Below, in pieces: positions 1 through 64,000 of a DNA stretch of 64,000 nt. The notes under the pieces are model-generated. The model saw only the letters and a program-made list of their open reading frames with translations. It was not told the origin of the DNA and ran no database searches. Each line of letters starts with the position of its first letter. Position 1 is the first letter of the stretch. The stretch lies in the NCBI GenBank assembly GCA_964549525.1, contig CAZJUR010000003.1:2030-66029 (forward strand). The letters run 5' to 3'. The position numbers were made by a program, and so were the translations under genes. The stretch comes from an uncultured Candidatus Saccharibacteria bacterium (GTDB lineage Bacteria > Patescibacteriota > Saccharimonadia > Saccharimonadales > Saccharimonadaceae).

Positions 1-1
1 A

Positions 2-1021
2 GTCCTCGATAGGCCCGAAGTCGAAGTAAAAAAATTTGTCCCAAATCAAGAACTCGAATTTACAGCAGAAGTAGATATCTTACCTGCAGTCAAACTAAAA
101 GAATACAAAAAATTACAAGCTACCAAGCCTAAAGTTACAGTTGCTGAAAAAGATATTGATGAAGTTGTCGAGCGTATGCGACAAGGTTTCGCTGAAAAAA
201 AGGAAGTAGTGCGAGTGGCAAAAATGGGCGACGAAGTCACGATTAATTTTAAAGGTTTTGATGCAAAAGGCGAGGCATTTGCTGGAGGAGAGGGCAAAGA
301 CTACCCACTAACGCTAGGTTCCGGTTCGTTTATACCTGGCTTTGAAGAAGGTATAGTCGGGAAAAAAGCACAGGAAACAGTTACTCTACCAATAACCTTT
401 CCTGCAGATTACCATGCGGCACATCTTGCAGGTCAAAAGTGCACATTTGAGGTAACTATTAACACAGTCAAAGAAGTTATTTTACCGAAAGTAGACGCTG
501 CCTTTGCTGCAAAGTGCGGACCTTTTAAAACTATTAAAGAATTGCGTAATGATATTAAACGTGAGATTACTGCGCAACGAGAACATGAAGCCAACGAGCA
601 GTACAAAGATAAATTAGTCGACGCTCTTATCGCGCAAGCAAAACCTGTTGCCCCAGAATCACTTATAAAAACTCAGATGAAAAATATAGAGACAGACTTT
701 ACACAAAACCTTGCAGCGCGCGGATTAACGTTAGAGCAATATCTACAGGATAAAAAAATGACTCGTGATGAGTGGGAAAAAAAGGAATTATATAATGCAG
801 CCAAAAAACGGATAGAATCATCGATGGTCTTAAATGAACTTGGTCGTGTCGAAAATATTACAGTAAGTGACGAGGAGATTGCCGCACGTCACCAGCAACT
901 GCTCGAGCAATACAAAGATCCGAATATTCGTCTTCAGCTAGAAACCCCCGAAGCACGGCAAGATATTGCAAATCGCTTAGCCACTGAAAAAACACTCGAC
1001 CTACTTGTTCAATTAAATTAG
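2..1021 (+). CDS. tig: Trigger factor, 5' end cut by window edge
   Basis: Reading frame is open from nt 2 (VLDRPEVEVKKF...) into listed ORF 176..1021. It has an FKBP-type PPIase core (FKGFDAKGEAFAGGEGKDYPLTLGSGSFIPGFEEG) and a helical C-terminal arm, and lies directly upstream of clpP. Confidence 0.9.
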   Translation, partial: VLDRPEVEVKKFVPNQELEFTAEVDILPAVKLKEYKKLQATKPKVTVAEKDIDEVVERMRQGFAEKKEVVRVAKMGDEVTINFKGFDAKGEAFAGGEGKDYPLTLGSGSFIPGFEEGIVGKKAQETVTLPITFPADYHAAHLAGQKCTFEVTINTVKEVILPKVDAAFAAKCGPFKTIKELRNDIKREITAQREHEANEQYKDKLVDALIAQAKPVAPESLIKTQMKNIETDFTQNLAARGLTLEQYLQDKKMTRDEWEKKELYNAAKKRIESSMVLNELGRVENITVSDEEIAARHQQLLEQYKDPNIRLQLETPEARQDIANRLATEKTLDLLVQLN

Positions 1022-1028
1022 CACTCAC

Positions 1029-1057
1029 TTGACACGAGTGCTAGACAAGCGTACACT
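1029..1057 (+). promoter_or_regulatory. Sigma70-type promoter of clpP (TTGACA-17-TACACT), probably leaderless
   Basis: TTGACA at 1029-1034, 17-nt spacer, TACACT at 1052-1057. The clpP ATG (1064) starts 7 nt after the -10 hexamer with no Shine-Dalgarno between. Confidence 0.5.
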
Positions 1058-1063
1058 AAAAAT

Positions 1064-1660
1064 ATGAAAAAACTTTCTAATTATCTTGTGCCTACAGTGG
1101 TGGAGAAATCATTTGATGGCGAGCGTGCTTTTGATATTTATTCACGACTCCTGAAGGATCGCATCATTTTTTTAGGGGAAGAAGTCAATGAACACACAGC
1201 TAATATTGTTGTAGCCCAACTTCTTTTTTTGGCTGGTGAAGACAGCAAGAAAGATATTATGTTTTATATCAATAGTCCGGGCGGTAGCGTCTATGACGGT
1301 ATGGCGATTTATGACACGATGCAATATATCAAACCAGATGTACAAACAATCGGTATCGGTCTGCAAGCCAGTATGGGGGCCTTTCTCCTCAGTAGTGGCA
1401 CAAAAGGAAAGCGGTGTTTGCTACCGCATTCACGCGTGATGATTCACCAACCTTCGAGTGGTACTCGAGGTAAAGTAACTGATCAAGAGATTTCTTTAAG
1501 AGAGAGTATTCGCGTAAAAAAGCTTCTAAATGAAATCCTCGCCAAAAATACGGGTCAAAAATTAGCCAGAATTGAAAAAGATGTTGATCGCGACTTCTGG
1601 ATGGACGCCAAAGAAGCAATCACGTATGGATTAGCAGACGAAATTATCAAAAGTGCTTGA
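1064..1660 (+). CDS. clpP: ATP-dependent Clp protease proteolytic subunit
   Basis: 198 aa with typical ClpP blocks: [27 protein letters not shown], the catalytic Ser context [11 protein letters not shown], and MIHQP. Confidence 0.95.
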
Positions 1661-1821
1661 CAATTTGATTTTCATTCGCCACAATGGTATGTAATGAAGT
1701 AGTGTAAGTTGGGTATTTTATGCGTGTGCTGTAGTGGCTCTCAGTTTGCACGCATGCTTAACTTTAGTGATCTTCGGCGCCGCACGCACTATCAACCCAT
1801 AATCAAAGGAGACCATATTTA

Positions 1822-5171
<3,350 letters not shown>

Positions 5172-5172
<1 letters not shown>

Positions 5173-8100
5173 TGAGTCGTTTAATTGCAAATACCAGTAT
5201 TGCCGATTTTGATGCAGTGCGCTTGGCTGTAGCTGGCGCAGAAGATATCAAAAAATGGAGTTATGGCGAAGTTACAAAACCAGAAACCATTAATTATCGT
5301 ACCCAAAAGCCAGAGCGAGACGGGCTATTTTGTGAACGAATTTTCGGTCCCGTTAAAGACATTAATCCCCATGATGCAAAGCTAAAGGGAGTACGTTCGC
5401 GAGAAGCAGCAGTCGATAAAAATGGCGAGTTGGTTACACGTAGCATTGTCCGTCGTGAGAGAATGGGTCATATTTCTCTAGCTGCTCCTGTCGCTCATAT
5501 ATGGTTCATGCGAGGTACTCCAAGCGCGATGAGTCTTTTACTTGGTATTACGGTTCGTAATCTCGAGAGAATTGCGTATTTTGCGAGCTATGTCATCTTG
5601 AGTGTTGACACTGAAAAACGCGATCAATATCTCGCTGATGCCGAAGCTGAACTTGAGGCTGGCAAAGTAGCAATAAAAATGCGCTATGAAAAAGAAGCTG
5701 AAGCTGAGGGGGCTGATGTCAAAAAATTAGCCGAAGCTCAAACACGAGAAATTTCTGAACTCGAAGAAAGCTATACCTTAAAGAAAACTCAGCTTGATTC
5801 ATTTAACAAAGCGGCGCTTATTAGTGAAATCGATTATCGAAATCTCCCTGATGAGTATGCTGATCTAATTCAAGTTGGCATGGGTGGAACTGCACTGAAA
5901 ACTTTGCTTGATGGGATTGATCTTGAGACCCTTACCAAAGAGCTGGCTGAAGAAGCTGAAGAAGCAAAAGGTCAACGTAAAAAGAAAGTCATGAAACGAC
6001 TTAAAGTTCTCGAAGGCATGTACCGTGCTGGTATTCAACCAAATAGTACTACACTGACTGTCCTGCCTGTCATTCCACCGGATCTTCGACCGATGGTGCA
6101 ACTCACTGGTGGTCGATTTGCAACCTCTGACTTAAATGATTTATATCGCCGTGTCATTAACCGTAACAATCGCTTGAAAAAACTAATTGATTTAAATGCT
6201 CCTGAGGTTATTCGACGTAATGAAATGCGTATGCTTCAAGAAGCTGTTGATGCATTGATAGACAATTCTGCAGCGCGCGGTAACCGAGCGGTAAACGCGA
6301 CTGGCGGACGTCGAAAACTCAAATCGCTCAGTGATATGCTCAAAGGTAAACAAGGACGCTTCCGACAAAATCTTCTCGGTAAACGAGTTGATTACTCTGG
6401 TCGTTCTGTGATCGTGGCTGGTCCTGAACTAAAAATTCACCAATGTGGTCTTCCAAAACAAATGGCACTTGAGTTATTTAAACCATTTGTCATTAGCTGG
6501 TTATTACGCAACGAACACGCCCATAACATTCGATCAGCTAGTCGTTTGATTGAAGCAGGTTCGACTGTTGTGTGGGACGCGCTTGATGAAGTTATCGCAG
6601 GTAAATACGTGCTTCTCAACCGTGCTCCGTCACTACACCGACTTTCTATTCAGTCATTCCAACCAAAACTGATTGAAGGTAAAGCAATTCAGCTTCACCC
6701 GCTTGTGTGTGCTGGCTTTAACGCAGACTTTGACGGTGACCAAATGGCAGTCCATCTTCCGCTCAGCGAGGCAGCCCAAGCCGAAGCACGTGATCTCATG
6801 TCCGCTACCAACAACTTATTAAAACCTGCTGATGGTACTCCGGTACTAAACGTTGCTCAAGACATTGTGCTTGGCTGCTACTATTTGACGTATCATAAAC
6901 CGTCTGCACAAGTAAAGAAAGTTGCGCGCTACAGTTCAGTGGCTGAGGCTACGATGGCGCACGAAAAGGGCGTCATAAAACTCCAAACTCCGATCGTCCT
7001 TGCTATCAATGGCGAGCAGCGCGATACAACCCTCGGTCGTGTCTATTTCAACGAAGCATTACCAGAAGATTTTGCCTATGTAAATGACACCATGACGAAG
7101 AAAAAATTGAACAAAGTTCTTGGACAAGTCTTTACGAAATATGGTGCTGAAATTACTGCCCATACCGCCGATAATTTGAAAGAACTGGCGCTGAAATACG
7201 CAACTGCTGCGGCGGTTTCAACGGGTATGCAAGACTACTTCGATGTCAAAGAAATGGATACTCTCATCGCGGAAGGTGATACCCAGACAGCTCGTATTTC
7301 TGAACAGTATGAGCAAGGGTTGATTACCGAAGATGAACGGTACAATTTGACCGTCCAAGCGTGGCGAAATGTCGACAAAAAAGCGGTCGCTACACTTGAA
7401 GAAAAACTCAAAGATTCCGATACGTCTGTTAGTGTGATGGTTAACTCTGGTGCGCGAGGTAGCGTCGATAATATCAAACTAGCTACCGCTATGATCGGTA
7501 TCATGGTTGATGCAACTGGTAAAGAAATAGAGCTCCCGATTCGGTCGAGCTTCAAAAAAGGCCTCACACAGCTTGAAGCATTTGTGGCTACACGAGGCAC
7601 GCGAAAGGGACTCATTGATACCGCCCTAAAAACCGCTGATTCTGGTTATCTAACCCGTCGATTGGTTGATGTTAGTCAAGACGTGTTCACCATTGATGAA
7701 GATGCACGTGACGAAGGATTTGTTATCTATCGTTCTGAAACTGATAAAACCATGATTGAATTTGGTGATCGCCTATATAGCCGATACGCAGCCGAAGATA
7801 TCGGCGCGCATGTAAAAGCCGGTGAACTCATTACGAGAGATATCGCCGATGCTATTAACGAAGACGAATCAGTTGAGTCAGCTAAAATTTATAGCGTTCT
7901 CACTGCGAAAAACCTACGCGGTATTCCGCAAAAGAGCTACGGTCTCGATATGGCGACGGGGACACTTATTGATGTTGCACAACCTGTGGGAGTAATCGCT
8001 GCGCAGTCAGTTGGTGAGCCTGGTACCCAGTTAACACTTCGAACCTTCCATGCATCAGGTGTAGCTGGTGAAGATATCACACAAGGTTTGCCACGTGTTG

Positions 8101-8981
8101 ACGAGCTTTTCGAAGCCCGAACGCCGAAAGGTGAGGCTGCACTATCGCACATCGATGGCATCGTAAAAGTGTGGGAAGACGGCAACAAATATGTGGTACA
8201 AGTCACCCCTAAAAAAGGCCGAGTTGAGAAGCTAAAGCTTGAAAAACGCAAAGCCCACGTCAAGACAGATACCGAAGTGCTGGCTGGCGATGTATTGGCC
8301 GCCTTAAAAGACGGCGAAGAACCGCTCACCGCACCATTTGATGGCGTGGTAGAAGTCACTAAAGATCAGATTATTATTAGTAGTAATCGACAAACTCCAG
8401 CTCGATATGAAATTTCTGGTTTGAAACAACTCCTCGTTCAAGATGGTGATGAAGTCGAAGCGGGCGATCGCTTAACCAATGGATCGGTCAACCTACATGA
8501 ACTGATGCGCTATAAGGGCGTCGAAGAGACTCAGCGCTACATTATTAATGAAGTGCTTCGTATCTATGCTTCACAAGGTCAGAATATTGCTGATAAACAT
8601 CTCGAGATCATCGTTCGTCAGATGTTTAGCCGTGTTCAAATCGAAGATCCTGGTGACAGCTTGTTTGTGACAGGTGATATCGCCAGTAAGGCCGTCGTAG
8701 TAGAATCGAATGAACAGCTTGTGGCTGAAGGTAAAGAGCCGGCGCAGTTTACGCAACTACTACTCGGTATCACGAAAGTTTCTATCTGGAGCGATAGCTT
8801 CCTATCGGCTGCTTCCTTCCAAGACACTACACGAGTGCTCATCAATGCGGCCACGAGCGGACGAGTAGACAATCTCTATGGCTTGAAGGAAAATGTCATC
8901 ATCGGCCGAAAGATACCAGTCGGAACTGGCGCACGAGTAGAGCCTGACATTTCTGATACTGATGTTGACGTAGCTGCATAA
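5172..8981 (+). CDS. rpoC: DNA-directed RNA polymerase subunit beta-prime
   Basis: 1269 aa with the catalytic [12 protein letters not shown] motif. The ATG overlaps the rpoB stop (TAATG). Confidence 0.98.
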
Positions 8982-9038
8982 ATACCTAAAGCTACTACGA
9001 TTTTCATGCGCAGTGCGCGACACTGTTGTAATAGCGTA

Positions 9039-9047
9039 TGGTACAAT
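9039..9047 (+). promoter_or_regulatory. Extended -10 element (TGgTACAAT) for sppA
   Basis: TGgTACAAT ends 7 nt before ATG 9054, with no SD in between. This supports 9054 rather than 9006 as the start. Confidence 0.4.
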
Positions 9048-9053
9048 GAAGAC

Positions 9054-10199
9054 ATGTCAGAGCAAACTCCTCAACAAGAATCGTTTATAAAAAAACAACT
9101 AAAATTAGCTGTCAGTACTCTTACTATTACTACTGTCGGTACCTTGTCGATTGCATTTTGGTTAAACTTAGCGCTTTTTAGCTTGTTTATTATATGCGCG
9201 TTTATCCTGGCATCGATTATTGGTGTGGCAGATCAAACCGCACAATCCGATCGAGTATATACGACTGTATATGGCAACTCCACAAGCAATCATAAAGTGT
9301 TGTCTATTCCGCTCTTTGGTCCGATCGAAGGCTCCAAGCAGACACAGAATCCTGTCTCAATTTTTGGAGTCGATAATACGGTCTATGGGTATGAAATTAA
9401 GCAGGAGATTAAAGAAGCGGCCGATTCACAAGCATACAGCGGCCTGGTCCTTGAGGTCAATTCGCCCGGTGGCACTATTTATGGCTCAAAAGCAATTGCT
9501 GATGGAGTACAATATTTCAAAGAAAAAACGAAAAAACCGGTGTATGTGAGCGTACAAGGACTGGCAGCCTCAGGATCATATTGGGTTAGTGCTAGTGCAG
9601 ATAAAATATTTGCTGATAGCGGCACCGGTATTGGTAGTATTGGCGTCATTTACGGTCCATTTACCTATTTTGATAAAGTTGTTGCCATAGATGGGGGTGT
9701 TCTCGGTGGCGGAGTTGCGACCCAAAATGGAATTGAGCAAGAGTACATTACAGCTGGTGAAGGCAAAGACGCAGGGAACCCATTTCGTCGATTAACAGAT
9801 ACAGAACGAGCGATTATGCAACAAGGTGTTAATAATTCATACGAACAATTCATAAGCTACGTTAGCAAACGGAGAGGTATTCCCCTCGAGACACTACAAT
9901 CTTCCATTGGAGCACATTTGTATGGCGAAAATCAGGCTTTACAAAATAAGCTCATTGATGGGATAGCCAGTCGTGAAGAAGTGTACAAGGCCTTAGCAAG
10001 TAGTGAAGGAATTCAGAATAATTTCTATGTAGAATCATCTCACGCTCCGGAAGAAGATTTTTGGCGCTCACTCGGTGTTAACTATTTCAATAAACAGAAA
10101 CAGTCTGCTAAGAACGTTAAGCCGCTTATTTGTACTGGTTCTGTGACTCAACCACTTGCATTGCATGGTGATACCGCACAATTTTGTGATAAAGAATAA
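9054..10199 (+). CDS. sppA: Signal peptide peptidase SppA-like (S49 family), membrane anchored
   Basis: S49 blocks LEVNSPGGTIYGSKAIADG and GLAASGSYWVSASADKIFA, with an N-terminal TM segment. Start moved from 9006 to the internal ATG 9054 on promoter evidence. Confidence 0.8.
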   Translation: MSEQTPQQESFIKKQLKLAVSTLTITTVGTLSIAFWLNLALFSLFIICAFILASIIGVADQTAQSDRVYTTVYGNSTSNHKVLSIPLFGPIEGSKQTQNPVSIFGVDNTVYGYEIKQEIKEAADSQAYSGLVLEVNSPGGTIYGSKAIADGVQYFKEKTKKPVYVSVQGLAASGSYWVSASADKIFADSGTGIGSIGVIYGPFTYFDKVVAIDGGVLGGGVATQNGIEQEYITAGEGKDAGNPFRRLTDTERAIMQQGVNNSYEQFISYVSKRRGIPLETLQSSIGAHLYGENQALQNKLIDGIASREEVYKALASSEGIQNNFYVESSHAPEEDFWRSLGVNYFNKQKQSAKNVKPLICTGSVTQPLALHGDTAQFCDKE

Positions 10200-10207
10200 T
10201 CACACCG

Positions 10208-10236
10208 TTGCATAATCTGATATATTTTGCTATAAT
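10208..10236 (+). promoter_or_regulatory. Sigma70-type promoter of rpsL operon (TTGCAT-17-TATAAT)
   Basis: TTGCAT at 10208-10213, 17-nt spacer, TATAAT at 10231-10236 preceded by TGc. About 100-nt leader before rpsL. Confidence 0.6.
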
Positions 10237-10338
10237 ACCAGGTGAGTTTCCTGTACTTTGTGATGAAGTGCAACGCACGCGATAAGGTTGCTGCTTATCG
10301 GTGTATTTACTAAAGATAAGAGGAGAAAATTCTTTTTC

Positions 10339-10752
10339 ATGCCAACTATTAACCAGCTTGTTCGAAAGCCGCGTAAAACAGCAGCTAAAAAATCAAAGAG
10401 CCCGGCACTCGGACGTATCCAAAATGCGTTAAAAAGTCGTTATTATGATCAAAAAGCACCCTTAAAGAGAGGTGTGTGCGTTAAAGTGACTACTAAAACG
10501 CCAAAAAAACCAAACTCAGCTTTGCGGAAAGTGGCGCGCGTTCGCCTCAGTAATGGCTATGAAGTATGGGCATATATTGGTGGTGAAGGTCATAATTTGC
10601 AGGAGCACGCTGTAGTGTTGATTCGTGGCGGCCGTGTCCCAGACCTTCCCGGCGTCCGATATCATGTTGTGCGAGGTACGCTGGATCTTCAAGGTGTGGC
10701 AGACCGCAAGCAACGTCGGAGCAAATACGGCGCCAAAAAGGAGAGTAAGTAA
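10339..10752 (+). CDS. rpsL: 30S ribosomal protein S12
   Basis: [13 protein letters not shown]..., [12 protein letters not shown] and [38 protein letters not shown] Shine-Dalgarno at 10318-10326; the listed ORF start 10288 is an upstream extension. Confidence 0.97.
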
Positions 10753-10816
10753 ATGATGCGCTTAAAGAGGGAAAAGAGCAGACAGAGCGCGCGAATTCAT
10801 TTCGCGACCTTGCTCG

Positions 10817-10843
10817 ATGAGAAAAACCGTAGGTTTGTCTCAT
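10817..10843 (+). promoter_or_regulatory. Strong hairpin in rpsL-rpsG spacer (candidate S7 translational operator)
   Basis: ATGAGAAAAACC-gta-GGTTTGTCTCAT: a 12-bp stem with one A.G mismatch, about 30 nt upstream of the rpsG ATG. The function is inferred by analogy with E. coli S7 autoregulation. Confidence 0.3.
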
Positions 10844-10871
10844 TAGCGAATCCGAAGGAGGAGCGATAGAA

Positions 10872-11348
10872 ATGCCGCGTAAAAAAACTAAATCACTGCA
10901 ACGTCGACTAAATCCTGATCGTAAATATCAAAGTGTTCTTGTTCAACGACTCATTAACAAGAGTCTCTTAAACGGCAAGAAATTATTAGCTGAACGACAA
11001 GTATATAGCGCGCTAGAGATTGCTGCCAAAAAACTAAAAAGCGAAGAACCTCTCGCTGTTTTTGAGCAAGCTCTAAAAAATATTTCACCAAACTATGAAG
11101 TAAAATCTCGTCGCGTAGGTGGCGCAAATTATCAAATACCTTTTCCTGTACAAGGCCACCGTCAATTACATTATGCGTTTAGTTGGCTAGTACAAAGTGC
11201 CCGCGATCGAAACGGTATGCCGTATGATCAATGTTTAGCTGCGGAAATTGTTGATGCCTACAACCAAGCCGGTGCTGCATTTAAGAAAAAAGAAGACACT
11301 CACAAAATGGCTGAAGCCAACCGTGCGTTTGCTCACTTTGCTCGATAA
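10872..11348 (+). CDS. rpsG: 30S ribosomal protein S7
   Basis: 158 aa with typical S7 blocks (PDRKYQS, VKSRRVGGANYQIP, MAEANRAFAHFAR). GAAGGAGGAG Shine-Dalgarno upstream. Confidence 0.97.
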   Translation: MPRKKTKSLQRRLNPDRKYQSVLVQRLINKSLLNGKKLLAERQVYSALEIAAKKLKSEEPLAVFEQALKNISPNYEVKSRRVGGANYQIPFPVQGHRQLHYAFSWLVQSARDRNGMPYDQCLAAEIVDAYNQAGAAFKKKEDTHKMAEANRAFAHFAR

Positions 11349-11355
11349 TATTATT

Positions 11356-11802
11356 TTATACGTCTAAGGTTAACTGTTTCGTAGGAATCTTAGTTGGATT
11401 TATAGCGGCAGGATCACACGGCTCGGTATGATCGATTGTCGTCTTTGTATTGAGTCGAGCTAGCATACCTTTTCGTGTTTCTTGACCATGCTCAGTTGTG
11501 TGGTTCGGCCCCGCAACAGGATGCGAAAGCTCCCATGCTGGGAGATTATCGGCGAGTTTACAGGCTGTACGTAGTGCGCATGACCCACAGGACTGACGGA
11601 GGTATCTATCCGCTTCATGGCGTGCTTTGCTCGCATTATCATCTAGACCATTAATATTGTAATGCCGCTTTGGGCCAGGTGAATTAAGAGTAGCAGAGTT
11701 AAGCAACGCATATGCACATCCTTCTTTTGAACGAGCTTGACCAAGAGCCTTGCTTGCTCGTTGGAGATTGGTATGACGATATGTAATTTTATATTGTTCC
11801 AT
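11356..11802 (-). CDS. Hypothetical 148-aa protein with WhiB-like Cys spacing (C29...C72-x2-C75-x5-C81)
   Basis: ORF antisense to the str operon direction. The motif SCGSCALRTAC fits C-x2-C-x-[VL]-R-x2-C of Wbl proteins, but the GVWGG turn is absent. TATAAT lies 11 nt upstream of the ATG. Confidence 0.5.
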   Translation of the reverse strand: MEQYKITYRHTNLQRASKALGQARSKEGCAYALLNSATLNSPGPKRHYNINGLDDNASKARHEADRYLRQSCGSCALRTACKLADNLPAWELSHPVAGPNHTTEHGQETRKGMLARLNTKTTIDHTEPCDPAAINPTKIPTKQLTLDV

Positions 11803-11814
11803 AGTCTGACTATA

Positions 11815-12096
11815 TTATATCGCACCTAGATCAGGTCCCCATGGATCAGCGTTGCGCCTGATCCTTTCATCTATCTCATCATGAAGTTTTTGTGTCCGCT
11901 TAGATACTGGCTTTTTCTTGGATCGATATGTTTTTTTGTGCACCGTTTTCCTTACAGCAGCAGAACCAAGTTCCACTTCTCTTTTGGGAGGATGAAATCC
12001 TAAATCCTCAGCTACCTCTCTCGATATTCCATCAGTCTGACCACCGATCTGATGATCGCGGATATTATCTAACCAAACTTGTTCTGGTGTTACCAT
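11815..12096 (-). CDS. Hypothetical basic 93-aa protein
   Basis: Start set to the internal ATG 12096 (MVTPEQVW...) because TGaTATAAT ends 8 nt upstream. Lys/Arg-rich middle; no recognisable family. Confidence 0.4.
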   Translation of the reverse strand: MVTPEQVWLDNIRDHQIGGQTDGISREVAEDLGFHPPKREVELGSAAVRKTVHKKTYRSKKKPVSKRTQKLHDEIDERIRRNADPWGPDLGAI

Positions 12097-12103
12097 AGTA
12101 TGT

Positions 12104-12112
12104 ATTATATCA
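12104..12112 (-). promoter_or_regulatory. Extended -10 (TGaTATAAT) for the reverse-strand two-gene insert
   Basis: The reverse complement of 12104-12112 reads TGATATAAT, with 7 nt between the hexamer and ATG 12096. Confidence 0.45.
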
Positions 12113-12156
12113 CAGATAAGTAAAAAAAGCAATATATACCATATTTTGGTCTATTC

Positions 12157-12165
12157 TGCTATAAT
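12157..12165 (+). promoter_or_regulatory. Extended -10 (TGcTATAAT) upstream of fusA
   Basis: TGcTATAAT at 12157-12165, about 80-nt leader, AAGGAG Shine-Dalgarno before ATG 12247. Confidence 0.45.
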
Positions 12166-12246
12166 AAACTACAACGCATTGTTTTCTATGGCAAAAATTG
12201 GCAAGAAAATAACAGAGAATAATAAGTAATATGTACAAGGAGCCGT

Positions 12247-14328
12247 ATGGCACAAAAAAATGTATCATTAGATAAGTTTCGTAATATTGGCATCATAGCC
12301 CATATTGACGCCGGAAAAACAACCACGACCGAAGGTATTCTCTACCGAACTGGTTTAAGTCATAAAATTGGTGCTGTTCATGAAGGCGAAACCACCACTG
12401 ACTGGATGGAGCAAGAGCGTGAACGAGGTATTACTATCACTAGTGCGGCCGTTACCTGCTTTTGGAAAGACCATAAGATCAATATTATTGACACGCCAGG
12501 TCACATTGATTTTACGGCCGAAGTAGAGCGCTCGCTGCGTGTTCTCGATGGTGCAGTTGTCGTCTTTGATGGCAAGATGGGCGTGGAAGCACAGACCGAA
12601 ACTGTCTGGCGCCAAGCCAATAAATATCGCGTCCCTCGTATCTGTTTCATCAATAAGATCAATCAAACAGGCGGAGATTTCTATAAATCTCTTAATAGTA
12701 TTCACGCACGTCTCTCTAAACGAGCACTTCCTGTTCATCTACCAATTGGGTTTGAAAAAGACATCAATGGCGTAATTGATCTTGTGGATATGAAGGCTTA
12801 TACCTATAACGATTTTACTGATCATGAGTTGATAGTTGGCGATATTCCAGCTGATATGCAAGATAAGGCTGCACACGCCCGAAGTCTACTAGTGGAAGCT
12901 GCCGTTGAAGCTGACGATGATCTTTTGATGAAGTTTCTCGACGAAGGCGAAGAAGCGATTTCAACAGATGAACTCAAAGCTGCGCTTCGAAAGAGCGTTT
13001 TAGGCGGAGAATTTTACCTTGTGACCGGCGGTGATGGACGGGGAGTGATTGTTGAGAAAGTCCTGGATCTTGTCACCGAATATCTTCCAAGTCCGCTCGA
13101 CGCAGGTTCAATTTGGGGAACCCACCCGAAAACCGGCGATGAGGTTGAGCGTAAACCAGACGACAAAGAACCGCTCGCTGCATTAGCTTTTAAAATTGCC
13201 AACGATCCATTTGTCGGTAAGCTCATTTTCATCCGCGTGTATAGCGGGAAAGTGTCGGCCGGTAGTTATGTGATGAATACTACGACCGGTGATAAAGAGC
13301 GTGTCGGTCGACTCGTCCGTATGCATGCAGATAAACGAGAGGATATCACAGAAATTGGCGCAGGTGATATTGCCGCTGTAGTAGGATTGAAAAATACTAC
13401 AACTGGTACAACTCTGTCTGATCTCACTAAAACAATTACGCTAGAAAGCATTGATTTTCCGGAGCCGCCGGTCGCTATTGCGATTGAGCCAAAAACTAAA
13501 GCTGACCAAGAGAAAATGAGTCTCGCTTTACAGCGCCTCGCTGAAGAAGATCCTACTTTCCGAGTTCATACTGACGATGAAACTGGCCAAACTATTATCA
13601 GTGGTATGGGGGAGTTGCACCTGGATATTATTGTTGATCGTATGAAGCGCGAATTCAAAGTAGAGGCAAATATTGGCCAACCTCAAGTCGCTTTTCGTGA
13701 AACTATTAAGGGCACGGCTAGTGTACAAGGTAAGCACGCTAAACAATCTGGTGGTCGTGGTCAATATGGTGATGTCTGGATCAAATACGAGCCCAATGAT
13801 GCTGGTAAAGGTTTTGAGTTTATTGACGAGATTAAAGGTGGTGTAGTGCCACAAGAATATCGTAAGCCTGTCGAACAAGGTGTGCTTGAGACACTCAATG
13901 GTGGTGTCATCGCTGGCTATCCAGTAGTAGACGTGAAAGCTACGCTGTATGACGGTAGTTATCACGACGTAGACTCCAGTGAACTTGCGTTTAAATTGGC
14001 AGGAAGTTTGGCTACGCGCGAAGGTATTAAGCAAGCAAATCCTATCTTGCTCGAACCGGTCATGAAAGTAGAAGTCACTACCCCTGAAGAATTCATGGGT
14101 GATGTAATTGGTGATCTCAACTCTCGTCGCGGACGGATTGAATCAATGGAAGACGGTATGGGTGCAAAACTCGTAACCGCTTTTGTGCCGCTTGCGAGTA
14201 TGTTTGGTTACACAACAGATCTTCGATCAATGAGTCAAGGCCGAGCAGCTTCGAGTATGGAGCTTGCGCAGTATGAAGAAGTGCCGCCAAATGTAGCACA
14301 AGAAATCATCGAAAAACGCGCCAAGTAA
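12247..14328 (+). CDS. fusA: Elongation factor G
   Basis: 693 aa with GTPase motifs [20 protein letters not shown] and NKID-like INKINQ, plus EF-G domains IV/V. Confidence 0.98.
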
Positions 14329-14338
14329 TATTTCATAG

Positions 14339-14347
14339 TGCTATAAT
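14339..14347 (+). promoter_or_regulatory. Extended -10 (TGcTATAAT) upstream of lemA
   Basis: TGcTATAAT at 14339-14347, followed by an AAGGAGA Shine-Dalgarno and ATG 14378. Confidence 0.45.
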
Positions 14348-14377
14348 AAATAGGTAAGTGTATAAGGAGAAATTTGC

Positions 14378-14944
14378 ATGGAAATACTATTAATCGTCTT
14401 AGGGGTAGTTGCAGCTGTGGTTATTCTTGGGATAATCGTTATGTACAATGGGTTAGTTGCTTTGCGCAATCGCGTCGAAGAAGCTTGGAGTGACATAACA
14501 GTTCAGTTAAAACGACGACTAGATCTTATTCCAAATTTGGTAGAAACCGTCAAAGGCTATGCGAGCCATGAAAAAGAAGTTTTTCAGAAAGTGACTGAAG
14601 CACGTGCCAATGCGCTGAATGCACAAGGAGTAGTCGAAACCGCCAAAGCCGAAAATCAATTCGAAGCTGCGCTTAAAAGTCTCTTTGCTGTTGCTGAAAA
14701 TTACCCGCAACTCCGTGCCACAGAAAATTTCCAAAAACTACAGGATGAACTCGTTGACACCGAAGATAAGATCCAAGCATCACGACGATTTTACAACGGT
14801 GGCGTACGTGATTTAAACACTAAAATCGAACAGTTTCCGAGCAATATTATTGCTGGTATGTTTGGGTTTAAAAAGCGTGAATTCTTTGAACTTGAAGAGG
14901 CTGAAATGGCAAAAGCCGAAAAGCCTGTCGACGTAAAATTTTAA
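14378..14944 (+). CDS. lemA: LemA family membrane protein
   Basis: N-terminal TM segment plus the LemA blocks [43 protein letters not shown]. Confidence 0.9.
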
Positions 14945-14974
14945 TTAACACGTTAACCGCAAAGAGGTAGCTAC

Positions 14975-15853
14975 ATGTACAATGCTATTGCTGCAAATAA
15001 AAGAAATACAGTATTTATTATGTTGGTATTTATCGTGCTTATTGCTGTGCTCGGTTATTTTGCAAGTCTTTACTATAACCAGCCCTTGATTACACCGTAT
15101 GTAATAGCTGGTGCAGCTATCTATGCTTTGATTCAGTATTTTATGGCAGCAAAATTAGCCGTAGCTATGACGGGTGCAAAGGAGATTCAAAAAAACGATA
15201 ACCCGCGACTTTATAGAATGGTCGAAAATCTGAGTATCACTATGGGAATGCCGATGCCAAAGGTATATATAATACAAGACTCAGCACCAAATGCTTTTGC
15301 AACCGGTCGCGATCCGCAGCATGCCATAGTTGCCGCTACAACAGGAATTCTAGAACTGATGGACGATCAAGAATTACAAGGAGTTATGGCGCATGAAATG
15401 GGTCATGTCAAAAACTATGATATTCGGGTCTCGATGATTGCCTTTGGACTTGTCAGTGCAATAGGGATTATCAGTGACATCATCTTGCGCATGATGTTTT
15501 TTAGTAGCAGTGACGATCGCCGTAATATACCGCCACAGTTTTATATTATTGGGATACTTGCTGCAATCTTAGCGCCAATCGTCGCAAGTATGATTCAATT
15601 AGCAATTAGCCGACAGCGAGAATATTTAGCCGATTCTACGGGCGCACTTGTCACTAGATATCCTGAAGGTTTGGCGCGAGCGCTTGAAAAACTTCAGAGT
15701 CATCAGCGACCAATGAAGCGGCAAAATGGTTCAACTGCTCATTTATTCTTTTCAAACCCCATGAAGCCCGGTTTCTTTTCAAATTTATTTAGTACCCATC
15801 CGCCACTCGAAGAACGCATTTCACGATTGCGCGGCCTTGAAGGGAAAATGTAG
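14975..15853 (+). CDS. htpX: HtpX-like M48 zinc metalloprotease
   Basis: HEMGHV zinc motif, 4 TM segments, and a C-terminal STHPPLEERI block typical of HtpX. Confidence 0.9.
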   Translation: MYNAIAANKRNTVFIMLVFIVLIAVLGYFASLYYNQPLITPYVIAGAAIYALIQYFMAAKLAVAMTGAKEIQKNDNPRLYRMVENLSITMGMPMPKVYIIQDSAPNAFATGRDPQHAIVAATTGILELMDDQELQGVMAHEMGHVKNYDIRVSMIAFGLVSAIGIISDIILRMMFFSSSDDRRNIPPQFYIIGILAAILAPIVASMIQLAISRQREYLADSTGALVTRYPEGLARALEKLQSHQRPMKRQNGSTAHLFFSNPMKPGFFSNLFSTHPPLEERISRLRGLEGKM

Positions 15854-15854
15854 T

Positions 15855-18954
<3,100 letters not shown>

Positions 18955-18981
18955 AAAAAATTCTTGAGGTAAATAGAGATA

Positions 18982-19208
18982 ATGACTAATTTACCTGAGA
19001 TTGAAAAAGGAATATATCGTCACAACAAAAAGAAGTACTTGGCGTGGCATTGCAGACGGAGACAAATGAACCACTAGTGATTTATCGGCCGCTCTATGAG
19101 AATGAATATGAACTTTTCGCTCGTTCGTACACTGTATTTATAGAGCTAGTAGAGATTGATGGTAAACAAGTACCTCGTTTCGAGAAGATACCGAGTGAAT
19201 TAGAATAA
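18982..19208 (+). pseudogene. DUF1653-like small protein gene interrupted by a frameshift
   Basis: Frame 1 reads MTNLPEIEKGIYRHNKKKY and then stops at 19075. The frame offset by one nt reads KEVLGVALQTETNEPLVIYRPLYENEYELFARSYTVFIELVEIDGKQVPRFEKIPSELE* (stop 19206-19208). Together they match the DUF1653 pattern as I remember it (YRHYKG..Y.V.G.A.H.ET.E.LVVY..LY). The shift lies in or near the A-rich run around 19027-19034. Confidence 0.55.
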
Positions 19209-19673
19209 TTTAGCGATTTCTTGAAACTGCAAACGTAAACGATCAACATCTTTTGCCGGTGCGATAATTGTTTCTTTAATGGATTTCTCTCCCCCGCGAA
19301 TATACCGCCACATAATATATGTAGCTAGACCGAGCGGGGTACGTTTAATTGAAGAAAGTGCCATGTATTTAATGCTAAATTCATTGATAAAATGGTTGAT
19401 CTGCTGGCGCTCTTTTTTATCAAGACGACGAGGAAGTATCCGTTGAATAATCAAATGAGTGAAAAAACCCCCTAAACCAATAATACATATAAGTGGTATT
19501 ACAAAAATAAGTCCGATAATCCATAAAAGATCAACCCTGAGAAGTAAATATAAAAAAAGAAAAAAGAGTAATCCCAGAACAATAAGTACCACAATGATGA
19601 CTTTAAATATATATTGCCGAATCATGGTGGCGGCAATTGCACGAGCAGCTGAAATTGATTGGTATGATTGCAT
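19200..19673 (-). CDS. Hypothetical membrane protein
   Basis: Two or three hydrophobic helices and then a soluble C-terminal part. ATG 19673 (MQSYQ...) is preferred over GTG 19685 because GAGAGG lies just upstream and a TATAAT further up. Confidence 0.5.
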   Translation of the reverse strand: MQSYQSISAARAIAATMIRQYIFKVIIVVLIVLGLLFFLFLYLLLRVDLLWIIGLIFVIPLICIIGLGGFFTHLIIQRILPRRLDKKERQQINHFINEFSIKYMALSSIKRTPLGLATYIMWRYIRGGEKSIKETIIAPAKDVDRLRLQFQEIAKLF

Positions 19674-19698
19674 ATTTCCTCTCACAAGTATTATATAT

Positions 19699-19736
19699 GA
19701 AAATCAAAAACATCTCGTCGTAAAACGAGATGTTTT
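19699..19736 (-). terminator. Intrinsic terminator after the RRM protein gene
   Basis: 12-bp perfect stem AAAACATCTCGT / ACGAGATGTTTT (19707-19718 and 19725-19736), 6-nt loop, and a U-rich tail on the minus strand. Confidence 0.75.
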
Positions 19737-19750
19737 CGTATTAAAAAAGC

Positions 19751-20005
19751 CTAGCCTTCTTTCGGTCGAGCTTCATTAACGGTGATGTTACGTCCATCAA
19801 GATCGCTATTGTTAAGCTTTTCAATTGCGGATTTTGCATCATCATCGTTTGCAAATTCGACAAAGCCAAAGCCACGTGAACGACCAGTTTCTCGGTCAGT
19901 GATAACACGTGCGCTTTCTACAGTTCCAACTGTTTCGAAATGAGCTTTTAATCCATCATCTGTGGTAGCCCATGCGAGGCTACCTACGAATAGTTTTGTT
20001 GCCAT
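19751..20005 (-). CDS. RRM-type RNA-binding protein (glycine-poor, 84 aa)
   Basis: RNP-2 motif LFVGSL and RNP-1 motif RGFGFVEF; a single RRM domain. Confidence 0.9.
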   Translation of the reverse strand: MATKLFVGSLAWATTDDGLKAHFETVGTVESARVITDRETGRSRGFGFVEFANDDDAKSAIEKLNNSDLDGRNITVNEARPKEG

Positions 20006-20148
20006 ACTAAATTCCTTTTCATACTATTTATCGTCAGATCGACCCGTCGATATCATTTATGAAAAGAATGCCTTTTCGGATACTAACTTCTGCACGCTCT
20101 TATTTAAACACACTTGCGCTTTAAAAGATAGAGGAGACGGCAAAGTGC

Positions 20149-20177
20149 TTGCGTTTTAAATTACATTGTAGGATAAT
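20149..20177 (+). promoter_or_regulatory. Candidate promoter (TTGCGT-17-GATAAT) of an orphan short transcript
   Basis: TTGCGT at 20149-20154, 17-nt spacer, GATAAT at 20172-20177. No ORF follows. Confidence 0.4.
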
Positions 20178-20183
20178 AAAGGT

Positions 20184-20311
20184 GCTCGCTGGTGCGCATC
20201 GAGGCAATTTGCGCATTTAAAAACAAACATTCCCTGAAACAAACTGCCTCAGGGTGGGCGCGCAGCAGCAGTACTAATCGCCATCTCTTTTAAAGAGGTG
20301 GTTTTTAGTTT
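20184..20311 (+). ncRNA. Candidate small RNA / leader of unknown class (about 125 nt)
   Basis: Bounded by the candidate promoter above and an intrinsic terminator. Internal hairpins are TGCGCA-11nt-TGCGCA (20193-20215) and CCCTGA-11nt-TCAGGG (20232-20254). No coding potential. Confidence 0.35.
20281..20311 (+). terminator. Intrinsic terminator 16 nt upstream of tRNA-Ala
   Basis: CCATCTCTT-tta-AAGAGGTGG (9 bp, one G.U pair) followed by TTTTTAGTTT. Confidence 0.65.
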
Positions 20312-20326
20312 AAAATAAAGAACATT

Positions 20327-20403
20327 GGGGATATAGCTCAGTTGATTAGAGCGCTACGCTGGCAGCGTAGAGGTCGAGGGTTTGAGTCCCTCTATCTCCA
20401 CCA
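20327..20403 (+). tRNA. tRNA-Ala (anticodon GGC), CCA encoded
   Basis: Cloverleaf read by eye: acceptor GGGGATA/TATCTCC with the G3:U70 alanine identity pair, anticodon loop CTGGCAG, T arm GAGGG-TTTGAGT-CCCTC, discriminator A, CCA. Confidence 0.93.
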
Positions 20404-20432
20404 ATTAGTATTCTGTTATAATCATAACTAAT

Positions 20433-21719
20433 ATGCTCAAGCAACACATTCAAAAAATTCTCGAAAAATATACAAAAAAATATATAAAGAAATTTCAGCC
20501 AAAACTTATTTTAGTGGCCGGTAGTGTCGGTAAAACAACTACGAAACTTGCCATTGCGACTGTGCTAAATGAAAAATATCGTGTTCGAGTTCATCCGGGT
20601 AATCATAATACGCACTTGAGTGTGCCGCTCGCGATTCTTGGTATTAATTATCCTGAAAATATTCGCTCCTGGCGTGAGTGGTGGAAGGTGCGAAAAGCAG
20701 CAAAACAACGTCTCAAGCAGAAAGAAGCTGATTGTGATGTCATCGTCCAAGAACTCGGGACAGACTCACCGGGTGATGTCATGCATTTTGGGACATACTT
20801 ATATGCTGATGTTGCGGTCGTGACGGCAGTTAGTCCAGAGCATATGGCGTATTTTAAGACGATGGATGTGGTCGCGCAAGAAGAACTGGCCGTCAGTCAA
20901 TTTGCAAAAGTAACTGCCATTAATCATGATGATATTAGTAAAGAATTTGCTCAATACATGCAAACTCCTACGTTTGTTACCTATGGACTGGATGAATCGG
21001 CTGAATATAAAATTGAAGTTACTGAAGCTTCAAAAAATGGCTTAACTGGCATATTTAAATCACCTGGCGATAATCAAGTTTCGATCGAACTTTCACTGAT
21101 TAGCGATGCTGGTGCCAAAGCAGCTGCAGCTGCTGGATTTGTGGGACTTCACCTCAACATGTCCTTAACAGAAATAGCGGCGGGAATTGCAAAAATTACT
21201 GCTGCACCTGGTCGTATGAATGTTTTGCGTGGTCTAAAAGACTCTATTATCATCGATGATACATATAACTCAAGTCCACTTGCGGTCGAAGCGGCGTTAA
21301 AAACAATCTATCGTCTCGACGCGCCGCAGCGAATCGTTATTTTAGGTGACATGAATGAACTTGGAGACACTTCTCAGCAAGAGCATGAAAAAATAGCGAC
21401 TTTTATCGATCCAGAATTGGTCCAATATCTTGTTACTATAGGCAAAGAAACAAAACAATATACTGCACCGGCTGCACTTCGTCGTGGGGTGCCTACCAAA
21501 AGCTTCGATGACCCACTTTCAGCTGGCGCATTTGTTCACTCCATCCTGCAGGATAATGCCATCGTACTGGCAAAAGGTTCTCAAAACGGTATCTTTGCTG
21601 AGGAAGCGGTCAAGATTATTCTCCACGATGAAGATAAAGACCAATGGAATCTTGTGCGTCAGACAGACGATTGGCTACAAGAAAAGCAAAAGCAATTTGA
21701 AAAATTTAAAGATGCTTGA
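20433..21719 (+). CDS. murF: UDP-N-acetylmuramoyl-tripeptide--D-alanyl-D-alanine ligase
   Basis: Mur ligase P-loop GSVGKTTTK, the DDTYNSSP block and GDMNELG. TGtTATAAT (20414-20422) ends 11 nt before the ATG. Confidence 0.88.
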   Translation: MLKQHIQKILEKYTKKYIKKFQPKLILVAGSVGKTTTKLAIATVLNEKYRVRVHPGNHNTHLSVPLAILGINYPENIRSWREWWKVRKAAKQRLKQKEADCDVIVQELGTDSPGDVMHFGTYLYADVAVVTAVSPEHMAYFKTMDVVAQEELAVSQFAKVTAINHDDISKEFAQYMQTPTFVTYGLDESAEYKIEVTEASKNGLTGIFKSPGDNQVSIELSLISDAGAKAAAAAGFVGLHLNMSLTEIAAGIAKITAAPGRMNVLRGLKDSIIIDDTYNSSPLAVEAALKTIYRLDAPQRIVILGDMNELGDTSQQEHEKIATFIDPELVQYLVTIGKETKQYTAPAALRRGVPTKSFDDPLSAGAFVHSILQDNAIVLAKGSQNGIFAEEAVKIILHDEDKDQWNLVRQTDDWLQEKQKQFEKFKDA

Positions 21720-21763
21720 TATTCTTGTTCCATACAGACAAATAACACAAAAAAGGAAATCAC

Positions 21764-23203
21764 ATGCCTCCTCGAGACATACCAGCGACTGATTCTACAG
21801 CAGATTCATTAACTCCTTATCCATCTCCTCCTCATGCGACAACTCAGCAAAATATAATTACTCCATCTGCACCATCGGAAAATCCTTTGCCCACTACTGA
21901 TTATCAAGCCTCACGAAGCACATCTATAGATGAGCCTGTAGCCTCAATCCCCATCAATCAGACTAACCAGCCGGTGGCCGATCTTGACATACAATATGAT
22001 GTCCAAACTCCCCCCCAGCCCGAGACGCCTATTTCCTCCACGCCAACACCTAATTCTTCTCTTACTCCAGCATCTCAATCGTCTTCTCCGGATAAACCAG
22101 CGCATTCAAAGAAGAAAAAGATCTTGTTTATTGGTGCCATCGCGAGTGTTTTATTGCTTGTACTAGGCGGTGGATTTGCAGTTTATGCGGCATTTATAAG
22201 CAACCCTCAAGTGGTTTTAAATGACGTTGTCAAAAATACTCTGACATCAAATACTTTTATAAACTCTGGCAAAGTACGGATAAAATCCGAACAAGAAAAT
22301 ATGCAAGGCCTTATGAATCTCACCTTCACTAACAAAGCAGATACCCTCAAAACGATTGGATCATTCGGAGTCAATGCAGATGTGAAATACAATGATTTCA
22401 AGATAAATATCAGTGGCGATGCAATGGTAACAAATAGCAATAATCTCTATGTAAAATTTAACAACGCCGCAAAAACATATGACACCGTGTTTGCAGCCTT
22501 TGGCGAATCATATACGGATTCACCAGAATTTTCTCAAGCAGCGGAAAAAATGAAGGCAATTATCAAAAAAATTGACGGACGCTGGATTAAGTTAGAGGAT
22601 AGTGGGAATCAAATAAAACAAACGAGAAAAGCATTTCAAAAAGCAGCTCAGTGCACTCGTAATGCAGTAGATAAATTATATGAAGATCGTAAACAGTACG
22701 ACGAAATTCAGAAAGCGTTTCTCAAGCACCAATTTATAGAATTAAAATCAACAGGAAATAGTGAAACTATCAACAATATCGATAGCGTTGAATATAAGCC
22801 AGTTTATAGCGCAGCGAAATCAAACAAATTTGGTAAAGCTATAGAAAAATCATCGTTTACAAAAAACATTGATAAATGTTTTAATCCGTCATATGATCAA
22901 ACTCAAGAAGAAGGTGAGAAATATAACGCATCAACAGAAGAAATAAGAGAATCACAAAAACAATTTGATAACGCCAATATCAGAGTGTGGATCGGACGGT
23001 GGGATCATAGGATACATAAAATTACATCTAGTAGCTACGATAATAATACTAAAACTTCAAATGATTTTGATATGAATATTACTCAGAATAAAGTCGTAAA
23101 TATCGCTGATCCGCAAGACGCATTAAACTATAAAGAACTCGAAAGCGACTTCCAAGCCCTTTTTCAAGATCCTGGCATAAATCCTGCGATTTCGACTACT
23201 TAA
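21764..23203 (+). CDS. Hypothetical membrane-anchored protein with Pro/Ser/Thr-rich N-terminal region
   Basis: 479 aa: about 110 aa of low-complexity P/S/T/Q, one TM helix (ILFIGAIASVLLLVLGGGFAVYAAF), then a Lys/Asn-rich domain. AAGGAAA Shine-Dalgarno upstream. Confidence 0.65.
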   Translation: MPPRDIPATDSTADSLTPYPSPPHATTQQNIITPSAPSENPLPTTDYQASRSTSIDEPVASIPINQTNQPVADLDIQYDVQTPPQPETPISSTPTPNSSLTPASQSSSPDKPAHSKKKKILFIGAIASVLLLVLGGGFAVYAAFISNPQVVLNDVVKNTLTSNTFINSGKVRIKSEQENMQGLMNLTFTNKADTLKTIGSFGVNADVKYNDFKINISGDAMVTNSNNLYVKFNNAAKTYDTVFAAFGESYTDSPEFSQAAEKMKAIIKKIDGRWIKLEDSGNQIKQTRKAFQKAAQCTRNAVDKLYEDRKQYDEIQKAFLKHQFIELKSTGNSETINNIDSVEYKPVYSAAKSNKFGKAIEKSSFTKNIDKCFNPSYDQTQEEGEKYNASTEEIRESQKQFDNANIRVWIGRWDHRIHKITSSSYDNNTKTSNDFDMNITQNKVVNIADPQDALNYKELESDFQALFQDPGINPAISTT

Positions 23204-23303
23204 GATACAGCTTCTCATTCTAAAATAAACTATACCAATACGTCTAACTACACAAAGTGATGCGAGATTACAAGTGCCATCTTCTCTGTTATAATAAAAA
23301 GTA

Positions 23304-25706
23304 ATGCAAAAGTATTCACCAAAAGATATCGAAGTCAAATGGCAAAAGATTTGGGCAGATGATGCGCGATATGCTGCCCCAGACACATCTGATAAGCCAA
23401 AATACTATATTAGCGGCATGTTCCCATACCCCAGTGGAAGCGGTATGCACACTGGTCACTTTTTTGAGCATTCGATCGTTGATACTATCGCGCGTTTTAA
23501 ACGAGCAACCGGGCACAATGTCATGTACCCTATGGGTTGGGATTCGTTTGGCTTACCAGCGGAAAATTACGCCATTAAAACTGGCACGGCACCAGCAGTT
23601 TCCACCAAACAAAATATCGCAAATTTCACCAATCAATTAGAACGAGTTGGCGCCAGTATTGATTGGACGCGCGAAATCAATACATCCGATCCCGAATATT
23701 ACAAATGGACGCAGTGGATTTTTACCCAGTTTTTCGAGCACGGACTAGCGTACCAAAAGGAAGCCAACCAGTGGTGGTGCCCTGTTGATAAGACGGTGCT
23801 CGCCAATGAACAAGTCGAAGGCGGCAAATGTTGGCGCTGCGAATCTGAAGTTGAAAAAAAGGCGATGAAGCAATGGTTTTTTAAAATCACAGAGTATGCT
23901 GATGCACTGCTGGAAGAAATCCCCGCGCTCGACTGGCCAGAAAAAATCAAAACTGCGCAAACCAACTGGATTGGGAAATCTTGCGGCGCTGAAGTCGACT
24001 TTGAGGTTATTGATACCAAGAAGCTTATTACCGTCTTTACGACGCGACCGGATACCTTGTTTGGGGCGACGTTTCTCGTACTAGCGCCAGAGCATCCGAT
24101 GATTGGCGAGTTGACGACTGAGGAGAAAAAACAAGAGGTTGAATCCTATATCAAAAATGCCCTGAAAAAATCCGACATTGAACGCCAAGAAAATAAAGAG
24201 AAAACGGGTGTCTTTACCGGTACCTATGCCACAAATCCAGTCAATGGCGAGAAAATCCCTGTGTGGGTGGCAGATTACGTGCTATGGGGCTATGGCACTG
24301 GTGCGATTATGGCAGTACCTGCACACGACGAGCGCGACGGCGAATTTGCACAGAAATTTGACCTCATAATTAAGCCAGTTATTGAAAGTGACGAAGAATT
24401 TTATGATGGTGATGGCGAGATGATCAATTCAGGGCAATTTGATGGCATATCTAGCGAACAGGCGCGTGAAGAAATCGTCGCTTGGTTAGAGCAGCAAGGC
24501 TTCGGGCGGTCGAAAACGCAGTATAAAATGCGCGATTGGTTGATTTCACGCCAGCGCTATTGGGGCGCACCCATTCCGATCATCCATTGTAAAAAAGATG
24601 GCGCTGTGCCAGTTCCTGAGAGTGATTTACCAGTGGTTCTACCGGAAGTGGATAATTATGAGCCACAAGGGGAAAGTGTTTTAAGGAGCCAAAAAGACTG
24701 GGTAAAAACGACTTGTCCTAAATGTGGTGGCGAGGGCGAGCGAGAAACAGATACAATGGATGGCTACGCATGTAGTTCATGGTACTTGCTGCGCTATACC
24801 GATCCTAAAAATACGCAGCGAGCGTGGGCAACCGAAAAAGCTCAGTATTGGACACCACTTGATTTTTATTGTGGCGGCGATCACGCGGTGGCGCATTTGC
24901 TCTACGTACGGTTTTGGAATCACGTGTTTTACGAAATGGGTCTCGTACCCAGCAAAGAACCCGTCAAAAAACTGGTCTATCATGGCTATATCAACGCTGA
25001 AGACGGCACTAAGATGAGTAAAAGTAAGGGGAATGTTGTTGATCCGCTGGAAGTGATCGATGCAGGTTATGGCGCCGATACGCTACGCACCTTCGAACTA
25101 TTTCTTGGCCCGATCAACGAAGATAGTGAATGGGATCCAAAGGGTATTGCTGGTGTCTATCGCTTTTTAAACCGCACCTGGCATCTGACGCAAGAATATC
25201 TTGCCGCCGAAAAAATTGATCACGAAAATGCCGATCTTACTGCCTATGAGCACAGAACAATCAAAAAAGTGACCGAAGATATTAATCGTTTAAATTTTAA
25301 TACAGCTATCGCTGCACTCATGGAGTATGTAAATGAACTGTATAAATTAAAATTACAAGGTTTTTCTTACGCTTGGCAGCAGCCCATTGAGCACTTGATA
25401 CAACTTGTCGCTCCATTTGCGCCCCACATGGCAGCTGAACTATGGCAACAGCTTGGACATGATGAAATGCTCGATTTTGCCATATGGCCAGAATGGGACG
25501 AGACGTTATTAGTAGTTGATACCATAGAACTCCCAGTTCAGATAAATGGCAAGATGCGTGGTACTGTAGCAGTATCACCAGAGGCGAGCGAAGAAGAAGT
25601 TGTAGCCCTTGTTAAACAGCAAGGAAAAATAGCTCCTTATCTCAGTGACAAGGAGCTACGGAAAGTGATTTACGTCAAGAAACGAATTATCAATATTGTT
25701 CTGTAA
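23304..25706 (+). CDS. leuS: Leucyl-tRNA synthetase
   Basis: 800 aa with a class I HIGH-type motif (MHTGH) and KMSKS. TGtTATAAT (23287-23295) ends 9 nt before the ATG. Confidence 0.98.
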   Translation: MQKYSPKDIEVKWQKIWADDARYAAPDTSDKPKYYISGMFPYPSGSGMHTGHFFEHSIVDTIARFKRATGHNVMYPMGWDSFGLPAENYAIKTGTAPAVSTKQNIANFTNQLERVGASIDWTREINTSDPEYYKWTQWIFTQFFEHGLAYQKEANQWWCPVDKTVLANEQVEGGKCWRCESEVEKKAMKQWFFKITEYADALLEEIPALDWPEKIKTAQTNWIGKSCGAEVDFEVIDTKKLITVFTTRPDTLFGATFLVLAPEHPMIGELTTEEKKQEVESYIKNALKKSDIERQENKEKTGVFTGTYATNPVNGEKIPVWVADYVLWGYGTGAIMAVPAHDERDGEFAQKFDLIIKPVIESDEEFYDGDGEMINSGQFDGISSEQAREEIVAWLEQQGFGRSKTQYKMRDWLISRQRYWGAPIPIIHCKKDGAVPVPESDLPVVLPEVDNYEPQGESVLRSQKDWVKTTCPKCGGEGERETDTMDGYACSSWYLLRYTDPKNTQRAWATEKAQYWTPLDFYCGGDHAVAHLLYVRFWNHVFYEMGLVPSKEPVKKLVYHGYINAEDGTKMSKSKGNVVDPLEVIDAGYGADTLRTFELFLGPINEDSEWDPKGIAGVYRFLNRTWHLTQEYLAAEKIDHENADLTAYEHRTIKKVTEDINRLNFNTAIAALMEYVNELYKLKLQGFSYAWQQPIEHLIQLVAPFAPHMAAELWQQLGHDEMLDFAIWPEWDETLLVVDTIELPVQINGKMRGTVAVSPEASEEEVVALVKQQGKIAPYLSDKELRKVIYVKKRIINIVL

Positions 25707-25716
25707 CTTATGTATC

Positions 25717-26001
25717 CTACTTAGCTTGGCGTGCCAAAGAACTATCTGGGTTATTCTGAATAAATTCTTGGGCATTGTGCGTAGATTGTTGTTGAGGCTG
25801 CTCAATCATTCTATCTACTGCCTTAAATCCCGCAGGTATAGCTATGGTAGCTAAAACGAGTGCAGCTACACGCTTTGCTGTTCGCATATGTTCAGTTGAT
25901 AATGCTTCATCACGCTTTTGATTTGCTGTCTCTTGGGAAGTGCGAGCAAGTTCAGAAATTTCGTTATTTGATAATGCGTGTGGGTGAATATTATGATTCA
26001 T
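25717..26001 (-). CDS. Hypothetical small membrane protein
   Basis: Start set to ATG 26001 (MNHNIHPH...) because TGcTATAGT (reverse complement of 26009-26017) ends 8 nt upstream. One TM helix (VAALVLATIAIPAGF). Confidence 0.45.
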   Translation of the reverse strand: MNHNIHPHALSNNEISELARTSQETANQKRDEALSTEHMRTAKRVAALVLATIAIPAGFKAVDRMIEQPQQQSTHNAQEFIQNNPDSSLARQAK

Positions 26002-26008
26002 ATTAAAC

Positions 26009-26017
26009 ACTATAGCA
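26009..26017 (-). promoter_or_regulatory. Extended -10 (TGcTATAGT) for ORF 25717..26001
   Basis: The reverse complement reads TGCTATAGT, with 7 nt between the hexamer and the ATG. Confidence 0.4.
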
Positions 26018-26045
26018 TAAGCATATAAAAATGTCAATACCTTTC

Positions 26046-26074
26046 TTGAAAAATGGAAAGATTTTAGGTATACT
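26046..26074 (+). promoter_or_regulatory. Sigma70-type promoter (TTGAAA-17-TATACT) of rpmF-nusB cluster
   Basis: TTGAAA at 26046-26051, 17-nt spacer, TATACT at 26069-26074. Confidence 0.55.
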
Positions 26075-26114
26075 TATCTGTAAGTGAAATAATAGTGGAA
26101 AGGAGTGGTTTTAT

Positions 26115-26261
26115 ATGGGAAAACCAAAGAAGCAAACGAGTCCACGCAAAACTGGTTTACGACGCAGCCATCTTGTGGTGAAACTAGCGCGTAAAGTAAA
26201 TGCGAAATCGCCCGTCAAGGCCTACACAACCAGACGTGAGAGTGGTAAGAAAGCTGCATAG
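26115..26261 (+). CDS. rpmF: 50S ribosomal protein L32 (48 aa, below ORF-track cutoff)
   Basis: Translated by hand: MGKPKKQTSPRKTGLRRSHLVVKLARKVNAKSPVKAYTTRRESGKKAA. It fits the bL32 N-terminal signature PK(K/R)xTSxxxxxxRR(S/A)H. GGAAAGGAG Shine-Dalgarno at 26097-26105. Confidence 0.75.
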   Translation: MGKPKKQTSPRKTGLRRSHLVVKLARKVNAKSPVKAYTTRRESGKKAA

Positions 26262-26320
26262 CGCAGCAATAGTAATCGAACCTTAAGATCAATAAATAAA
26301 AGTAAAAAGGAATATGTCAC

Positions 26321-26761
26321 GTGGCATCAAACCGTCACTTAGGAAGAATTATAGCCCTTCAGACCTTGTATGAAGCAGAATTTCATGGCGCCAGCTATAC
26401 CGAACAGGAAATATCCGATACCTACAAGCGAAATCTATCTCGATACGAAAAGGCTGTTAAAGACACCGAATTTGTGCAGCAGCTCATTATGGGCGTTTTC
26501 AAAGAAAAGCATGAACTCGATGCAATTTTGAGCCCTATAGCTCCGGATTGGCCGCTCGAACAAATTTCTAAAGTTGATCTGACCATTTTGCGCATAGCTA
26601 TCTATGAACTGCTTCATTATCAAGCAGATGTTCCGCCAAAAGTTGTTATCAATGAGGCGGTCGAGCTGGCAAAATCATTTGGCTCAGACAATTCGTCACG
26701 GTTCGTTAACGGTGTACTCGGAACAGCCCTTAAAACAATCTCAAAGGATAAAAAGAAGTAA
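26321..26761 (+). CDS. nusB: Transcription antitermination factor NusB
   Basis: GTG start after an AAGGAA Shine-Dalgarno. NusB blocks RIIALQTLYEAEF and VVINEAVELAKSFG. Confidence 0.9.
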   Translation: MASNRHLGRIIALQTLYEAEFHGASYTEQEISDTYKRNLSRYEKAVKDTEFVQQLIMGVFKEKHELDAILSPIAPDWPLEQISKVDLTILRIAIYELLHYQADVPPKVVINEAVELAKSFGSDNSSRFVNGVLGTALKTISKDKKK

Positions 26762-27255
26762 TGCAAACCCCAAAATTTAACAATATTAAGAAATATTTCT
26801 CTCGAGGCAAGCCATCGATTCAAGAAATCGTACGTGAGCCAACCTCTGGAGGTATTGTCTATCGTGTCACTAAATCGGGAGAGATTGAAATTCTCCTTAT
26901 TCAAGATGCAAAAGATCGCTGGACAATCCCTAAGGGCCACATCGAAGAAGGCGAAACTGCTCAACAAACCGCTAAACGTGAAATTGCCGAAGAGGCAGGC
27001 CTCAAGGACACCGAAATACTGGGTTGGCTCGGGAAAATTCATTTTCGTTATCGACGCGTCAATACATTGGTGCTCATGACGACACAAATATACCTTGTTC
27101 ATGCAAAAGGTGATACCAATGCTATCAAAAAGGAAGAGTGGATGAACGGGATTGGCTGGTTTGGCTTTCATGATGCCCTCGAAAAGATAGAGTACGAAGA
27201 TATTGGTAAATTGATGCTGCTCGCACGCAAGCGCATACGTCAAGCAAAGGGGTGA
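26761..27255 (+). CDS. Nudix hydrolase
   Basis: Nudix box GHIEEGETAQQTAKREIAEEAGL. The ATG overlaps the nusB stop (TAATG). Confidence 0.88.
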   Translation: MQTPKFNNIKKYFSRGKPSIQEIVREPTSGGIVYRVTKSGEIEILLIQDAKDRWTIPKGHIEEGETAQQTAKREIAEEAGLKDTEILGWLGKIHFRYRRVNTLVLMTTQIYLVHAKGDTNAIKKEEWMNGIGWFGFHDALEKIEYEDIGKLMLLARKRIRQAKG

Positions 27256-27259
27256 ATCG

Positions 27260-27964
27260 ATGTCTGGTATGAACAAAACACCCTATCAAAACTTTAGTAC
27301 CGATAAGCTCGGCTTCGCATTTGAAAATATTGACCTGTTGATCACAGCATTAACTCACCGAAGCTATGTCAATGAGCACCGTAAAAGTAGTAGTGAACAT
27401 AACGAACGACTAGAGTTTCTCGGCGACGCTGTTCTTGAGCTCGTAGTCACGGACTATCTTTTTACGAACTATAAAGAATCAGAAGGAACGCTTACTTCAT
27501 GGCGAGCAGCTTTAGTGCGTACAGAGAGTATCGGGGATGCAGGAAGCAAACTAGGCTATGAGCCGTTACTACGATTAAGTCGTGGCGAAAAACAAGGATC
27601 AGATCGTGCGCGACGACAAATTATGGCCAATGCATTCGAAGCCGTCATCGGGGCTATATATTTAGATAAAGGGTATGATGAAGCGAAAAAATTTATTTCA
27701 ACGCATATCTTGAGTAAATTAGGTGATATTATCCACACTGGCTCATGGCGAGATGCGAAATCACAGCTGCAAGAGTATGCTCAACGTATCGATGGACATA
27801 CCCCTGTCTATAAAGTGATTGATGAAGATGGACCTGATCACGATAAATTTTTTACGCTCGGAGTTTACGTTGGTGGGGTATTAAAGGGCAAGGGACGAGG
27901 GAGCTCCAAGCAAATCGCACAGCAAGAAGCTGCTAAAAAAGCAATTGAAAAGTATGAGCGCTAA
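27260..27964 (+). CDS. rnc: Ribonuclease III
   Basis: RNase III signature ERLEFLGDAVLE and a C-terminal dsRBD (GPDHDKFFTLGVYV...SKQIAQQEAAKKA). Confidence 0.95.
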   Translation: MSGMNKTPYQNFSTDKLGFAFENIDLLITALTHRSYVNEHRKSSSEHNERLEFLGDAVLELVVTDYLFTNYKESEGTLTSWRAALVRTESIGDAGSKLGYEPLLRLSRGEKQGSDRARRQIMANAFEAVIGAIYLDKGYDEAKKFISTHILSKLGDIIHTGSWRDAKSQLQEYAQRIDGHTPVYKVIDEDGPDHDKFFTLGVYVGGVLKGKGRGSSKQIAQQEAAKKAIEKYER

Positions 27965-27978
27965 GCAAACTGGAATTT

Positions 27979-28311
27979 TTACCCTCTTGCACCAGAAAAG
28001 ATAGCTAAACCGCCTAAAAGAAGAAAGAATATAATAAAAGTAATTATTGCCAGAGTGGCGAGTACCGTTAATACGCCATTAATCCACATACCCACAAGCG
28101 ATATCGTACTTTTTTGACCCACTTCTTTTGCCTTCCTATACCCTAGATAAGAAATAATAAATCCAATTAGATACAGTTGGAGCGCGAGTCCTATAATTAA
28201 ACCGACGACTCCCAGCATAAGACCAGGATCATCTGACGTTGTTGTCGGAGGTTGAGGTGTGGGATGAGGCGCAGGGGATTCAGGTGTGGAAGAAGGGGTT
28301 TTGTTAGTCAT
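27979..28311 (-). CDS. Hypothetical small membrane protein with Pro/Thr-rich N-terminus
   Basis: 110 aa with three hydrophobic helices. AGGAG Shine-Dalgarno 7 nt upstream of ATG 28311. Confidence 0.55.
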   Translation of the reverse strand: MTNKTPSSTPESPAPHPTPQPPTTTSDDPGLMLGVVGLIIGLALQLYLIGFIISYLGYRKAKEVGQKSTISLVGMWINGVLTVLATLAIITFIIFFLLLGGLAIFSGARG

Positions 28312-28351
28312 TATGTTGCTCCTATATTATGACATCATAAGTATAGCATAA

Positions 28352-28380
28352 TTGACATTTTCTACCTCTTACGATACACT
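28352..28380 (+). promoter_or_regulatory. Sigma70-type promoter (TTGACA-17-TACACT) of rpsP
   Basis: TTGACA at 28352-28357, 17-nt spacer, TACACT at 28375-28380. Confidence 0.55.
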
Positions 28381-28427
28381 AGTATTCATTGTAAATATCA
28401 ACGTCTAACAAGAAAGAGTTTTTATAC

Positions 28428-28904
28428 ATGTTAGCTATACGCTTACAGCGGCTCGGTCGCAAAAAATATCCTGTGTATCGAGTTGCGGTTCAGGAAGCCC
28501 AGCGCCACCCATCTAGCGGACGAGTGGTTGCATATGTTGGGAGCTATAATCCACATACCAAACAAACGTCACTCAATAAAGAAAAAGTAGAGACCTATTT
28601 AAAAAACGGCGCTCAACCCAGCCCACGAGTAGTTAAGCTGCTTGAAGCTGAAAAAATTAGCTTGCCATCTTGGGTGAAAAAACGAACGACTTCTCAAGCG
28701 AAGCACATTCGTCATCCTGAAAAACTTCGTAAAAATGCTCCAGAGAGCGCAGAAGAAACGCCAACTGATGAAGGAGCCCAAGAAACTACTTCAGCTGATG
28801 ATACGGCAAAAAACGTTGATCAAAATGAAGAAAAATCTTCTCCAGAACCATCGACAAGCGAATCATCTGAGCAAACAGACGACGAAAACACCGCTAACAA
28901 ATAA
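28428..28904 (+). CDS. rpsP: 30S ribosomal protein S16 with long acidic C-terminal extension
   Basis: N-terminal MLAIRLQRLGRKKYPVYRVAV is typical of bS16. About 70 extra Glu/Asp/Ser/Thr-rich residues follow the S16 fold. Confidence 0.93.
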   Translation: MLAIRLQRLGRKKYPVYRVAVQEAQRHPSSGRVVAYVGSYNPHTKQTSLNKEKVETYLKNGAQPSPRVVKLLEAEKISLPSWVKKRTTSQAKHIRHPEKLRKNAPESAEETPTDEGAQETTSADDTAKNVDQNEEKSSPEPSTSESSEQTDDENTANK

Positions 28905-28951
28905 TCTTTTTATACTCTAAATCTACAGACGATCCATGCTCGAATTATACT

Positions 28952-28980
28952 TTGCATATTCATGATGCTTACGGTACAAT
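28952..28980 (+). promoter_or_regulatory. Sigma70-type promoter (TTGCAT-17-TACAAT) of KH-domain gene
   Basis: TTGCAT at 28952-28957, 17-nt spacer, TACAAT at 28975-28980. AAAGGAG Shine-Dalgarno before ATG 29018. Confidence 0.5.
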
Positions 28981-29017
28981 AAATGCACAACATACGTGAA
29001 GTGTAAAGGAGACTGAA

Positions 29018-29410
29018 ATGGCTAGTATCGACCAACAATTTATTGAGTATATTGTCAAAGAATTAGTAGGACATCCGGATGATGTTGTAGTAGAGCGACG
29101 AATTGACGAAAAAGGTGTATTGCTTGAATTAACTGTCAACCCTGAAGATTTGGGTCGGGTAATTGGCAAGCGCGGTGCAACGGCTCAAAGTTTACGCACT
29201 CTGCTACGTGCACTTGGTACAAAAAATGATGCGCGATATAATCTCAAAATTGTTAATAATGACGAGCCTGCAACTAGCTCACCATCAACTTTGAGTGACG
29301 ATGATCATGCAACTGTGGATGAATCAACAGATAAGAGTGTGGAAAACGAATCTAATTTAGCGAAAAATACCCGAAAAGAACTTGCAGAACTAGACGATCT
29401 TGATATATAA
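29018..29410 (+). CDS. KH-domain RNA-binding protein (YlqC/UPF0109-like) with acidic tail
   Basis: KH core LGRVIGKRGATAQSLRTLL, at the usual position between rpsP and trmD. About 50-aa acidic C-terminal extension. Confidence 0.85.
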   Translation: MASIDQQFIEYIVKELVGHPDDVVVERRIDEKGVLLELTVNPEDLGRVIGKRGATAQSLRTLLRALGTKNDARYNLKIVNNDEPATSSPSTLSDDDHATVDESTDKSVENESNLAKNTRKELAELDDLDI

Positions 29411-29530
29411 TCATGAGCAGTTCAGGTGATCCACCACGAACCAATGTCCTAACATAGGACCACCGATAAAACCAAAACAAAAGCTTTACGCGAGCAAACG
29501 ATAGAGTTTGAGAGCTTTATGTGAGAAAAT

Positions 29531-29560
29531 AACTCCTGTTTAGATAGGAGTTATTTTTTT
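29531..29560 (+). terminator. Intrinsic terminator between KH gene and trmD
   Basis: AACTCCT-gtttagat-AGGAGTT followed by ATTTTTTT. Confidence 0.65.
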
Positions 29561-29575
29561 GGTATACTGAGACGG

Positions 29576-30235
29576 ATGAGAAAAATACAGATTATTTCGC
29601 TTTTCCCTGAAATGTTTGAAGGTGTATTAAATACGTCGATGATGTGGAAAGCCCAAAAAGAAAAGCTTATTGATTTTAAGATAATTCAACTTCGTGATTT
29701 TGGGATTGGTCCGCGTAAGCAAGTAGATGATACACCATATGGCGGCGGCGATGGTATGCTCTTAAAACCTGAGCCACTATTTGCGGCAGTGGAGAGTGCA
29801 AAAAAACACGATCCCACAGCAAGAGTAGTATTGATGACCCCAAAAGGTCCTGTATGGAAACAAGCTGATGCACGAGCTTGGTCACAGGACTTACGAGGCC
29901 TCATTTTTATTTGCGCTCGCTATGAAGGCTATGATGAGAGAATTACAACAATAGTCGATGAGCAGGTGAGTATAGGGGAGTATGTTTTAACGGGTGGCGA
30001 GCTACCGGCTATGACCGTCATTGATAGTATAGTTCGTTTGATTCCTGGCGTGCTTGGCGGTGAAACAAGTACTGAAATCGAAAGTTTTTCAGATGACGAT
30101 ACACTCGAATTCCCCCAATATACTCGACCCGAAACGTTTAACGACCTTCAAGTTCCTTCGGTTTTATTGAGTGGTAATCACGCTGAAATAGCCAAGTGGC
30201 GAACAAAAAAATCAGTATATCCTAATAAATCATAA
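29576..30235 (+). CDS. trmD: tRNA (guanine37-N1)-methyltransferase
   Basis: TrmD blocks DDTPYGGGDGMLLKPEP, CARYEGYDERI and LTGGELPAM. TGgTATACT (29560-29568) ends 8 nt before the ATG. Confidence 0.95.
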   Translation: MRKIQIISLFPEMFEGVLNTSMMWKAQKEKLIDFKIIQLRDFGIGPRKQVDDTPYGGGDGMLLKPEPLFAAVESAKKHDPTARVVLMTPKGPVWKQADARAWSQDLRGLIFICARYEGYDERITTIVDEQVSIGEYVLTGGELPAMTVIDSIVRLIPGVLGGETSTEIESFSDDDTLEFPQYTRPETFNDLQVPSVLLSGNHAEIAKWRTKKSVYPNKS

Positions 30236-30256
30236 AAAGGGAAAACCCCACGCCCG

Positions 30257-30454
30257 TTATTCACGAGCGTGGGGTGGAGGTGGTGATTCTTTTCGTAGCA
30301 AGATGACGATAATGACAGTGGCTATCACCAATGGGATAGCAGAGATGCCAACCGTCGCCCAATAAACCTTACCGACCAATGCTCCAATGAGCATCAAGCA
30401 GGGGGTATAGATCACCACCAATACTACAAAGAGATTAATAAAAAACAATACCAC
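30257..30454 (-). CDS. Possible 65-aa two-helix membrane peptide (weak call)
   Basis: Hydrophobic ORF with a GTG start buried in a hairpin. No convincing promoter or SD. The hairpin CCCCACGC/GCGTGGGG (30246-30274) with a T-rich tail on the minus strand overlaps its stop. Confidence 0.25.
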   Translation of the reverse strand: MVLFFINLFVVLVVIYTPCLMLIGALVGKVYWATVGISAIPLVIATVIIVILLRKESPPPPHARE

Positions 30455-30492
30455 CTTGCTCGGAGAGAAGGTGGTACCATGCGTTGCGTTGT

Positions 30493-30525
30493 GGTGGATA
30501 TCATAGAGCGAATATCACCGTTTTT
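30493..30525 (+). terminator. Terminator-like hairpin plus T-run in the 30455-30639 spacer
   Basis: GGTG(G)ATAT-catagagcga-ATATCACC followed by GTTTTTATC, on the plus strand. It is unclear which transcript it ends. Confidence 0.35.
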
Positions 30526-30639
30526 ATCTATACGTTTTTGTTTTTGTTATTCGCTTAAATAGTACTTTATCAGTAAAAAATAAAAAGCGCAAGCACTTTT
30601 GCAGAAATAACAACATTATATGATTTATAATAGATTCAT

Positions 30640-31119
30640 ATGGACAATATATTGCCTCGTGCTAGTTATCCAAAGCATTCTATATCACCTTCTCTTCAGA
30701 TACATCGCTTAAGTGCCGTCTTAATTTTAATAATTATTATATGCGCGCAGCTAATGACGTTCGAAAAGCTCGTTCCGATTTTAGATAATTATGCATTGTT
30801 TCAGATAAAAAATAATGGCCAGATTATTGCTAGCATTCTTGTTATTTTAGAAGTTATGGCACTGCCCTATCTCTTACGAATGTCTCTCAGCCCGCTATTT
30901 CGTATCGTGAGCTGTGGGATGGGTATACTGACGGGTATGATATGGCTTTTGTTTGTTGGATTTCAGATCGGAGGGCAATTCAATGTGAATGTGCTACCAA
31001 TCTTTGGGGGCTTTTTTGCTTCCTCGTCATTACTGACTATTTCTACGACACTTCTGATGGTCTGTACTGTAGGGAGCGCTGTATGGCGACTCAGAAAAGA
31101 TGTATCATATGCAGCTTAG
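30640..31119 (+). CDS. Hypothetical membrane protein (4 predicted helices)
   Basis: 159 aa, hydrophobic. TATAAT (30626-30631) ends 9 nt before the ATG, with no SD. Confidence 0.55.
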   Translation: MDNILPRASYPKHSISPSLQIHRLSAVLILIIIICAQLMTFEKLVPILDNYALFQIKNNGQIIASILVILEVMALPYLLRMSLSPLFRIVSCGMGILTGMIWLLFVGFQIGGQFNVNVLPIFGGFFASSSLLTISTTLLMVCTVGSAVWRLRKDVSYAA

Positions 31120-32323
31120 ACGCTCACGCAGTAAGAGAAATATATTTTTAGTATTTGGTGCTATTCTCTGTATTGTAGTCGCTTTGATAGCAATTGTGAT
31201 ATTCAATCGCCCCTTGCCTCGAGCTATCTCAAATAATAAACCGCCCGCACAAACTTCTCGGCCAGCACCCACTACCATTCGCTTAATTGCTAGTGGCGAT
31301 ATGATTGCCCACGATAGTATCAACCAACAAGCGAAAACACCGACTGGATATGACTATAGCCCCTACTTTAGTGAAGTAAAACCAGTTTTTGAAAAAGCCG
31401 ATATACGGTTTTGTAATCAAGAAATACCGAGTGCTTCGCCGGCGCTTGGCCGTCCATCTGGGTATCCAACCTTTAACGCTCCAACTGAATTTGCACGTGA
31501 TATAAATACGCTTGGCTGTAATGTCATCAACACGGCTACGAATCATGCAAATGATAAACTGCAGGCTGGGATCGACGAAACATTACGCGTCTGGCAGGAA
31601 CTTCCTAAATTAGCTCTTGCGGGCATTAATCGGTCATCAGAAGAGCAGCAAAAAGTACACTATTTCACCGTAAAAGGGATTAAATTTGCGTTTTTAGCTT
31701 ACAATTATCAGAACAATAATAAAAATACTGCTCCGTTTAGCGTCAATATGTTTGACGAATCATTGATGAGAAAGCAGCTGCAGGAAGCAGCACAACAAGG
31801 TGCGTATAGCATCGTTAGCATGCATTGGGGGACGGAGGATAGTCCGGTTATTGATCAAGCGCAGGAAAATTGGAGTCAATTTCTCGCTGATAATGGCGCG
31901 GACATTGTCATCGGCACTGGGCCACATGTTATCCAACCTGTTAAGAAACTTGCTCGACAAGGTGGCGGTGAAACCCTTGTTTGGTATTCAATTGGTAATC
32001 TTCTCAGTACACAACTAAAAATAGAAGAACTCATCGGTGGCTTCGCTGTAATGGACTTTGAGGTTAATAAGTCAGACATAAAGCTCAAAGACATAGGCTT
32101 TTTACCAACCTATATGCACTATGAGTGGTCAGCCTCGCAAGCCGCCGCACAAGACCTCTTAGCCCGTCGTAATATAAAACTATATTTACTTGAAGATGCT
32201 TCCGCGCCTTTAGGGCGTTCATTATTTAATACATCTGTGCAGTCCCAGACCGAACGTATTAGTTCGCTTTTAAATTCTTATACACCTGTGCCAATCATAA
32301 AAAAACAAGCTTACGGCTTATAG
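31100..32323 (+). CDS. CapA/PGA_cap family metallophosphatase-like protein
   Basis: N-terminal TM anchor plus the CapA blocks IRLIASGDMIAHDSIN, TATNHANDK, SMHWGTE and GTGPHVIQP. Confidence 0.85.
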   Translation: MYHMQLRRSRSKRNIFLVFGAILCIVVALIAIVIFNRPLPRAISNNKPPAQTSRPAPTTIRLIASGDMIAHDSINQQAKTPTGYDYSPYFSEVKPVFEKADIRFCNQEIPSASPALGRPSGYPTFNAPTEFARDINTLGCNVINTATNHANDKLQAGIDETLRVWQELPKLALAGINRSSEEQQKVHYFTVKGIKFAFLAYNYQNNNKNTAPFSVNMFDESLMRKQLQEAAQQGAYSIVSMHWGTEDSPVIDQAQENWSQFLADNGADIVIGTGPHVIQPVKKLARQGGGETLVWYSIGNLLSTQLKIEELIGGFAVMDFEVNKSDIKLKDIGFLPTYMHYEWSASQAAAQDLLARRNIKLYLLEDASAPLGRSLFNTSVQSQTERISSLLNSYTPVPIIKKQAYGL

Positions 32324-33088
32324 GGCAAAAAATTCTTCCATTGTTTGATTTGAATTATAGAGGCGAGAGGCGAGCTCTTTACCGACAAATCGTATATGCC
32401 ATGGTTCATACATATAGCCAGTAACTGATTCTTTACCATCTGGATATCGAACAATAAAACCATGTTCGTGAGCGTGTGTAGCGAGCCATTTGCCGCCAAT
32501 ATCTTGTCCGAATGCTTGATCCAGATAATGAATACGATCAACTGTTGCAACATCTAAAGACAGGCCAGTCTGGTGCTCGCTTGTACCAGGACGTGCACTA
32601 AACCGATCTGCTTCCATTTGTCCACTTGTTCGAACATAATTAGAATAATATGCCTGTTGGAGTGAAAAAGATCGATAACCACTTGCTAGAAAAAAAGATA
32701 TTCCTTCATTTTGCGCTCCAGAAAACAAGCTCTTGAGATACGGTGCGACGTGTGCACGAATCTGATTTTCTTCTGCCGTCTTTTGAGTATTTAATGGGAT
32801 ATCTGGGGTGACGAGATCAGCTGGTTTATATGATTCTCCTACCGGACGGTTTTTATTGACAATCCACCACAGACTACCTGGCTCATCAATAGAAAATTGA
32901 CTTTTATTAAATTCTTTTGGGGTAGTTTTTTCTGAAGCAGGCTGATTTTGATTTACGACTTTATTTTTTCGTGGAGCAGTAGCTGGTACAGATACAAGCG
33001 TCATATAGCCTATTGCACCAACACAAACTAATACAATAAGTAGTAAGACAATTCTGGAAAAAGAGCGATGTTGTGTGTGAATTTTCAT
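32318..33088 (-). CDS. VanY/M15B-type D-alanyl-D-alanine carboxypeptidase
   Basis: SGYRSFSLQ, SEHQTGLSLD and EPWHIRFVG. Start set to ATG 33088 (MKIHTQ..., signal/TM) because the longer ORF overlaps cyoE. Confidence 0.85.
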   Translation of the reverse strand: MKIHTQHRSFSRIVLLLIVLVCVGAIGYMTLVSVPATAPRKNKVVNQNQPASEKTTPKEFNKSQFSIDEPGSLWWIVNKNRPVGESYKPADLVTPDIPLNTQKTAEENQIRAHVAPYLKSLFSGAQNEGISFFLASGYRSFSLQQAYYSNYVRTSGQMEADRFSARPGTSEHQTGLSLDVATVDRIHYLDQAFGQDIGGKWLATHAHEHGFIVRYPDGKESVTGYMYEPWHIRFVGKELASRLYNSNQTMEEFFAL

Positions 33089-33095
33089 GCTGCTA

Positions 33096-33941
33096 TTATA
33101 GCAAGTAATCAATACACACAGCAGCCGACCACCCTGCGAGCACAACGAGAGATGCCATGAAGATTTTCTTTGCCCAATATTTTTCTGCTGTGCGAAACGC
33201 AATGTGCAACCAATATAAGCTTAATCCGCAAAAAAACAACAGATATACTATTCCCATATGACTATACATAAATAAAAACAAGCCACTAATGACGAAGCCA
33301 ATGATATATATTTTTGAAGCTACTCTCAGATAAATTTCATTTTTTTTCGTGGACACAATAGGAAGACCAGTCTTTTGATAGTCATTCTTTTGAAACAGAG
33401 ATAGTGAAAAAAAGTGAGGCATTTGCCACAGCACAAGTATCGTAAATAAAAGTAGCGATGTTATATCTAACGTATGTGTGACTGCGCTGTAGCCAACGAC
33501 TGGCGGCATCGCACCGGGAATACTTCCAATTTCTGTGGCATAGCTAGTTATTCGTTTTGCGATCCCATATACAACCACATAGCCGATCCAGCCCAGAATA
33601 GCCACTCCCCATGCCAGAAGATTAACAAAATATATGAGTATTGCACTACCTACTAGACCAAGTACTGCTCCATATACGATAGCTTGAAAAGGCGTGATGA
33701 TGCCTGTCGCTAGAGCTCGCCTCTTCGTTCGCATCATTTTCGCATCAATTTTTCGGTCCATAATATTATTGCATACACACGCAGAGGCGATGATACAACT
33801 CAGGCCAAGCATTGTCGCGATAAATAAAGTAATAGATACATCACCTCGCGATGCTAGGAAAAAACCTGCAATTGCTGCAAATAAATTGCCATATATAATA
33901 CCCGGTTTTGTCAGGACGTAATATTGTTTAAATGTATGCAT
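33096..33941 (-). CDS. cyoE: Protoheme IX farnesyltransferase (heme O synthase)
   Basis: UbiA-family polytopic protein (NNIMDRKIDAKMMRTKRRALA) immediately downstream of cyoD. Confidence 0.9.
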   Translation of the reverse strand: MHTFKQYYVLTKPGIIYGNLFAAIAGFFLASRGDVSITLFIATMLGLSCIIASACVCNNIMDRKIDAKMMRTKRRALATGIITPFQAIVYGAVLGLVGSAILIYFVNLLAWGVAILGWIGYVVVYGIAKRITSYATEIGSIPGAMPPVVGYSAVTHTLDITSLLLFTILVLWQMPHFFSLSLFQKNDYQKTGLPIVSTKKNEIYLRVASKIYIIGFVISGLFLFMYSHMGIVYLLFFCGLSLYWLHIAFRTAEKYWAKKIFMASLVVLAGWSAAVCIDYLL

Positions 33942-33943
33942 TG

Positions 33944-34333
33944 TTAGTGGTCATGTTGTGATTTATGATGATGAGGCATCTCATCTTCGAGGAGTTGATT
34001 CTCGATTTCAGGATTTTGCATCATATGATAGTTGAGATTATTCATAATCCATAGAGAACCTATCACAATAATTGCCACGCACAAGCTGGTGCATATAAAT
34101 ATAATCAATTCAAATCGTTTGCTCCTATCTTGACCTAGATGAAAAAAGAAATATGATTGAACGATAAATTGCCCCAGCGCGAGCAGAAGTATCATAGCAA
34201 CTAACGATTGGTGTGAGATGGCAGTGTGGTCATTTGCTATATGATAGGTTGCCAAAAAGAAGGCTATAAAGGTAATGGCAAGCGATAAGAAAAATCCGAG
34301 CACGTATGATCGTATCAGTGAAGTATGTTTCAT
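33944..34333 (-). CDS. cyoD: Cytochrome o ubiquinol oxidase subunit IV
   Basis: GSLWIMNNLNYHMM matches the conserved CyoD C-terminal block; three TM helices. Confidence 0.88.
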   Translation of the reverse strand: MKHTSLIRSYVLGFFLSLAITFIAFFLATYHIANDHTAISHQSLVAMILLLALGQFIVQSYFFFHLGQDRSKRFELIIFICTSLCVAIIVIGSLWIMNNLNYHMMQNPEIENQLLEDEMPHHHKSQHDH

Positions 34334-34917
34334 GCGGCGACTCCTATGATATAAACAAAGCTAAAGATAAATATCCAGATCAAATCTAAAAAGTGCCAAA
34401 AAAGGGTAAATAGCGATAGTCTGCGAATCACCGTATCATCAATTGGCCGCCGGATAAGGCGCCAAATAAGCGTGAACGCCCAGAGAAGTCCTATGCATAT
34501 ATGTAAGCCGTGCGTACCTACCAATGTGAAGAATGCCGACAAAAAGGCACTACGTTGCCAATCATTGCCTTCTGCAATGAGTTGGTAAAATTCCTTTAAT
34601 TCCATACTGACAAATGCCACCCCTAAGAGCGTCGTTATACTCAAATAGAGAAGTACACGGAGGGACTGTTTTTGTTTCGCATATATGAGAGACAGACCAG
34701 CTGTAAAGCTACTCAGTAAGAGTAAAATTGTTTCGGTCAATACAAATTTCAAACTAAAGAGCTCGGCTGCATCAGATCCGCCATTCGTATTGTTTCTGAG
34801 AACAGCAAATGTAGCAAATAAACTCGCAAACAATAAACAGTCGGTCATGAGGTATAGCCAAAACCCAAAAGTTGCTTTCTCGTGTTTTTCCTGTAAATGA
34901 GTCTGCTTATATTTCAT
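34330..34917 (-). CDS. cyoC: Cytochrome o ubiquinol oxidase subunit III
   Basis: 195 aa with 5 TM helices and a subunit III-like block ([13 protein letters not shown]). Overlaps cyoD by 4 nt. Confidence 0.9.
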
Positions 34918-36859
34918 ATGCTCTACTCCTCTTAATGGACGATGGATGAATCAGAATATCTTCTGTCTCATTTGTAGTGCGAATAATGGTGCATACAATG
35001 ACCCCCACTAGGCCGACAATCATTAACCACCAGATATGCCAAATAATAGCAAAACATGCCATACCTGCGAACCCAGCAATATATATACCAAATCCCGTGT
35101 TTTTAGGAATATAAAATGGCTCGGGTGCGCCGTAAATCAACCCTTTTTTATTCTTTTTGTATTCCCACCACGCATCTCGATCGGTAACCGTAGGAATAAC
35201 ATCGAAATTATAATGAGGAATACGAATCGGTAGCGACCATTCAAGTGTTCGTGCATCCCACGGATCACCACTTTTGATTCGTAATGCGTGGCGATTTTTA
35301 ATACTAACAATAAGTTGGACAACCTGCATAAGAACACCCAGCCCAATAATCGCCACCCCAATGCCTGCTACGATAAAGAGCCCTTGCCAGCCAAGTGATG
35401 GATCGTAATGATCGAGTCGACGCGTTGCTCCCATGAAACCGAGAATATAGAGGGGCATAAAAGCGACGAAAAAGCCGACAATCCAACAATATGCTGCATA
35501 CTTGCCTAGTCTATCATGGAGTGTGAAGCCAAAAATGCGCGGGAACCAGTACATAAAACCAGCAATATAACCGAACACGACACCACCGATAATTGTGTTA
35601 TGAAAATGAGCAACTAAAAACAAACTATTATGCACTTGAAAGTCTACCGCTGGTACAGACAAGAGAACACCAGTCATTCCACCGAGTGTGAAGGTAAATA
35701 AAAAACCCATGAACCAGACCATAGGTGCCGTGAAGCGAATGCGACCTCGATACATAGTAAATAGCCAGTTAAAAACTTTAACTCCAGTCGGCACAGCGAT
35801 AATCATGGTCATAATTCCAAAGAAAGCGTTAACATTTGCACCAGCCCCCATAGTGAAAAAGTGATGCGCCCACACTACAAAGGATAAAAAGCAAATCGCA
35901 ATTGTTGCGCCAACCATTGATATATAGCCAAAAAGTCGTTTTTTACAAAAAGTGGCTACTATTTCTGAGAACATACCAAAGGCTGGGAGAATCAAGATAT
36001 AAACTTCTGGGTGGCCCCATGCCCAAATCAGATTAATGTACATCATCGGATTACCGCCTCCCATAGCAGTAAAGAAATGCATACCAAGCGTTCGATCAAG
36101 CGCCAGCATAGCTAGCGTCGCGGTAAGGATAGGGAAAACTAAGACGACTAAAACCATTGAAGCCCCTACAGTCCAGGTGAAAATAGGCATGCGCATCGCA
36201 GTCATGCCTGGCGCGCGAAATTTAATAATGGTTGTTAAAAAATTAACTCCAGACAACAGACTACCTACGCCGGCAATTTGGATCGCCCACAGCCAGTAAT
36301 CTACACCGACGCCGGGGCTATATTCAGTCCCAGATAGTGGCGGATATGCCAGCCATCCAGCCGGTGACATCTCGCCTACAACTAGGGAAAGATTGATGAG
36401 CACCATGCCAGCGCAAAACAACCAGAAGCTAAGAGAATTGAGGAAGGGAAACGCTACGTCCCGCGCACCGATTTGTAAAGGCAAGACAAGGTTGATGAGC
36501 CCAAACATTAAGCCCATGGCTACAAAGAAAATCATAATTGTACCATGTGCCGTAAATACTTGCTGGAAATGATCCGAACTGAGTATTCCAGCTGCATCAC
36601 CAGAGGCCAGCGCTTGCTGAATGCGCATCATAATAGCATCGGAAAAGCCTCGTATCAACATGATAAAAGCCACGATGAGATACATGACACCGATTTTTTT
36701 ATGGTCGAGTGACGTTAACCACTCTTTCCATAGCCAGGTCCATCGTCGTAAATAAAATAAAAGAGCAATGACGATAATAACGCTCACCGTCATGCCAGCG
36801 ACTGCACCGAGCTGGATGAGTGGATGTTGAAAAGATTCAAGACTTAATCTCCCAAACAT
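34907..36859 (-). CDS. cyoB: Cytochrome o ubiquinol oxidase subunit I (heme-copper oxidase)
   Basis: 650 aa with HCO blocks [26 protein letters not shown] and [11 protein letters not shown]. Confidence 0.97.
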
Positions 36860-37737
36860 TATGCCCCCTCCTTCTGGTGTACTGTAGCCATATATTTTGC
36901 AATAATTTTATCATATATATCGGGGTCTTGTGATCCATACAGCAACACGGAAGTATCTTTATTTGGTCGAGATAAATTGCTATACCCTTCATAGCTCAGC
37001 CGATTTGGCGAAGACTTAACTTTTTTTATCCAATTTTCATAATTTGGCTCGCTCATAGAGTGAGCTTTGAATCGCATATTTGCAAAACCCTCACCGCTGA
37101 TATTGGCTGAAGAGCCGTCATGAATACCAGGATTATCTGCCATCAGATGAAGCTGCGTACTCATACCACTCATCGCATATATTTGTCCACCTAAACTCGG
37201 GATCCAGAACGAATTCATGGGAGCGTCAGAAGTAATCACAAATTTTACCGGACGCTTTTCAGGAAAGGCCACATAATTAACTGTTGCAATATTCTCCTCT
37301 GGATACATGAATAACCATCTCCATTCTAAAGCTACGACTTGTACTGTCAGCGGTTTTTTATCAGAAGCTATGGGTTTAAACGGGTCAAGGCTATGCGAAC
37401 TAAACCACGTGATAGTAGCAAGAATGCTAATAATAACAATCGGTACTCCCCACCAAATAAATTCTGCAATCGGCTGAGAATCCCATTTCGGGTCATATCT
37501 TGCCTGAGTATTTTTCTCGCGGTATTTTAGCGAAAAAATAATTGCCATCGTAAATACCGGTATCACGACAATGAGCATTAAACCAACAGTTATGAGAAAT
37601 ATATTACGCTGTTCTTCGGCAATAGGGCCAGCAGTTTGGAAAAAAGGAATAGGGTAATTTTGCACATAATTTATCGCATATGACAGTGAAGCAAATAACA
37701 CTGCAACCCAAAGTAAAACCAAGATTTTTTTTCGCAT
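36859..37737 (-). CDS. cyoA: Cytochrome o ubiquinol oxidase subunit II (no CuA ligands)
   Basis: [52 protein letters not shown] parallels E. coli CyoA ([31 protein letters not shown]...). It lacks the CuA Cys/His motif, so a quinol oxidase is indicated. Confidence 0.92.
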
Positions 37738-37760
37738 TTTCCCCCGCTTGTCTAAGCTTT

Positions 37761-37769
37761 AGTATAACA
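37761..37769 (-). promoter_or_regulatory. Extended -10 (TGtTATACT) upstream of cyoA
   Basis: The reverse complement of 37761-37769 reads TGTTATACT, followed by a 23-nt leader with GGGGGAA before ATG 37737. Confidence 0.4.
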
Positions 37770-38456
37770 CTACATAATATTGGTGCCTAGCAGTTTACCG
37801 ACACCGAACGTAATTGCCATAGCTAAGAATCCACCAATCACAACTCGTACTACGGCTTGTTTTTTTGATGCTCCACCCACCATAGCGCTCAAAGAACCGG
37901 TGATGAAAAGAGCAAAACCTACGGCAATAAATGTCGCAATTACCCGCCATTTTTCAGGTGATAAGGTGACACTCAAAAGTGGTAAAATTGCCCCTGCGGT
38001 AAAGGATAAACCCGACGCAATAGCTGCATGAAGTGGATTAGTGAGTGCATCTGGTTGTAAATTATATTCAGCTTCGGCGTGTGCCTTCAACGGATCATGC
38101 TTCATTAACTCTCGGGCAACTTGTTGAGCTGTTTTGGGCTGTAAGCCTTTTTGAATGTAAGTTTCTTCGAGCTCTTTTTCTTGCTCTTTTGGATTATGGG
38201 TGATTTTCTGCTGCTCTCGATCGAGGGTTGCGCGTTCGCTGTCCCGTTGGCTACTAACAGAAACATATTCCCCGACCGCCATTGATAGCGCACCGGCTAC
38301 TAAGCCTGCCATCCCAGCAATAAATACCGCATTTGCAGAGCTCGAAGCACCGGCTACTCCAACCACAATACTAGCCGTTGATACGATGCCATCGTTTGCG
38401 CCTAATACCGCAGCTCGCAGCTTGTTTAGTGTTGCGCTAGATACGTCGTTCTGCAT
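37770..38456 (-). CDS. VIT1/CCC1-family iron (Fe/Mn) transporter
   Basis: LGANDGIVSTASIVVGVAG and a C-terminal 3-TM bundle typical of the VIT1 family. Confidence 0.88.
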   Translation of the reverse strand: MQNDVSSATLNKLRAAVLGANDGIVSTASIVVGVAGASSSANAVFIAGMAGLVAGALSMAVGEYVSVSSQRDSERATLDREQQKITHNPKEQEKELEETYIQKGLQPKTAQQVARELMKHDPLKAHAEAEYNLQPDALTNPLHAAIASGLSFTAGAILPLLSVTLSPEKWRVIATFIAVGFALFITGSLSAMVGGASKKQAVVRVVIGGFLAMAITFGVGKLLGTNIM

Positions 38457-38721
38457 ACGGTTTTAGGCTGTAGTGGTAAAAAGCTTCCATGACGAAAAAT
38501 AACGATAATGCAACTGATGCCGTCGCACAGAAATGTCCAAGATTAGCTGGTGCTATTGCTACCAAACCAATTCCTGTAAGAACTATACTACTGAAAATTA
38601 CTCTTATATAAGCGAGTAGTGTTGTTTGGGTGTGACGAAAAATCTGATACATTGCTACTACCCAAAATACAAACCCCAGACATGCCAAAAATATATGAAA
38701 TGTTAAAAGAAAACTATACAT
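38437..38721 (-). CDS. Hypothetical 94-aa membrane protein
   Basis: Three hydrophobic helices. TGcTACACT (reverse complement of 38728-38736) ends 7 nt before ATG 38721. Overlaps the VIT1 start by 20 nt. Confidence 0.55.
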   Translation of the reverse strand: MYSFLLTFHIFLACLGFVFWVVAMYQIFRHTQTTLLAYIRVIFSSIVLTGIGLVAIAPANLGHFCATASVALSLFFVMEAFYHYSLKPYAERRI

Positions 38722-38727
38722 GTATTT

Positions 38728-38736
38728 AGTGTAGCA
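38728..38736 (-). promoter_or_regulatory. Extended -10 (TGcTACACT) for ORF 38437..38721 / VIT1
   Basis: The reverse complement reads TGCTACACT, with 6 nt between the hexamer and the ATG. Confidence 0.4.
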
Positions 38737-38776
38737 TAAGAATTATTCTTGTAAATTAGCCAATGCATTTGTTTTT

Positions 38777-39646
38777 TTAAGATATAGTTGAATGAAACGG
38801 GATATTGAGCTTTTTTAAAACTACTTCAAATCGTTTGTAACCATCTTGATTACGAAGCTCAACCCACTCCACTTTAAGGCTATCAAGCTGGCGTTTATTA
38901 AGGTCAGATAATTTATCGGCTACAAATACTGAGCTCGAACGAGCAATCACTGCATCAGCGCTTTCAGGGTTGCCTTGTCCCATGAGTTTAACTTCACACT
39001 TGTGTTCATGCCCCTGTTGGTCGACGAGATAAAAGTCGATCTCTCGTGTGATTTCATCTAATTTTTTTTCAGTTTTAGACTTTATTCGATAATGTTCACT
39101 CGACACGCCATATAGTTTGCACAATTCCTGCATCAATGGTTTCTCGACTCTTTTCCCTGCGGTACTCCATAGACCACCACGAAGTGCAGCTCGCTTGACC
39201 GCAAGTGTATTGATGACAATTAATGTTTCACCGACATTTAAATCGACACTGACGCCATGTAATTTTAGAGTTAGCGTCAGGTCAATAGTATCTTCGTTGG
39301 TGACTAATTCTTTAATGCTGTTATAGAGTACATCATAATGTTCGTTGGCTGCTTCAAGAACAATCTCTCGTCGGGCTGAATTATACATATTGGTGATGGT
39401 TTTTTTGTTAAGGCCTGAGTTAATAGCAATTTCATCAGTCGAAAGTGTTTCATCTAAAAATTCCTTTTTATACCAGTCGGTTGTGATGTCATGATTACGT
39501 AGTTTCGCTTCGATAACTTTTTTAAAAAAATCCAATGAATATTGCATAAATTCAGCATTAATCAGGCTGACAATCTCGATGCGATAATCCTCTCCTTTTA
39601 GTAGCTTGGCAATAATACGCTGTACGACTTCATCAGTAATAGTCAT
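38777..39646 (-). CDS. Putative type II restriction endonuclease (PD-(D/E)XK-like), partner of the adjacent methyltransferase
   Basis: 289 aa with a C-terminal candidate catalytic motif IDFYLVDQQGHEHKCEVK (D-x13-E-x-K). AAGGAG Shine-Dalgarno (39652-57) lies inside the upstream gene, and the ATG overlaps the MTase stop (ATGA at 39643-39646). I cannot name a family. Confidence 0.5.
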   Translation of the reverse strand: MTITDEVVQRIIAKLLKGEDYRIEIVSLINAEFMQYSLDFFKKVIEAKLRNHDITTDWYKKEFLDETLSTDEIAINSGLNKKTITNMYNSARREIVLEAANEHYDVLYNSIKELVTNEDTIDLTLTLKLHGVSVDLNVGETLIVINTLAVKRAALRGGLWSTAGKRVEKPLMQELCKLYGVSSEHYRIKSKTEKKLDEITREIDFYLVDQQGHEHKCEVKLMGQGNPESADAVIARSSSVFVADKLSDLNKRQLDSLKVEWVELRNQDGYKRFEVVLKKLNIPFHSTIS

Positions 39647-40911
39647 ATATTCTCCTTTATATATTTCTTAAATTGATTGATCGAAAAACAAGATGGAGTA
39701 GTTTCTTCATGAAAAAGAGAAGGTGTTTGGACAGAAAATCGCTGTTTCATATACGAAAAATATTCGTCGTTATTTTCCGTCATAAAGAAATACCGGCCCA
39801 TTTTCTGTGCAGTATCCCCTAGCGTACCAGAGCCTGCAAATGGGTCATATATCAAATCTCCTTTGTATGAGTAATATTGAATTATTTTACGACACAGCGT
39901 TTCTGGAAAAACAGCTGTATGATTTTTATTATAAACTGGGTCAATCTTCCAAACATTACTGCTATCATAATCTCCCATAACTTTACTCGCTTCGACAATT
40001 TCATTTGGGTACGCACGCATATTCCAGTCAAGTAATTTAGGAGTTTTTTTACGATATACCATGAGCATTTCTGTTACAGTGTTTGGTTTATACCCTAGTG
40101 GTTTGCGATGTTGCATGAAGCCGCCGACTCGATTTTTGACACTAGCTTCAGGTTTGAGCCAAATAATATCATCGATATATTCCCAACCCTCCTCAACTAT
40201 AATACTATGCAGATCAAAAGGAATAGGGTAGCGTTTACTCGCGTGTTGTCGACTAACACGAGGAACAATAATCGGTGAGGTATTGATGATAAAAAAACGA
40301 CCCTCTTTTGTAACACGTGCTAATTCTCGTACGATTGTTCTCAAAAAATTGAGGTATTCATTGTAACTTTTGTAAAATGTATAGTCCCGTGCGTTGTAAT
40401 AAGGTGGAGAGGTAAAGGTAAGATGAAAAGATTCGTCAGGTAATAATTGGAGTGTCTGTAATGCATCGCCGGAGACAATAACATTTTTGAGTACATCTGG
40501 CGATACTACTCGCAAATCAATTGTCTTTTTTGGAGCTTCGGAAAGCGATTTTAAAAGTATTTCTTGAATCATTTCATTCTCGTGACCAAGTAGTTCATGT
40601 ATTTTTTTTTGTACGAGAGATTTGTCTTTAAAAATCAACAGTGCACGTACTACTTGTATCACAACTTTTGGGTCCGGATCATTAGTAATAGAACATAAAA
40701 AAGAGATAGATTTAGGGTCACGTAATCTGCCCAGAGACGATACCGCTTCCCGTCGAACGTGCGAATGAGTATCGTGTTTGATAATTTTTTTAAAATATTT
40801 TACAAGACTTTGATCTTTCAGTTTCCCGAGTTCTTTGACTGCATGAAGACGAACGCTCGGCTTTTCCGCTTCAAGCGCCTTTACTAAAACATTTCTTTCT
40901 TCTACTCCCAT
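39643..40911 (-). CDS. Beta-class N4-cytosine/N6-adenine DNA methyltransferase with N-terminal HEAT-repeat domain
   Basis: Motif IV (FTSPPYYNARDY) precedes motif I (DPFAGSGTLGDTA), the N6_N4_Mtase-type order. Residues 1-130 form HEAT/PBS-lyase-like repeats (VRLHAVKELGKLKD, HVRREAVSSLGRLRD, PKVVIQVVRALLIF). Confidence 0.85.
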   Translation of the reverse strand: MGVEERNVLVKALEAEKPSVRLHAVKELGKLKDQSLVKYFKKIIKHDTHSHVRREAVSSLGRLRDPKSISFLCSITNDPDPKVVIQVVRALLIFKDKSLVQKKIHELLGHENEMIQEILLKSLSEAPKKTIDLRVVSPDVLKNVIVSGDALQTLQLLPDESFHLTFTSPPYYNARDYTFYKSYNEYLNFLRTIVRELARVTKEGRFFIINTSPIIVPRVSRQHASKRYPIPFDLHSIIVEEGWEYIDDIIWLKPEASVKNRVGGFMQHRKPLGYKPNTVTEMLMVYRKKTPKLLDWNMRAYPNEIVEASKVMGDYDSSNVWKIDPVYNKNHTAVFPETLCRKIIQYYSYKGDLIYDPFAGSGTLGDTAQKMGRYFFMTENNDEYFSYMKQRFSVQTPSLFHEETTPSCFSINQFKKYIKENI

Positions 40912-40924
40912 ACGTATCTATCTC

Positions 40925-40933
40925 AGTATATCA
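40925..40933 (-). promoter_or_regulatory. Extended -10 (TGaTATACT) upstream of the methyltransferase gene
   Basis: The reverse complement reads TGATATACT, with 13 nt between the hexamer and ATG 40911. Confidence 0.4.
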
Positions 40934-41000
40934 GCAACGAAGATCATGAAGAATTGTATGATGAAATTTTCTCTGAAATGGCTCCCTTGTATGCTGAAAT

Positions 41001-41059
41001 TCGAACCTATTTCGAGCAAAATGGCTGAGCTTACAAATTTTTGTTGGAAATAGGTTCGA
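41001..41059. repeat. 13-bp perfect inverted repeat (TCGAACCTATTTC / GAAATAGGTTCGA) with 33-nt spacer
   Basis: Arms at 41001-41013 and 41047-41059. The arms contain a T-loop-like GGTTCGA. No U-tract follows on either strand. Confidence 0.6.
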
Positions 41060-41125
41060 GCTTCGTCGTATAATTGATTTAGATCAAGACTATCGTGCCG
41101 CTCGCGCGGCGCGTAAATATCAATT

Positions 41126-41199
41126 TGGCTGGGGATGAGGGATTCGAACCCCCGATCATGGGACCAGAACCCACTGCCTTACCACTTGGCCAATCCCCA
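41126..41199 (-). tRNA. tRNA-Gln (anticodon CUG), CCA encoded
   Basis: The reverse complement reads TGGGGAT-TG-GCCAAGTGGTAAGGC-A-GTGGG-TTCTGGT-CCCAT-GATC-GGGGG-TTCGAAT-CCCTC-ATCCCCA-G-CCA. The U1:A72 pair and overall sequence closely resemble E. coli tRNA-Gln. Confidence 0.93.
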
Positions 41200-41203
41200 C
41201 TAA
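41150..41203. repeat. 54-bp direct repeat, copy A (inside intact tRNA-Gln)
   Basis: Identical to 41336-41389, read base by base. Covers tRNA positions 1-50 plus 4 nt of 5' flank. Confidence 0.9.
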
Positions 41204-41335
41204 CTACGATTATACTTGAAAGGTACGAGGGTTCGAATCTGAGATTCGACCCACCTTTGGCGGGTCCGAAACTTCACGATTGCCAACTAGTTAGCATCGG
41301 AAGGTTTCCTTGCGAAGTGTCGCTGACACTTCTCA

Positions 41336-41385
41336 CCCCGATCATGGGACCAGAACCCACTGCCTTACCACTTGGCCAATCCCCA
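41336..41385 (-). pseudogene. Truncated tRNA-Gln copy (5' two-thirds only)
   Basis: Acceptor 5' strand, D arm, anticodon arm (CUG) and variable loop are present. The following sequence cannot form a T arm or pair with the acceptor 5' strand. Confidence 0.8.
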
Positions 41386-41389
41386 CTAA
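41336..41389. repeat. 54-bp direct repeat, copy B
   Basis: Identical to 41150-41203, offset by 186 bp. Confidence 0.9.
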
Positions 41390-41464
41390 TCTGTGAAAAG
41401 TATAACAAATCGCTGCTTGACGAGCAATCAATCACTTGGTACGATAGAAAAACATTAACAAATT

Positions 41465-41575
41465 AAATATCAAGAGGCAGGGAGAGGACTAGCTCGACGA
41501 TCTGCCAGCAACCAATCGTAGATTACGATCAGGTGCTCCAACTAGCCGCCTGCTTATCAGACGGAATGATGTGAA
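41465..41575 (+). promoter_or_regulatory. SAM-I (S-box) riboswitch aptamer
   Basis: AUAUCAAGAG-GCAG-GGAGAGGACUAGCUCGACGA-UCUGCC-AGCAACC-[AUCGUA-gau-UACGAU]-CAGGUGCUCCAACUAGC-[CCGCCUG-cuuau-CAGACGG]-AAUGAUGU matches the SAM-I consensus (CUUAUCAAGAG...GGGA.UGGCCCGAUGA...GGCAACC...GGUGC.AA.UCC.GC...AGAUGAG) with helices P1-P4 in order. Confidence 0.85.
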
Positions 41576-41584
41576 ACAACATTT

Positions 41585-41639
41585 CTCCTTTCCATGCAGC
41601 ATGAGCAAGCATAATTAACGAAAGGAGTTTTTTTATTTT
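41585..41639 (+). terminator. Riboswitch expression platform: terminator / SD-sequestering hairpin
   Basis: CTCCTTTC (41585-41592) pairs with GAAAGGAG (41620-41627), which is also the Shine-Dalgarno of the downstream gene. It is followed by TTTTTTTATTTT and ATG 41640. Confidence 0.7.
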
Positions 41640-42809
41640 ATGAAACAATCAAGGGGCTTTCATACAAAATTAGTGCACGCAGCTGAAGAGCCAGATCATG
41701 CCACTGGCGCAATCGCACCTATCCTGGTGAGATCGAAAACATTTGCCCAACCAGGTTTAGGCAAAACCCCAACTTGGCAGTATTCGCGTGGCAAAAATCC
41801 TACTAGGAGTATTCTAGAAAAAAAATTATCAATTCTCGCAGGCGGTGGACAGACAACTGTTTTTGGATCTGGTGATGCTGCGACCACAATGTTTTTATTG
41901 ACACTAAAACCCGGCGATCATATTTTGGCCTGTCAAGAATTATATGGTGGAACAGTGAGATTATTTGACCAATTGTTCGCGAAGTTTAAGATTTCGGTTA
42001 GTTATATCGACATAGAAGATGAAGCAGAAATCAAAAAAAATCGGACAAAAAATACGGTAGCTATCTGGGTAGAAAGTCCCACTAATCCCAAGCTCGGAGC
42101 CATCGATCTCCGACGTGTAGGCGTGCTTGCAAAAAAATATGCTTTACATTATGTAGCTGATCTTACCTTTGCACCGCCGTGTGCAGTCCAACCATTTGAC
42201 TACGGTGTTGATACGGTCATTTATAGTCTCAGTAAATATTTTGCTGGACATAACGATGTGATTGGGGGCGCAGTAGTAACAAAAGATAAAAAATTAAACG
42301 AACAACTCGAATGGCTGCAATGGTCAGTCGGTGCATGTCTTTCGCCCGACGAATGTTATCGAGTTATTCAAGGTTTGAAAACACTGAAGTTGCGATGGGA
42401 TCATGTCAGCCAAACTGCGGATCAGGTTGCTGCTTTTTTGAATAATCATAGCAAAGTTAAAGCCGTATACCATCCGACAATTACTGGACATGATTCTCGA
42501 GGCGTACTGGCTCGTCAGATGCATCAACGATATGGCAGCGTGATTGGTTTTGATCTGGTAACATCGGAGAAAGCAAAGCTTGTTCAATTTGTTGAGCAGT
42601 TAGTTCGCTTAAGAATTGTCATATATGGTGAAAGCTTGGCGAGTCCAGAAACAATTATTGCTCATCCGGCGAGCATGAGTCATCGCGGGATGACCGAAGC
42701 ACAACGTCGTGCACGAGGTATTACAAATAACTTTTTCCGTCTCAGTGTTGGGTTTGAGGATAGCCAGGATATCATTCAGGCGCTAGATGACGCTTTGAGT
42801 GCGATATAA
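41640..42809 (+). CDS. Cys/Met-metabolism PLP-dependent enzyme (cystathionine gamma-synthase / beta-lyase / O-acylhomoserine sulfhydrylase family)
   Basis: 389 aa with the PLP-lysine block YSLSKYFAGHNDVIGG and a C-terminal RLSVGFED block. Preceded by the SAM riboswitch. Confidence 0.88.
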   Translation: MKQSRGFHTKLVHAAEEPDHATGAIAPILVRSKTFAQPGLGKTPTWQYSRGKNPTRSILEKKLSILAGGGQTTVFGSGDAATTMFLLTLKPGDHILACQELYGGTVRLFDQLFAKFKISVSYIDIEDEAEIKKNRTKNTVAIWVESPTNPKLGAIDLRRVGVLAKKYALHYVADLTFAPPCAVQPFDYGVDTVIYSLSKYFAGHNDVIGGAVVTKDKKLNEQLEWLQWSVGACLSPDECYRVIQGLKTLKLRWDHVSQTADQVAAFLNNHSKVKAVYHPTITGHDSRGVLARQMHQRYGSVIGFDLVTSEKAKLVQFVEQLVRLRIVIYGESLASPETIIAHPASMSHRGMTEAQRRARGITNNFFRLSVGFEDSQDIIQALDDALSAI

Positions 42810-42817
42810 TAATATCT

Positions 42818-43366
42818 ATGATTACAATCGGCATTATTATTGGCTCTACGCGACCCGGCAGAGTAGCGCCTCAAGTTGCAAATTGGTTTTATAAAGAAGC
42901 TCGTCAATCTCAGGCAGCACATTTTGAACTCATCGATATTCGTGATTTTAATCTCCCGCTTCTCGATGAAGATAGGCCAGCTAAAGTCAGTAAAGAGCAT
43001 ACTAGAAAATGGAGCTTTACCATAGATCGATTGGATGGGTTTGTTTTCGTGACAGCCGAACACAACAATTCATTTCCAGCAAGTTTAAAAAATGCGATTG
43101 ACTATTTAAACAGTGAATGGAGCTATAAACCCGTAGCCTATGTCGCGTACGGTTTTGCACTGGGCCATCGTGCTGTCCAAGCGCTTCGTCCAATTGCCGC
43201 CCAATTTCACCAGTATGATTTACGTGAAACTGTTCATATCCAATTAGATGGAAGTGACACTGTGCCAATTTTAGATAAACATACCACACAAGCCAAAGAG
43301 GTGATTCAATCAATTGCCTTTTGGTCAGAACAGATGAAAGTCGCTCGACAAAAACTAGCATCATAG
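42818..43366 (+). CDS. NAD(P)H-dependent FMN reductase family flavoprotein
   Basis: IGIIIGSTRPGRVAPQVANW and FVFVTAEHNNSFPASLKNAIDY are typical of the FMN_red family. Confidence 0.85.
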   Translation: MITIGIIIGSTRPGRVAPQVANWFYKEARQSQAAHFELIDIRDFNLPLLDEDRPAKVSKEHTRKWSFTIDRLDGFVFVTAEHNNSFPASLKNAIDYLNSEWSYKPVAYVAYGFALGHRAVQALRPIAAQFHQYDLRETVHIQLDGSDTVPILDKHTTQAKEVIQSIAFWSEQMKVARQKLAS

Positions 43367-43405
43367 AAATTTTGTATTTTTAAGCGCAAGTAGTATGATA
43401 TACCT

Positions 43406-43957
43406 ATGAATAACGATCAATCACCCCAACCACAAAAACAAAGCATCTGGAGTAAACTTTTCGGTGGCAGTAAAAAACAAGATACTGCGCCGCAAACAGA
43501 TCAGTCACCTGCGACTCCGCCCACGCCACCACCCACCATCGAACCAACTGCGCCAGTTATTCCAGTAACTGACACGCCTGTAGCATCAACACCGATGCCC
43601 GATCCTACCACTGAACTTCCGCCTACGGATGCAAGCCCAAGCATGGAAAATGATTTTAGTATTCCTGCACCAGAAGAAGTCGTGACACCTACTGCTTCGC
43701 CTGCAGACACAGTGCAATCTACGGCGGTTCCACCTACTTCTCCAGATATAAATGTCAATGTTTCTGTGGAGCAACCACCATCATCTCCGCAAGCAAGTTC
43801 GACTGATATTCCACAACCTCCCGTTGACCCAATGGTTTCTCCCGCACCTTCTCCTTCTGTAGAATCCTCTTTTACTCCAAGTCAGTCAGCAGGGACAAAC
43901 GATACAGTTTCAACCGAAGACGATAAGAATACTCCACCAAATCTTACGGCAGTATAA
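43406..43957 (+). CDS. Hypothetical Pro/Thr/Ser-rich low-complexity protein
   Basis: 183 aa, mostly P/T/S/A/V, with no TM helix. TATGAT (43394-43399) ends 7 nt before the ATG. The antisense ORFs here are composition artefacts. Confidence 0.5.
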   Translation: MNNDQSPQPQKQSIWSKLFGGSKKQDTAPQTDQSPATPPTPPPTIEPTAPVIPVTDTPVASTPMPDPTTELPPTDASPSMENDFSIPAPEEVVTPTASPADTVQSTAVPPTSPDINVNVSVEQPPSSPQASSTDIPQPPVDPMVSPAPSPSVESSFTPSQSAGTNDTVSTEDDKNTPPNLTAV

Positions 43958-44091
43958 ATTTATATAACTTTTACTTATATCTGAGATTTTAAAAAGAGAT
44001 GTAATGTGTTGCAAAAAGCACAAGCTTTTTCATGATGAATATAAGATATACTAGAAGTACACCTTTAGCCATAAACGAAAGGAGTACTTCT

Positions 44092-44472
44092 ATGAAAATT
44101 GCAACTAAAACGCTTGTCACCTTGTTGATCGTAACGGTGGTGACATTATCGAGTAATAGCTTTGTGAGCGCTATGTCAGATACAGCGAGACGCTCTGAGC
44201 ATCGACTTATGCGTATTACTAAAAAACACGATCGTAAACTAGAACTTCAAGCCGAAATACTTGGTATATCGACCGAGCAATTACGTGAAGAACTAAAGAC
44301 CAGCACTTTTGACCAAGTGCTAAAAAAACACGGCTTTGCAGATAGAGATGCCTTTCGAACAGCCATGATAGGTAAAATTAAAGACGAGTTAAAAAAACGG
44401 GGCTGGTCAGATGAAAAAATGCAACGTGTCGTCGAAAAACGGCTCAAACGCCTCTATCATAAAAACGCCTAA
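44092..44472 (+). CDS. Hypothetical secreted/anchored helical protein
   Basis: Start set to ATG 44092 (MKIATKTLVTLLIV..., signal-like) after a GAAAGGAG Shine-Dalgarno at 44077-44084. The rest is Lys/Glu-rich. Confidence 0.55.
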   Translation: MKIATKTLVTLLIVTVVTLSSNSFVSAMSDTARRSEHRLMRITKKHDRKLELQAEILGISTEQLREELKTSTFDQVLKKHGFADRDAFRTAMIGKIKDELKKRGWSDEKMQRVVEKRLKRLYHKNA

Positions 44473-44945
44473 TGGACGCAGCAATCCGCATACTTGCCGA
44501 TGGCATGATGATACCGATCGTGGGTATCGGAGCTTATTTTTTGGTTACGAAAATCCCACATCAACAAAAGCTCTCCAGCTATTCTCGTATGATTATGGCA
44601 GGACTTACAGCACTACTGCTCGCTAAACTCATCGGTTCGATATGGCAACCGGATGCAGCACGTCCTTTCATAGAAATGGGTGTTGCGGCCAAAGCTGCCT
44701 ATCTAGACAACGCCGGATTTCCTTCAGATCATGTATTATTTGGGTCAGTAGTCGCTTTTGCGGTTTGGTTTGAAGCACGATACAAAAAAATAGCGCTACT
44801 ACTTTTTCTACTGGTAGGACTAGTCGCTGTTGGTCGCGTATTGGCGCTTGTCCACACACCGCTCGATTGTCTCGGGGGATTTATTTTCGCGGCCTTTGGC
44901 GCGTTGTGGTATCTGACTAAGCCAAGAGAAATAAAAAAAACATAG
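44472..44945 (+). CDS. PAP2-family membrane phosphatase
   Basis: PAP2 tripartite motif: DAARPF, PSDH and GRVLALVHTPLD (R-x5-H-x3-D). Confidence 0.75.
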   Translation: MDAAIRILADGMMIPIVGIGAYFLVTKIPHQQKLSSYSRMIMAGLTALLLAKLIGSIWQPDAARPFIEMGVAAKAAYLDNAGFPSDHVLFGSVVAFAVWFEARYKKIALLLFLLVGLVAVGRVLALVHTPLDCLGGFIFAAFGALWYLTKPREIKKT

Positions 44946-44971
44946 GTATTTTCTGTATCTCTATCACTTGA

Positions 44972-46048
44972 TTATAGATCGTTATTTTTTGGCTTATCAA
45001 GCACCAGTGCTTCAACACCTGGACTAGTGTTAGCTATTTTTACCACGTCTTTATCGATTTTACCGAGTTCTTTGTGGGCATTATTGTAATGATTCACCGT
45101 CGTGCCGAGACTATTGCCAAGTTTTTGCATATATTGATCATAGCTCGCAATGTGTTTCCCGAGCTGGCCGACTCGCAGCTGAATATCTTTGGCTTGTTCT
45201 TCAATTTGCAGACTGCGGAGTCCCTGTAAAACTGTTTGAAGATACGCCATAAAACTCGTAGGACTCGTGATAATCACTTTTTTCTCAACAAACGCGTATT
45301 CCATGAGATCACGGGCATTGGCACCGCTAGCCCCGACTTTATTGATGAGAAGATCATAGTAAATCGCTTCAGAAGGAATAAACATAAAAGCAAAATCCAT
45401 CGTTTTTTCTTGAGGTCGAATGTACTTAGCAGTTTCATCTATCCGTAGCTTGAGATCTTTTTTAAACTCCGCGACTAAGCGGGCTTTCATCGTTTTATCT
45501 TTTTCTTCAATGACACGATTATAATTTTCCAGTGAAAATTTCGAGTCAATCGGCAGAATCTTGCCTTTTTCCAGAAAGATCACCGCATCAACGGTCTCGC
45601 CATTTTTAAAGCTATATTGAGCCTGCCATCGATCAGGCGGTAAGACATTTTCCAGTACTTGTGTCAGATAATATTCGCCCAGCACCCCGCGTTGCTTGGG
45701 GTTAGCTAGGACATTTTGCAGTACTTTCAACTCGTCAGCCACATCCACCACACGGCGATTGGTTTCATCGAGCTTTGTCAGACGCGAGGTGACATCTGCC
45801 ACTAATTTTGCACTTTGGCTTAGTTGCCGCTGCATCGAAAGATTATTTTTTTCAAGTCCGCTACTAACTGTTTCCTGAATATTCGTACGGAGCTCGCCGA
45901 CGGTGCGGTTAAGCTCTGTAAGATCACTTTTTAATAGATCTACGGCGGTATTATTTTTAAGACTTGCAAGTCGTTGATTCATGATCACGATAGCTACCAA
46001 AGAAGCGACACAAATAGCAATCAATAAAACGATAAACATAAACTCCAT
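44972..46048 (-). CDS. rmuC: DNA recombination protein RmuC
   Basis: N-terminal TM segment, coiled coil, and the RmuC C-terminal block (FAFMFIPSEAIYYDLL...VIITSPTSFMAYL). Confidence 0.92.
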   Translation of the reverse strand: MEFMFIVLLIAICVASLVAIVIMNQRLASLKNNTAVDLLKSDLTELNRTVGELRTNIQETVSSGLEKNNLSMQRQLSQSAKLVADVTSRLTKLDETNRRVVDVADELKVLQNVLANPKQRGVLGEYYLTQVLENVLPPDRWQAQYSFKNGETVDAVIFLEKGKILPIDSKFSLENYNRVIEEKDKTMKARLVAEFKKDLKLRIDETAKYIRPQEKTMDFAFMFIPSEAIYYDLLINKVGASGANARDLMEYAFVEKKVIITSPTSFMAYLQTVLQGLRSLQIEEQAKDIQLRVGQLGKHIASYDQYMQKLGNSLGTTVNHYNNAHKELGKIDKDVVKIANTSPGVEALVLDKPKNNDL

Positions 46049-46055
46049 ATCGCTT

Positions 46056-46064
46056 AGTATAGCA
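46056..46064 (-). promoter_or_regulatory. Extended -10 (TGcTATACT) for rmuC
   Basis: The reverse complement reads TGCTATACT, with 7 nt between the hexamer and ATG 46048 and no SD. Confidence 0.45.
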
Positions 46065-46078
46065 AAAGAAAAGACAGA

Positions 46079-46552
46079 TTATCGACTGACTACAAAGAGG
46101 GCGATAGTGACGACCACAGTAAACACGAGGGAGAGCAAGAATGTATAGCTTCGAAGTAGCCACGAAAATGTCACATAGCCAATGATGTTAATAAATAGTA
46201 GTGACGCGAGTGCCCATGGCCAAGATAAACTTGGTAAAAACGTATCGTATAACGGCCAACTTCCTATCAGTAATGCTAATGCCACAAACAAGGGCCGATA
46301 AACAAATAATTTTACTAATCCAACTACGGCGATGATGCCGGTGATGATTGCCGCGATGTGATAAGAATACGTCGTACTTTGTGAACACACACTTTCACTG
46401 GCACTTCGACATAGCGCCGGGCCAATAATAAAACTACTCAGAAGCATAGATAGGCCATAGATCAAGAGAGCACCGATAACTCCTATACCTATAAGTCCGA
46501 CAACAGTTTGTCGATTAAATTCAGAAAAACTTGGTCCAGATGATTCGTTCAT
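46079..46552 (-). CDS. Hypothetical membrane protein (4-5 helices)
   Basis: 157 aa, hydrophobic. TATAAT-like elements lie within 20 nt upstream of ATG 46552. Confidence 0.5.
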   Translation of the reverse strand: MNESSGPSFSEFNRQTVVGLIGIGVIGALLIYGLSMLLSSFIIGPALCRSASESVCSQSTTYSYHIAAIITGIIAVVGLVKLFVYRPLFVALALLIGSWPLYDTFLPSLSWPWALASLLFINIIGYVTFSWLLRSYTFLLSLVFTVVVTIALFVVSR

Positions 46553-46615
46553 AACTTATTATATTCATTATACACTATTTGCTGATATTATGCAATAGTC
46601 ATCTTGTTAAATCCT

Positions 46616-46643
46616 TTGACATTTATTGGAGCTATAGTACAAT
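46616..46643 (+). promoter_or_regulatory. Sigma70-type promoter (TTGACA-16-TACAAT) of aquaporin gene
   Basis: TTGACA at 46616-46621, 16-nt spacer, TACAAT at 46638-46643. Confidence 0.55.
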
Positions 46644-46684
46644 AGGCGTATTAATATAATGTGATAAGGGGGAGTGACACCATT

Positions 46685-47485
46685 ATGGCAACCAAAAAAA
46701 GCAGTAATAAAAAAACTGTGGTGGTTAAAAAGTCAGTACGACCGAAAAAAGTAAAAACAACACGAACAGTTGGAGCGCGAAATTTCAGCATTCTAGCTGT
46801 TGATCATCCGTATAGAGCTCCATTTGGGGCGTTGGCTGCTGAGTTTATCGGTACGTTTGCGTTGACTGCAGCGGTAATTCAAACAAAAGGTAATCCAGTT
46901 TTGGTCCTTTTTGTATTAACAGCAATTGTCTTGATGGTGAATCGTCTATCTGGAGCGCATGTTAACCCTGCAATTACTTTTGGTGCTTGGCTAGCTGGGA
47001 AGGTGACATTACTTCGAGGATTCGGTTATATCGTTGCACAAGTACTCGGTGCGATTGTTGCGCTGCTTGTACTAGGAGCACTACTAGGTGGGGCGCCCGG
47101 TGAAGCCAACCCACTCACAGGACAAGCAGAAAAAGCCTCACTATTTACCGCATCTCCACTTACTAAAGATAAAGAAGTGTATGCATTTTGGGCTAATGCA
47201 CTTGGCCTTTCTATCTTTAGTTTCGCTGTCGCAAGTGCCTTCCGAAATCGTGGCGACCAATTTGCCACAGCATTTGCAGTAGGTGGAGGCTTCTTCGTGG
47301 CCCTTCTCGTTGCAGGAGCTGGAGCAATACTCAATCCGGCAGTGGCAGTAGGCCTTCAAGCGTTTAAAGATCTAAAGGGTGAGGCATTGAATTGGGCGCT
47401 GGCGGTTCATATCCTCGCTCCACTTCTTGGTGCAGCAGTCGGATTTATGCTTCATAAATTCGTCCAACCAAATACAGAAAAATAA
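46685..47485 (+). CDS. MIP-family channel (aquaporin/glycerol facilitator)
   Basis: Two NPA boxes (HVNPAITFG, ILNPAVAVG). Start set to ATG 46685 after an AAGGGGGAG Shine-Dalgarno. Confidence 0.92.
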   Translation: MATKKSSNKKTVVVKKSVRPKKVKTTRTVGARNFSILAVDHPYRAPFGALAAEFIGTFALTAAVIQTKGNPVLVLFVLTAIVLMVNRLSGAHVNPAITFGAWLAGKVTLLRGFGYIVAQVLGAIVALLVLGALLGGAPGEANPLTGQAEKASLFTASPLTKDKEVYAFWANALGLSIFSFAVASAFRNRGDQFATAFAVGGGFFVALLVAGAGAILNPAVAVGLQAFKDLKGEALNWALAVHILAPLLGAAVGFMLHKFVQPNTEK

Positions 47486-47504
47486 TATCCACAACTAACC
47501 AAGT

Positions 47505-47538
47505 AAATACACTCGTCTTATCGGCGAGTGTATTTTTA
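47505..47538 (+). terminator. Intrinsic terminator after aquaporin gene
   Basis: ATACACTCG-tcttatcgg-CGAGTGTAT followed by TTTT. Confidence 0.75.
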
Positions 47539-47556
47539 TGGTATGATAAAAAGGTT

Positions 47557-47778
47557 ATGGCTCTTCTACAAAATCGCAGCGACCAACGATCGCAACTTCA
47601 AGAAAAAATAGCCAAAGATTTAAAAGCTAAAATTTCTTCGGAGGAAACGACGTATGTTGTTCCAGAATCCACGCTTCTCGAAGATCAGCACACTACAAAT
47701 GCACGTAGCCTATTGTGGGTCGTCATTGTAGGACTTATTGTTATAAGTATTGGTATGTACATTTTTTTGAGTAAATAA
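47557..47778 (+). CDS. Hypothetical 73-aa C-terminally anchored protein
   Basis: One C-terminal TM helix (LLWVVIVGLIVISIGMYIFL). TGgTATGAT (47539-47547) ends 10 nt before the ATG. Confidence 0.45.
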   Translation: MALLQNRSDQRSQLQEKIAKDLKAKISSEETTYVVPESTLLEDQHTTNARSLLWVVIVGLIVISIGMYIFLSK

Positions 47779-47780
47779 TT

Positions 47781-48656
47781 ATGGCATCAACAGATCAATT
47801 TCCCCCACCACCCCCACCCTCATCTTCTTCAGAACCTTCTCTAAAGGAAGATATTTTCGTTATTAAACCACCTGAAAAAAAACCGCTCGATAGGAAATCA
47901 GTTACAATTACCTCTATTCTCGCTCTGATCGGTGTTATCGTCGGTATTATCTTATTTATATGTATACTAGTGTTTCTTGCGAACCAAAAAGCACAAGAAT
48001 ATAAAGTCCAAGCCTATAAAAATTTAAAAGCAGTTGATCGCTCACTTTATAGCATTGAACCGGGGGCCGTATTAAATAACCGCGAATTACCACCGTCATT
48101 TAAAACCCTCACGAATGCCAAACAGAGCCAACCAGAGCTTGTAAATGTCTTATTTGTGGAAAAGTTGAGCCAGGAGTATCAACAAACTGCGGCATTAGAA
48201 AAACAAATAATGAATCACTATGAAAAAATTGATACATATATACTTCATATTCAACAACTTCTTGCTTTTGATGCCACGCTTATAAATATCAAGCAGCAAG
48301 AAAAGGAATTGACGTCACGGGTTGCCACAGCAGATAGTCTCGCTTTGCGATCTGTGGCAGGCAGCCTCAAGGCTTATGCTCAAAAGATAACCACGCTGGA
48401 ATCGCCACCACAACTTACGGCTGTTCAAAGAAAAATCGGGCAGAGCTATCTAAAAAAAGCGTCATTGTACGAAGTATGGGCAACAGCCGTTGATACCAAT
48501 GACCAAGCGCAAATAGCTGCTACTGTGGGTTCTCTGAGTGAAAAGAAGCTTCAGGTAGAAAATATCGTGAACGACACGGTCTATCGACAAGCTTTTACTG
48601 AATCATATAAAGACTTACAGGAAACACATCGCGCGTTAGAGCGTCAGCTTTTGTAG
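47781..48656 (+). CDS. Hypothetical membrane-anchored protein with poly-Pro/Ser N-terminus
   Basis: 291 aa: PPPPPPSSSS, one TM helix, then a helical Gln/Lys-rich domain. Starts 3 nt after the previous stop. Confidence 0.6.
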   Translation: MASTDQFPPPPPPSSSSEPSLKEDIFVIKPPEKKPLDRKSVTITSILALIGVIVGIILFICILVFLANQKAQEYKVQAYKNLKAVDRSLYSIEPGAVLNNRELPPSFKTLTNAKQSQPELVNVLFVEKLSQEYQQTAALEKQIMNHYEKIDTYILHIQQLLAFDATLINIKQQEKELTSRVATADSLALRSVAGSLKAYAQKITTLESPPQLTAVQRKIGQSYLKKASLYEVWATAVDTNDQAQIAATVGSLSEKKLQVENIVNDTVYRQAFTESYKDLQETHRALERQLL

Positions 48657-48659
48657 TGT

Positions 48660-48688
48660 TTGATTGCTACTCTTGAGCGCGGTATACT
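48660..48688 (+). promoter_or_regulatory. Sigma70-type promoter (TTGATT-17-TATACT) of pheST
   Basis: TTGATT at 48660-48665, 17-nt spacer, TATACT at 48683-48688. ATG 48698 follows after 9 nt with no SD. Confidence 0.5.
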
Positions 48689-48697
48689 AGAAATAAT

Positions 48698-49744
48698 ATG
48701 AAAAATGATATCGCGGCTGTGCAGCAGTCGCTGGAAGCCAAGATTGCAACCCATGCTCATCCGCGAGAGGTATTAAAAGATCCTTCATTAAAGAAGCTGT
48801 ATAAGTCGTTAAAACAAGCGCCGGCGGATCAAAAAGCAGCACTTGGACTAGCACTCAATACCACCAGACAGCAGCTCGAATCATTAGTAAAAGATCGAGA
48901 AAGAGCGCTTAGTTCGCCTGAGAAGCCGCCGATTGATGTCACGGCACCATGTGATATTAATTCAGATATCCCTCATTTATTACCCAGCAGTCATGGGTCG
49001 CAACACCCTATATCTGGGGAGATTAATCGCTTGACCGATATCTTTTATCGGATGGGCTATGTGGTAGAGGAATCGCGCGAAATAGATGATCAGTACCACA
49101 TGTTTGAAACACTGAATTTTCCCAAAGGTCATCCAGCGCGCGACGATTATGACACGTTCATGACGGTAGAAAAAGATGCCGCTGGTCATCCGCTCATCGC
49201 CCCCGCTCATACGAGTACTATGCAAAATCGCGTCCTCAGAAAGTATCATAGTAACTTAGAGAACGACGAAGCGATTGCCGTCATTGTGCCAGATAGAGTC
49301 TTTCGTAATGAAGATTTGGATGCTCGCCATGAACATACATTTTATCAGATCGAAGGCGTCTATGTAGCGAAAGACGTGAATGTCGGAAATCTCATCGCTA
49401 CTTTACAAGAATTTTTACAAGAATATTACGGTCAACAGCTTGATGTTCGGGTTAATCCGTTTTATTTTCCATTTACCGAGCCAAGTTTCGAGTTTGCTCT
49501 TTCATGTCCCTTCTGTAACGGCAAAAAAAATGATTGTAAAGTCTGCTCAGGGGAAGGTTGGGTAGAACTACTCGGCTGCGGCATGATTCACCCTAATGTC
49601 CTTCAAGCCGCTGAAATTGACCCAAGCCAATATACCGGCTTTGCGTTCGGTTGCGGGATTGATCGACTAGTTATGATGAAATATCAGATCGAAGATATTC
49701 GCCATCTACACAGCGCAAAATTAGATTTTTTGAGGCAGTTTTAG
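48698..49744 (+). CDS. pheS: Phenylalanyl-tRNA synthetase alpha subunit
   Basis: Class II core blocks FRNEDLDARHEHTFYQIEG and GFAFGCGIDRLVM. Confidence 0.97.
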   Translation: MKNDIAAVQQSLEAKIATHAHPREVLKDPSLKKLYKSLKQAPADQKAALGLALNTTRQQLESLVKDRERALSSPEKPPIDVTAPCDINSDIPHLLPSSHGSQHPISGEINRLTDIFYRMGYVVEESREIDDQYHMFETLNFPKGHPARDDYDTFMTVEKDAAGHPLIAPAHTSTMQNRVLRKYHSNLENDEAIAVIVPDRVFRNEDLDARHEHTFYQIEGVYVAKDVNVGNLIATLQEFLQEYYGQQLDVRVNPFYFPFTEPSFEFALSCPFCNGKKNDCKVCSGEGWVELLGCGMIHPNVLQAAEIDPSQYTGFAFGCGIDRLVMMKYQIEDIRHLHSAKLDFLRQF

Positions 49745-49745
49745 T

Positions 49746-52214
49746 ATGAAAGTTAGTCTAAAAACCATCCAAGAATTAATTGATTTCCAGTTGCCAGCAG
49801 TTGACGAAGTGGTACAAAAGATTAATGCGCAGCTGGGAGGCGTCGAAAAAATTATTGACCTTGGTGCAAAATATAAAGATGCGAAAATCGTCCGTGTTGT
49901 AGAATGCGAAAAACACCCGAATGCAGACAGGCTACATGTATGCAAAATTGATGCAGGAACTGACGAGCTGGTGCAGGTAGTCTGCGGTGCGCCAAATGTT
50001 AAAAAAGGCATGTGGGCGGTGTGGTTGCCGCCACAAACTATCGTACCGAGTACGCATGAGGACAAGGAGTCGTTTAAACTAGAGTCAAAAGAGCTCCGTG
50101 GTGTGATGAGTCACGGCATGCTCGCGAGCGTTAAAGAACTCGATCTTGGCGATGATCACGCGGGAATTCTCGAGATACAAGAAAACGAAGTACTAAAATC
50201 AGATGACAAACTATCTGCTGGTATGAGTTTTGCAAACGCCTTTGGTTTAGATGATGTAATTCTTGATATTGAAAACAAAATGTTTACTCACCGACCTGAT
50301 TGTTTTGGCCAGCTGGGCGTCGCGCGTGAAATTGCCGGTATATTAGGACATGAGTTTAAAAATCCAGCATGGTATACCGAAGAACCTCAGTGTGAGGAAT
50401 CAACCGACTTGCCGCTCGACGTTTTCAATGACGCTGGTGAAAAAGTACCACGCTTCCTGGCAGTTGTGCTTCAGAATATAGAAATTCGTCCGAGTCCACT
50501 GTGGCTACAGAGCGAACTAATTCGCATGGGCGCTAAGCCGATTAATAATATAGTAGATGCGACAAATTATATTATGCTGATGACAGCTCAGCCAACTCAT
50601 GCGTATGACTACGATAAACTGCGCGGCAATACACTCGGAGTACGTATGGCACAGGATGGTGAATCGATGGAACTTCTCAATGGTAAAACATACCAATTTA
50701 CCACAGATGACATGGTGATTGTTGATGGTGAGGGAGTGATTGGACTTGGCGGTATCATGGGCGGCAATAATAGTGAAGTTGATGAAAATACCAAAAATAT
50801 CGTGCTTGAATGTGCCAATTTTGACATGTATACGCTACGTAAAAGCAGCATGAAACATGGATTATTTACTGATGCTTTGACTCGTTTTAATAAAGGTCAA
50901 TCACCATTACAAAACAAATACGTCCTAGCTCGACTAATTGGTATGATTGATATATTAACGCGCGGACATAGTAAGCAAGCAAGTACTGTTTTCGATCTCC
51001 ATACAGATCTTCCAGATGTTGTGACTTTGCATGTATCAACACAGTTTGTAAACGATCGACTGGGGTCGAATCTCACGGTCAATGAAGTGACTCAACTCCT
51101 CACGAATGTTAATTTTGTCGTTAAAAATGAAGGTGATCAGTTATCAATTACAGCGCCATTTTGGCGAACGGATATTGCGCTTGCTGAAGATATTATCGAA
51201 GAGGTTGGACGATTATACGGCTACGACAAATTACCCCGCAAACTGCCGAGTCGATCGGGCAAACCAGCTCAAAAAAATCTTCAGCATGAGGTCAAGCAAC
51301 GGATTCGCGACAGTTTTTTACGGGCTGGCGCGAACGAAGCTTTAACGTACAGTTTTGTGCATGAAAAGATTTTCAAAAATGCCGAGCAAGACATCGCACA
51401 GGCATTTCAACTTTCAAATGCCTTGAGCCCAGATTTACAATATTATCGACTCAGTGTACTGCCCAGTTTGCTCGATAAAGTCCATATGAATATAAAAGCC
51501 GGACACGATGAATTTGTTTTATTTGAAATTGGCAAAGGTCACAACAAAAAATATCATGCTACGGACGATGACGGACTTCCAAAAGAGCTGGAGTTTGTTG
51601 ATGTGGTATATAGTCGTAGAAAAAATGATACGAGTGCTCCATACTACTATGTCCGACATCTGCTTCAGCAAGTAGGCACAGATCTTGGCTTTGAAATTAC
51701 CATAAAACCTATCGAGAAACCGATGGACTATCCTGTGACTGCACCATTTGATCAAACCAGGAGTGCTTTAGTAGAAACCCGTGAAGGTATATTTATCGGT
51801 ATGATCGGTGAGCTCAAAACAGCAGTTGTAGAGGCATTTAAGCTGCCGGAACATTCGGCTGCTATGACGTTGGATCTTCAGGGAATCGTCAAAGCATATG
51901 CATTGCCACGTCAAACATATAAGTCGCTTAGTAAATATCCCAGTATTCACCAAGATATATCTATCAAAGTCAAAAATACCATACCGTATCAGCAAGTTTT
52001 CGATGCGGTATGCCAATCGATAAATCAAGAGTACAATCCATCTGTCTCGCCAGTCAGTATTTATCAACCACAAAATGATACTACCTACAAAACAATCACT
52101 CTTCATATTGAACTTGTCTCATATGAAAAAACCTTGACCACAAAACAGGCTCAAGAAGTGATTTTACAGGTCAAGCATGCGTTAGAACAAGCCTGTCATG
52201 CTGAGATAGTTTGA
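49746..52214 (+). CDS. pheT: Phenylalanyl-tRNA synthetase beta subunit
   Basis: 822 aa with an N-terminal tRNA-binding OB (HPNADRLHVCKID), B3/4 and B5 domains and a C-terminal FDX-ACB-like domain. Confidence 0.97.
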   Translation: MKVSLKTIQELIDFQLPAVDEVVQKINAQLGGVEKIIDLGAKYKDAKIVRVVECEKHPNADRLHVCKIDAGTDELVQVVCGAPNVKKGMWAVWLPPQTIVPSTHEDKESFKLESKELRGVMSHGMLASVKELDLGDDHAGILEIQENEVLKSDDKLSAGMSFANAFGLDDVILDIENKMFTHRPDCFGQLGVAREIAGILGHEFKNPAWYTEEPQCEESTDLPLDVFNDAGEKVPRFLAVVLQNIEIRPSPLWLQSELIRMGAKPINNIVDATNYIMLMTAQPTHAYDYDKLRGNTLGVRMAQDGESMELLNGKTYQFTTDDMVIVDGEGVIGLGGIMGGNNSEVDENTKNIVLECANFDMYTLRKSSMKHGLFTDALTRFNKGQSPLQNKYVLARLIGMIDILTRGHSKQASTVFDLHTDLPDVVTLHVSTQFVNDRLGSNLTVNEVTQLLTNVNFVVKNEGDQLSITAPFWRTDIALAEDIIEEVGRLYGYDKLPRKLPSRSGKPAQKNLQHEVKQRIRDSFLRAGANEALTYSFVHEKIFKNAEQDIAQAFQLSNALSPDLQYYRLSVLPSLLDKVHMNIKAGHDEFVLFEIGKGHNKKYHATDDDGLPKELEFVDVVYSRRKNDTSAPYYYVRHLLQQVGTDLGFEITIKPIEKPMDYPVTAPFDQTRSALVETREGIFIGMIGELKTAVVEAFKLPEHSAAMTLDLQGIVKAYALPRQTYKSLSKYPSIHQDISIKVKNTIPYQQVFDAVCQSINQEYNPSVSPVSIYQPQNDTTYKTITLHIELVSYEKTLTTKQAQEVILQVKHALEQACHAEIV

Positions 52215-52246
52215 TATAATTAGTATAAACATAGATAGGGGAGTAT

Positions 52247-52846
52247 ATGGAGAAATCATCGACAACAAGAGGACAAAAAATTGCTATTTGGATTATATTA
52301 ATCGCCTTAACGATAGGTACGTTCGGGGCTTATTTTGTGGTGATTATTGCCAACAACAACGCTAATGATCCAGTGCTTAAAAAACAAGATGAACAAAGAC
52401 AGCAAGAAAAATATATGAAAGAGTATCAAGCTCAAATCAAAAAACAGCAAGAAGCTGAAGCCAAAAAGAAAAAAGAGCCGCTAGAAGGCTATGCGGCAGA
52501 AGCATTTGACAAACAAGCTGTCACAGAACTTAAAATCGACGAACTCAAAGCTGGCACCGGGGCTGAGGCAACCGCACAATCGACTGTAGAAGCAAATTAT
52601 TTTGGCTGGACAAGTGACGGAAAAATTTTTGATAGCAGTCGCAAAGACGGAGCCACTAAACCGATTGAGTTTTCTCTACAAGGAGTTATTAAAGGCTGGA
52701 CAGAGGGCCTCACTGGTGCGAAAGAAGGTAGTGTGCGAAAACTAACTATCCCAGCCGATAAGGCCTATGGTGCACAAGGTAGCCCGCCATCAATCGGTGC
52801 TAACGAGCCACTTATGTTTATTGTCGAACTAAAGAAAGTAAAATAA
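52247..52846 (+). CDS. FKBP-type peptidyl-prolyl isomerase, membrane anchored
   Basis: N-terminal TM segment, a Lys/Gln/Glu-rich linker, and the FKBP core (FDSSRKDG...VIKGWTEGLTGAKEGSVRKLTIPADKAYG). Confidence 0.9.
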   Translation: MEKSSTTRGQKIAIWIILIALTIGTFGAYFVVIIANNNANDPVLKKQDEQRQQEKYMKEYQAQIKKQQEAEAKKKKEPLEGYAAEAFDKQAVTELKIDELKAGTGAEATAQSTVEANYFGWTSDGKIFDSSRKDGATKPIEFSLQGVIKGWTEGLTGAKEGSVRKLTIPADKAYGAQGSPPSIGANEPLMFIVELKKVK

Positions 52847-52920
52847 TACAACATATAGCGTCTTGATTTAATGTGCATACGCTATATATAATGGTATAGA
52901 TCAAGGAGGAACATAAAAAT

Positions 52921-53175
52921 ATGTCGGCAACTATCACTGTTTACACCACATCGCAATGCGCATTTTGCGTCATGGTGAAAAAATATCTTGAAGCAAAAGG
53001 CAAAGTATTTTCAACTATTAATCTCGACGAGCAACCAGATAAGCGCGAAGAGGTACAAGCGCTCAGTGGGGTTTCGAGTGTTCCGGTAACAGTTATTGAG
53101 AAAGCTGATGGAAATAAAACAGTTATAAATGGCTGGAATCCGAGTCAGTTAGATGCGGCTATTCAAGAAGCATGA
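52921..53175 (+). CDS. Glutaredoxin/NrdH-like small redox protein
   Basis: 84 aa with a thioredoxin fold and the CAFC active site (TVYTTSQCAFCVMVKKYL). Overlaps the trxB start by 4 nt. Confidence 0.85.
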   Translation: MSATITVYTTSQCAFCVMVKKYLEAKGKVFSTINLDEQPDKREEVQALSGVSSVPVTVIEKADGNKTVINGWNPSQLDAAIQEA

Positions 53176-54101
53176 ATGATACCATAAAACCACTGGTGGT
53201 GATTGGTGCAGGACCTAGTGCTTTAGCCGCTGCAGTCTATACTGCCCGTGAAGATATTGAGACGACACTTATTGAAAAAGGCGTTATTGGGGGCTTGGCA
53301 GCTATTACAGACTGGGTAGACAATTATCCTGGTTTTGCTGATGGCGTTGAAGGTCTGAAGCTTGCCGAACAACTTCAGGCGCAAGCCGAACGATTTGGTG
53401 CTAAGATCGAGTTTGGTGAAGTCACAGCCATTCGTGACGAAGGTCAATATAAAGTAGTGGTTGTTGATGGCAAAGATGTCAAGGCGCGCGCGCTATTGAT
53501 TGCGACTGGTAGCGACTATAAAAAAATCGGTGTGCCAGGTGAAGCAGAATATTATGGCCGCGGGGTGCATTACTGCGCAACCTGTGACGGCGCGTTTTAT
53601 CGTGATAAAAAGTTAGTGGTAGTCGGTGGGGGCAATTCGGCCGTACAGGAAGCGCTGTTTTTGACGCGTTTTACGACACATATTGATCTGTTGGTACGGA
53701 GCACTGTCAAAGCGAGCGAGGTCTTGCAGCATGATCTTGAAAAAGCCGTACAGGAAGGCAAAATTGCTGTACATTTACACACTTCGACTGATGAAATAGT
53801 TGGTGAAAATAGTAAAGTTACAAAAGTTATTGGCACTAAAGACGGCAAAAAAACCGAATTTCTGACAGATGGTGTATTTGTCTTCGTGGGACTTCTTCCA
53901 AATACGCAGTTTTTGCAAAATAGTAACGTCAAATTGAATGAACAGGGCTTTATTGAAACTGATCAGCATTTACAAACTTCTATACCCGGCGTGTTTTGTA
54001 GTGGAGATGTCAGAAGTGGGGCAACCATGCAAATCGCCAGCGCTGTAGGCGAAGGCGCCACTGCCGCTCTCAATATACGCGAGTATCTCGAATCTAAGTA
54101 A
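53172..54101 (+). CDS. trxB: Thioredoxin-disulfide reductase
   Basis: FAD motif VIGAGPSALAAAVY, redox-active CATCDG, NADPH motif GGGNSAVQEALFL. Confidence 0.95.
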   Translation: MNDTIKPLVVIGAGPSALAAAVYTAREDIETTLIEKGVIGGLAAITDWVDNYPGFADGVEGLKLAEQLQAQAERFGAKIEFGEVTAIRDEGQYKVVVVDGKDVKARALLIATGSDYKKIGVPGEAEYYGRGVHYCATCDGAFYRDKKLVVVGGGNSAVQEALFLTRFTTHIDLLVRSTVKASEVLQHDLEKAVQEGKIAVHLHTSTDEIVGENSKVTKVIGTKDGKKTEFLTDGVFVFVGLLPNTQFLQNSNVKLNEQGFIETDQHLQTSIPGVFCSGDVRSGATMQIASAVGEGATAALNIREYLESK

Positions 54102-54182
54102 TACGAGAAATCTCCATAAAATAAAATATTCATGCTATTTGTCCTGATCGGGACAAAAAAGATGTAAATTTATATCTTTTGT

Positions 54183-55166
54183 TTATGACGAAATTTTTTG
54201 TATAAAATTTTCGAGTTGATTGATTGTGTGTGTATTAGTGGTTTTCATGGCAATCTCTACTGTCCCATAACGAACGCCAGCATATGAGAAATTGTGCGAA
54301 CCAGTCAGGGCAACTTTTGAGCCATCTTTCATAGTAAATATGATAAATTTTGCATGAAGATAGCGTTTTTTATGATAACTATTTTCGATACGACACCTGA
54401 GGGAATCAAATATAATCATGTATTTTGCTAAACCTCTCATATGAGATGGTCGGTTAATATAATAACGACTTTTGGTTTTTTTTAATAATCTTCCGAGCTT
54501 TCCGGTCGGATAATACTGCGAAACATAGGTAGCAGCAACAGATTTCTGCGCTAACGTACAGGCATGACGATAAATGATAGATGCGTGTGGTTCAGCAGCA
54601 TCTAGATAGCACGTAGAGGTATCATCAATTTGATAGGTGTTACCTAAGTATGCATTAGTGTTTTTAATGATTCGTTCATGCTCTTGACGTAAAAAATTTG
54701 CTAAATCCCTATCGTGGGTGTGGAGCATAAAATCATTATTCTTCAGACCTGCATCATACATATTTATACCACCAAAACAAAATACTTCATCATCGATAAT
54801 ACTCCATTTTTGATGATTGCGATTTTTATATGGATTTAAGACGTTCGTTTCTCCGAGCCACACAAACTTGCCGCCCTCCTGTCGAAGTTTATCGACATAT
54901 TTTCGGATGTTTTTACCGCTGATATGATTGGTATCAATCGGACCGAAGTGTTTCCGTCTGATTTCATGGAAAGTATAGACATCGGCAGTGATGGTCACAT
55001 GTACGCCTCTTTTAGCCGCCGTGACTACCGCATCAAGAAGTTCTTTGGTCTTATAATCATATATCAGATCAAATGAAGCGATGTTAATGGTTTTTTTAGC
55101 GTGCCGCACGGTTTGAAGCAGTGTCTGATAATACTCATCCGTTTCTCGTAGGGTAAATTGGGGCAT
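54183..55166 (-). CDS. Phospholipase D-family protein (two HKD motifs)
   Basis: HQKWSIIDD and HAKFIIF...GSHNFS. TGcTAAAAT (reverse complement of 55173-55181) ends 7 nt before ATG 55166. Confidence 0.85.
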   Translation of the reverse strand: MPQFTLRETDEYYQTLLQTVRHAKKTINIASFDLIYDYKTKELLDAVVTAAKRGVHVTITADVYTFHEIRRKHFGPIDTNHISGKNIRKYVDKLRQEGGKFVWLGETNVLNPYKNRNHQKWSIIDDEVFCFGGINMYDAGLKNNDFMLHTHDRDLANFLRQEHERIIKNTNAYLGNTYQIDDTSTCYLDAAEPHASIIYRHACTLAQKSVAATYVSQYYPTGKLGRLLKKTKSRYYINRPSHMRGLAKYMIIFDSLRCRIENSYHKKRYLHAKFIIFTMKDGSKVALTGSHNFSYAGVRYGTVEIAMKTTNTHTINQLENFIQKISS

Positions 55167-55172
55167 TACTCT

Positions 55173-55181
55173 ATTTTAGCA
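55173..55181 (-). promoter_or_regulatory. Extended -10 (TGcTAAAAT) for the PLD-family gene
   Basis: The reverse complement reads TGCTAAAAT. It sits back-to-back with the ppa -10 element 4 nt away. Confidence 0.4.
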
Positions 55182-55184
55182 TTT

Positions 55185-55193
55185 TGCTATAAT
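55185..55193 (+). promoter_or_regulatory. Extended -10 (TGcTATAAT) for ppa
   Basis: TGcTATAAT at 55185-55193, followed by an AGAGGAGA Shine-Dalgarno and ATG 55224. Confidence 0.45.
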
Positions 55194-55223
55194 TATGTAT
55201 GAATAGAAAAAGAGGAGAAAATA

Positions 55224-55751
55224 ATGGCAGATTTTAATAAAATTCTTGACGCAGGTGATGTCGAAAACAATATTGTTAATGTGGTTGTAGAAATTCCGAA
55301 ATGGTCAACCCTGAAAATTGAGTGGAATCGTGATCTAGCAGTGTTTGAACTGGATCGAGTGGAGCCAAGCATTTTTCCAAAACCTGTTAATTATGGGTTT
55401 ATCCCACAGACGCTGGATGAGGATGGAGATGAGCTCGATGCGCTGGTAATGACGAATGAACCAATCCCAACTGGGGTGTTTTTGAAAGCGCGTGTACTGG
55501 GTGTTTTACGTTTCGAAGACGATGGTGAAGTAGACGATAAAATCATTGTTGTACCTGTCGATGATCGCAACAGTGATGTCCCAGCTACCATGGCAGATGT
55601 GCACGACAAATGGAAACAAAAGATTGAGCATCACTTTAGCCACTACAAAGACCTGAAAAAACCCGGCTCAACTATCGTCAAAGGTTGGGGCGATCTAGCG
55701 GAAGCTACAAATGTGATTCACGAATCGATTAAACGTTGGCAAAATAAGTAA
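55224..55751 (+). CDS. ppa: Inorganic pyrophosphatase (family I)
   Basis: YGFIPQTLDEDGDELDALV and the DDKIIVVPVDD block. Confidence 0.95.
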   Translation: MADFNKILDAGDVENNIVNVVVEIPKWSTLKIEWNRDLAVFELDRVEPSIFPKPVNYGFIPQTLDEDGDELDALVMTNEPIPTGVFLKARVLGVLRFEDDGEVDDKIIVVPVDDRNSDVPATMADVHDKWKQKIEHHFSHYKDLKKPGSTIVKGWGDLAEATNVIHESIKRWQNK

Positions 55752-55808
55752 GTTTTCCACTTTTTTACAGATACAACAATTCCGTACATAGCTTTATGAA
55801 AAAAAGTG

Positions 55809-55837
55809 TTGACACGCTAAAATCATAAGCATATAGT
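55809..55837 (+). promoter_or_regulatory. Sigma70-type promoter (TTGACA-17-TATAGT)
   Basis: TTGACA at 55809-55814, 17-nt spacer, TATAGT at 55832-55837. About 125 nt before the next ATG (55968). Confidence 0.55.
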
Positions 55838-55967
55838 GAAATATAAGGTTGCACGTTATAAAACAAACAGCCGTTAGTATAAACATAAAAGTATCAGACA
55901 CGGTACGCTAGTAACAGCGAATTTTTCTGTTTTTAGCCTATTGTGTTTGGAAAAAGGAGAAACAAAT

Positions 55968-56201
55968 ATGAGTCCTAATAATACGGAGAGAACTCATACT
56001 TTTACGTATCCAACAGTAACACCAATTGATATTCTATCGCCACATCATAAAGAACATCATCCCGCCCTTATGCCATTTGGGGAACAAACTGAAATTCCTC
56101 AAGGCGGTCATGAGCAGACACATAAAGATATAGCTTCCATCGCCACACAACAAATAGTCAAGCTAGCACCAGAATCTGAGCGATTTGAAAAAGCTGCATA
56201 A
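55968..56201 (+). CDS. Hypothetical His-rich 77-aa protein
   Basis: ATG 55968 follows an AAGGAGA Shine-Dalgarno (55954-55960). No recognisable family. Confidence 0.4.
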   Translation: MSPNNTERTHTFTYPTVTPIDILSPHHKEHHPALMPFGEQTEIPQGGHEQTHKDIASIATQQIVKLAPESERFEKAA

Positions 56202-56222
56202 CCTATTTTTATTTTAATAGAA

Positions 56223-57764
56223 CTACGAGCGACTGGTTTTTTTGCGAGTAGCTTTCTCTCGAATTATAGCCGCAGCTTGAGAAATTGACTGAATAATACC
56301 AAGTTTTCTTAACTGAGAACGAATTTTATTTCGAGCATGAGTTGTTTTGACAATTTCAAGCCAATCTTTTTTAGGGCTAGCATCTCTTCTGGTTAAAATT
56401 TCTACCACATCACCATTTTTGAGCGGTTTATCGAGCGTGTGAATCTTGTTATTTACTTTACAGCCGATTGTTCTCCGTCCTATATCGCTATGAACGAGAT
56501 AGGCAAAATCGAGTGGATAGGCTCCTTCGGGAAGATTATATATGTCACCCTTAGGAGAATAAACAAAAATACGATCATTAAATAAATCAACAGCTAGCTG
56601 GTTATGGCTAATTTCTTCGCCATCTTTAAGCCGACCGGCAACTTCTTGGAGCTGTGTGATCCACTGTAGGTCTGAGGGGAGACGAGAACTTTGCCGAGCG
56701 GTATACAGTTTTGTATCTTTTTGCTCATGATAATGAAAACTAGCGGCAAGCCCTCGTTCGGCGTACTCATGCATGGCATGGGTGCGAATCTGAAATTCGA
56801 TAATTTGTTTGGTTGGTGTAATGACGGTGGTGTGCAAACTCTGATACCCATTTGGTTTGGGAGTGGCTATATAATCTTTAATGCGATTAAGCATCGGTTG
56901 ATAGAGTGAATGAATCAGGCCTAGTACTCGGTAACAATCTTCGGTTTTGTCGACGATTATACGTAAGGCAATAAGATCATAAATTTCGTTAATGTCGTCA
57001 TCAACTTTCTTTAGTTTTTTATGCAGACTATAAATACTCTTCACTCGTCCATCAATTAAAAATGGTATATGGTGATCGTGAAGTATTTTTTCTATTTCTT
57101 TTTGCGAAACCACCAACTTTCGATGACTCTTGCCGAGTCGATCTTTCATGAGTTTTCTGAGTAATTTGTATTGCTTCGGCTGGAGGTAGCTGAAAGCAAT
57201 TTCCTCTATTTGCATCCGCACGCGCCCCATACCGAGCCGATCCGCCATAGGAGCAAATACATCTAATGATTCACGCGCTATTTTAGTTTGTGTCGCGTGA
57301 GGAATATGCGAGAGGGTTTGAAGATTATGCAACCGATCAGCCAGTTTAATAATAATCACCCGTATGTCTTGACCAATAGCAATGAGAAGCTTACTCAAAT
57401 TATCTTTAGTGCTAGGGAGGTAGGTATCCATATGCCGCATGCCAGCTCGAGCCTGGCCAATCTTCGTAACGCCGTCAACTAAAAAGGCCACATCGCGGCC
57501 AAAATGATTTTCAATAAATTCTAGCGTAATATCAGTATCTTCTACTGTATCATGCAATATACCAGCAAGCACACTATCGGCATCCATACCCCATTCAATC
57601 AAAATGGCAGCTACTGTCAGTGGATGAGAAATGTAGGGTGCCCCACTTTTTCGTTTTTGACCTTTATGTGCTGTGGTGGCAACGTCAATTGCATGTCCGA
57701 ACTCTAGGAGTACATCCTCGTCATAATGAGGTTGTGCATATGAGAGCAACTCTTTGCGATTCAT
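56223..57764 (-). CDS. rel: Bifunctional (p)ppGpp synthetase/hydrolase, RelA/SpoT homolog
   Basis: HD hydrolase motifs (HPLTVAAIL, HDTVEDT), a synthetase domain (YQSLHTTV) and a TGS domain (VYSPKGDIYNLPEGAYPLDFAY). Start set to ATG 57764 because TGcTATAAT ends 7 nt upstream. Confidence 0.92.
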   Translation of the reverse strand: MNRKELLSYAQPHYDEDVLLEFGHAIDVATTAHKGQKRKSGAPYISHPLTVAAILIEWGMDADSVLAGILHDTVEDTDITLEFIENHFGRDVAFLVDGVTKIGQARAGMRHMDTYLPSTKDNLSKLLIAIGQDIRVIIIKLADRLHNLQTLSHIPHATQTKIARESLDVFAPMADRLGMGRVRMQIEEIAFSYLQPKQYKLLRKLMKDRLGKSHRKLVVSQKEIEKILHDHHIPFLIDGRVKSIYSLHKKLKKVDDDINEIYDLIALRIIVDKTEDCYRVLGLIHSLYQPMLNRIKDYIATPKPNGYQSLHTTVITPTKQIIEFQIRTHAMHEYAERGLAASFHYHEQKDTKLYTARQSSRLPSDLQWITQLQEVAGRLKDGEEISHNQLAVDLFNDRIFVYSPKGDIYNLPEGAYPLDFAYLVHSDIGRRTIGCKVNNKIHTLDKPLKNGDVVEILTRRDASPKKDWLEIVKTTHARNKIRSQLRKLGIIQSISQAAAIIREKATRKKTSRS

Positions 57765-57770
57765 GCCAAT

Positions 57771-57779
57771 ATTATAGCA
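57771..57779 (-). promoter_or_regulatory. Extended -10 (TGcTATAAT) for rel
   Basis: The reverse complement reads TGCTATAAT, with 6 nt between the hexamer and ATG 57764. Confidence 0.45.
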
Positions 57780-57795
57780 AGATAGGACCGATTGC

Positions 57796-57824
57796 TTGAA
57801 ACTATCCATCGATACGCATACAAT
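57796..57824 (+). promoter_or_regulatory. Sigma70-type promoter (TTGAAA-17-TACAAT) of gap
   Basis: TTGAAA at 57796-57801, 17-nt spacer, TACAAT at 57819-57824. AAGGAG Shine-Dalgarno at 57845-57850. Confidence 0.55.
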
Positions 57825-57854
57825 AGTACTAACATAAGCAGCATAAGGAGTGGT

Positions 57855-58877
57855 ATGTCAGTTACAAAAATAGCAATAAATGGCTTTGGAAGAATTGGTC
57901 GTAATGCGTTCAAGATCGCATTTGAGCGGACAGATATAGAAATAGTTGCAATCAATGATTTAACTGATAACAAAACCCTCGCCCATCTCCTCAAGCATGA
58001 TTCATCATATGGTACCTACGAGCACAAGGTAGATTTTGATGAAGACAATATTATTGTCAATGGCAAATCTATCAAGGTATTAGCAGAAAAGGAACCAGCC
58101 AGTTTACCGTGGAAAGATTTAGGCGTTGACGTGGTAATTGAAAGCACCGGGTTCTTTGTCGATCCAGCGCTAGCACGTGCGCATATCGACGGTGGTGGAG
58201 CTAAGAAAGTAGTTATCTCGGCCCCTGCAAAAGGTGAAGGCGCCCAAACCATCGTACTAGGTGTCAATGAAGATAAGATTGCGTCTGCTGAAACAGATAT
58301 TTTCTCCAATGCAAGTTGTACTACAAACTGCATTACACCTGTTATGGCAGTATTAGAAAGTAATTTTGGTATCGAAAAAGCGATGATGACTACTGTGCAT
58401 AGTTATACTGCTTCACAGCGACTACAAGATGCTCCTGCTAAGGATCTTCGCGAAGCACGTGCTGCTGCAGAAAATATTGTGCCTACTACTACCGGGGCCA
58501 GTATTGCTGCTGCCCAAGCACTGCCTAGCTTAAAAGGTATCTTCGGCGGCTTGAGTGTTCGGGTTCCTACTCCAGTCGTCAGTATGAGTGATTTTGTGGT
58601 GGTTACCAAACGTGATACGACGATCGAAGAGATTAAAACCGTATTTAAAAAAGCCGCTCAAGAGCCGTATTATCAGGGAATATTAGGAATTACAGAAGAT
58701 GAACTAGTTTCACTTGATTTTAAAGGCAATAGCTATAGCTCAATTGTGGACCTTAACCTCACGAATGTCGTGGGTGGCAATCTCATAAAAGTTGTGGCGT
58801 GGTACGACAATGAATGGGGATATAGCAACCGACTAGTCGAGCTGACAGCAGATGTCGGTAAAACTGTCAGCCGATAA
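57855..58877 (+). CDS. gap: Glyceraldehyde-3-phosphate dehydrogenase
   Basis: INGFGRIGR and the catalytic SNASCTTNC. Start moved from 57792 to ATG 57855. Confidence 0.97.
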   Translation: MSVTKIAINGFGRIGRNAFKIAFERTDIEIVAINDLTDNKTLAHLLKHDSSYGTYEHKVDFDEDNIIVNGKSIKVLAEKEPASLPWKDLGVDVVIESTGFFVDPALARAHIDGGGAKKVVISAPAKGEGAQTIVLGVNEDKIASAETDIFSNASCTTNCITPVMAVLESNFGIEKAMMTTVHSYTASQRLQDAPAKDLREARAAAENIVPTTTGASIAAAQALPSLKGIFGGLSVRVPTPVVSMSDFVVVTKRDTTIEEIKTVFKKAAQEPYYQGILGITEDELVSLDFKGNSYSSIVDLNLTNVVGGNLIKVVAWYDNEWGYSNRLVELTADVGKTVSR

Positions 58878-58918
58878 TCATTAGATGTAGAAAGCATGAA
58901 ATATGATTATTGCACTTA

Positions 58919-58947
58919 TTGAAATGTAGGTGCAAAACGCTTATACT
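58919..58947 (+). promoter_or_regulatory. Sigma70-type promoter (TTGAAA-17-TATACT) of rpiB operon
   Basis: TTGAAA at 58919-58924, 17-nt spacer, TATACT at 58942-58947. ATG 58959 follows after 11 nt. Confidence 0.5.
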
Positions 58948-58958
58948 TACATGTAGAT

Positions 58959-59411
58959 ATGCATATATTTTTAGGGAGCGATCATCAGGGCTTTCATTTG
59001 AAAGAAAAAATTCATAGTTATCTCATGAAGAGAGGTCACGATGTAGAAGATGTCGGTGACAAAGAGCTCGATCCGCAAGATGATTTTCCAGAATTTGCAG
59101 CGAAAGCTGCGGTAAAAGTAATTGGTAGCGAAGCATCTGACCCACGTGCAATATTAATTTGCGGTGGTGGTCAAGGCATGGCAATGGCGGCAAATCGGTT
59201 TGACGGCATTCGAGCAAGCGTCATATGGGATAAAACGGAAGCCAAAATGACACGTTATGACAATGATAGTAATGTACTCTGTCTCCCGGCGCGTGTTTTG
59301 GATACTGAAGCCGAAGACTGGAAAGAAATTGTAGAAGTGTGGCTTGATACTGAGTTTGCACAAGCAGAACGGTTTCGAAGACGTAATCATCAACTGGATA
59401 ATTTGAGATAA
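58959..59411 (+). CDS. rpiB: Ribose-5-phosphate isomerase B
   Basis: LGSDHQGFHLKE and ICGGGQGMAMAANR, typical of the RpiB/LacAB family. Confidence 0.92.
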   Translation: MHIFLGSDHQGFHLKEKIHSYLMKRGHDVEDVGDKELDPQDDFPEFAAKAAVKVIGSEASDPRAILICGGGQGMAMAANRFDGIRASVIWDKTEAKMTRYDNDSNVLCLPARVLDTEAEDWKEIVEVWLDTEFAQAERFRRRNHQLDNLR

Positions 59412-59415
59412 ATAT

Positions 59416-60105
59416 ATGTCTGTAGTTGTACCAGCACTTCTCTCACCCACCAAAGCCGAACTAGATCAACAATGGCTCAAGGTTCAGCCATTTGCAAATC
59501 GTGTTCATATCGACTTGATGGATGGTCAATTTGCGCCAGGCGACAGTCCTCAAATTAGTGATTTACAGTGGTCAGAGGGATGGGTGGTGGATATTCACCT
59601 CATGTACCATCATCCAGAGCTGAGATTAGAAGCCCTTACTGCTTTAAAACCAAAACCAAGCCTCGTTATTTTTCATGCTGAAGCAGAAGGCGATCTTTTA
59701 CCGTTTGCAGAAGGCCTACAAAAAGCCGGCATTAAGACAGGACTTGCTTTACAGCGCAAAACTGTGCCAGCAGATGTGGCGGGTCTCATCGGTATTGTTG
59801 ATCATGTACTTATTTTTAGCGGCAATCTTGGTGAATATGGGGGGACCGCAAATATGCTCCAAATCGAAAAAATACGACTGGTAAAAGCGATTAATCCCGT
59901 GGTTGAAATTGGCTGGGATGGAGGTGCGAACGTAAGTAACGCCTATACGTTGGCCTTGGGCGGAGTAGACGTAGTCAATGTTGGTGGAGAACTGGCAAAA
60001 AGTACGGATCCGCAAGAAACATATCGTCAACTTGATTTTGAAGTTCACCGAAAAGATGTGCTCGAAGAAGCAAAGCGCAAACAAGAAGCCAAAAAGGAAG
60101 CATAG
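59416..60105 (+). CDS. rpe: Ribulose-phosphate 3-epimerase-like protein
   Basis: VHIDLMDGQFAP and a TIM-barrel-like pattern. More divergent than typical Rpe. Confidence 0.8.
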   Translation: MSVVVPALLSPTKAELDQQWLKVQPFANRVHIDLMDGQFAPGDSPQISDLQWSEGWVVDIHLMYHHPELRLEALTALKPKPSLVIFHAEAEGDLLPFAEGLQKAGIKTGLALQRKTVPADVAGLIGIVDHVLIFSGNLGEYGGTANMLQIEKIRLVKAINPVVEIGWDGGANVSNAYTLALGGVDVVNVGGELAKSTDPQETYRQLDFEVHRKDVLEEAKRKQEAKKEA

Positions 60106-60110
60106 AGCGT

Positions 60111-60980
60111 ATGGGTGGGAAACTAACACTACAGCAACTTGAAGCTAAAGCACAATCTATTAGAGAAAATATTATCACTATGCTCGAGATCGCTGGTTCT
60201 GGTCATAGCGCAGGGCCGCTCGGACTAGCCGACATTTTCACGGCACTGTATTTCTCTATTGCAAAAATAGATCCTCAGCGACCAGACTGGGAAGAGCGCG
60301 ATCTTATTCTGCTTTCAAACGGTCACTGTGTGCCGGTCCAATATGTCACAATGGCACAAGCCGGTTTTTTCCCTGTAGAGGAGCTTAAAACGCTGCGTGC
60401 CTTTGGCTCTCGCTTGCAAGGTCATCCCGAGAGAGAAAAATTACCTGGCTTAGAAACCACAAGTGGCCCGCTCGGATCGGGCTTGAGCCAAGCCGCCGGC
60501 ATGGCGTATGTACTTCAATATATTGATCCGCTACCATCTGGAAAAGAACGATGGATCTACACCATTATGGGGGATGGGGAGCTAGATGAAGGCAATATTT
60601 GGGAAGCAGCGATGTTTGCGGGTAAGAATAAATTACATCGTTTGATTGGTATTATTGATCGAAATAACATCCAAATTGATGGGCGGACAGAAGATGTCAT
60701 GCCACTCGAAGATTTGAAAGGTAAATGGGAAAGTTTTGGCTGGCACGTCGAAGAGATTGACGGAAATAATATTGAAAGCGTGATTGATGCTTGTGCATTA
60801 GCGCGCTCTATTACCAATAAACCAAGTGTGATTATTGCGCATACCGTACCAGGCAAGGGAGTAGATTTTATGGAGTATGACTATCATTGGCATGGTAAAC
60901 CACCTAATCACGAACAGGCTCACGAAGCTTTGCAGAAACTTCGAAGTTTGAATGGAAAAATAAGCGGAGAACATCAATGA
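60111..60980 (+). CDS. Transketolase, N-terminal (TPP-binding) subunit
   Basis: GSGHSAGPLGLADI and GDGELDEGNIWEAAMFA. Split tkt arrangement. Confidence 0.93.
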   Translation: MGGKLTLQQLEAKAQSIRENIITMLEIAGSGHSAGPLGLADIFTALYFSIAKIDPQRPDWEERDLILLSNGHCVPVQYVTMAQAGFFPVEELKTLRAFGSRLQGHPEREKLPGLETTSGPLGSGLSQAAGMAYVLQYIDPLPSGKERWIYTIMGDGELDEGNIWEAAMFAGKNKLHRLIGIIDRNNIQIDGRTEDVMPLEDLKGKWESFGWHVEEIDGNNIESVIDACALARSITNKPSVIIAHTVPGKGVDFMEYDYHWHGKPPNHEQAHEALQKLRSLNGKISGEHQ

Positions 60981-61975
60981 GCCGCTTCCCACTTGCTGAA
61001 AAGCTTTTTCATGAAGATATCGTCCAAGAGCCTATTCGTGCTGGATTTGGGCGTGGACTCAAAATGGCGGGCGAAAAAAACCAGCAAGTTGTTGCACTTT
61101 GTGCCGATCTCACAGAATCAACCCAGATGCATTTGTTTAAAGAGGCATTCCCTGCTCGTTTTGTTCAAGTAGGTGTAGCGGAACAAAATCTTGTGACGCT
61201 TGCGAGTGGAATGGCCGCGATGGGCAAGATACCGTATGCGAGTAGCTATGCTGCATTTAGTCCCGGTCGGAATTGGGAGCAGATTCGAACAACTATTTGC
61301 CTCAATAATATGACTGTTCGTATTGTAGGGTCGCATGCTGGAGTGAGTGTCGGTCCCGACGGCGCCACTCACCAAATGCTCGAAGATATTGCTCTCATGA
61401 GGGTGCTACCAAACATGGTCGTCATTGCACCTGGTGATGCTATTGAGGCAGAGAAGGCCACACTTGCGCTCGCAGAGGACTCTCGTCCAGCCTATTTACG
61501 CTTAGCTCGAGAGAAAACGCCTGTTTTTACGACTGCTGAATCTCCTTTTTCTATCGGCAAAGTATACACACTGAGAGATGGGCGCGATATTTCACTTATC
61601 GGTAGCGGTACGATGACGTACCAGTTGCTTGTAGCTGCCAATCTGCTTTCTAAAGAAGGAATTGAAGCCGAAGTTTTACATGCTCCCACAATCAAGCCGC
61701 TTGACCAGGACGTTATTTTATCATCTGTCCGAAAAACAGGTCGGGCCATGACTGCCGAAGAAGCACAGCGAGATGGTGGACTGGGAGGAGCTGTAGCGGA
61801 ATTACTGTCTTCTCGCCTGCCTATTCCATTGAAACGATTAGGCATGAAAGATAGATTCGGTGAAAGCGGAACACCCGAAGAGTTACTACGTCATTTTGAG
61901 TTAACGAGCGATGCGATTGCCCATAAAGTACGATCATTTATACAAACAGTTCCGCAATACAAACAAGGTTTTTAA
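60977..61975 (+). CDS. Transketolase, C-terminal (pyrimidine-binding) subunit
   Basis: VGVAEQNLVTLASGMA and GPDGATHQMLEDIALMR. Overlaps the N-terminal subunit gene by 4 nt. Confidence 0.93.
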   Translation: MSRFPLAEKLFHEDIVQEPIRAGFGRGLKMAGEKNQQVVALCADLTESTQMHLFKEAFPARFVQVGVAEQNLVTLASGMAAMGKIPYASSYAAFSPGRNWEQIRTTICLNNMTVRIVGSHAGVSVGPDGATHQMLEDIALMRVLPNMVVIAPGDAIEAEKATLALAEDSRPAYLRLAREKTPVFTTAESPFSIGKVYTLRDGRDISLIGSGTMTYQLLVAANLLSKEGIEAEVLHAPTIKPLDQDVILSSVRKTGRAMTAEEAQRDGGLGGAVAELLSSRLPIPLKRLGMKDRFGESGTPEELLRHFELTSDAIAHKVRSFIQTVPQYKQGF

Positions 61976-61987
61976 GAAGGAGTCCTT

Positions 61988-62899
61988 ATGTCACTGAGCA
62001 TTCGAGAAATACGTCATAATACGACCAGAGCTCGCCATTTAATGCAACGTTCTCGGCAACAAAAGTTTGCTGTCGGGGCGTTTAATATTGATAATCAAGA
62101 GACATTGATTGCTGTAGCGCGTGCAGCTCAAAAATTACGTGCGCCAGTACTTGTGGAGGTTAGTGACGGGGAAGTAAAAGCACTTGGACTTGATAATATC
62201 CGTGACATGGTCGACAATTACAAGATTGAATATGGCATAGAAATATACGTCAATCTCGATCATAGTCCGTCTGTAGAAGCCGCTAAAAGAGGGATAGACG
62301 CTGGATTTGAGTTTATTCATATAGATATTTCCCAAGCTAATCATGAAGCAAGCGATGAGACAATTATCTCGGCAACTCAAGAAGTAGTTCAATACGCCGC
62401 ATTTACGGGTGCTTTGGTGGAAAGTGAGCCGCATTATTTTGGCGGTAGCTCAAATGTTCATACAGAAGAAATCAATTACGATGAGATTAAAAAAACTTTC
62501 TCTACCCCACAAGCCGCAGAGCAGTTTGTTCGTGCCACAGGTATTGATACATTTGCAGCAGCTATCGGCAATCTACACGGCAAATATCCTGTACCAAAAG
62601 TACTTGATTTAGAGCTTTTACAAAAAATTCGAGATGCGATTGATTGTCAAATTTCTTTGCATGGTGGCTCCGGCACACCCCTGCATTTCTTTGAACGTGC
62701 TGCTCAAATTGGCGTCAGTAAAATTAACATTAATAGCGACATGCGCTTTGCTTTTCGCCAAACACTAGAAAAAGTATTGAAAGAACATCCCGACGAATAC
62801 GCCATTGTAAAATTAATGCCTGAAGTGTATGAAGCAGTCCAACAAGTTATCGAAGAAAAGATCAAAGCGTTTGGCAGTGAGGGAAAAGCAATTGTCTAA
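61988..62899 (+). CDS. fba: Class II fructose/tagatose-bisphosphate aldolase
   Basis: FAVGAFNIDNQETL, NLDHS, HGGSG and NINSDMR blocks. Confidence 0.9.
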   Translation: MSLSIREIRHNTTRARHLMQRSRQQKFAVGAFNIDNQETLIAVARAAQKLRAPVLVEVSDGEVKALGLDNIRDMVDNYKIEYGIEIYVNLDHSPSVEAAKRGIDAGFEFIHIDISQANHEASDETIISATQEVVQYAAFTGALVESEPHYFGGSSNVHTEEINYDEIKKTFSTPQAAEQFVRATGIDTFAAAIGNLHGKYPVPKVLDLELLQKIRDAIDCQISLHGGSGTPLHFFERAAQIGVSKININSDMRFAFRQTLEKVLKEHPDEYAIVKLMPEVYEAVQQVIEEKIKAFGSEGKAIV

Positions 62900-63872
62900 A
62901 ATCCCTACTATTCTGACGATTGGCAAGGCGACCCAAGATGTGTTTTTGATGAGCTCGAAAGAGTTTAAAACCTATCGACATAAAGGAGTTGTCTACGAAC
63001 AAATGCCACTCGGCGCCAAACTCAACTTGGATAATGTGGTTTTCTCTACTGGTGGAAATGCAACAAACGCAGCCGTTACTTTCGCGCGACAAGGACTGCG
63101 CAGTAAATATATTTGGGCACTCGGTACTGACATAGCGAGTCACTCTGTACTCGCTGCGCTGGATGAAGAAAACGTCAATACTACCAATGTCGTAGTAAAC
63201 GAGAAGTTCAGAGCGAGCTATTCAACTATCTTACTGGCAAAAAATGGTGAACGAACAATTTTAAATTTTCATGGCACTGAGCTGCCAAGTGATGGTCATC
63301 CACTTGATCTATCGGTCATAGAAGATATGGATTGGCTGTATCTCTCGGCTCTTAATAACATGCCATTACTAGCAAAAATAATAGATTTAGCGGTAAAGCA
63401 CGATGTCAAAGTTATGATGAATCCTTCTGGAAAGGAGTTGGCGGAAAAACAAAAACTTAAAGCGCTTCTCCCGGATATTGAAGTCTTGATTATGAATAAA
63501 GAAGAGGCTGCAATGCTTGTACAAGGTCATACCACCCTCGAGCTGCTTCATCATTTATCACATTATTGCGCTGTCAATATTATCTCGGATGGGCCTCATG
63601 GTGTGATGGCGACTGATGGAGAATATATTGTGCGGGCGGGCATGTATGAAGATGTGACAGTGGTGGATCGCACGGGCGCGGGCGATGCGTTTGGGTCAGG
63701 GTTTTTAAGTCAATGGTCGCAAGGTAAATCTCTGCAAGAAGCACTTATTTTTGCGAGCGCAAATGCGACATCGGTAGTGACAAAAATTGGAGCTAAAGAA
63801 GGTATTCTCCATAAAAATACACAGCTTCATCACATGCCTATAGATATAAAAAAGTATAAGGACATATCATGA
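62892..63872 (+). CDS. PfkB-family carbohydrate kinase
   Basis: TGAGDAFGSGF and GGNATNAA. Start tentatively set to TTG 62892 (after GAGGGAAAAG) rather than ATG 62829, which lies 70 nt inside fba. Confidence 0.8.
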   Translation: MSKIPTILTIGKATQDVFLMSSKEFKTYRHKGVVYEQMPLGAKLNLDNVVFSTGGNATNAAVTFARQGLRSKYIWALGTDIASHSVLAALDEENVNTTNVVVNEKFRASYSTILLAKNGERTILNFHGTELPSDGHPLDLSVIEDMDWLYLSALNNMPLLAKIIDLAVKHDVKVMMNPSGKELAEKQKLKALLPDIEVLIMNKEEAAMLVQGHTTLELLHHLSHYCAVNIISDGPHGVMATDGEYIVRAGMYEDVTVVDRTGAGDAFGSGFLSQWSQGKSLQEALIFASANATSVVTKIGAKEGILHKNTQLHHMPIDIKKYKDIS

Positions 63873-64000
63873 CAAAATTTCTCCAAGAGCTACTAGATGC
63901 CGAAGAGCCGTTATTTACGATAAGCTTACATGATTTAGAGAAAACGAGCGGCCGAAACAGTGTTGATGTCAAGCTCATGAGTGACATATTAGCGAGTTCC
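63869..64000 (+). CDS. Hypothetical protein, 3' end cut by window edge
   Basis: The ATG overlaps the pfkB-family stop (ATGA). It reads MTKFLQELLDAEEPLFTISLHDLEKTSGRNSVDVKLMSDILASS... and is open to the window end. Confidence 0.4.
   Translation, partial: MTKFLQELLDAEEPLFTISLHDLEKTSGRNSVDVKLMSDILASS

Follow-up and report, generated by a model that had tools for sequence, protein, structure and literature searches.

A predicted Type IIP restriction–modification operon of the CfrBI family, with a HEAT-repeat methyltransferase, in an uncultured Saccharibacteria genome

Gene structure and genomic setting

The locus comprises two co-directional genes, encoding a DNA methyltransferase (MTase) and a restriction endonuclease (REase), on the minus strand of a 64,000-nt stretch of an uncultured Candidatus Saccharibacteria genome (hereafter, the window, meaning the whole stretch of DNA that was analysed). 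The genes, their functional elements and the adjacent tRNA gene are as follows.

39643..40911, minus strand: methyltransferase gene, an ORF of 422 aa (49.1 kDa, pI 9.2), with an N-terminal HEAT domain followed by a beta-class N6_N4 DNA MTase, predicted to form m4C
40537..40911, minus strand: HEAT-repeat domain of the MTase, spanning residues 1-125; a basic domain (pI 9.7) made up of four helical hairpins, with a disordered linker (125-130) behind it
40399..40410, minus strand: motif IV of the MTase, SPPY, catalytic loop (residues 168-171, within TSPPY 167-171); S168, P169, P170 and Y171 invariant in 32 homologues
39823..39840, minus strand: motif I of the MTase, FAGSGT, AdoMet-binding loop (residues 358-363, within DPFAGSGT 356-363); F358, G360, S361, G362 and T363 invariant
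39643..39657, minus strand: translational coupling signal, with the Shine-Dalgarno sequence AAGGAG at 39652-39657 and the ATGA stop/start overlap at 39643-39646
38777..39646, minus strand: restriction endonuclease gene, an ORF of 289 aa (33.2 kDa), CfrBI family (PF09516), PD-(D/E)XK type
38987..39037, minus strand: predicted catalytic core of the REase, D204...E218-V-K220 (ID-x13-EVK), invariant in 27 homologues and located on strands of the AlphaFold2 (AF2) model
41126..41199, minus strand: tRNA-Gln(CUG), found by ARAGORN (Rfam tRNA, 60.4 bits), 214 nt upstream of the MTase start; a flanking gene, outside the system

The initial annotation had described two translationally coupled minus-strand genes, and the ORFs, the ATGA overlap and the AAGGAG sequence were all recovered: the MTase gene ends ...AAT ATA TGA, the REase gene starts ATG ACT, and AAGGAG lies 5 nt ahead of the REase ATG. 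Owing to this coupling, the nuclease would not be produced without prior translation of the MTase. Across 80 related loci, the gap between the two genes is, as a rule, 0-24 nt.

The AT-richness of the operon relative to its neighbours, which had also been claimed, is borne out by a GC content of 0.375 against 0.422 +/- 0.019 for 2.1-kb segments, within the lowest 0.7% of the window. That the operon occupies the lowest-GC 2.1 kb of the window, and that REases of this family are 67-72% identical between archaeal and bacterial phyla, suggests that it was probably gained horizontally by its host. A tblastn search against annotated plasmids and phages gave no match in either collection, and the only match of this kind was one IMG/VR contig.

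The rearranged tRNA-Gln locus reported beside the operon likewise proved real: a 54-nt perfect direct repeat (41150-41203 / 41336-41389) copies the 5' 50 nt of tRNA-Gln(CUG) together with 4 nt upstream. An interpretation of this repeat as the att site of an island is unsupported: it is the 5' portion of the tRNA that is copied, and the copy is located on the upstream side of the tRNA instead of beyond the R-M genes. Between the tRNA-Gln and the MTase start, a promoter scan yielded no convincing minus-strand sigma-70-like promoter, although CPR promoters may differ, and there is no ORF for a C-protein, the small helix-turn-helix (HTH) controller.

The two enzymes and their conserved pairing

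The catalytic domain of the MTase is recognized by the Pfam N6_N4_Mtase profile (E = 1.6e-36; 126.8 bits against a cutoff of 26.7) and by PADLOC MTase_II profiles (3e-84 and 1.7e-80), one of which, PDLC03276, aligns from residue 22 onwards, that is, from within the HEAT region. Motif IV precedes motif I, the circularly permuted order of the beta class, as the initial annotation had recognized from the position of TSPPY ahead of DPFAGSGT. The SPPY form of motif IV is typical of N4C enzymes, whereas beta-class N6A enzymes usually carry DPPY. Considered together with the m4C enzymes M.CfrBI, which methylates the outer C at N4 (PMC6556831), and M.Hpy99IV (H. pylori J99 jhp0629), a beta-class m4C enzyme for CCNNGG (PMC3936762), this motif points to N4-methylcytosine as the most likely product of the MTase. 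The best Foldseek matches of the MTase model are solved structures of beta-class enzymes, namely TTHA0409, the rotifer N4CMT, CcrM, M1.HpyAVI, M.MboIIA, M.RsrI and M.PvuII, with E-values of 2e-15 to 8e-10 and target-normalised TM-scores of 0.6-0.76; M.PvuII and the rotifer N4CMT are N4C enzymes. All of these share the catalytic fold and motif order of the present MTase but are devoid of an N-terminal HEAT domain; CcrM carries a C-terminal DNA-binding domain instead. N4CMT is reported to bear a chromodomain (PMC8885841).

The initial annotation had noted three to four HEAT/PBS-type repeats at the N-terminus, and several lines of evidence confirm HEAT repeats there, four of them in the AF2 model. 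Three Pfam profiles score above their cutoffs: HEAT_2 (E = 5.7e-20; 71.8 bits, cutoff 27.7), HEAT (25.4, cutoff 23.5) and HEAT_PBS (21.5, cutoff 20.9). AF2 predicts eight helices arranged in four hairpins (3-12, 18-29, 34-46, 50-62, 66-74, 81-92, 98-107 and 113-123) with pLDDT >90. Among PDB entries, the designed alphaRep HEAT proteins are similar to the N-terminal 125 residues both by phmmer (E ~1e-18 to 1e-31, for multi-repeat chains) and by Foldseek (6g4j_B, TM 0.75). For the same region, NCBIfam gave weak matches to NblB and CpcE. The proteins with repeats that align with this domain are PBS-lyase-type HEAT proteins, which are bilin lyases and phycobilisome-degradation factors, and the alphaRep proteins, which are artificial binders, none of them tied to DNA methylation. 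Residues R21, R54, E55, S58, G61, R62, D80, P81, K82, Q86, R89, H110, N112 and E113 are invariant among 32 homologues but may be structural only, because most of them fall at generic consensus positions of the PBS-type HEAT repeat.

The REase, which the initial annotation could not assign to a family, is a member of RE_CfrBI: residues 6-250 align with positions 2-256 of the 257-position Pfam profile (7.3e-24; 84.9 bits against a cutoff of 25), and the protein matches PADLOC REase_II PDLC03496 end to end (E = 2.3e-104). Among 4256 homologues, the best 120 are 67-100% identical to it and all belong to PF09516, with NCBI using the name 'CfrBI family'. The weak PD-(D/E)XK signature that had been pointed out, IDFYLVD...CEVK, was correctly read: none of E202, D204, E218 and K220 varies among 27 homologues. 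The AF2 model puts D204 on strand 203-208, with E218 and K220 on the next strand (214-220); both strands belong to an alpha-beta-beta-beta-alpha-beta unit whose pLDDT is 70-92. The model as a whole is poor (mean pLDDT 62) because the alignment is too uniform. Foldseek searches with this poor model gave no significant match (best E 0.015), the weak ones being to Can2, NucS/EndoMS and Card1 (probability ~0.5-0.6), and a phmmer search of the PDB with the REase found nothing. The PD-(D/E)XK fold is therefore predicted from the conservation of the motif and from the literature, where CfrBI has been placed in the PD-(D/E)XK superfamily with reliability 1 (Orlowski & Bujnicki 2008, PMC2441816).

The two genes travel together. 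MTase and REase genes are adjacent, in the order M then R, in 80/80 GTDB loci, and at all 78 testable loci (the 80 minus two that are cut by contig ends), spread over archaea, CPR and many bacterial phyla, the gene for a HEAT-bearing MTase directly adjoins, and shares its strand with, one for a CfrBI-family REase; the M-then-R arrangement recurs in a Sphingobacteriales genome and in a DPANN archaeon. The REase is encoded in at least 488 GTDB species representatives. This survey of HEAT-MTase fusions and their flanks, which the initial annotation had proposed, detected no conserved third gene beside the pair in the related loci, and an XRE-type, C-protein-like ORF lies upstream in 9 of them only. 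The same HEAT-MTase architecture is found in all of the best 120 MTase homologues, some of which are named 'HEAT repeat domain-containing protein' by NCBI. Because MTases of this family always carry the small HEAT-repeat domain, such a fusion is commonplace within it, and the earlier view that HEAT repeats are not a standard MTase module gives way: here they form the standard N-terminus. As to whether the N-terminal region is a known, characterised part of an ordinary MTase, a point on which the initial annotation had staked its proposal, known and regular it is, but not characterised; a literature search returned no relevant paper on HEAT-MTase fusions or on the function of the HEAT domain in them. 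MTases without HEAT pair only with distant, longer CfrBI-family REases (343-394 aa, 22% identical to the present one), and an orphan MTase homologue in a phage context (L090) also lacks HEAT. One apparent case of a HEAT-less MTase beside a close REase (L089, P0379) was rejected, the HEAT domain lying in another frame behind a poly-G frameshift.

Avoidance of CCNNGG and the candidate recognition site

For the window, a 3rd-order Markov model predicts 96.7 CCNNGG sites and a 4th-order model 68.9, whereas the actual number is 21 (ratio 0.22 and ~4.6-fold depletion relative to the 3rd-order model). CCNNGG is the strongest outlier, rank 1 of 80 palindromic frames, with ratios of 0.67 and 0.86 for the control frames GGNNCC and CCNNNGG, and the operon itself sits inside a 9.7-kb stretch without any CCNNGG. 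When all 2080 hexamer pairs are ranked, the five most depleted are CCNNGG words. Sites are also scarce around the two closest relatives, which reside in other genomic contexts, with 3 against 26.1 expected in one case (L098; p = 1.6e-8, rank 1) and 6 against 17.3 in the other (L100; rank 2). Because CCNNGG is depleted in the window and around these closest relatives, the system probably recognizes CCNNGG, as do BsaJI and Hpy99IV, and not the CCWWGG of CfrBI.

The wider family behaves differently from this sub-clade. Pooled over 58 host loci, the CCNNGG ratio is 0.70 (rank 7 of 80), significant in only 5/53 loci, and the other Saccharibacteria hosts of the family display no CCNNGG depletion. 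Family-wide avoidance was rejected as a test of specificity, given that over 53-58 host loci the widely avoided motifs GGCC, GGNCC and GATC dominate and CCNNGG is not singled out, its signal being confined to the window and the closest sub-clade. Since CCNNGG is not specially depleted family-wide, the signal could stem from another CCNNGG system of related hosts.

It is in this light that a second reading has to be weighed, namely that the operon is a true CfrBI/StyI isoschizomer acting on CCWWGG, with the depletion of CCNNGG caused by a different system in the host lineage. The membership of the REase in RE_CfrBI and the missing depletion in most hosts of the wider family are consistent with this possibility, as is the scarcity of CCAAGG/CCTTGG (2 vs ~18) and CCTAGG (0) in the window. 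However, CCATGG, the remaining CCWWGG word, is the least depleted and barely so (7 vs ~12), whereas words outside CCWWGG are among the most depleted hexamers, including CCCAGG (0 vs 11), CCGAGG (2 vs 13) and CCAGGG (1 vs 10). Furthermore, CfrBI itself, from Citrobacter freundii (CCWWGG, cut as C/CWWGG), shares with the present system the REase family PF09516 and, on the predictions above, an N4C MTase and the CC..GG frame, but differs from it in size and in gene arrangement. By published size, R.CfrBI (~40 kDa) is larger and M.CfrBI (~42 kDa) smaller (PMC6556831) than the 33-kDa REase and 49-kDa MTase described here, and, according to a preprint (bioRxiv 10.64898/2025.12.04.692298), the CfrBI genes point away from each other and have one promoter, bearing a CfrBI site, in common, whereas the present genes are co-directional and overlapping. 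REases of CfrBI-like size are the longer, 22% identical ones mentioned above, with partner MTases that lack HEAT. We therefore regard a CCWWGG specificity as unlikely.

The predicted CCNNGG site is also that of the Type IIP systems Hpy99IV and BsaJI. The Hpy99IV REase has been assigned to the PD-(D/E)XK superfamily, in which Hpy99IV and CfrBI represent separate sequence subfamilies (PMC2441816). No report of a HEAT domain in the Hpy99IV or BsaJI MTases was found, and neither was relevant literature on a cloned BsaJI.

Mode of action and the role of the HEAT domain

Taken together, these observations make it very likely that the locus is an ordinary, horizontally acquired, chromosomal Type IIP R-M operon of the CfrBI family, with CCNNGG as the most likely site and the HEAT repeats as an accessory domain. 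Of the two readings offered by the initial annotation, the ordinary type II R-M system is thus the one that prevails, on the strength of the matches of both proteins to the Pfam and PADLOC profiles. The beta-class SPPY MTase would convert one cytosine of the target site to N4-methylcytosine, thereby shielding host DNA, and the CfrBI-family nuclease, acting through D204, E218 and K220, would cut incoming unmethylated DNA at the site of the MTase; both enzymes are presumably active. Both components are already modelled by Pfam, NCBI and PADLOC, and this is not a new kind of system. Rather, the analysis provides a specificity prediction (CCNNGG, m4C) for an uncharacterised but very widespread R-M sub-family, the range of which extends to CPR bacteria and DPANN archaea, two groups whose defence systems have received little study, and draws attention to a HEAT alpha-solenoid that thousands of DNA MTases carry as an obligate component.

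The HEAT repeats would constitute a fixed, family-wide accessory domain attached to the MTase by a flexible linker. Our best guess, drawn by analogy, is that this basic alpha-solenoid makes contacts with DNA or with a subunit, adding non-specific interactions with the DNA backbone or with a partner subunit that would help the small beta-class catalytic domain to hold or dimerise on DNA. The extra C-terminal domain of CcrM would be the analogy. A further comparison is with M.SsoII, which is reported to be a type II MTase with an extra N-terminal HTH domain from a system without a C-protein (PMC3978073). An additional N-terminal domain of the ~70-130 aa class and the lack of a C-protein are common to both, whereas the M.SsoII domain is a DNA-binding HTH repressor on a C5-MTase and the present one is an alpha-solenoid; no operator was identified for the present MTase.

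Alternatively, the HEAT domain may couple the MTase to the short CfrBI-family REase, for instance, by keeping the REase switched off as long as the genome lacks methylation, or may bind another macromolecule. The strict co-occurrence of HEAT with short REases and the lack of HEAT in the orphan and the long-REase branch are compatible with such coupling but do not demonstrate it, and we consider it distinctly unlikely. If true, it would set this very widespread sub-family apart mechanistically from other type II systems, with built-in control at the protein level replacing the C-protein.

The second reading of the initial annotation, under which the system would do more than restrict DNA at its site, is a variant defence module in which the HEAT domain senses or recruits something, by binding a phage or host protein or, through contact with the REase, by gating its activity. 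In general, HEAT solenoids serve as scaffolds that bind proteins, the domain contains invariant charged residues, and it is strictly retained with the short-REase subfamily (78/78 loci plus the frameshifted L089 copy) while missing both from the phage-context orphan and from the MTases of the longer, distant REases. Nevertheless, the loci are minimal, self-contained M+R pairs with classic translational coupling and no extra conserved gene, most of the invariant HEAT residues occupy generic repeat-consensus positions, the strong avoidance of the site by the host is the effect expected of an ordinary sequence-specific REase, and no support for this proposal was found in the literature. Accordingly, the proposal is unsupported and quite improbable, and we do not think that the HEAT domain is a sensor.

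The least probable explanation, a decayed or domesticated remnant with an inactive nuclease and an MTase serving as a solitary epigenetic methylase, might be suggested by the short length of both proteins (the MTase by ~35-40 N-terminal and the REase by ~16 C-terminal residues, relative to most relatives) and by degraded copies in other loci (the REase of L006 is truncated and the MTase of L089 frameshifted), but is countered by the intact, coupled ORFs, by the retention of every invariant family residue and by the marked site avoidance, which speaks for real restriction pressure. The short forms are, moreover, common to a whole sub-clade (P0002, P0073, P0122-P0125), and copies that are 100% or 99% identical occur in several metagenomes.

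Composition of the operon

The locus is an ordinary, intact-looking Type IIP restriction-modification (R-M) operon, belonging to a sub-family that is already annotated in databases yet experimentally uncharacterised, and to which the window pair adds a member. The translational coupling noted in the initial annotation holds, the overlap and the AAGGAG sequence both being present:

39643..40911 (-), methyltransferase (MTase) gene, ORF of 422 aa
38777..39646 (-), restriction endonuclease (REase) gene, ORF of 289 aa
39643-39646 (-), ATGA stop/start overlap; the MTase gene ends AAT ATA TGA and the REase ATG lies inside the same ATGA
39652-39657 (-), AAGGAG, sequence read near the REase start

The 289-aa partner, initially left without a family, is assigned by its profile matches to the CfrBI-family restriction endonucleases: the PF09516 match covers nearly the entire profile at 84.9 bits (cutoff 25), and the PADLOC REase_II profile PDLC03496 matches residues 1-285 (2.3e-104). 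The best 120 of 4256 homologues all carry PF09516, are 67%-100% identical over their full length, are named 'CfrBI family restriction endonuclease' by NCBI and originate from DPANN and Woesearchaeota archaea, CPR bacteria, Bacteroidota and others. The earlier guess at a PD-(D/E)XK signature was right, because E202, D204, E218 and K220 (REIDFYL...CEVK) are invariant and fall on consecutive beta-strands within the C-terminal half, the confident part of a generally poor AlphaFold2 model. CfrBI itself, from Citrobacter freundii, was put in this superfamily with the lowest reliability grade (Orlowski & Bujnicki, PMC2441816). Structural confirmation of the fold was not obtained by Foldseek with the poor model (best E-value only 0.015), and phmmer against the PDB returned no matches.

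In the MTase, SPPY (residues 168-171) precedes FAGSGT (358-363), the beta-class order already read from the sequence, and Pfam detects N6_N4_Mtase (1.6e-36). The proposed N-terminal repeats are likewise borne out: residues 8-91 match HEAT_2 (5.7e-20), HEAT and HEAT_PBS, and the AlphaFold2 model, built on a 32-sequence alignment, shows eight helices forming four hairpins at residues 3-123 (pLDDT >90), joined to the catalytic domain by a disordered linker (residues 125-130).

Distribution and possible role of the HEAT domain

The fusion, initially regarded as non-standard, is the norm among relatives: the best 120 MTase homologues (54%-60% identity, plus one 99% copy; mostly 455-470 aa) all combine HEAT_2 with N6_N4_Mtase, several are already titled 'HEAT repeat domain-containing protein' by NCBI, and the alignment to the PADLOC MTase_II profile PDLC03276 begins at residue 22, within the HEAT region. 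The REase is encoded by 488 GTDB species representatives, and in 80 of 80 loci fetched a same-strand MTase gene lies immediately upstream, usually with a gap of 0-24 nt; 78 of these have a recognisable HEAT region, and contig ends truncate the other two. Genomes of a DPANN archaeon and of a Sphingobacteriales member, looked at separately, have the same arrangement. No conserved third gene accompanies the pair among the 80 loci. In nine of them, the HEAT-MTase gene is preceded on the same strand by a small, C-protein-like XRE-family HTH ORF, which the window operon lacks. One example is:

L056:120-344 (+), XRE-type C-protein-like ORF in a related locus

In two Bacteroidota/Chitinophagales loci (L032:3354-3697 and L076:9630-10000), a ~350-bp insert splits the two genes and contains a small conserved ORF of about 105 aa (MT(A/T)LV...IITPCNE...), possibly a controller or anti-toxin-like gene specific to that lineage.

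Among 1.84 billion cluster representatives, searched exhaustively, the catalytic domain has relatives with and without HEAT. One candidate for a HEAT-less MTase beside a 43%-identical REase was rejected, as its HEAT region lies in another frame past a poly-G frameshift (hmmsearch 2e-17):

L089:3898-4250, frame-split HEAT region (ENA ERZ25070167, 3.46-Mb contig, 69% GC)

The separation of the two domains into different frames, with the poly-G tract between them, explains the 354-aa 'HEAT-less' gene call (P0379) with its spurious Pro/Ser/Arg-rich N-terminus; the break may reflect an error in sequencing, decay to a pseudogene or a slippery tract that mediates phase variation. A genuine HEAT-less homologue (L090; catalytic domain 54% identical) is an orphan amid small phage-like ORFs. 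Other MTases, whose N-termini are different and unannotated, are partnered by longer CfrBI-family REases (343 and 394 aa) that are similar in size to R.CfrBI (40 kDa) but share only 22% identity with the window enzyme. Because L089 keeps its HEAT region, L090 is an orphan and other N-termini accompany longer REases, HEAT is constant within the short-REase sub-family, and it is one among a number of N-terminal modules that the MTase catalytic core can carry, ParB_N being another. Representative-library matches include P0401 (493 aa), with ParB_N and N6_N4_Mtase, and P0372 (557 aa), with Peptidase_S24 (LexA-like), HEAT and N6_N4_Mtase.

The HEAT domain is basic (pI 9.7) and diverges faster than the catalytic domain (~40% versus ~60% identity among relatives); by our reading of the alignment, its invariant residues are mostly generic PBS-HEAT consensus positions. 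A literature search found no publication on HEAT function in MTases. HEAT-mediated MTase-REase coupling or control seems improbable, and the suggestion of a HEAT sensor in a variant defence module found no support; with a CfrBI-family partner and HEAT standard among MTase relatives, it is the conservative initial reading, an ordinary type II system, that stands.

Recognition sequence

CfrBI cleaves C/CWWGG, the outer C of which M.CfrBI converts to N4mC (PMC6556831). The window contains 21 CCNNGG sites, where a 3rd-order Markov model predicts 96.7 and a 4th-order one 68.9; the 3rd-order ratio of 0.22 is the strongest outlier among all 80 XY-N(0-4)-Y'X' frames (GGNNCC, 0.67; CCNNNGG, 0.86; CCNGG, 0.79). 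Depletion is weakest for CCATGG, a CCWWGG word, and ranking all 2080 hexamer pairs by depletion puts CCNNGG words, non-CCWWGG ones included, in the first five places; a 9.7-kb stretch devoid of CCNNGG contains the operon. The closest sub-clade, with 75%-76% identical REases, the same short MTase N-terminus and unrelated genomic contexts, behaves similarly (L098, 3 versus 26.1 expected, p = 1.6e-8, rank 1 of 80; L100, 6 versus 17.3, rank 2). Depletion is not family-wide: the pooled ratio for 58 loci is 0.70, and only 5 of 53 are individually significant. Given the avoidance in the window and closest sub-clade, and the existence of CCNNGG m4C beta-class systems, such as the Type IIP M.Hpy99IV (PMC3936762), recognition of CCNNGG is rather likely, with m4C as the predicted modification; BsaJI is also named as a CCNNGG enzyme (PMC5117858). 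Alternatively, another CCNNGG system common to related hosts might have caused the depletion.

Genomic setting

The AT-richness noted by eye is real: operon GC is 0.375 versus 0.422 +/- 0.019 for 2.1-kb stretches of the window (bottom 0.7%; the lowest-GC 2.1 kb). Together with near-identical REases spread across domains, this low GC indicates that the operon was acquired horizontally. Several metagenomes contain both genes at 100% or 99% identity, followed by the same neighbours downstream. On sequenced mobile elements the module is seldom met: the plasmid and phage collections gave no matches and IMG/VR a single contig. The tRNA-Gln locus beside it is indeed rearranged:

tRNA-Gln(CUG), 214 nt upstream of the MTase start
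41150-41203 and 41336-41389, perfect 54-nt direct repeat

The repeat comprises the 5' 50 nt of the tRNA gene plus 4 nt upstream, duplicated at a distance of 186 nt on the upstream side, the copies being separated by 132 nt of unrelated sequence. It was rejected as an island att site, its geometry being unlike the classic 3'-tRNA duplication. All four Logan contigs with the operon (L001-L004) break off at the tRNA gene or slightly short of it, 95-214 nt ahead of the MTase start; the repeat may interrupt short-read assemblies there.

Immediately downstream of the pair, at 34907-38456 (-) and beyond, lie a cytochrome o ubiquinol oxidase operon (cyoA, cyoB; COX3, COX4_pro and UbiA genes are visible in L001) and the iron-transporter gene VIT1. 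The best named CyoB matches are all from Saccharibacteria/Patescibacteria (70%-73% identity), which makes the host a probable member of Candidatus Saccharibacteria and the oxidase operon a module for aerobic respiration in a CPR genome. Between REase and VIT1, a 94-aa hydrophobic ORF (38437-38721, -) overlaps the VIT1 start by 20 nt; with GC (0.368) and GC3 (0.274) matching the low values of the R-M genes, it might have been acquired together with the pair. The ORF had no Pfam matches and was not found beside the module in other genomes. On the opposite strand, a SAM riboswitch (41464-41575, +; RF00162, 61.1 bits, E = 1.5e-13) forms an S-box leader directly 5' of a PLP-dependent Cys/Met-metabolism gene (41640-42809, +), and a low-complexity 183-aa ORF (43406-43957, +), with extreme Pro/Thr/Ser content and strong negative GC skew, may encode a secreted or cell-surface linker protein.

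Follow-up and report, generated by a model that had tools for sequence, protein, structure and literature searches.

Repeated units linked to tRNA genes have been known in Escherichia coli since 1978 and are described in PMC8144298 as having no established function. According to this source, which cites Egan & Landy 1978 and Rudd 1999, 22 such units are found in ten tRNA or rRNA operons; they include the 178-bp repeats of the tyrT operon (RtT RNA) and rrA/rrB/rrF. Their terminal 18–19 bp reproduce exactly the 3' end of the gene upstream, and three of the units, flanked by a terminator on either side, arise by read-through and are bound by Hfq and CsrA (PMC8144298).

The tyrT-tyrV locus of strain K-12 carries four RtT units (133–138 bits with the model RF00391). 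An RtT unit starts with AUGAGAA, ends just before the AAUCC of the T-loop and is closed by GGGGAAGG and CCUUCCCC, i.e. by the T-stem of tRNA-Tyr and three acceptor bases; its nesting can be written as GGGGAAGG / AUGAGAA...GAGUA / AUCCUUCCCC. A similar arrangement is found beside a tRNA-Gln gene in the DNA analysed here. We consider, with moderate confidence, that this locus is a member of an uncatalogued family of folded modules of about 94 nt, which occurs in one Saccharibacteria-type order and lies in the loops of spare tRNA copies.

The tRNA-Gln(CUG) locus

The window, i.e. the whole 64-kb stretch of DNA analysed, belongs to a 713-kb genome available as a 14-contig draft (G000). It carries on its minus strand an intact tRNA-Gln(CUG) gene with an encoded CCA (41126–41199), which is recognized by ARAGORN, a check proposed in the first-pass annotation, and over its full length by the Rfam tRNA model (60.4 bits). 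A 54-mer comprising nucleotides 1–50 of this tRNA and a 4-nt leader occurs exactly twice on this strand, with 54/54 identical positions and no mismatch. Copy A (41150–41203) lies within and just ahead of the intact gene, and copy B (41336–41389) is a displaced 5' part of tRNA-Gln that ends with the 5' strand of the T-stem. The two repeats are spaced by 186 bp, with a spacer of 132 bp between them, and a search of the window tolerating up to three mismatches retrieves the same two matches alone (chance expectation 0). Copy B has neither a T-arm nor the 3' strand of the acceptor stem and is detected by Rfam as a partial tRNA (model positions 10–42, 17.6 bits). The identity of the two copies, the inclusion of copy A in a complete tRNA-Gln and the lack of a 3' side in copy B, all pointed out in the first-pass annotation, are thus borne out.

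Read on the minus strand, the locus comprises in succession an old extended -10 box, copy B, a structured module in its T-loop, a T-loop remnant with an inverted T-arm, a new -10 box and the complete tRNA-Gln. The spacer had previously been regarded as decayed, with T-arm debris; it is in fact made of a conserved, covarying module of 94 nt (41246–41339, minus strand) and a short joint. This module obtains the best score of all copies with the covariance model R1 described below (110.6 bits, E = 5e-21). Its hairpins A (41311–41335), B (41268–41308) and C (41248–41266), all on the minus strand, are placed by R1, and all three are recovered when the window copy is folded alone (z = -3.1). The 8-bp hairpin formerly noticed at 41314–41332 is present as well. 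The module starts as GGGG/UGAGAA, its first 4 nt being shared with the 5' strand of the T-stem of copy B, and it is nested as GGGG/UGAGAA...GGG/UCGAAUC within the T-stem of the partial copy, which closes it.

On the tRNA side of the module, a hairpin predicted by the minimum-energy fold (41229–41252, minus strand) associates a T-loop remnant and an inverted copy of the T-arm, GGGUCGAAUC (41243–41252) pairing with GAUUCGAACCC (41229–41239). This T-loop-like palindrome, already recognized in the first-pass annotation, proves to be a recurring feature of the module family. The minus-strand ATTCGAACCCTCGTACC, which had been likened to the 3' end of a tRNA, is something else: positions 41226–41239 are a reverse-complement copy of the T-arm of tRNA-Gln itself (41141–41154; 14 nt, 93% complementary), and the spacer matches the reverse complement of tRNA-Gln with p = 0.010.

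The joint preceding the intact tRNA (41204–41228, minus strand) contains a -10-like TATAAT (41209–41214) whose end is 9 nt before the tRNA +1. An extended -10 box, TGtTATACT (41399–41407, minus strand), is located 13 nt ahead of copy B and is probably the original promoter of the tRNA. Both boxes are our own reading of the sequence, since a strict sigma-70 two-hexamer scan calls neither of them, nor any other minus-strand promoter or terminator at the locus; their support comes from the enrichment of such boxes at the scale of the family (see below). As the extended -10 box is retained, the expression of the truncated copy B is plausible. The open reading frames overlapping the spacer run through the tRNA or the module.

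Distribution, fold and context of the module family

A BLAST search of the locus against G000 retrieved the same spacer beside tRNA-Gln(UUG), tRNA-Lys(CUU) and tRNA-Val(GAC), and the entire layout recurs with 74% identity at the tRNA-Gln(UUG) locus, on another contig. In the Gln, Lys and Val copies, the T-arm of an incomplete tRNA copy is interrupted by an insert of about 90 nt, which starts with UGAGAA directly after the 5' strand of the T-stem and ends immediately before the CGAAU or GAxxx of the T-loop. The alignment of four copies from G000 was used to build R1, which includes three hairpins (A, B and C) closed by the T-stem. This model detects five copies in G000, beside Gln-CUG, Gln-UUG, Lys-CUU, Val-GAC and Glu-CUC; the fifth lies ahead of tRNA-Glu(CUC), where it occupies the D-loop of a decayed 5' copy. 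A weaker and longer variant of the module is found in the D-loop of a Gln(UUG) fragment of the same genome. The three covarying hairpins following GUGA, the closure by a stem of the host tRNA and the tRNA sense, which define the R1 family, are all found in the window copy.

Within the same family and order, R1 retrieves about 100 copies in 25 of 61 genomes, with at most 13 copies per genome and a patchy distribution. In a sample of 251 genomes taken across the phylum, the matches are confined to genomes of the same order. An exact-pattern search of named assemblies found at least 120 stretches, nearly all of them from Candidatus Saccharibacteria / Saccharimonadales, and the same type of scan gave no match in viral contigs. 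In the window, Rfam only reports tRNAs and a SAM riboswitch (E ≤ 1 over 39000–43000 and E ≤ 10 over 41100–41420), and no self-cleaving ribozyme (hammerhead, twister, twister-sister, hatchet, pistol, hairpin or HDV-like) is matched at these thresholds. A literature search found no account of this element.

The fold is supported by comparison of 42 distinct copies. Standard pairing is observed in 96.9% of the cells, and 32 of the 36 pairs show changes on both sides; none of 500 shuffles reaches the observed values of pairing and covariation, and pairing drops to 29–41% when the partner columns are slid by 1–3 positions. Strands are not equivalent, as G·U and U·G (83 cases) are far more frequent than A·C and C·A (10 cases), and two positions are mostly G·U. 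This excess implies selection of the structure in the tRNA-sense strand, be it RNA or single-stranded DNA.

The context of 101 copies was surveyed. In 39 of them (3'-type), an intact tRNA gene of the same strand ends 64–88 nt before the module, whereas in 26 others (5'-type, to which the window copy belongs) an intact same-strand tRNA gene starts 40–71 nt after it. One copy has an intact tRNA on each side, and the layout of the 35 remaining ones, located at contig ends, in arrays or in decayed loci, is unassigned. None of the 101 copies has an adjacent tRNA on the opposite strand. The hosts comprise about twenty tRNA species. The 3'-type units consist of the intact tRNA, a terminator hairpin, about 40 nt, about 10 nt of variable loop/T-stem, the module and a T-loop remnant extending to CCA, often followed by a second terminator. 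The 5'-type units consist of the tRNA sequence from +1 to the insertion point, the module, about 10 nt of further tRNA sequence, a joint and the intact tRNA, the insertion point being the T-loop, the D-loop, the anticodon loop or the variable region.

Repetition does not extend past the mature tRNA: the blocks of 3'-type units are 21–23 nt long and end at CCA, and over the adjoining 10 nt identity is only 4.1/10 after CCA and 3.5/10 before +1. Of the 26 5'-type joints, 22 have a -10-like box in their last 40 nt (6.9 expected from shuffles), mostly 8–16 nt before the tRNA +1, and a terminator-like hairpin with a T-run directly follows the intact tRNA in 29 of the 39 3'-type units. These data indicate that the intact tRNA is a self-contained gene and that the interrupted fragment lies outside it. 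Furthermore, the stretch going from the terminator to the module corresponds, in 25 of 37 3'-type units, to the final 38 nt of the tRNA in reverse complement, though with divergence (p < 0.01 for each), against 0 of 37 in the forward control. The layout of these units is therefore a forward tRNA, a terminator, a reverse arm, a short loop and a forward fragment bearing the module. The T-loop remnant paired with a reversed piece of T-arm in the window is the 5'-type counterpart of this inverted arm.

Age, spread and origin of the units

The perfect identity of copies A and B had been considered in the first-pass annotation as a sign of either a recent event or gene conversion. The five copies of G000 are not mutual closest relatives, and the best match of the window copy anywhere reaches only 84% identity. 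Three genera, represented by G000, G006 and G023, have in common the 5'-type T-loop layout of the tRNA-Gln(CUG) locus; G023 also has one neighbouring gene in common with the window locus. The Gln(UUG) locus with both inserts can be aligned end to end, with 67% identity, between G000 and G041, a member of another family; the hairpins show compensatory changes, and the second insert, in the D-loop, is present in both genomes. Although the tRNA sequence varies from one genome to another, copy B is identical to copy A in G000 and, except for an extra insert, in G006; the two copies of G023 are distinguished by two compensatory pair swaps, located in the anticodon stem. Since the layouts are common to genera and families, the 54/54 identity does not reflect recency, and gene conversion, one of the causes proposed earlier, is a reasonable one: the identity would be maintained by concerted evolution through gene conversion with the neighbouring gene or by selection against divergence from it. 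As direct repeats located 186 bp apart are expected to be prone to deletion, their persistence would argue for retention.

The module has spread between tRNA species within a genome. Of 65 copies with a known host tRNA, 19 have their nearest neighbour in the same genome (permuted mean 4.2, maximum 12 in 500 permutations), often at another tRNA species, and only 9 have it beside a tRNA of the same species (permuted mean 3.6, maximum 12). Despite this movement, the tRNA-derived flanks always match the local tRNA. Copies may overlap or be nested, the GGGGU that opens hairpin C being the start of the next copy, and tandem arrays that repeat about every 190 nt are also found. Additional inserts occur in interrupted fragments: the D-loop at Gln(UUG) harbours a second, longer module, and G006 has a small hairpin element.

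In G000, each interrupted fragment has an intact tRNA partner. The absence of tRNA-Val(UAC) from this genome is only apparent, as the gene is cut at the T-loop by the start of contig C3. In G276, a near-closed single contig with 15 module copies, ARAGORN finds 35 tRNAs, and every assessable tRNA species is present in an intact form; among the essential ones, Ile-GAU and Ala-UGC alone are missing. The genes of tRNA-Ile(GAU) and tRNA-Ala(UGC) usually lie between the 16S and 23S genes. As the contig breaks off within the 16S gene, leaving the 16S-23S region unassembled, their absence is attributed to an incomplete rRNA operon, and interruption by a module was rejected as its cause. Full-length interrupted genes were looked for by removing the module in silico before running ARAGORN. 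The result is convincing for two loci alone, L044, whose Lys-UUU gene has an intact counterpart at a distance of 3.6 kb, and L062, whose Gln-like gene displays the anticodon CUA; three other candidates (L007, L055 and L057) were rejected, ARAGORN being permissive. The tRNA census of G000 and G276 thus gives no sign that the module needs intron-like removal, and the interrupted tRNA-Gln copy is dispensable beside a self-contained intact gene.

Combining these data, the following scheme may be proposed for a family of modules residing in spare tRNA copies. The fold would act in the tRNA-sense strand, most likely as RNA. In the window, the module would be transcribed from the old promoter as a leader made of the tRNA 5' part and the module, and this leader would be removed by RNase P during maturation of the tRNA that follows. 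New copies would arise by a copy-and-paste process, proposed from the anatomy of the junctions, in which template switching or gene conversion would occur at short homologies, i.e. GGGG on one side and the conserved T-loop on the other. Such a process would also yield the local partial duplications, the inverted arms, the locally matching flanks and the nested GGGGU copies.

The first-pass annotation had viewed the locus as a recombination scar, and this view is correct insofar as a partial tRNA duplication is tied to inserted DNA. That this scar was left by an integrative element, a site-specific recombinase having promoted a crossover in the T-loop and the module and joint being the remnant or end of a mobile island that brought along a tRNA part, under its own promoter, as a replacement, seems improbable. 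The inserted side does supply the part that rebuilds the tRNA (5' part and -10 box here, 3' part and terminator elsewhere), pairs of modules flank a 3.5–4 kb cargo in L044 or a large serine recombinase gene in L043, one module copy adjoins a large serine recombinase gene and a serine recombinase frame adjoins the tRNA-Gln(UUG) locus on contig C9 of G000. However, most units are gene-free and about 190 bp long, and large serine recombinases are not associated with the element (18 of 25 genomes with it versus 24 of 36 without it). At the locus itself, the repeats enclose only 132 bp, and the 3' 22-mer of tRNA-Gln occurs once in the 64 kb; no repeat of this 3' end bounds the neighbouring gene block or an integrase island, the arrangement that typifies integrase att sites. 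A duplication on the 5' side had already been pointed out as atypical of such sites, and this remark is supported. Besides the local origin of all tRNA-derived flanks, this explanation has to face insertions in the D-loop, the anticodon loop, the variable region and even hairpin C of the module itself, and it leaves the strand-specific covariation unexplained. A collapsed or chimeric join that would have duplicated part of a single tRNA-Gln during assembly is hardly credible: even if G000 is a 14-contig draft, module copies are often found at contig ends and contig C3 starts inside a tRNA exactly at the T-loop, the spacer is a genuine member of the module family, and the same architecture recurs in a diverged form (74% identity) on another contig and in independent assemblies, including a near-closed genome.

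An RNA-mediated route deserves consideration because reverse transcriptase genes are enriched in the genomes bearing the element (11 of 25 versus 4 of 36 without it). The RNA of the module, as a ribozyme or with the help of a protein, would enter the exposed loops of mature tRNAs, and the chimera would then be reverse-transcribed and recombined beside the gene. The duplicated blocks start at the tRNA +1 or end at CCA, like mature RNAs, the insertion points are loops that are exposed in the folded tRNA, and full-length interrupted tRNA genes exist, namely the Lys-UUU and CUA genes mentioned above. Nevertheless, no RVT_1 match was found in the genomes with the highest copy numbers (G041, G046, G047 and G006), CCA is not diagnostic of mature RNA since it is encoded in these genes, a terminator, an inverted arm and a new promoter between the copies are unexpected from a simple cDNA, and the module matches no known ribozyme family. 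This route is therefore judged unlikely. Neither of the enzymes tested, serine recombinase and reverse transcriptase, tracks the element.

Comparison with described tRNA-associated elements

Like an attL/attR pair, the locus shows a direct repeat of a tRNA part flanking inserted DNA, and the insert rebuilds an intact gene. It differs from such a pair by the repetition of the 5' part, by an insert of 132 bp without integrase, by the position of the module inside a loop of the fragment and by the spread between tRNA species with locally matching flanks. The modules also resemble REPINs and MITEs, being short, multicopy, hairpin-rich and patchily distributed, with nested and tandem copies, but they have neither terminal inverted repeats of their own nor target-site duplications, and the inverted arms of their units are local tRNA copies. 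Finally, tRNA introns (group I or archaeal bulge-helix-bulge) are similarly inserted in a tRNA loop, with several inserts per copy. Unlike genes carrying such introns, the interrupted copies are devoid of the other tRNA half and always neighbour an intact gene; copy B lacks a 3' exon, and neither a group I core nor any intron family is matched in Rfam at E ≤ 1.

The closest likeness is with the E. coli tRNA-linked repeats. Both families consist of multicopy non-coding units that belong to tRNA operons and are co-oriented with the tRNA. They also share an insert that starts with (A/G)UGAGAA within the T-stem of an incomplete tRNA copy, and in both many units have a terminator on either side. 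The placement typical of RtT, i.e. downstream of a tRNA whose 3' end is repeated, is found for 39 of the 101 copies; as in RtT, the 3' end of these 3'-type units repeats the end of the neighbouring tRNA up to CCA, over 21–23 nt versus 18–19 bp. The window copy is placed differently, as it lies upstream of the tRNA and its repeat covers nucleotides 1–50. Unlike RtT, the module family folds as three hairpins on a four-way junction, has a mirror-image 5'-type with a putative new promoter, includes inserts in D-, anticodon and variable loops and displays a long inverted tRNA arm; its hosts belong to a phylum of tiny genomes distant from E. coli. RF00391 (cut-off 45 bits) does not match positions 41100–41420 of the window even at E ≤ 10, and R1 reaches at most 7.4 bits (E = 0.24) on the E. 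coli locus. Since neither model detects the other family and the folds differ, the module family is not placed in RF00391: the two share the same design without detectable homology.

It is doubtful, though worth stating, that the module could be an active RNA of a new class, either a ribozyme or a protein-recruiting scaffold for tRNA hairpin loops with the tRNA fragment as its address, and that the E. coli repeats could be a sister branch of an ancient and widespread tRNA-dependent element. For annotation, the module units explain calls of "half tRNA", tRNA pseudogenes and contig breaks at T-loops in Saccharibacteria assemblies. The modules constitute a second, unrelated-looking family with the design of tRNA-linked repeats, in bacteria whose genomes are among the smallest known and which rarely keep useless DNA. 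The comparative support for a defined fold is far stronger than for the E. coli repeats (more than 100 copies and 32 covarying pairs), and the family combines clear signs of movement between tRNA genes with the retention of the same loci across genera and families. Owing to this covarying fold, this movement and this retention, the function and spread of tRNA-linked repeats become testable with a well-defined RNA.

Loop inserts and duplicates at tRNA genes

Besides the main module (the ~94-nt three-hairpin fold set into loops of partial tRNA copies), a second, longer module of ~110 nt lies in the D-loop of a tRNA-Gln(UUG) fragment in the window's own genome (contig C9:1899–1997, minus strand; ~1730–1880 of locus L002). 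It starts with AGUGAGAA, as does the main module, and contains GCUGAGGCGGGGUCGCGG. This longer module is kept in the related genome G041, and its version in another relative, G276, has a copy of the main module nested inside it. A small hairpin insert, ACCCCACAAAAUG.AAUUUUGUGGGGU, was found in two loci of genome G006 (L018 on contig C47 and L090 on contig C86), where it occupies the anticodon loop or the D-loop of module-interrupted tRNA copies. This loop-seeking insert is an element distinct from the module. In L018 (A4 columns ~340–375), an intact tRNA-Gln(CUG) is followed by a 12-nt spacer and then by a repeat of the last 22 nt of the tRNA (TCGAATCCCTCATCCCCAGCCA) that carries no module, so that 3' duplicates free of the module occur too.

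The main module is also carried by full-length tRNA genes. One is a tRNA-Lys(UUU) gene of genome G054 with the module in its T-loop (contig C2, locus L044, 5130–5290). An intact tRNA-Lys(UUU) with its own module unit lies 3.6 kb away, and the two genes are separated by two-component-system and acetyltransferase-like ORFs. Another is a Gln-like tRNA of genome G038 (contig C95, locus L062, ~330–520), whose CUA anticodon would be amber-reading if the tRNA is functional; no intact tRNA is present within 400 nt of it.

Neighbouring genes

A SAM-I riboswitch (RF00162, 61.1 bits) is located at 41464–41575 of the window on the plus strand, divergent from the tRNA-Gln locus, and precedes a 389-aa ORF (41640–42809). 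In the same genome, a large serine recombinase frame of 562 aa (C9:641–901, plus strand) adjoins the tRNA-Gln(UUG) locus, and the sole reverse-transcriptase match lies within a 534-aa frame (C8:514–993, plus strand). A large serine recombinase gene (PF00239 and PF07508) is also found in G041 (contig C16, locus L043, 1437–3362, minus strand); its open frame extends into a main-module copy, and a 4.1-kb segment of this locus occurs as two tandem copies.

Contig ends and assembly breaks

The 23S rRNA gene of G276 (locus L230, 7016–10493) spans 3478 nt against a model of 2925 positions and therefore contains ~550 nt of insertions. The single contig of this genome ends ~50 nt past a 16S motif, indicating that the genome is not truly closed. 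Just beyond the left end of the window, the start of contig C3 falls within tRNA-Val(UAC) and truncates it precisely at its T-loop (C3:1–55), and many main-module copies of other assemblies likewise lie at contig ends. The module repeats are therefore probably a cause of breaks in Saccharibacteria assemblies.
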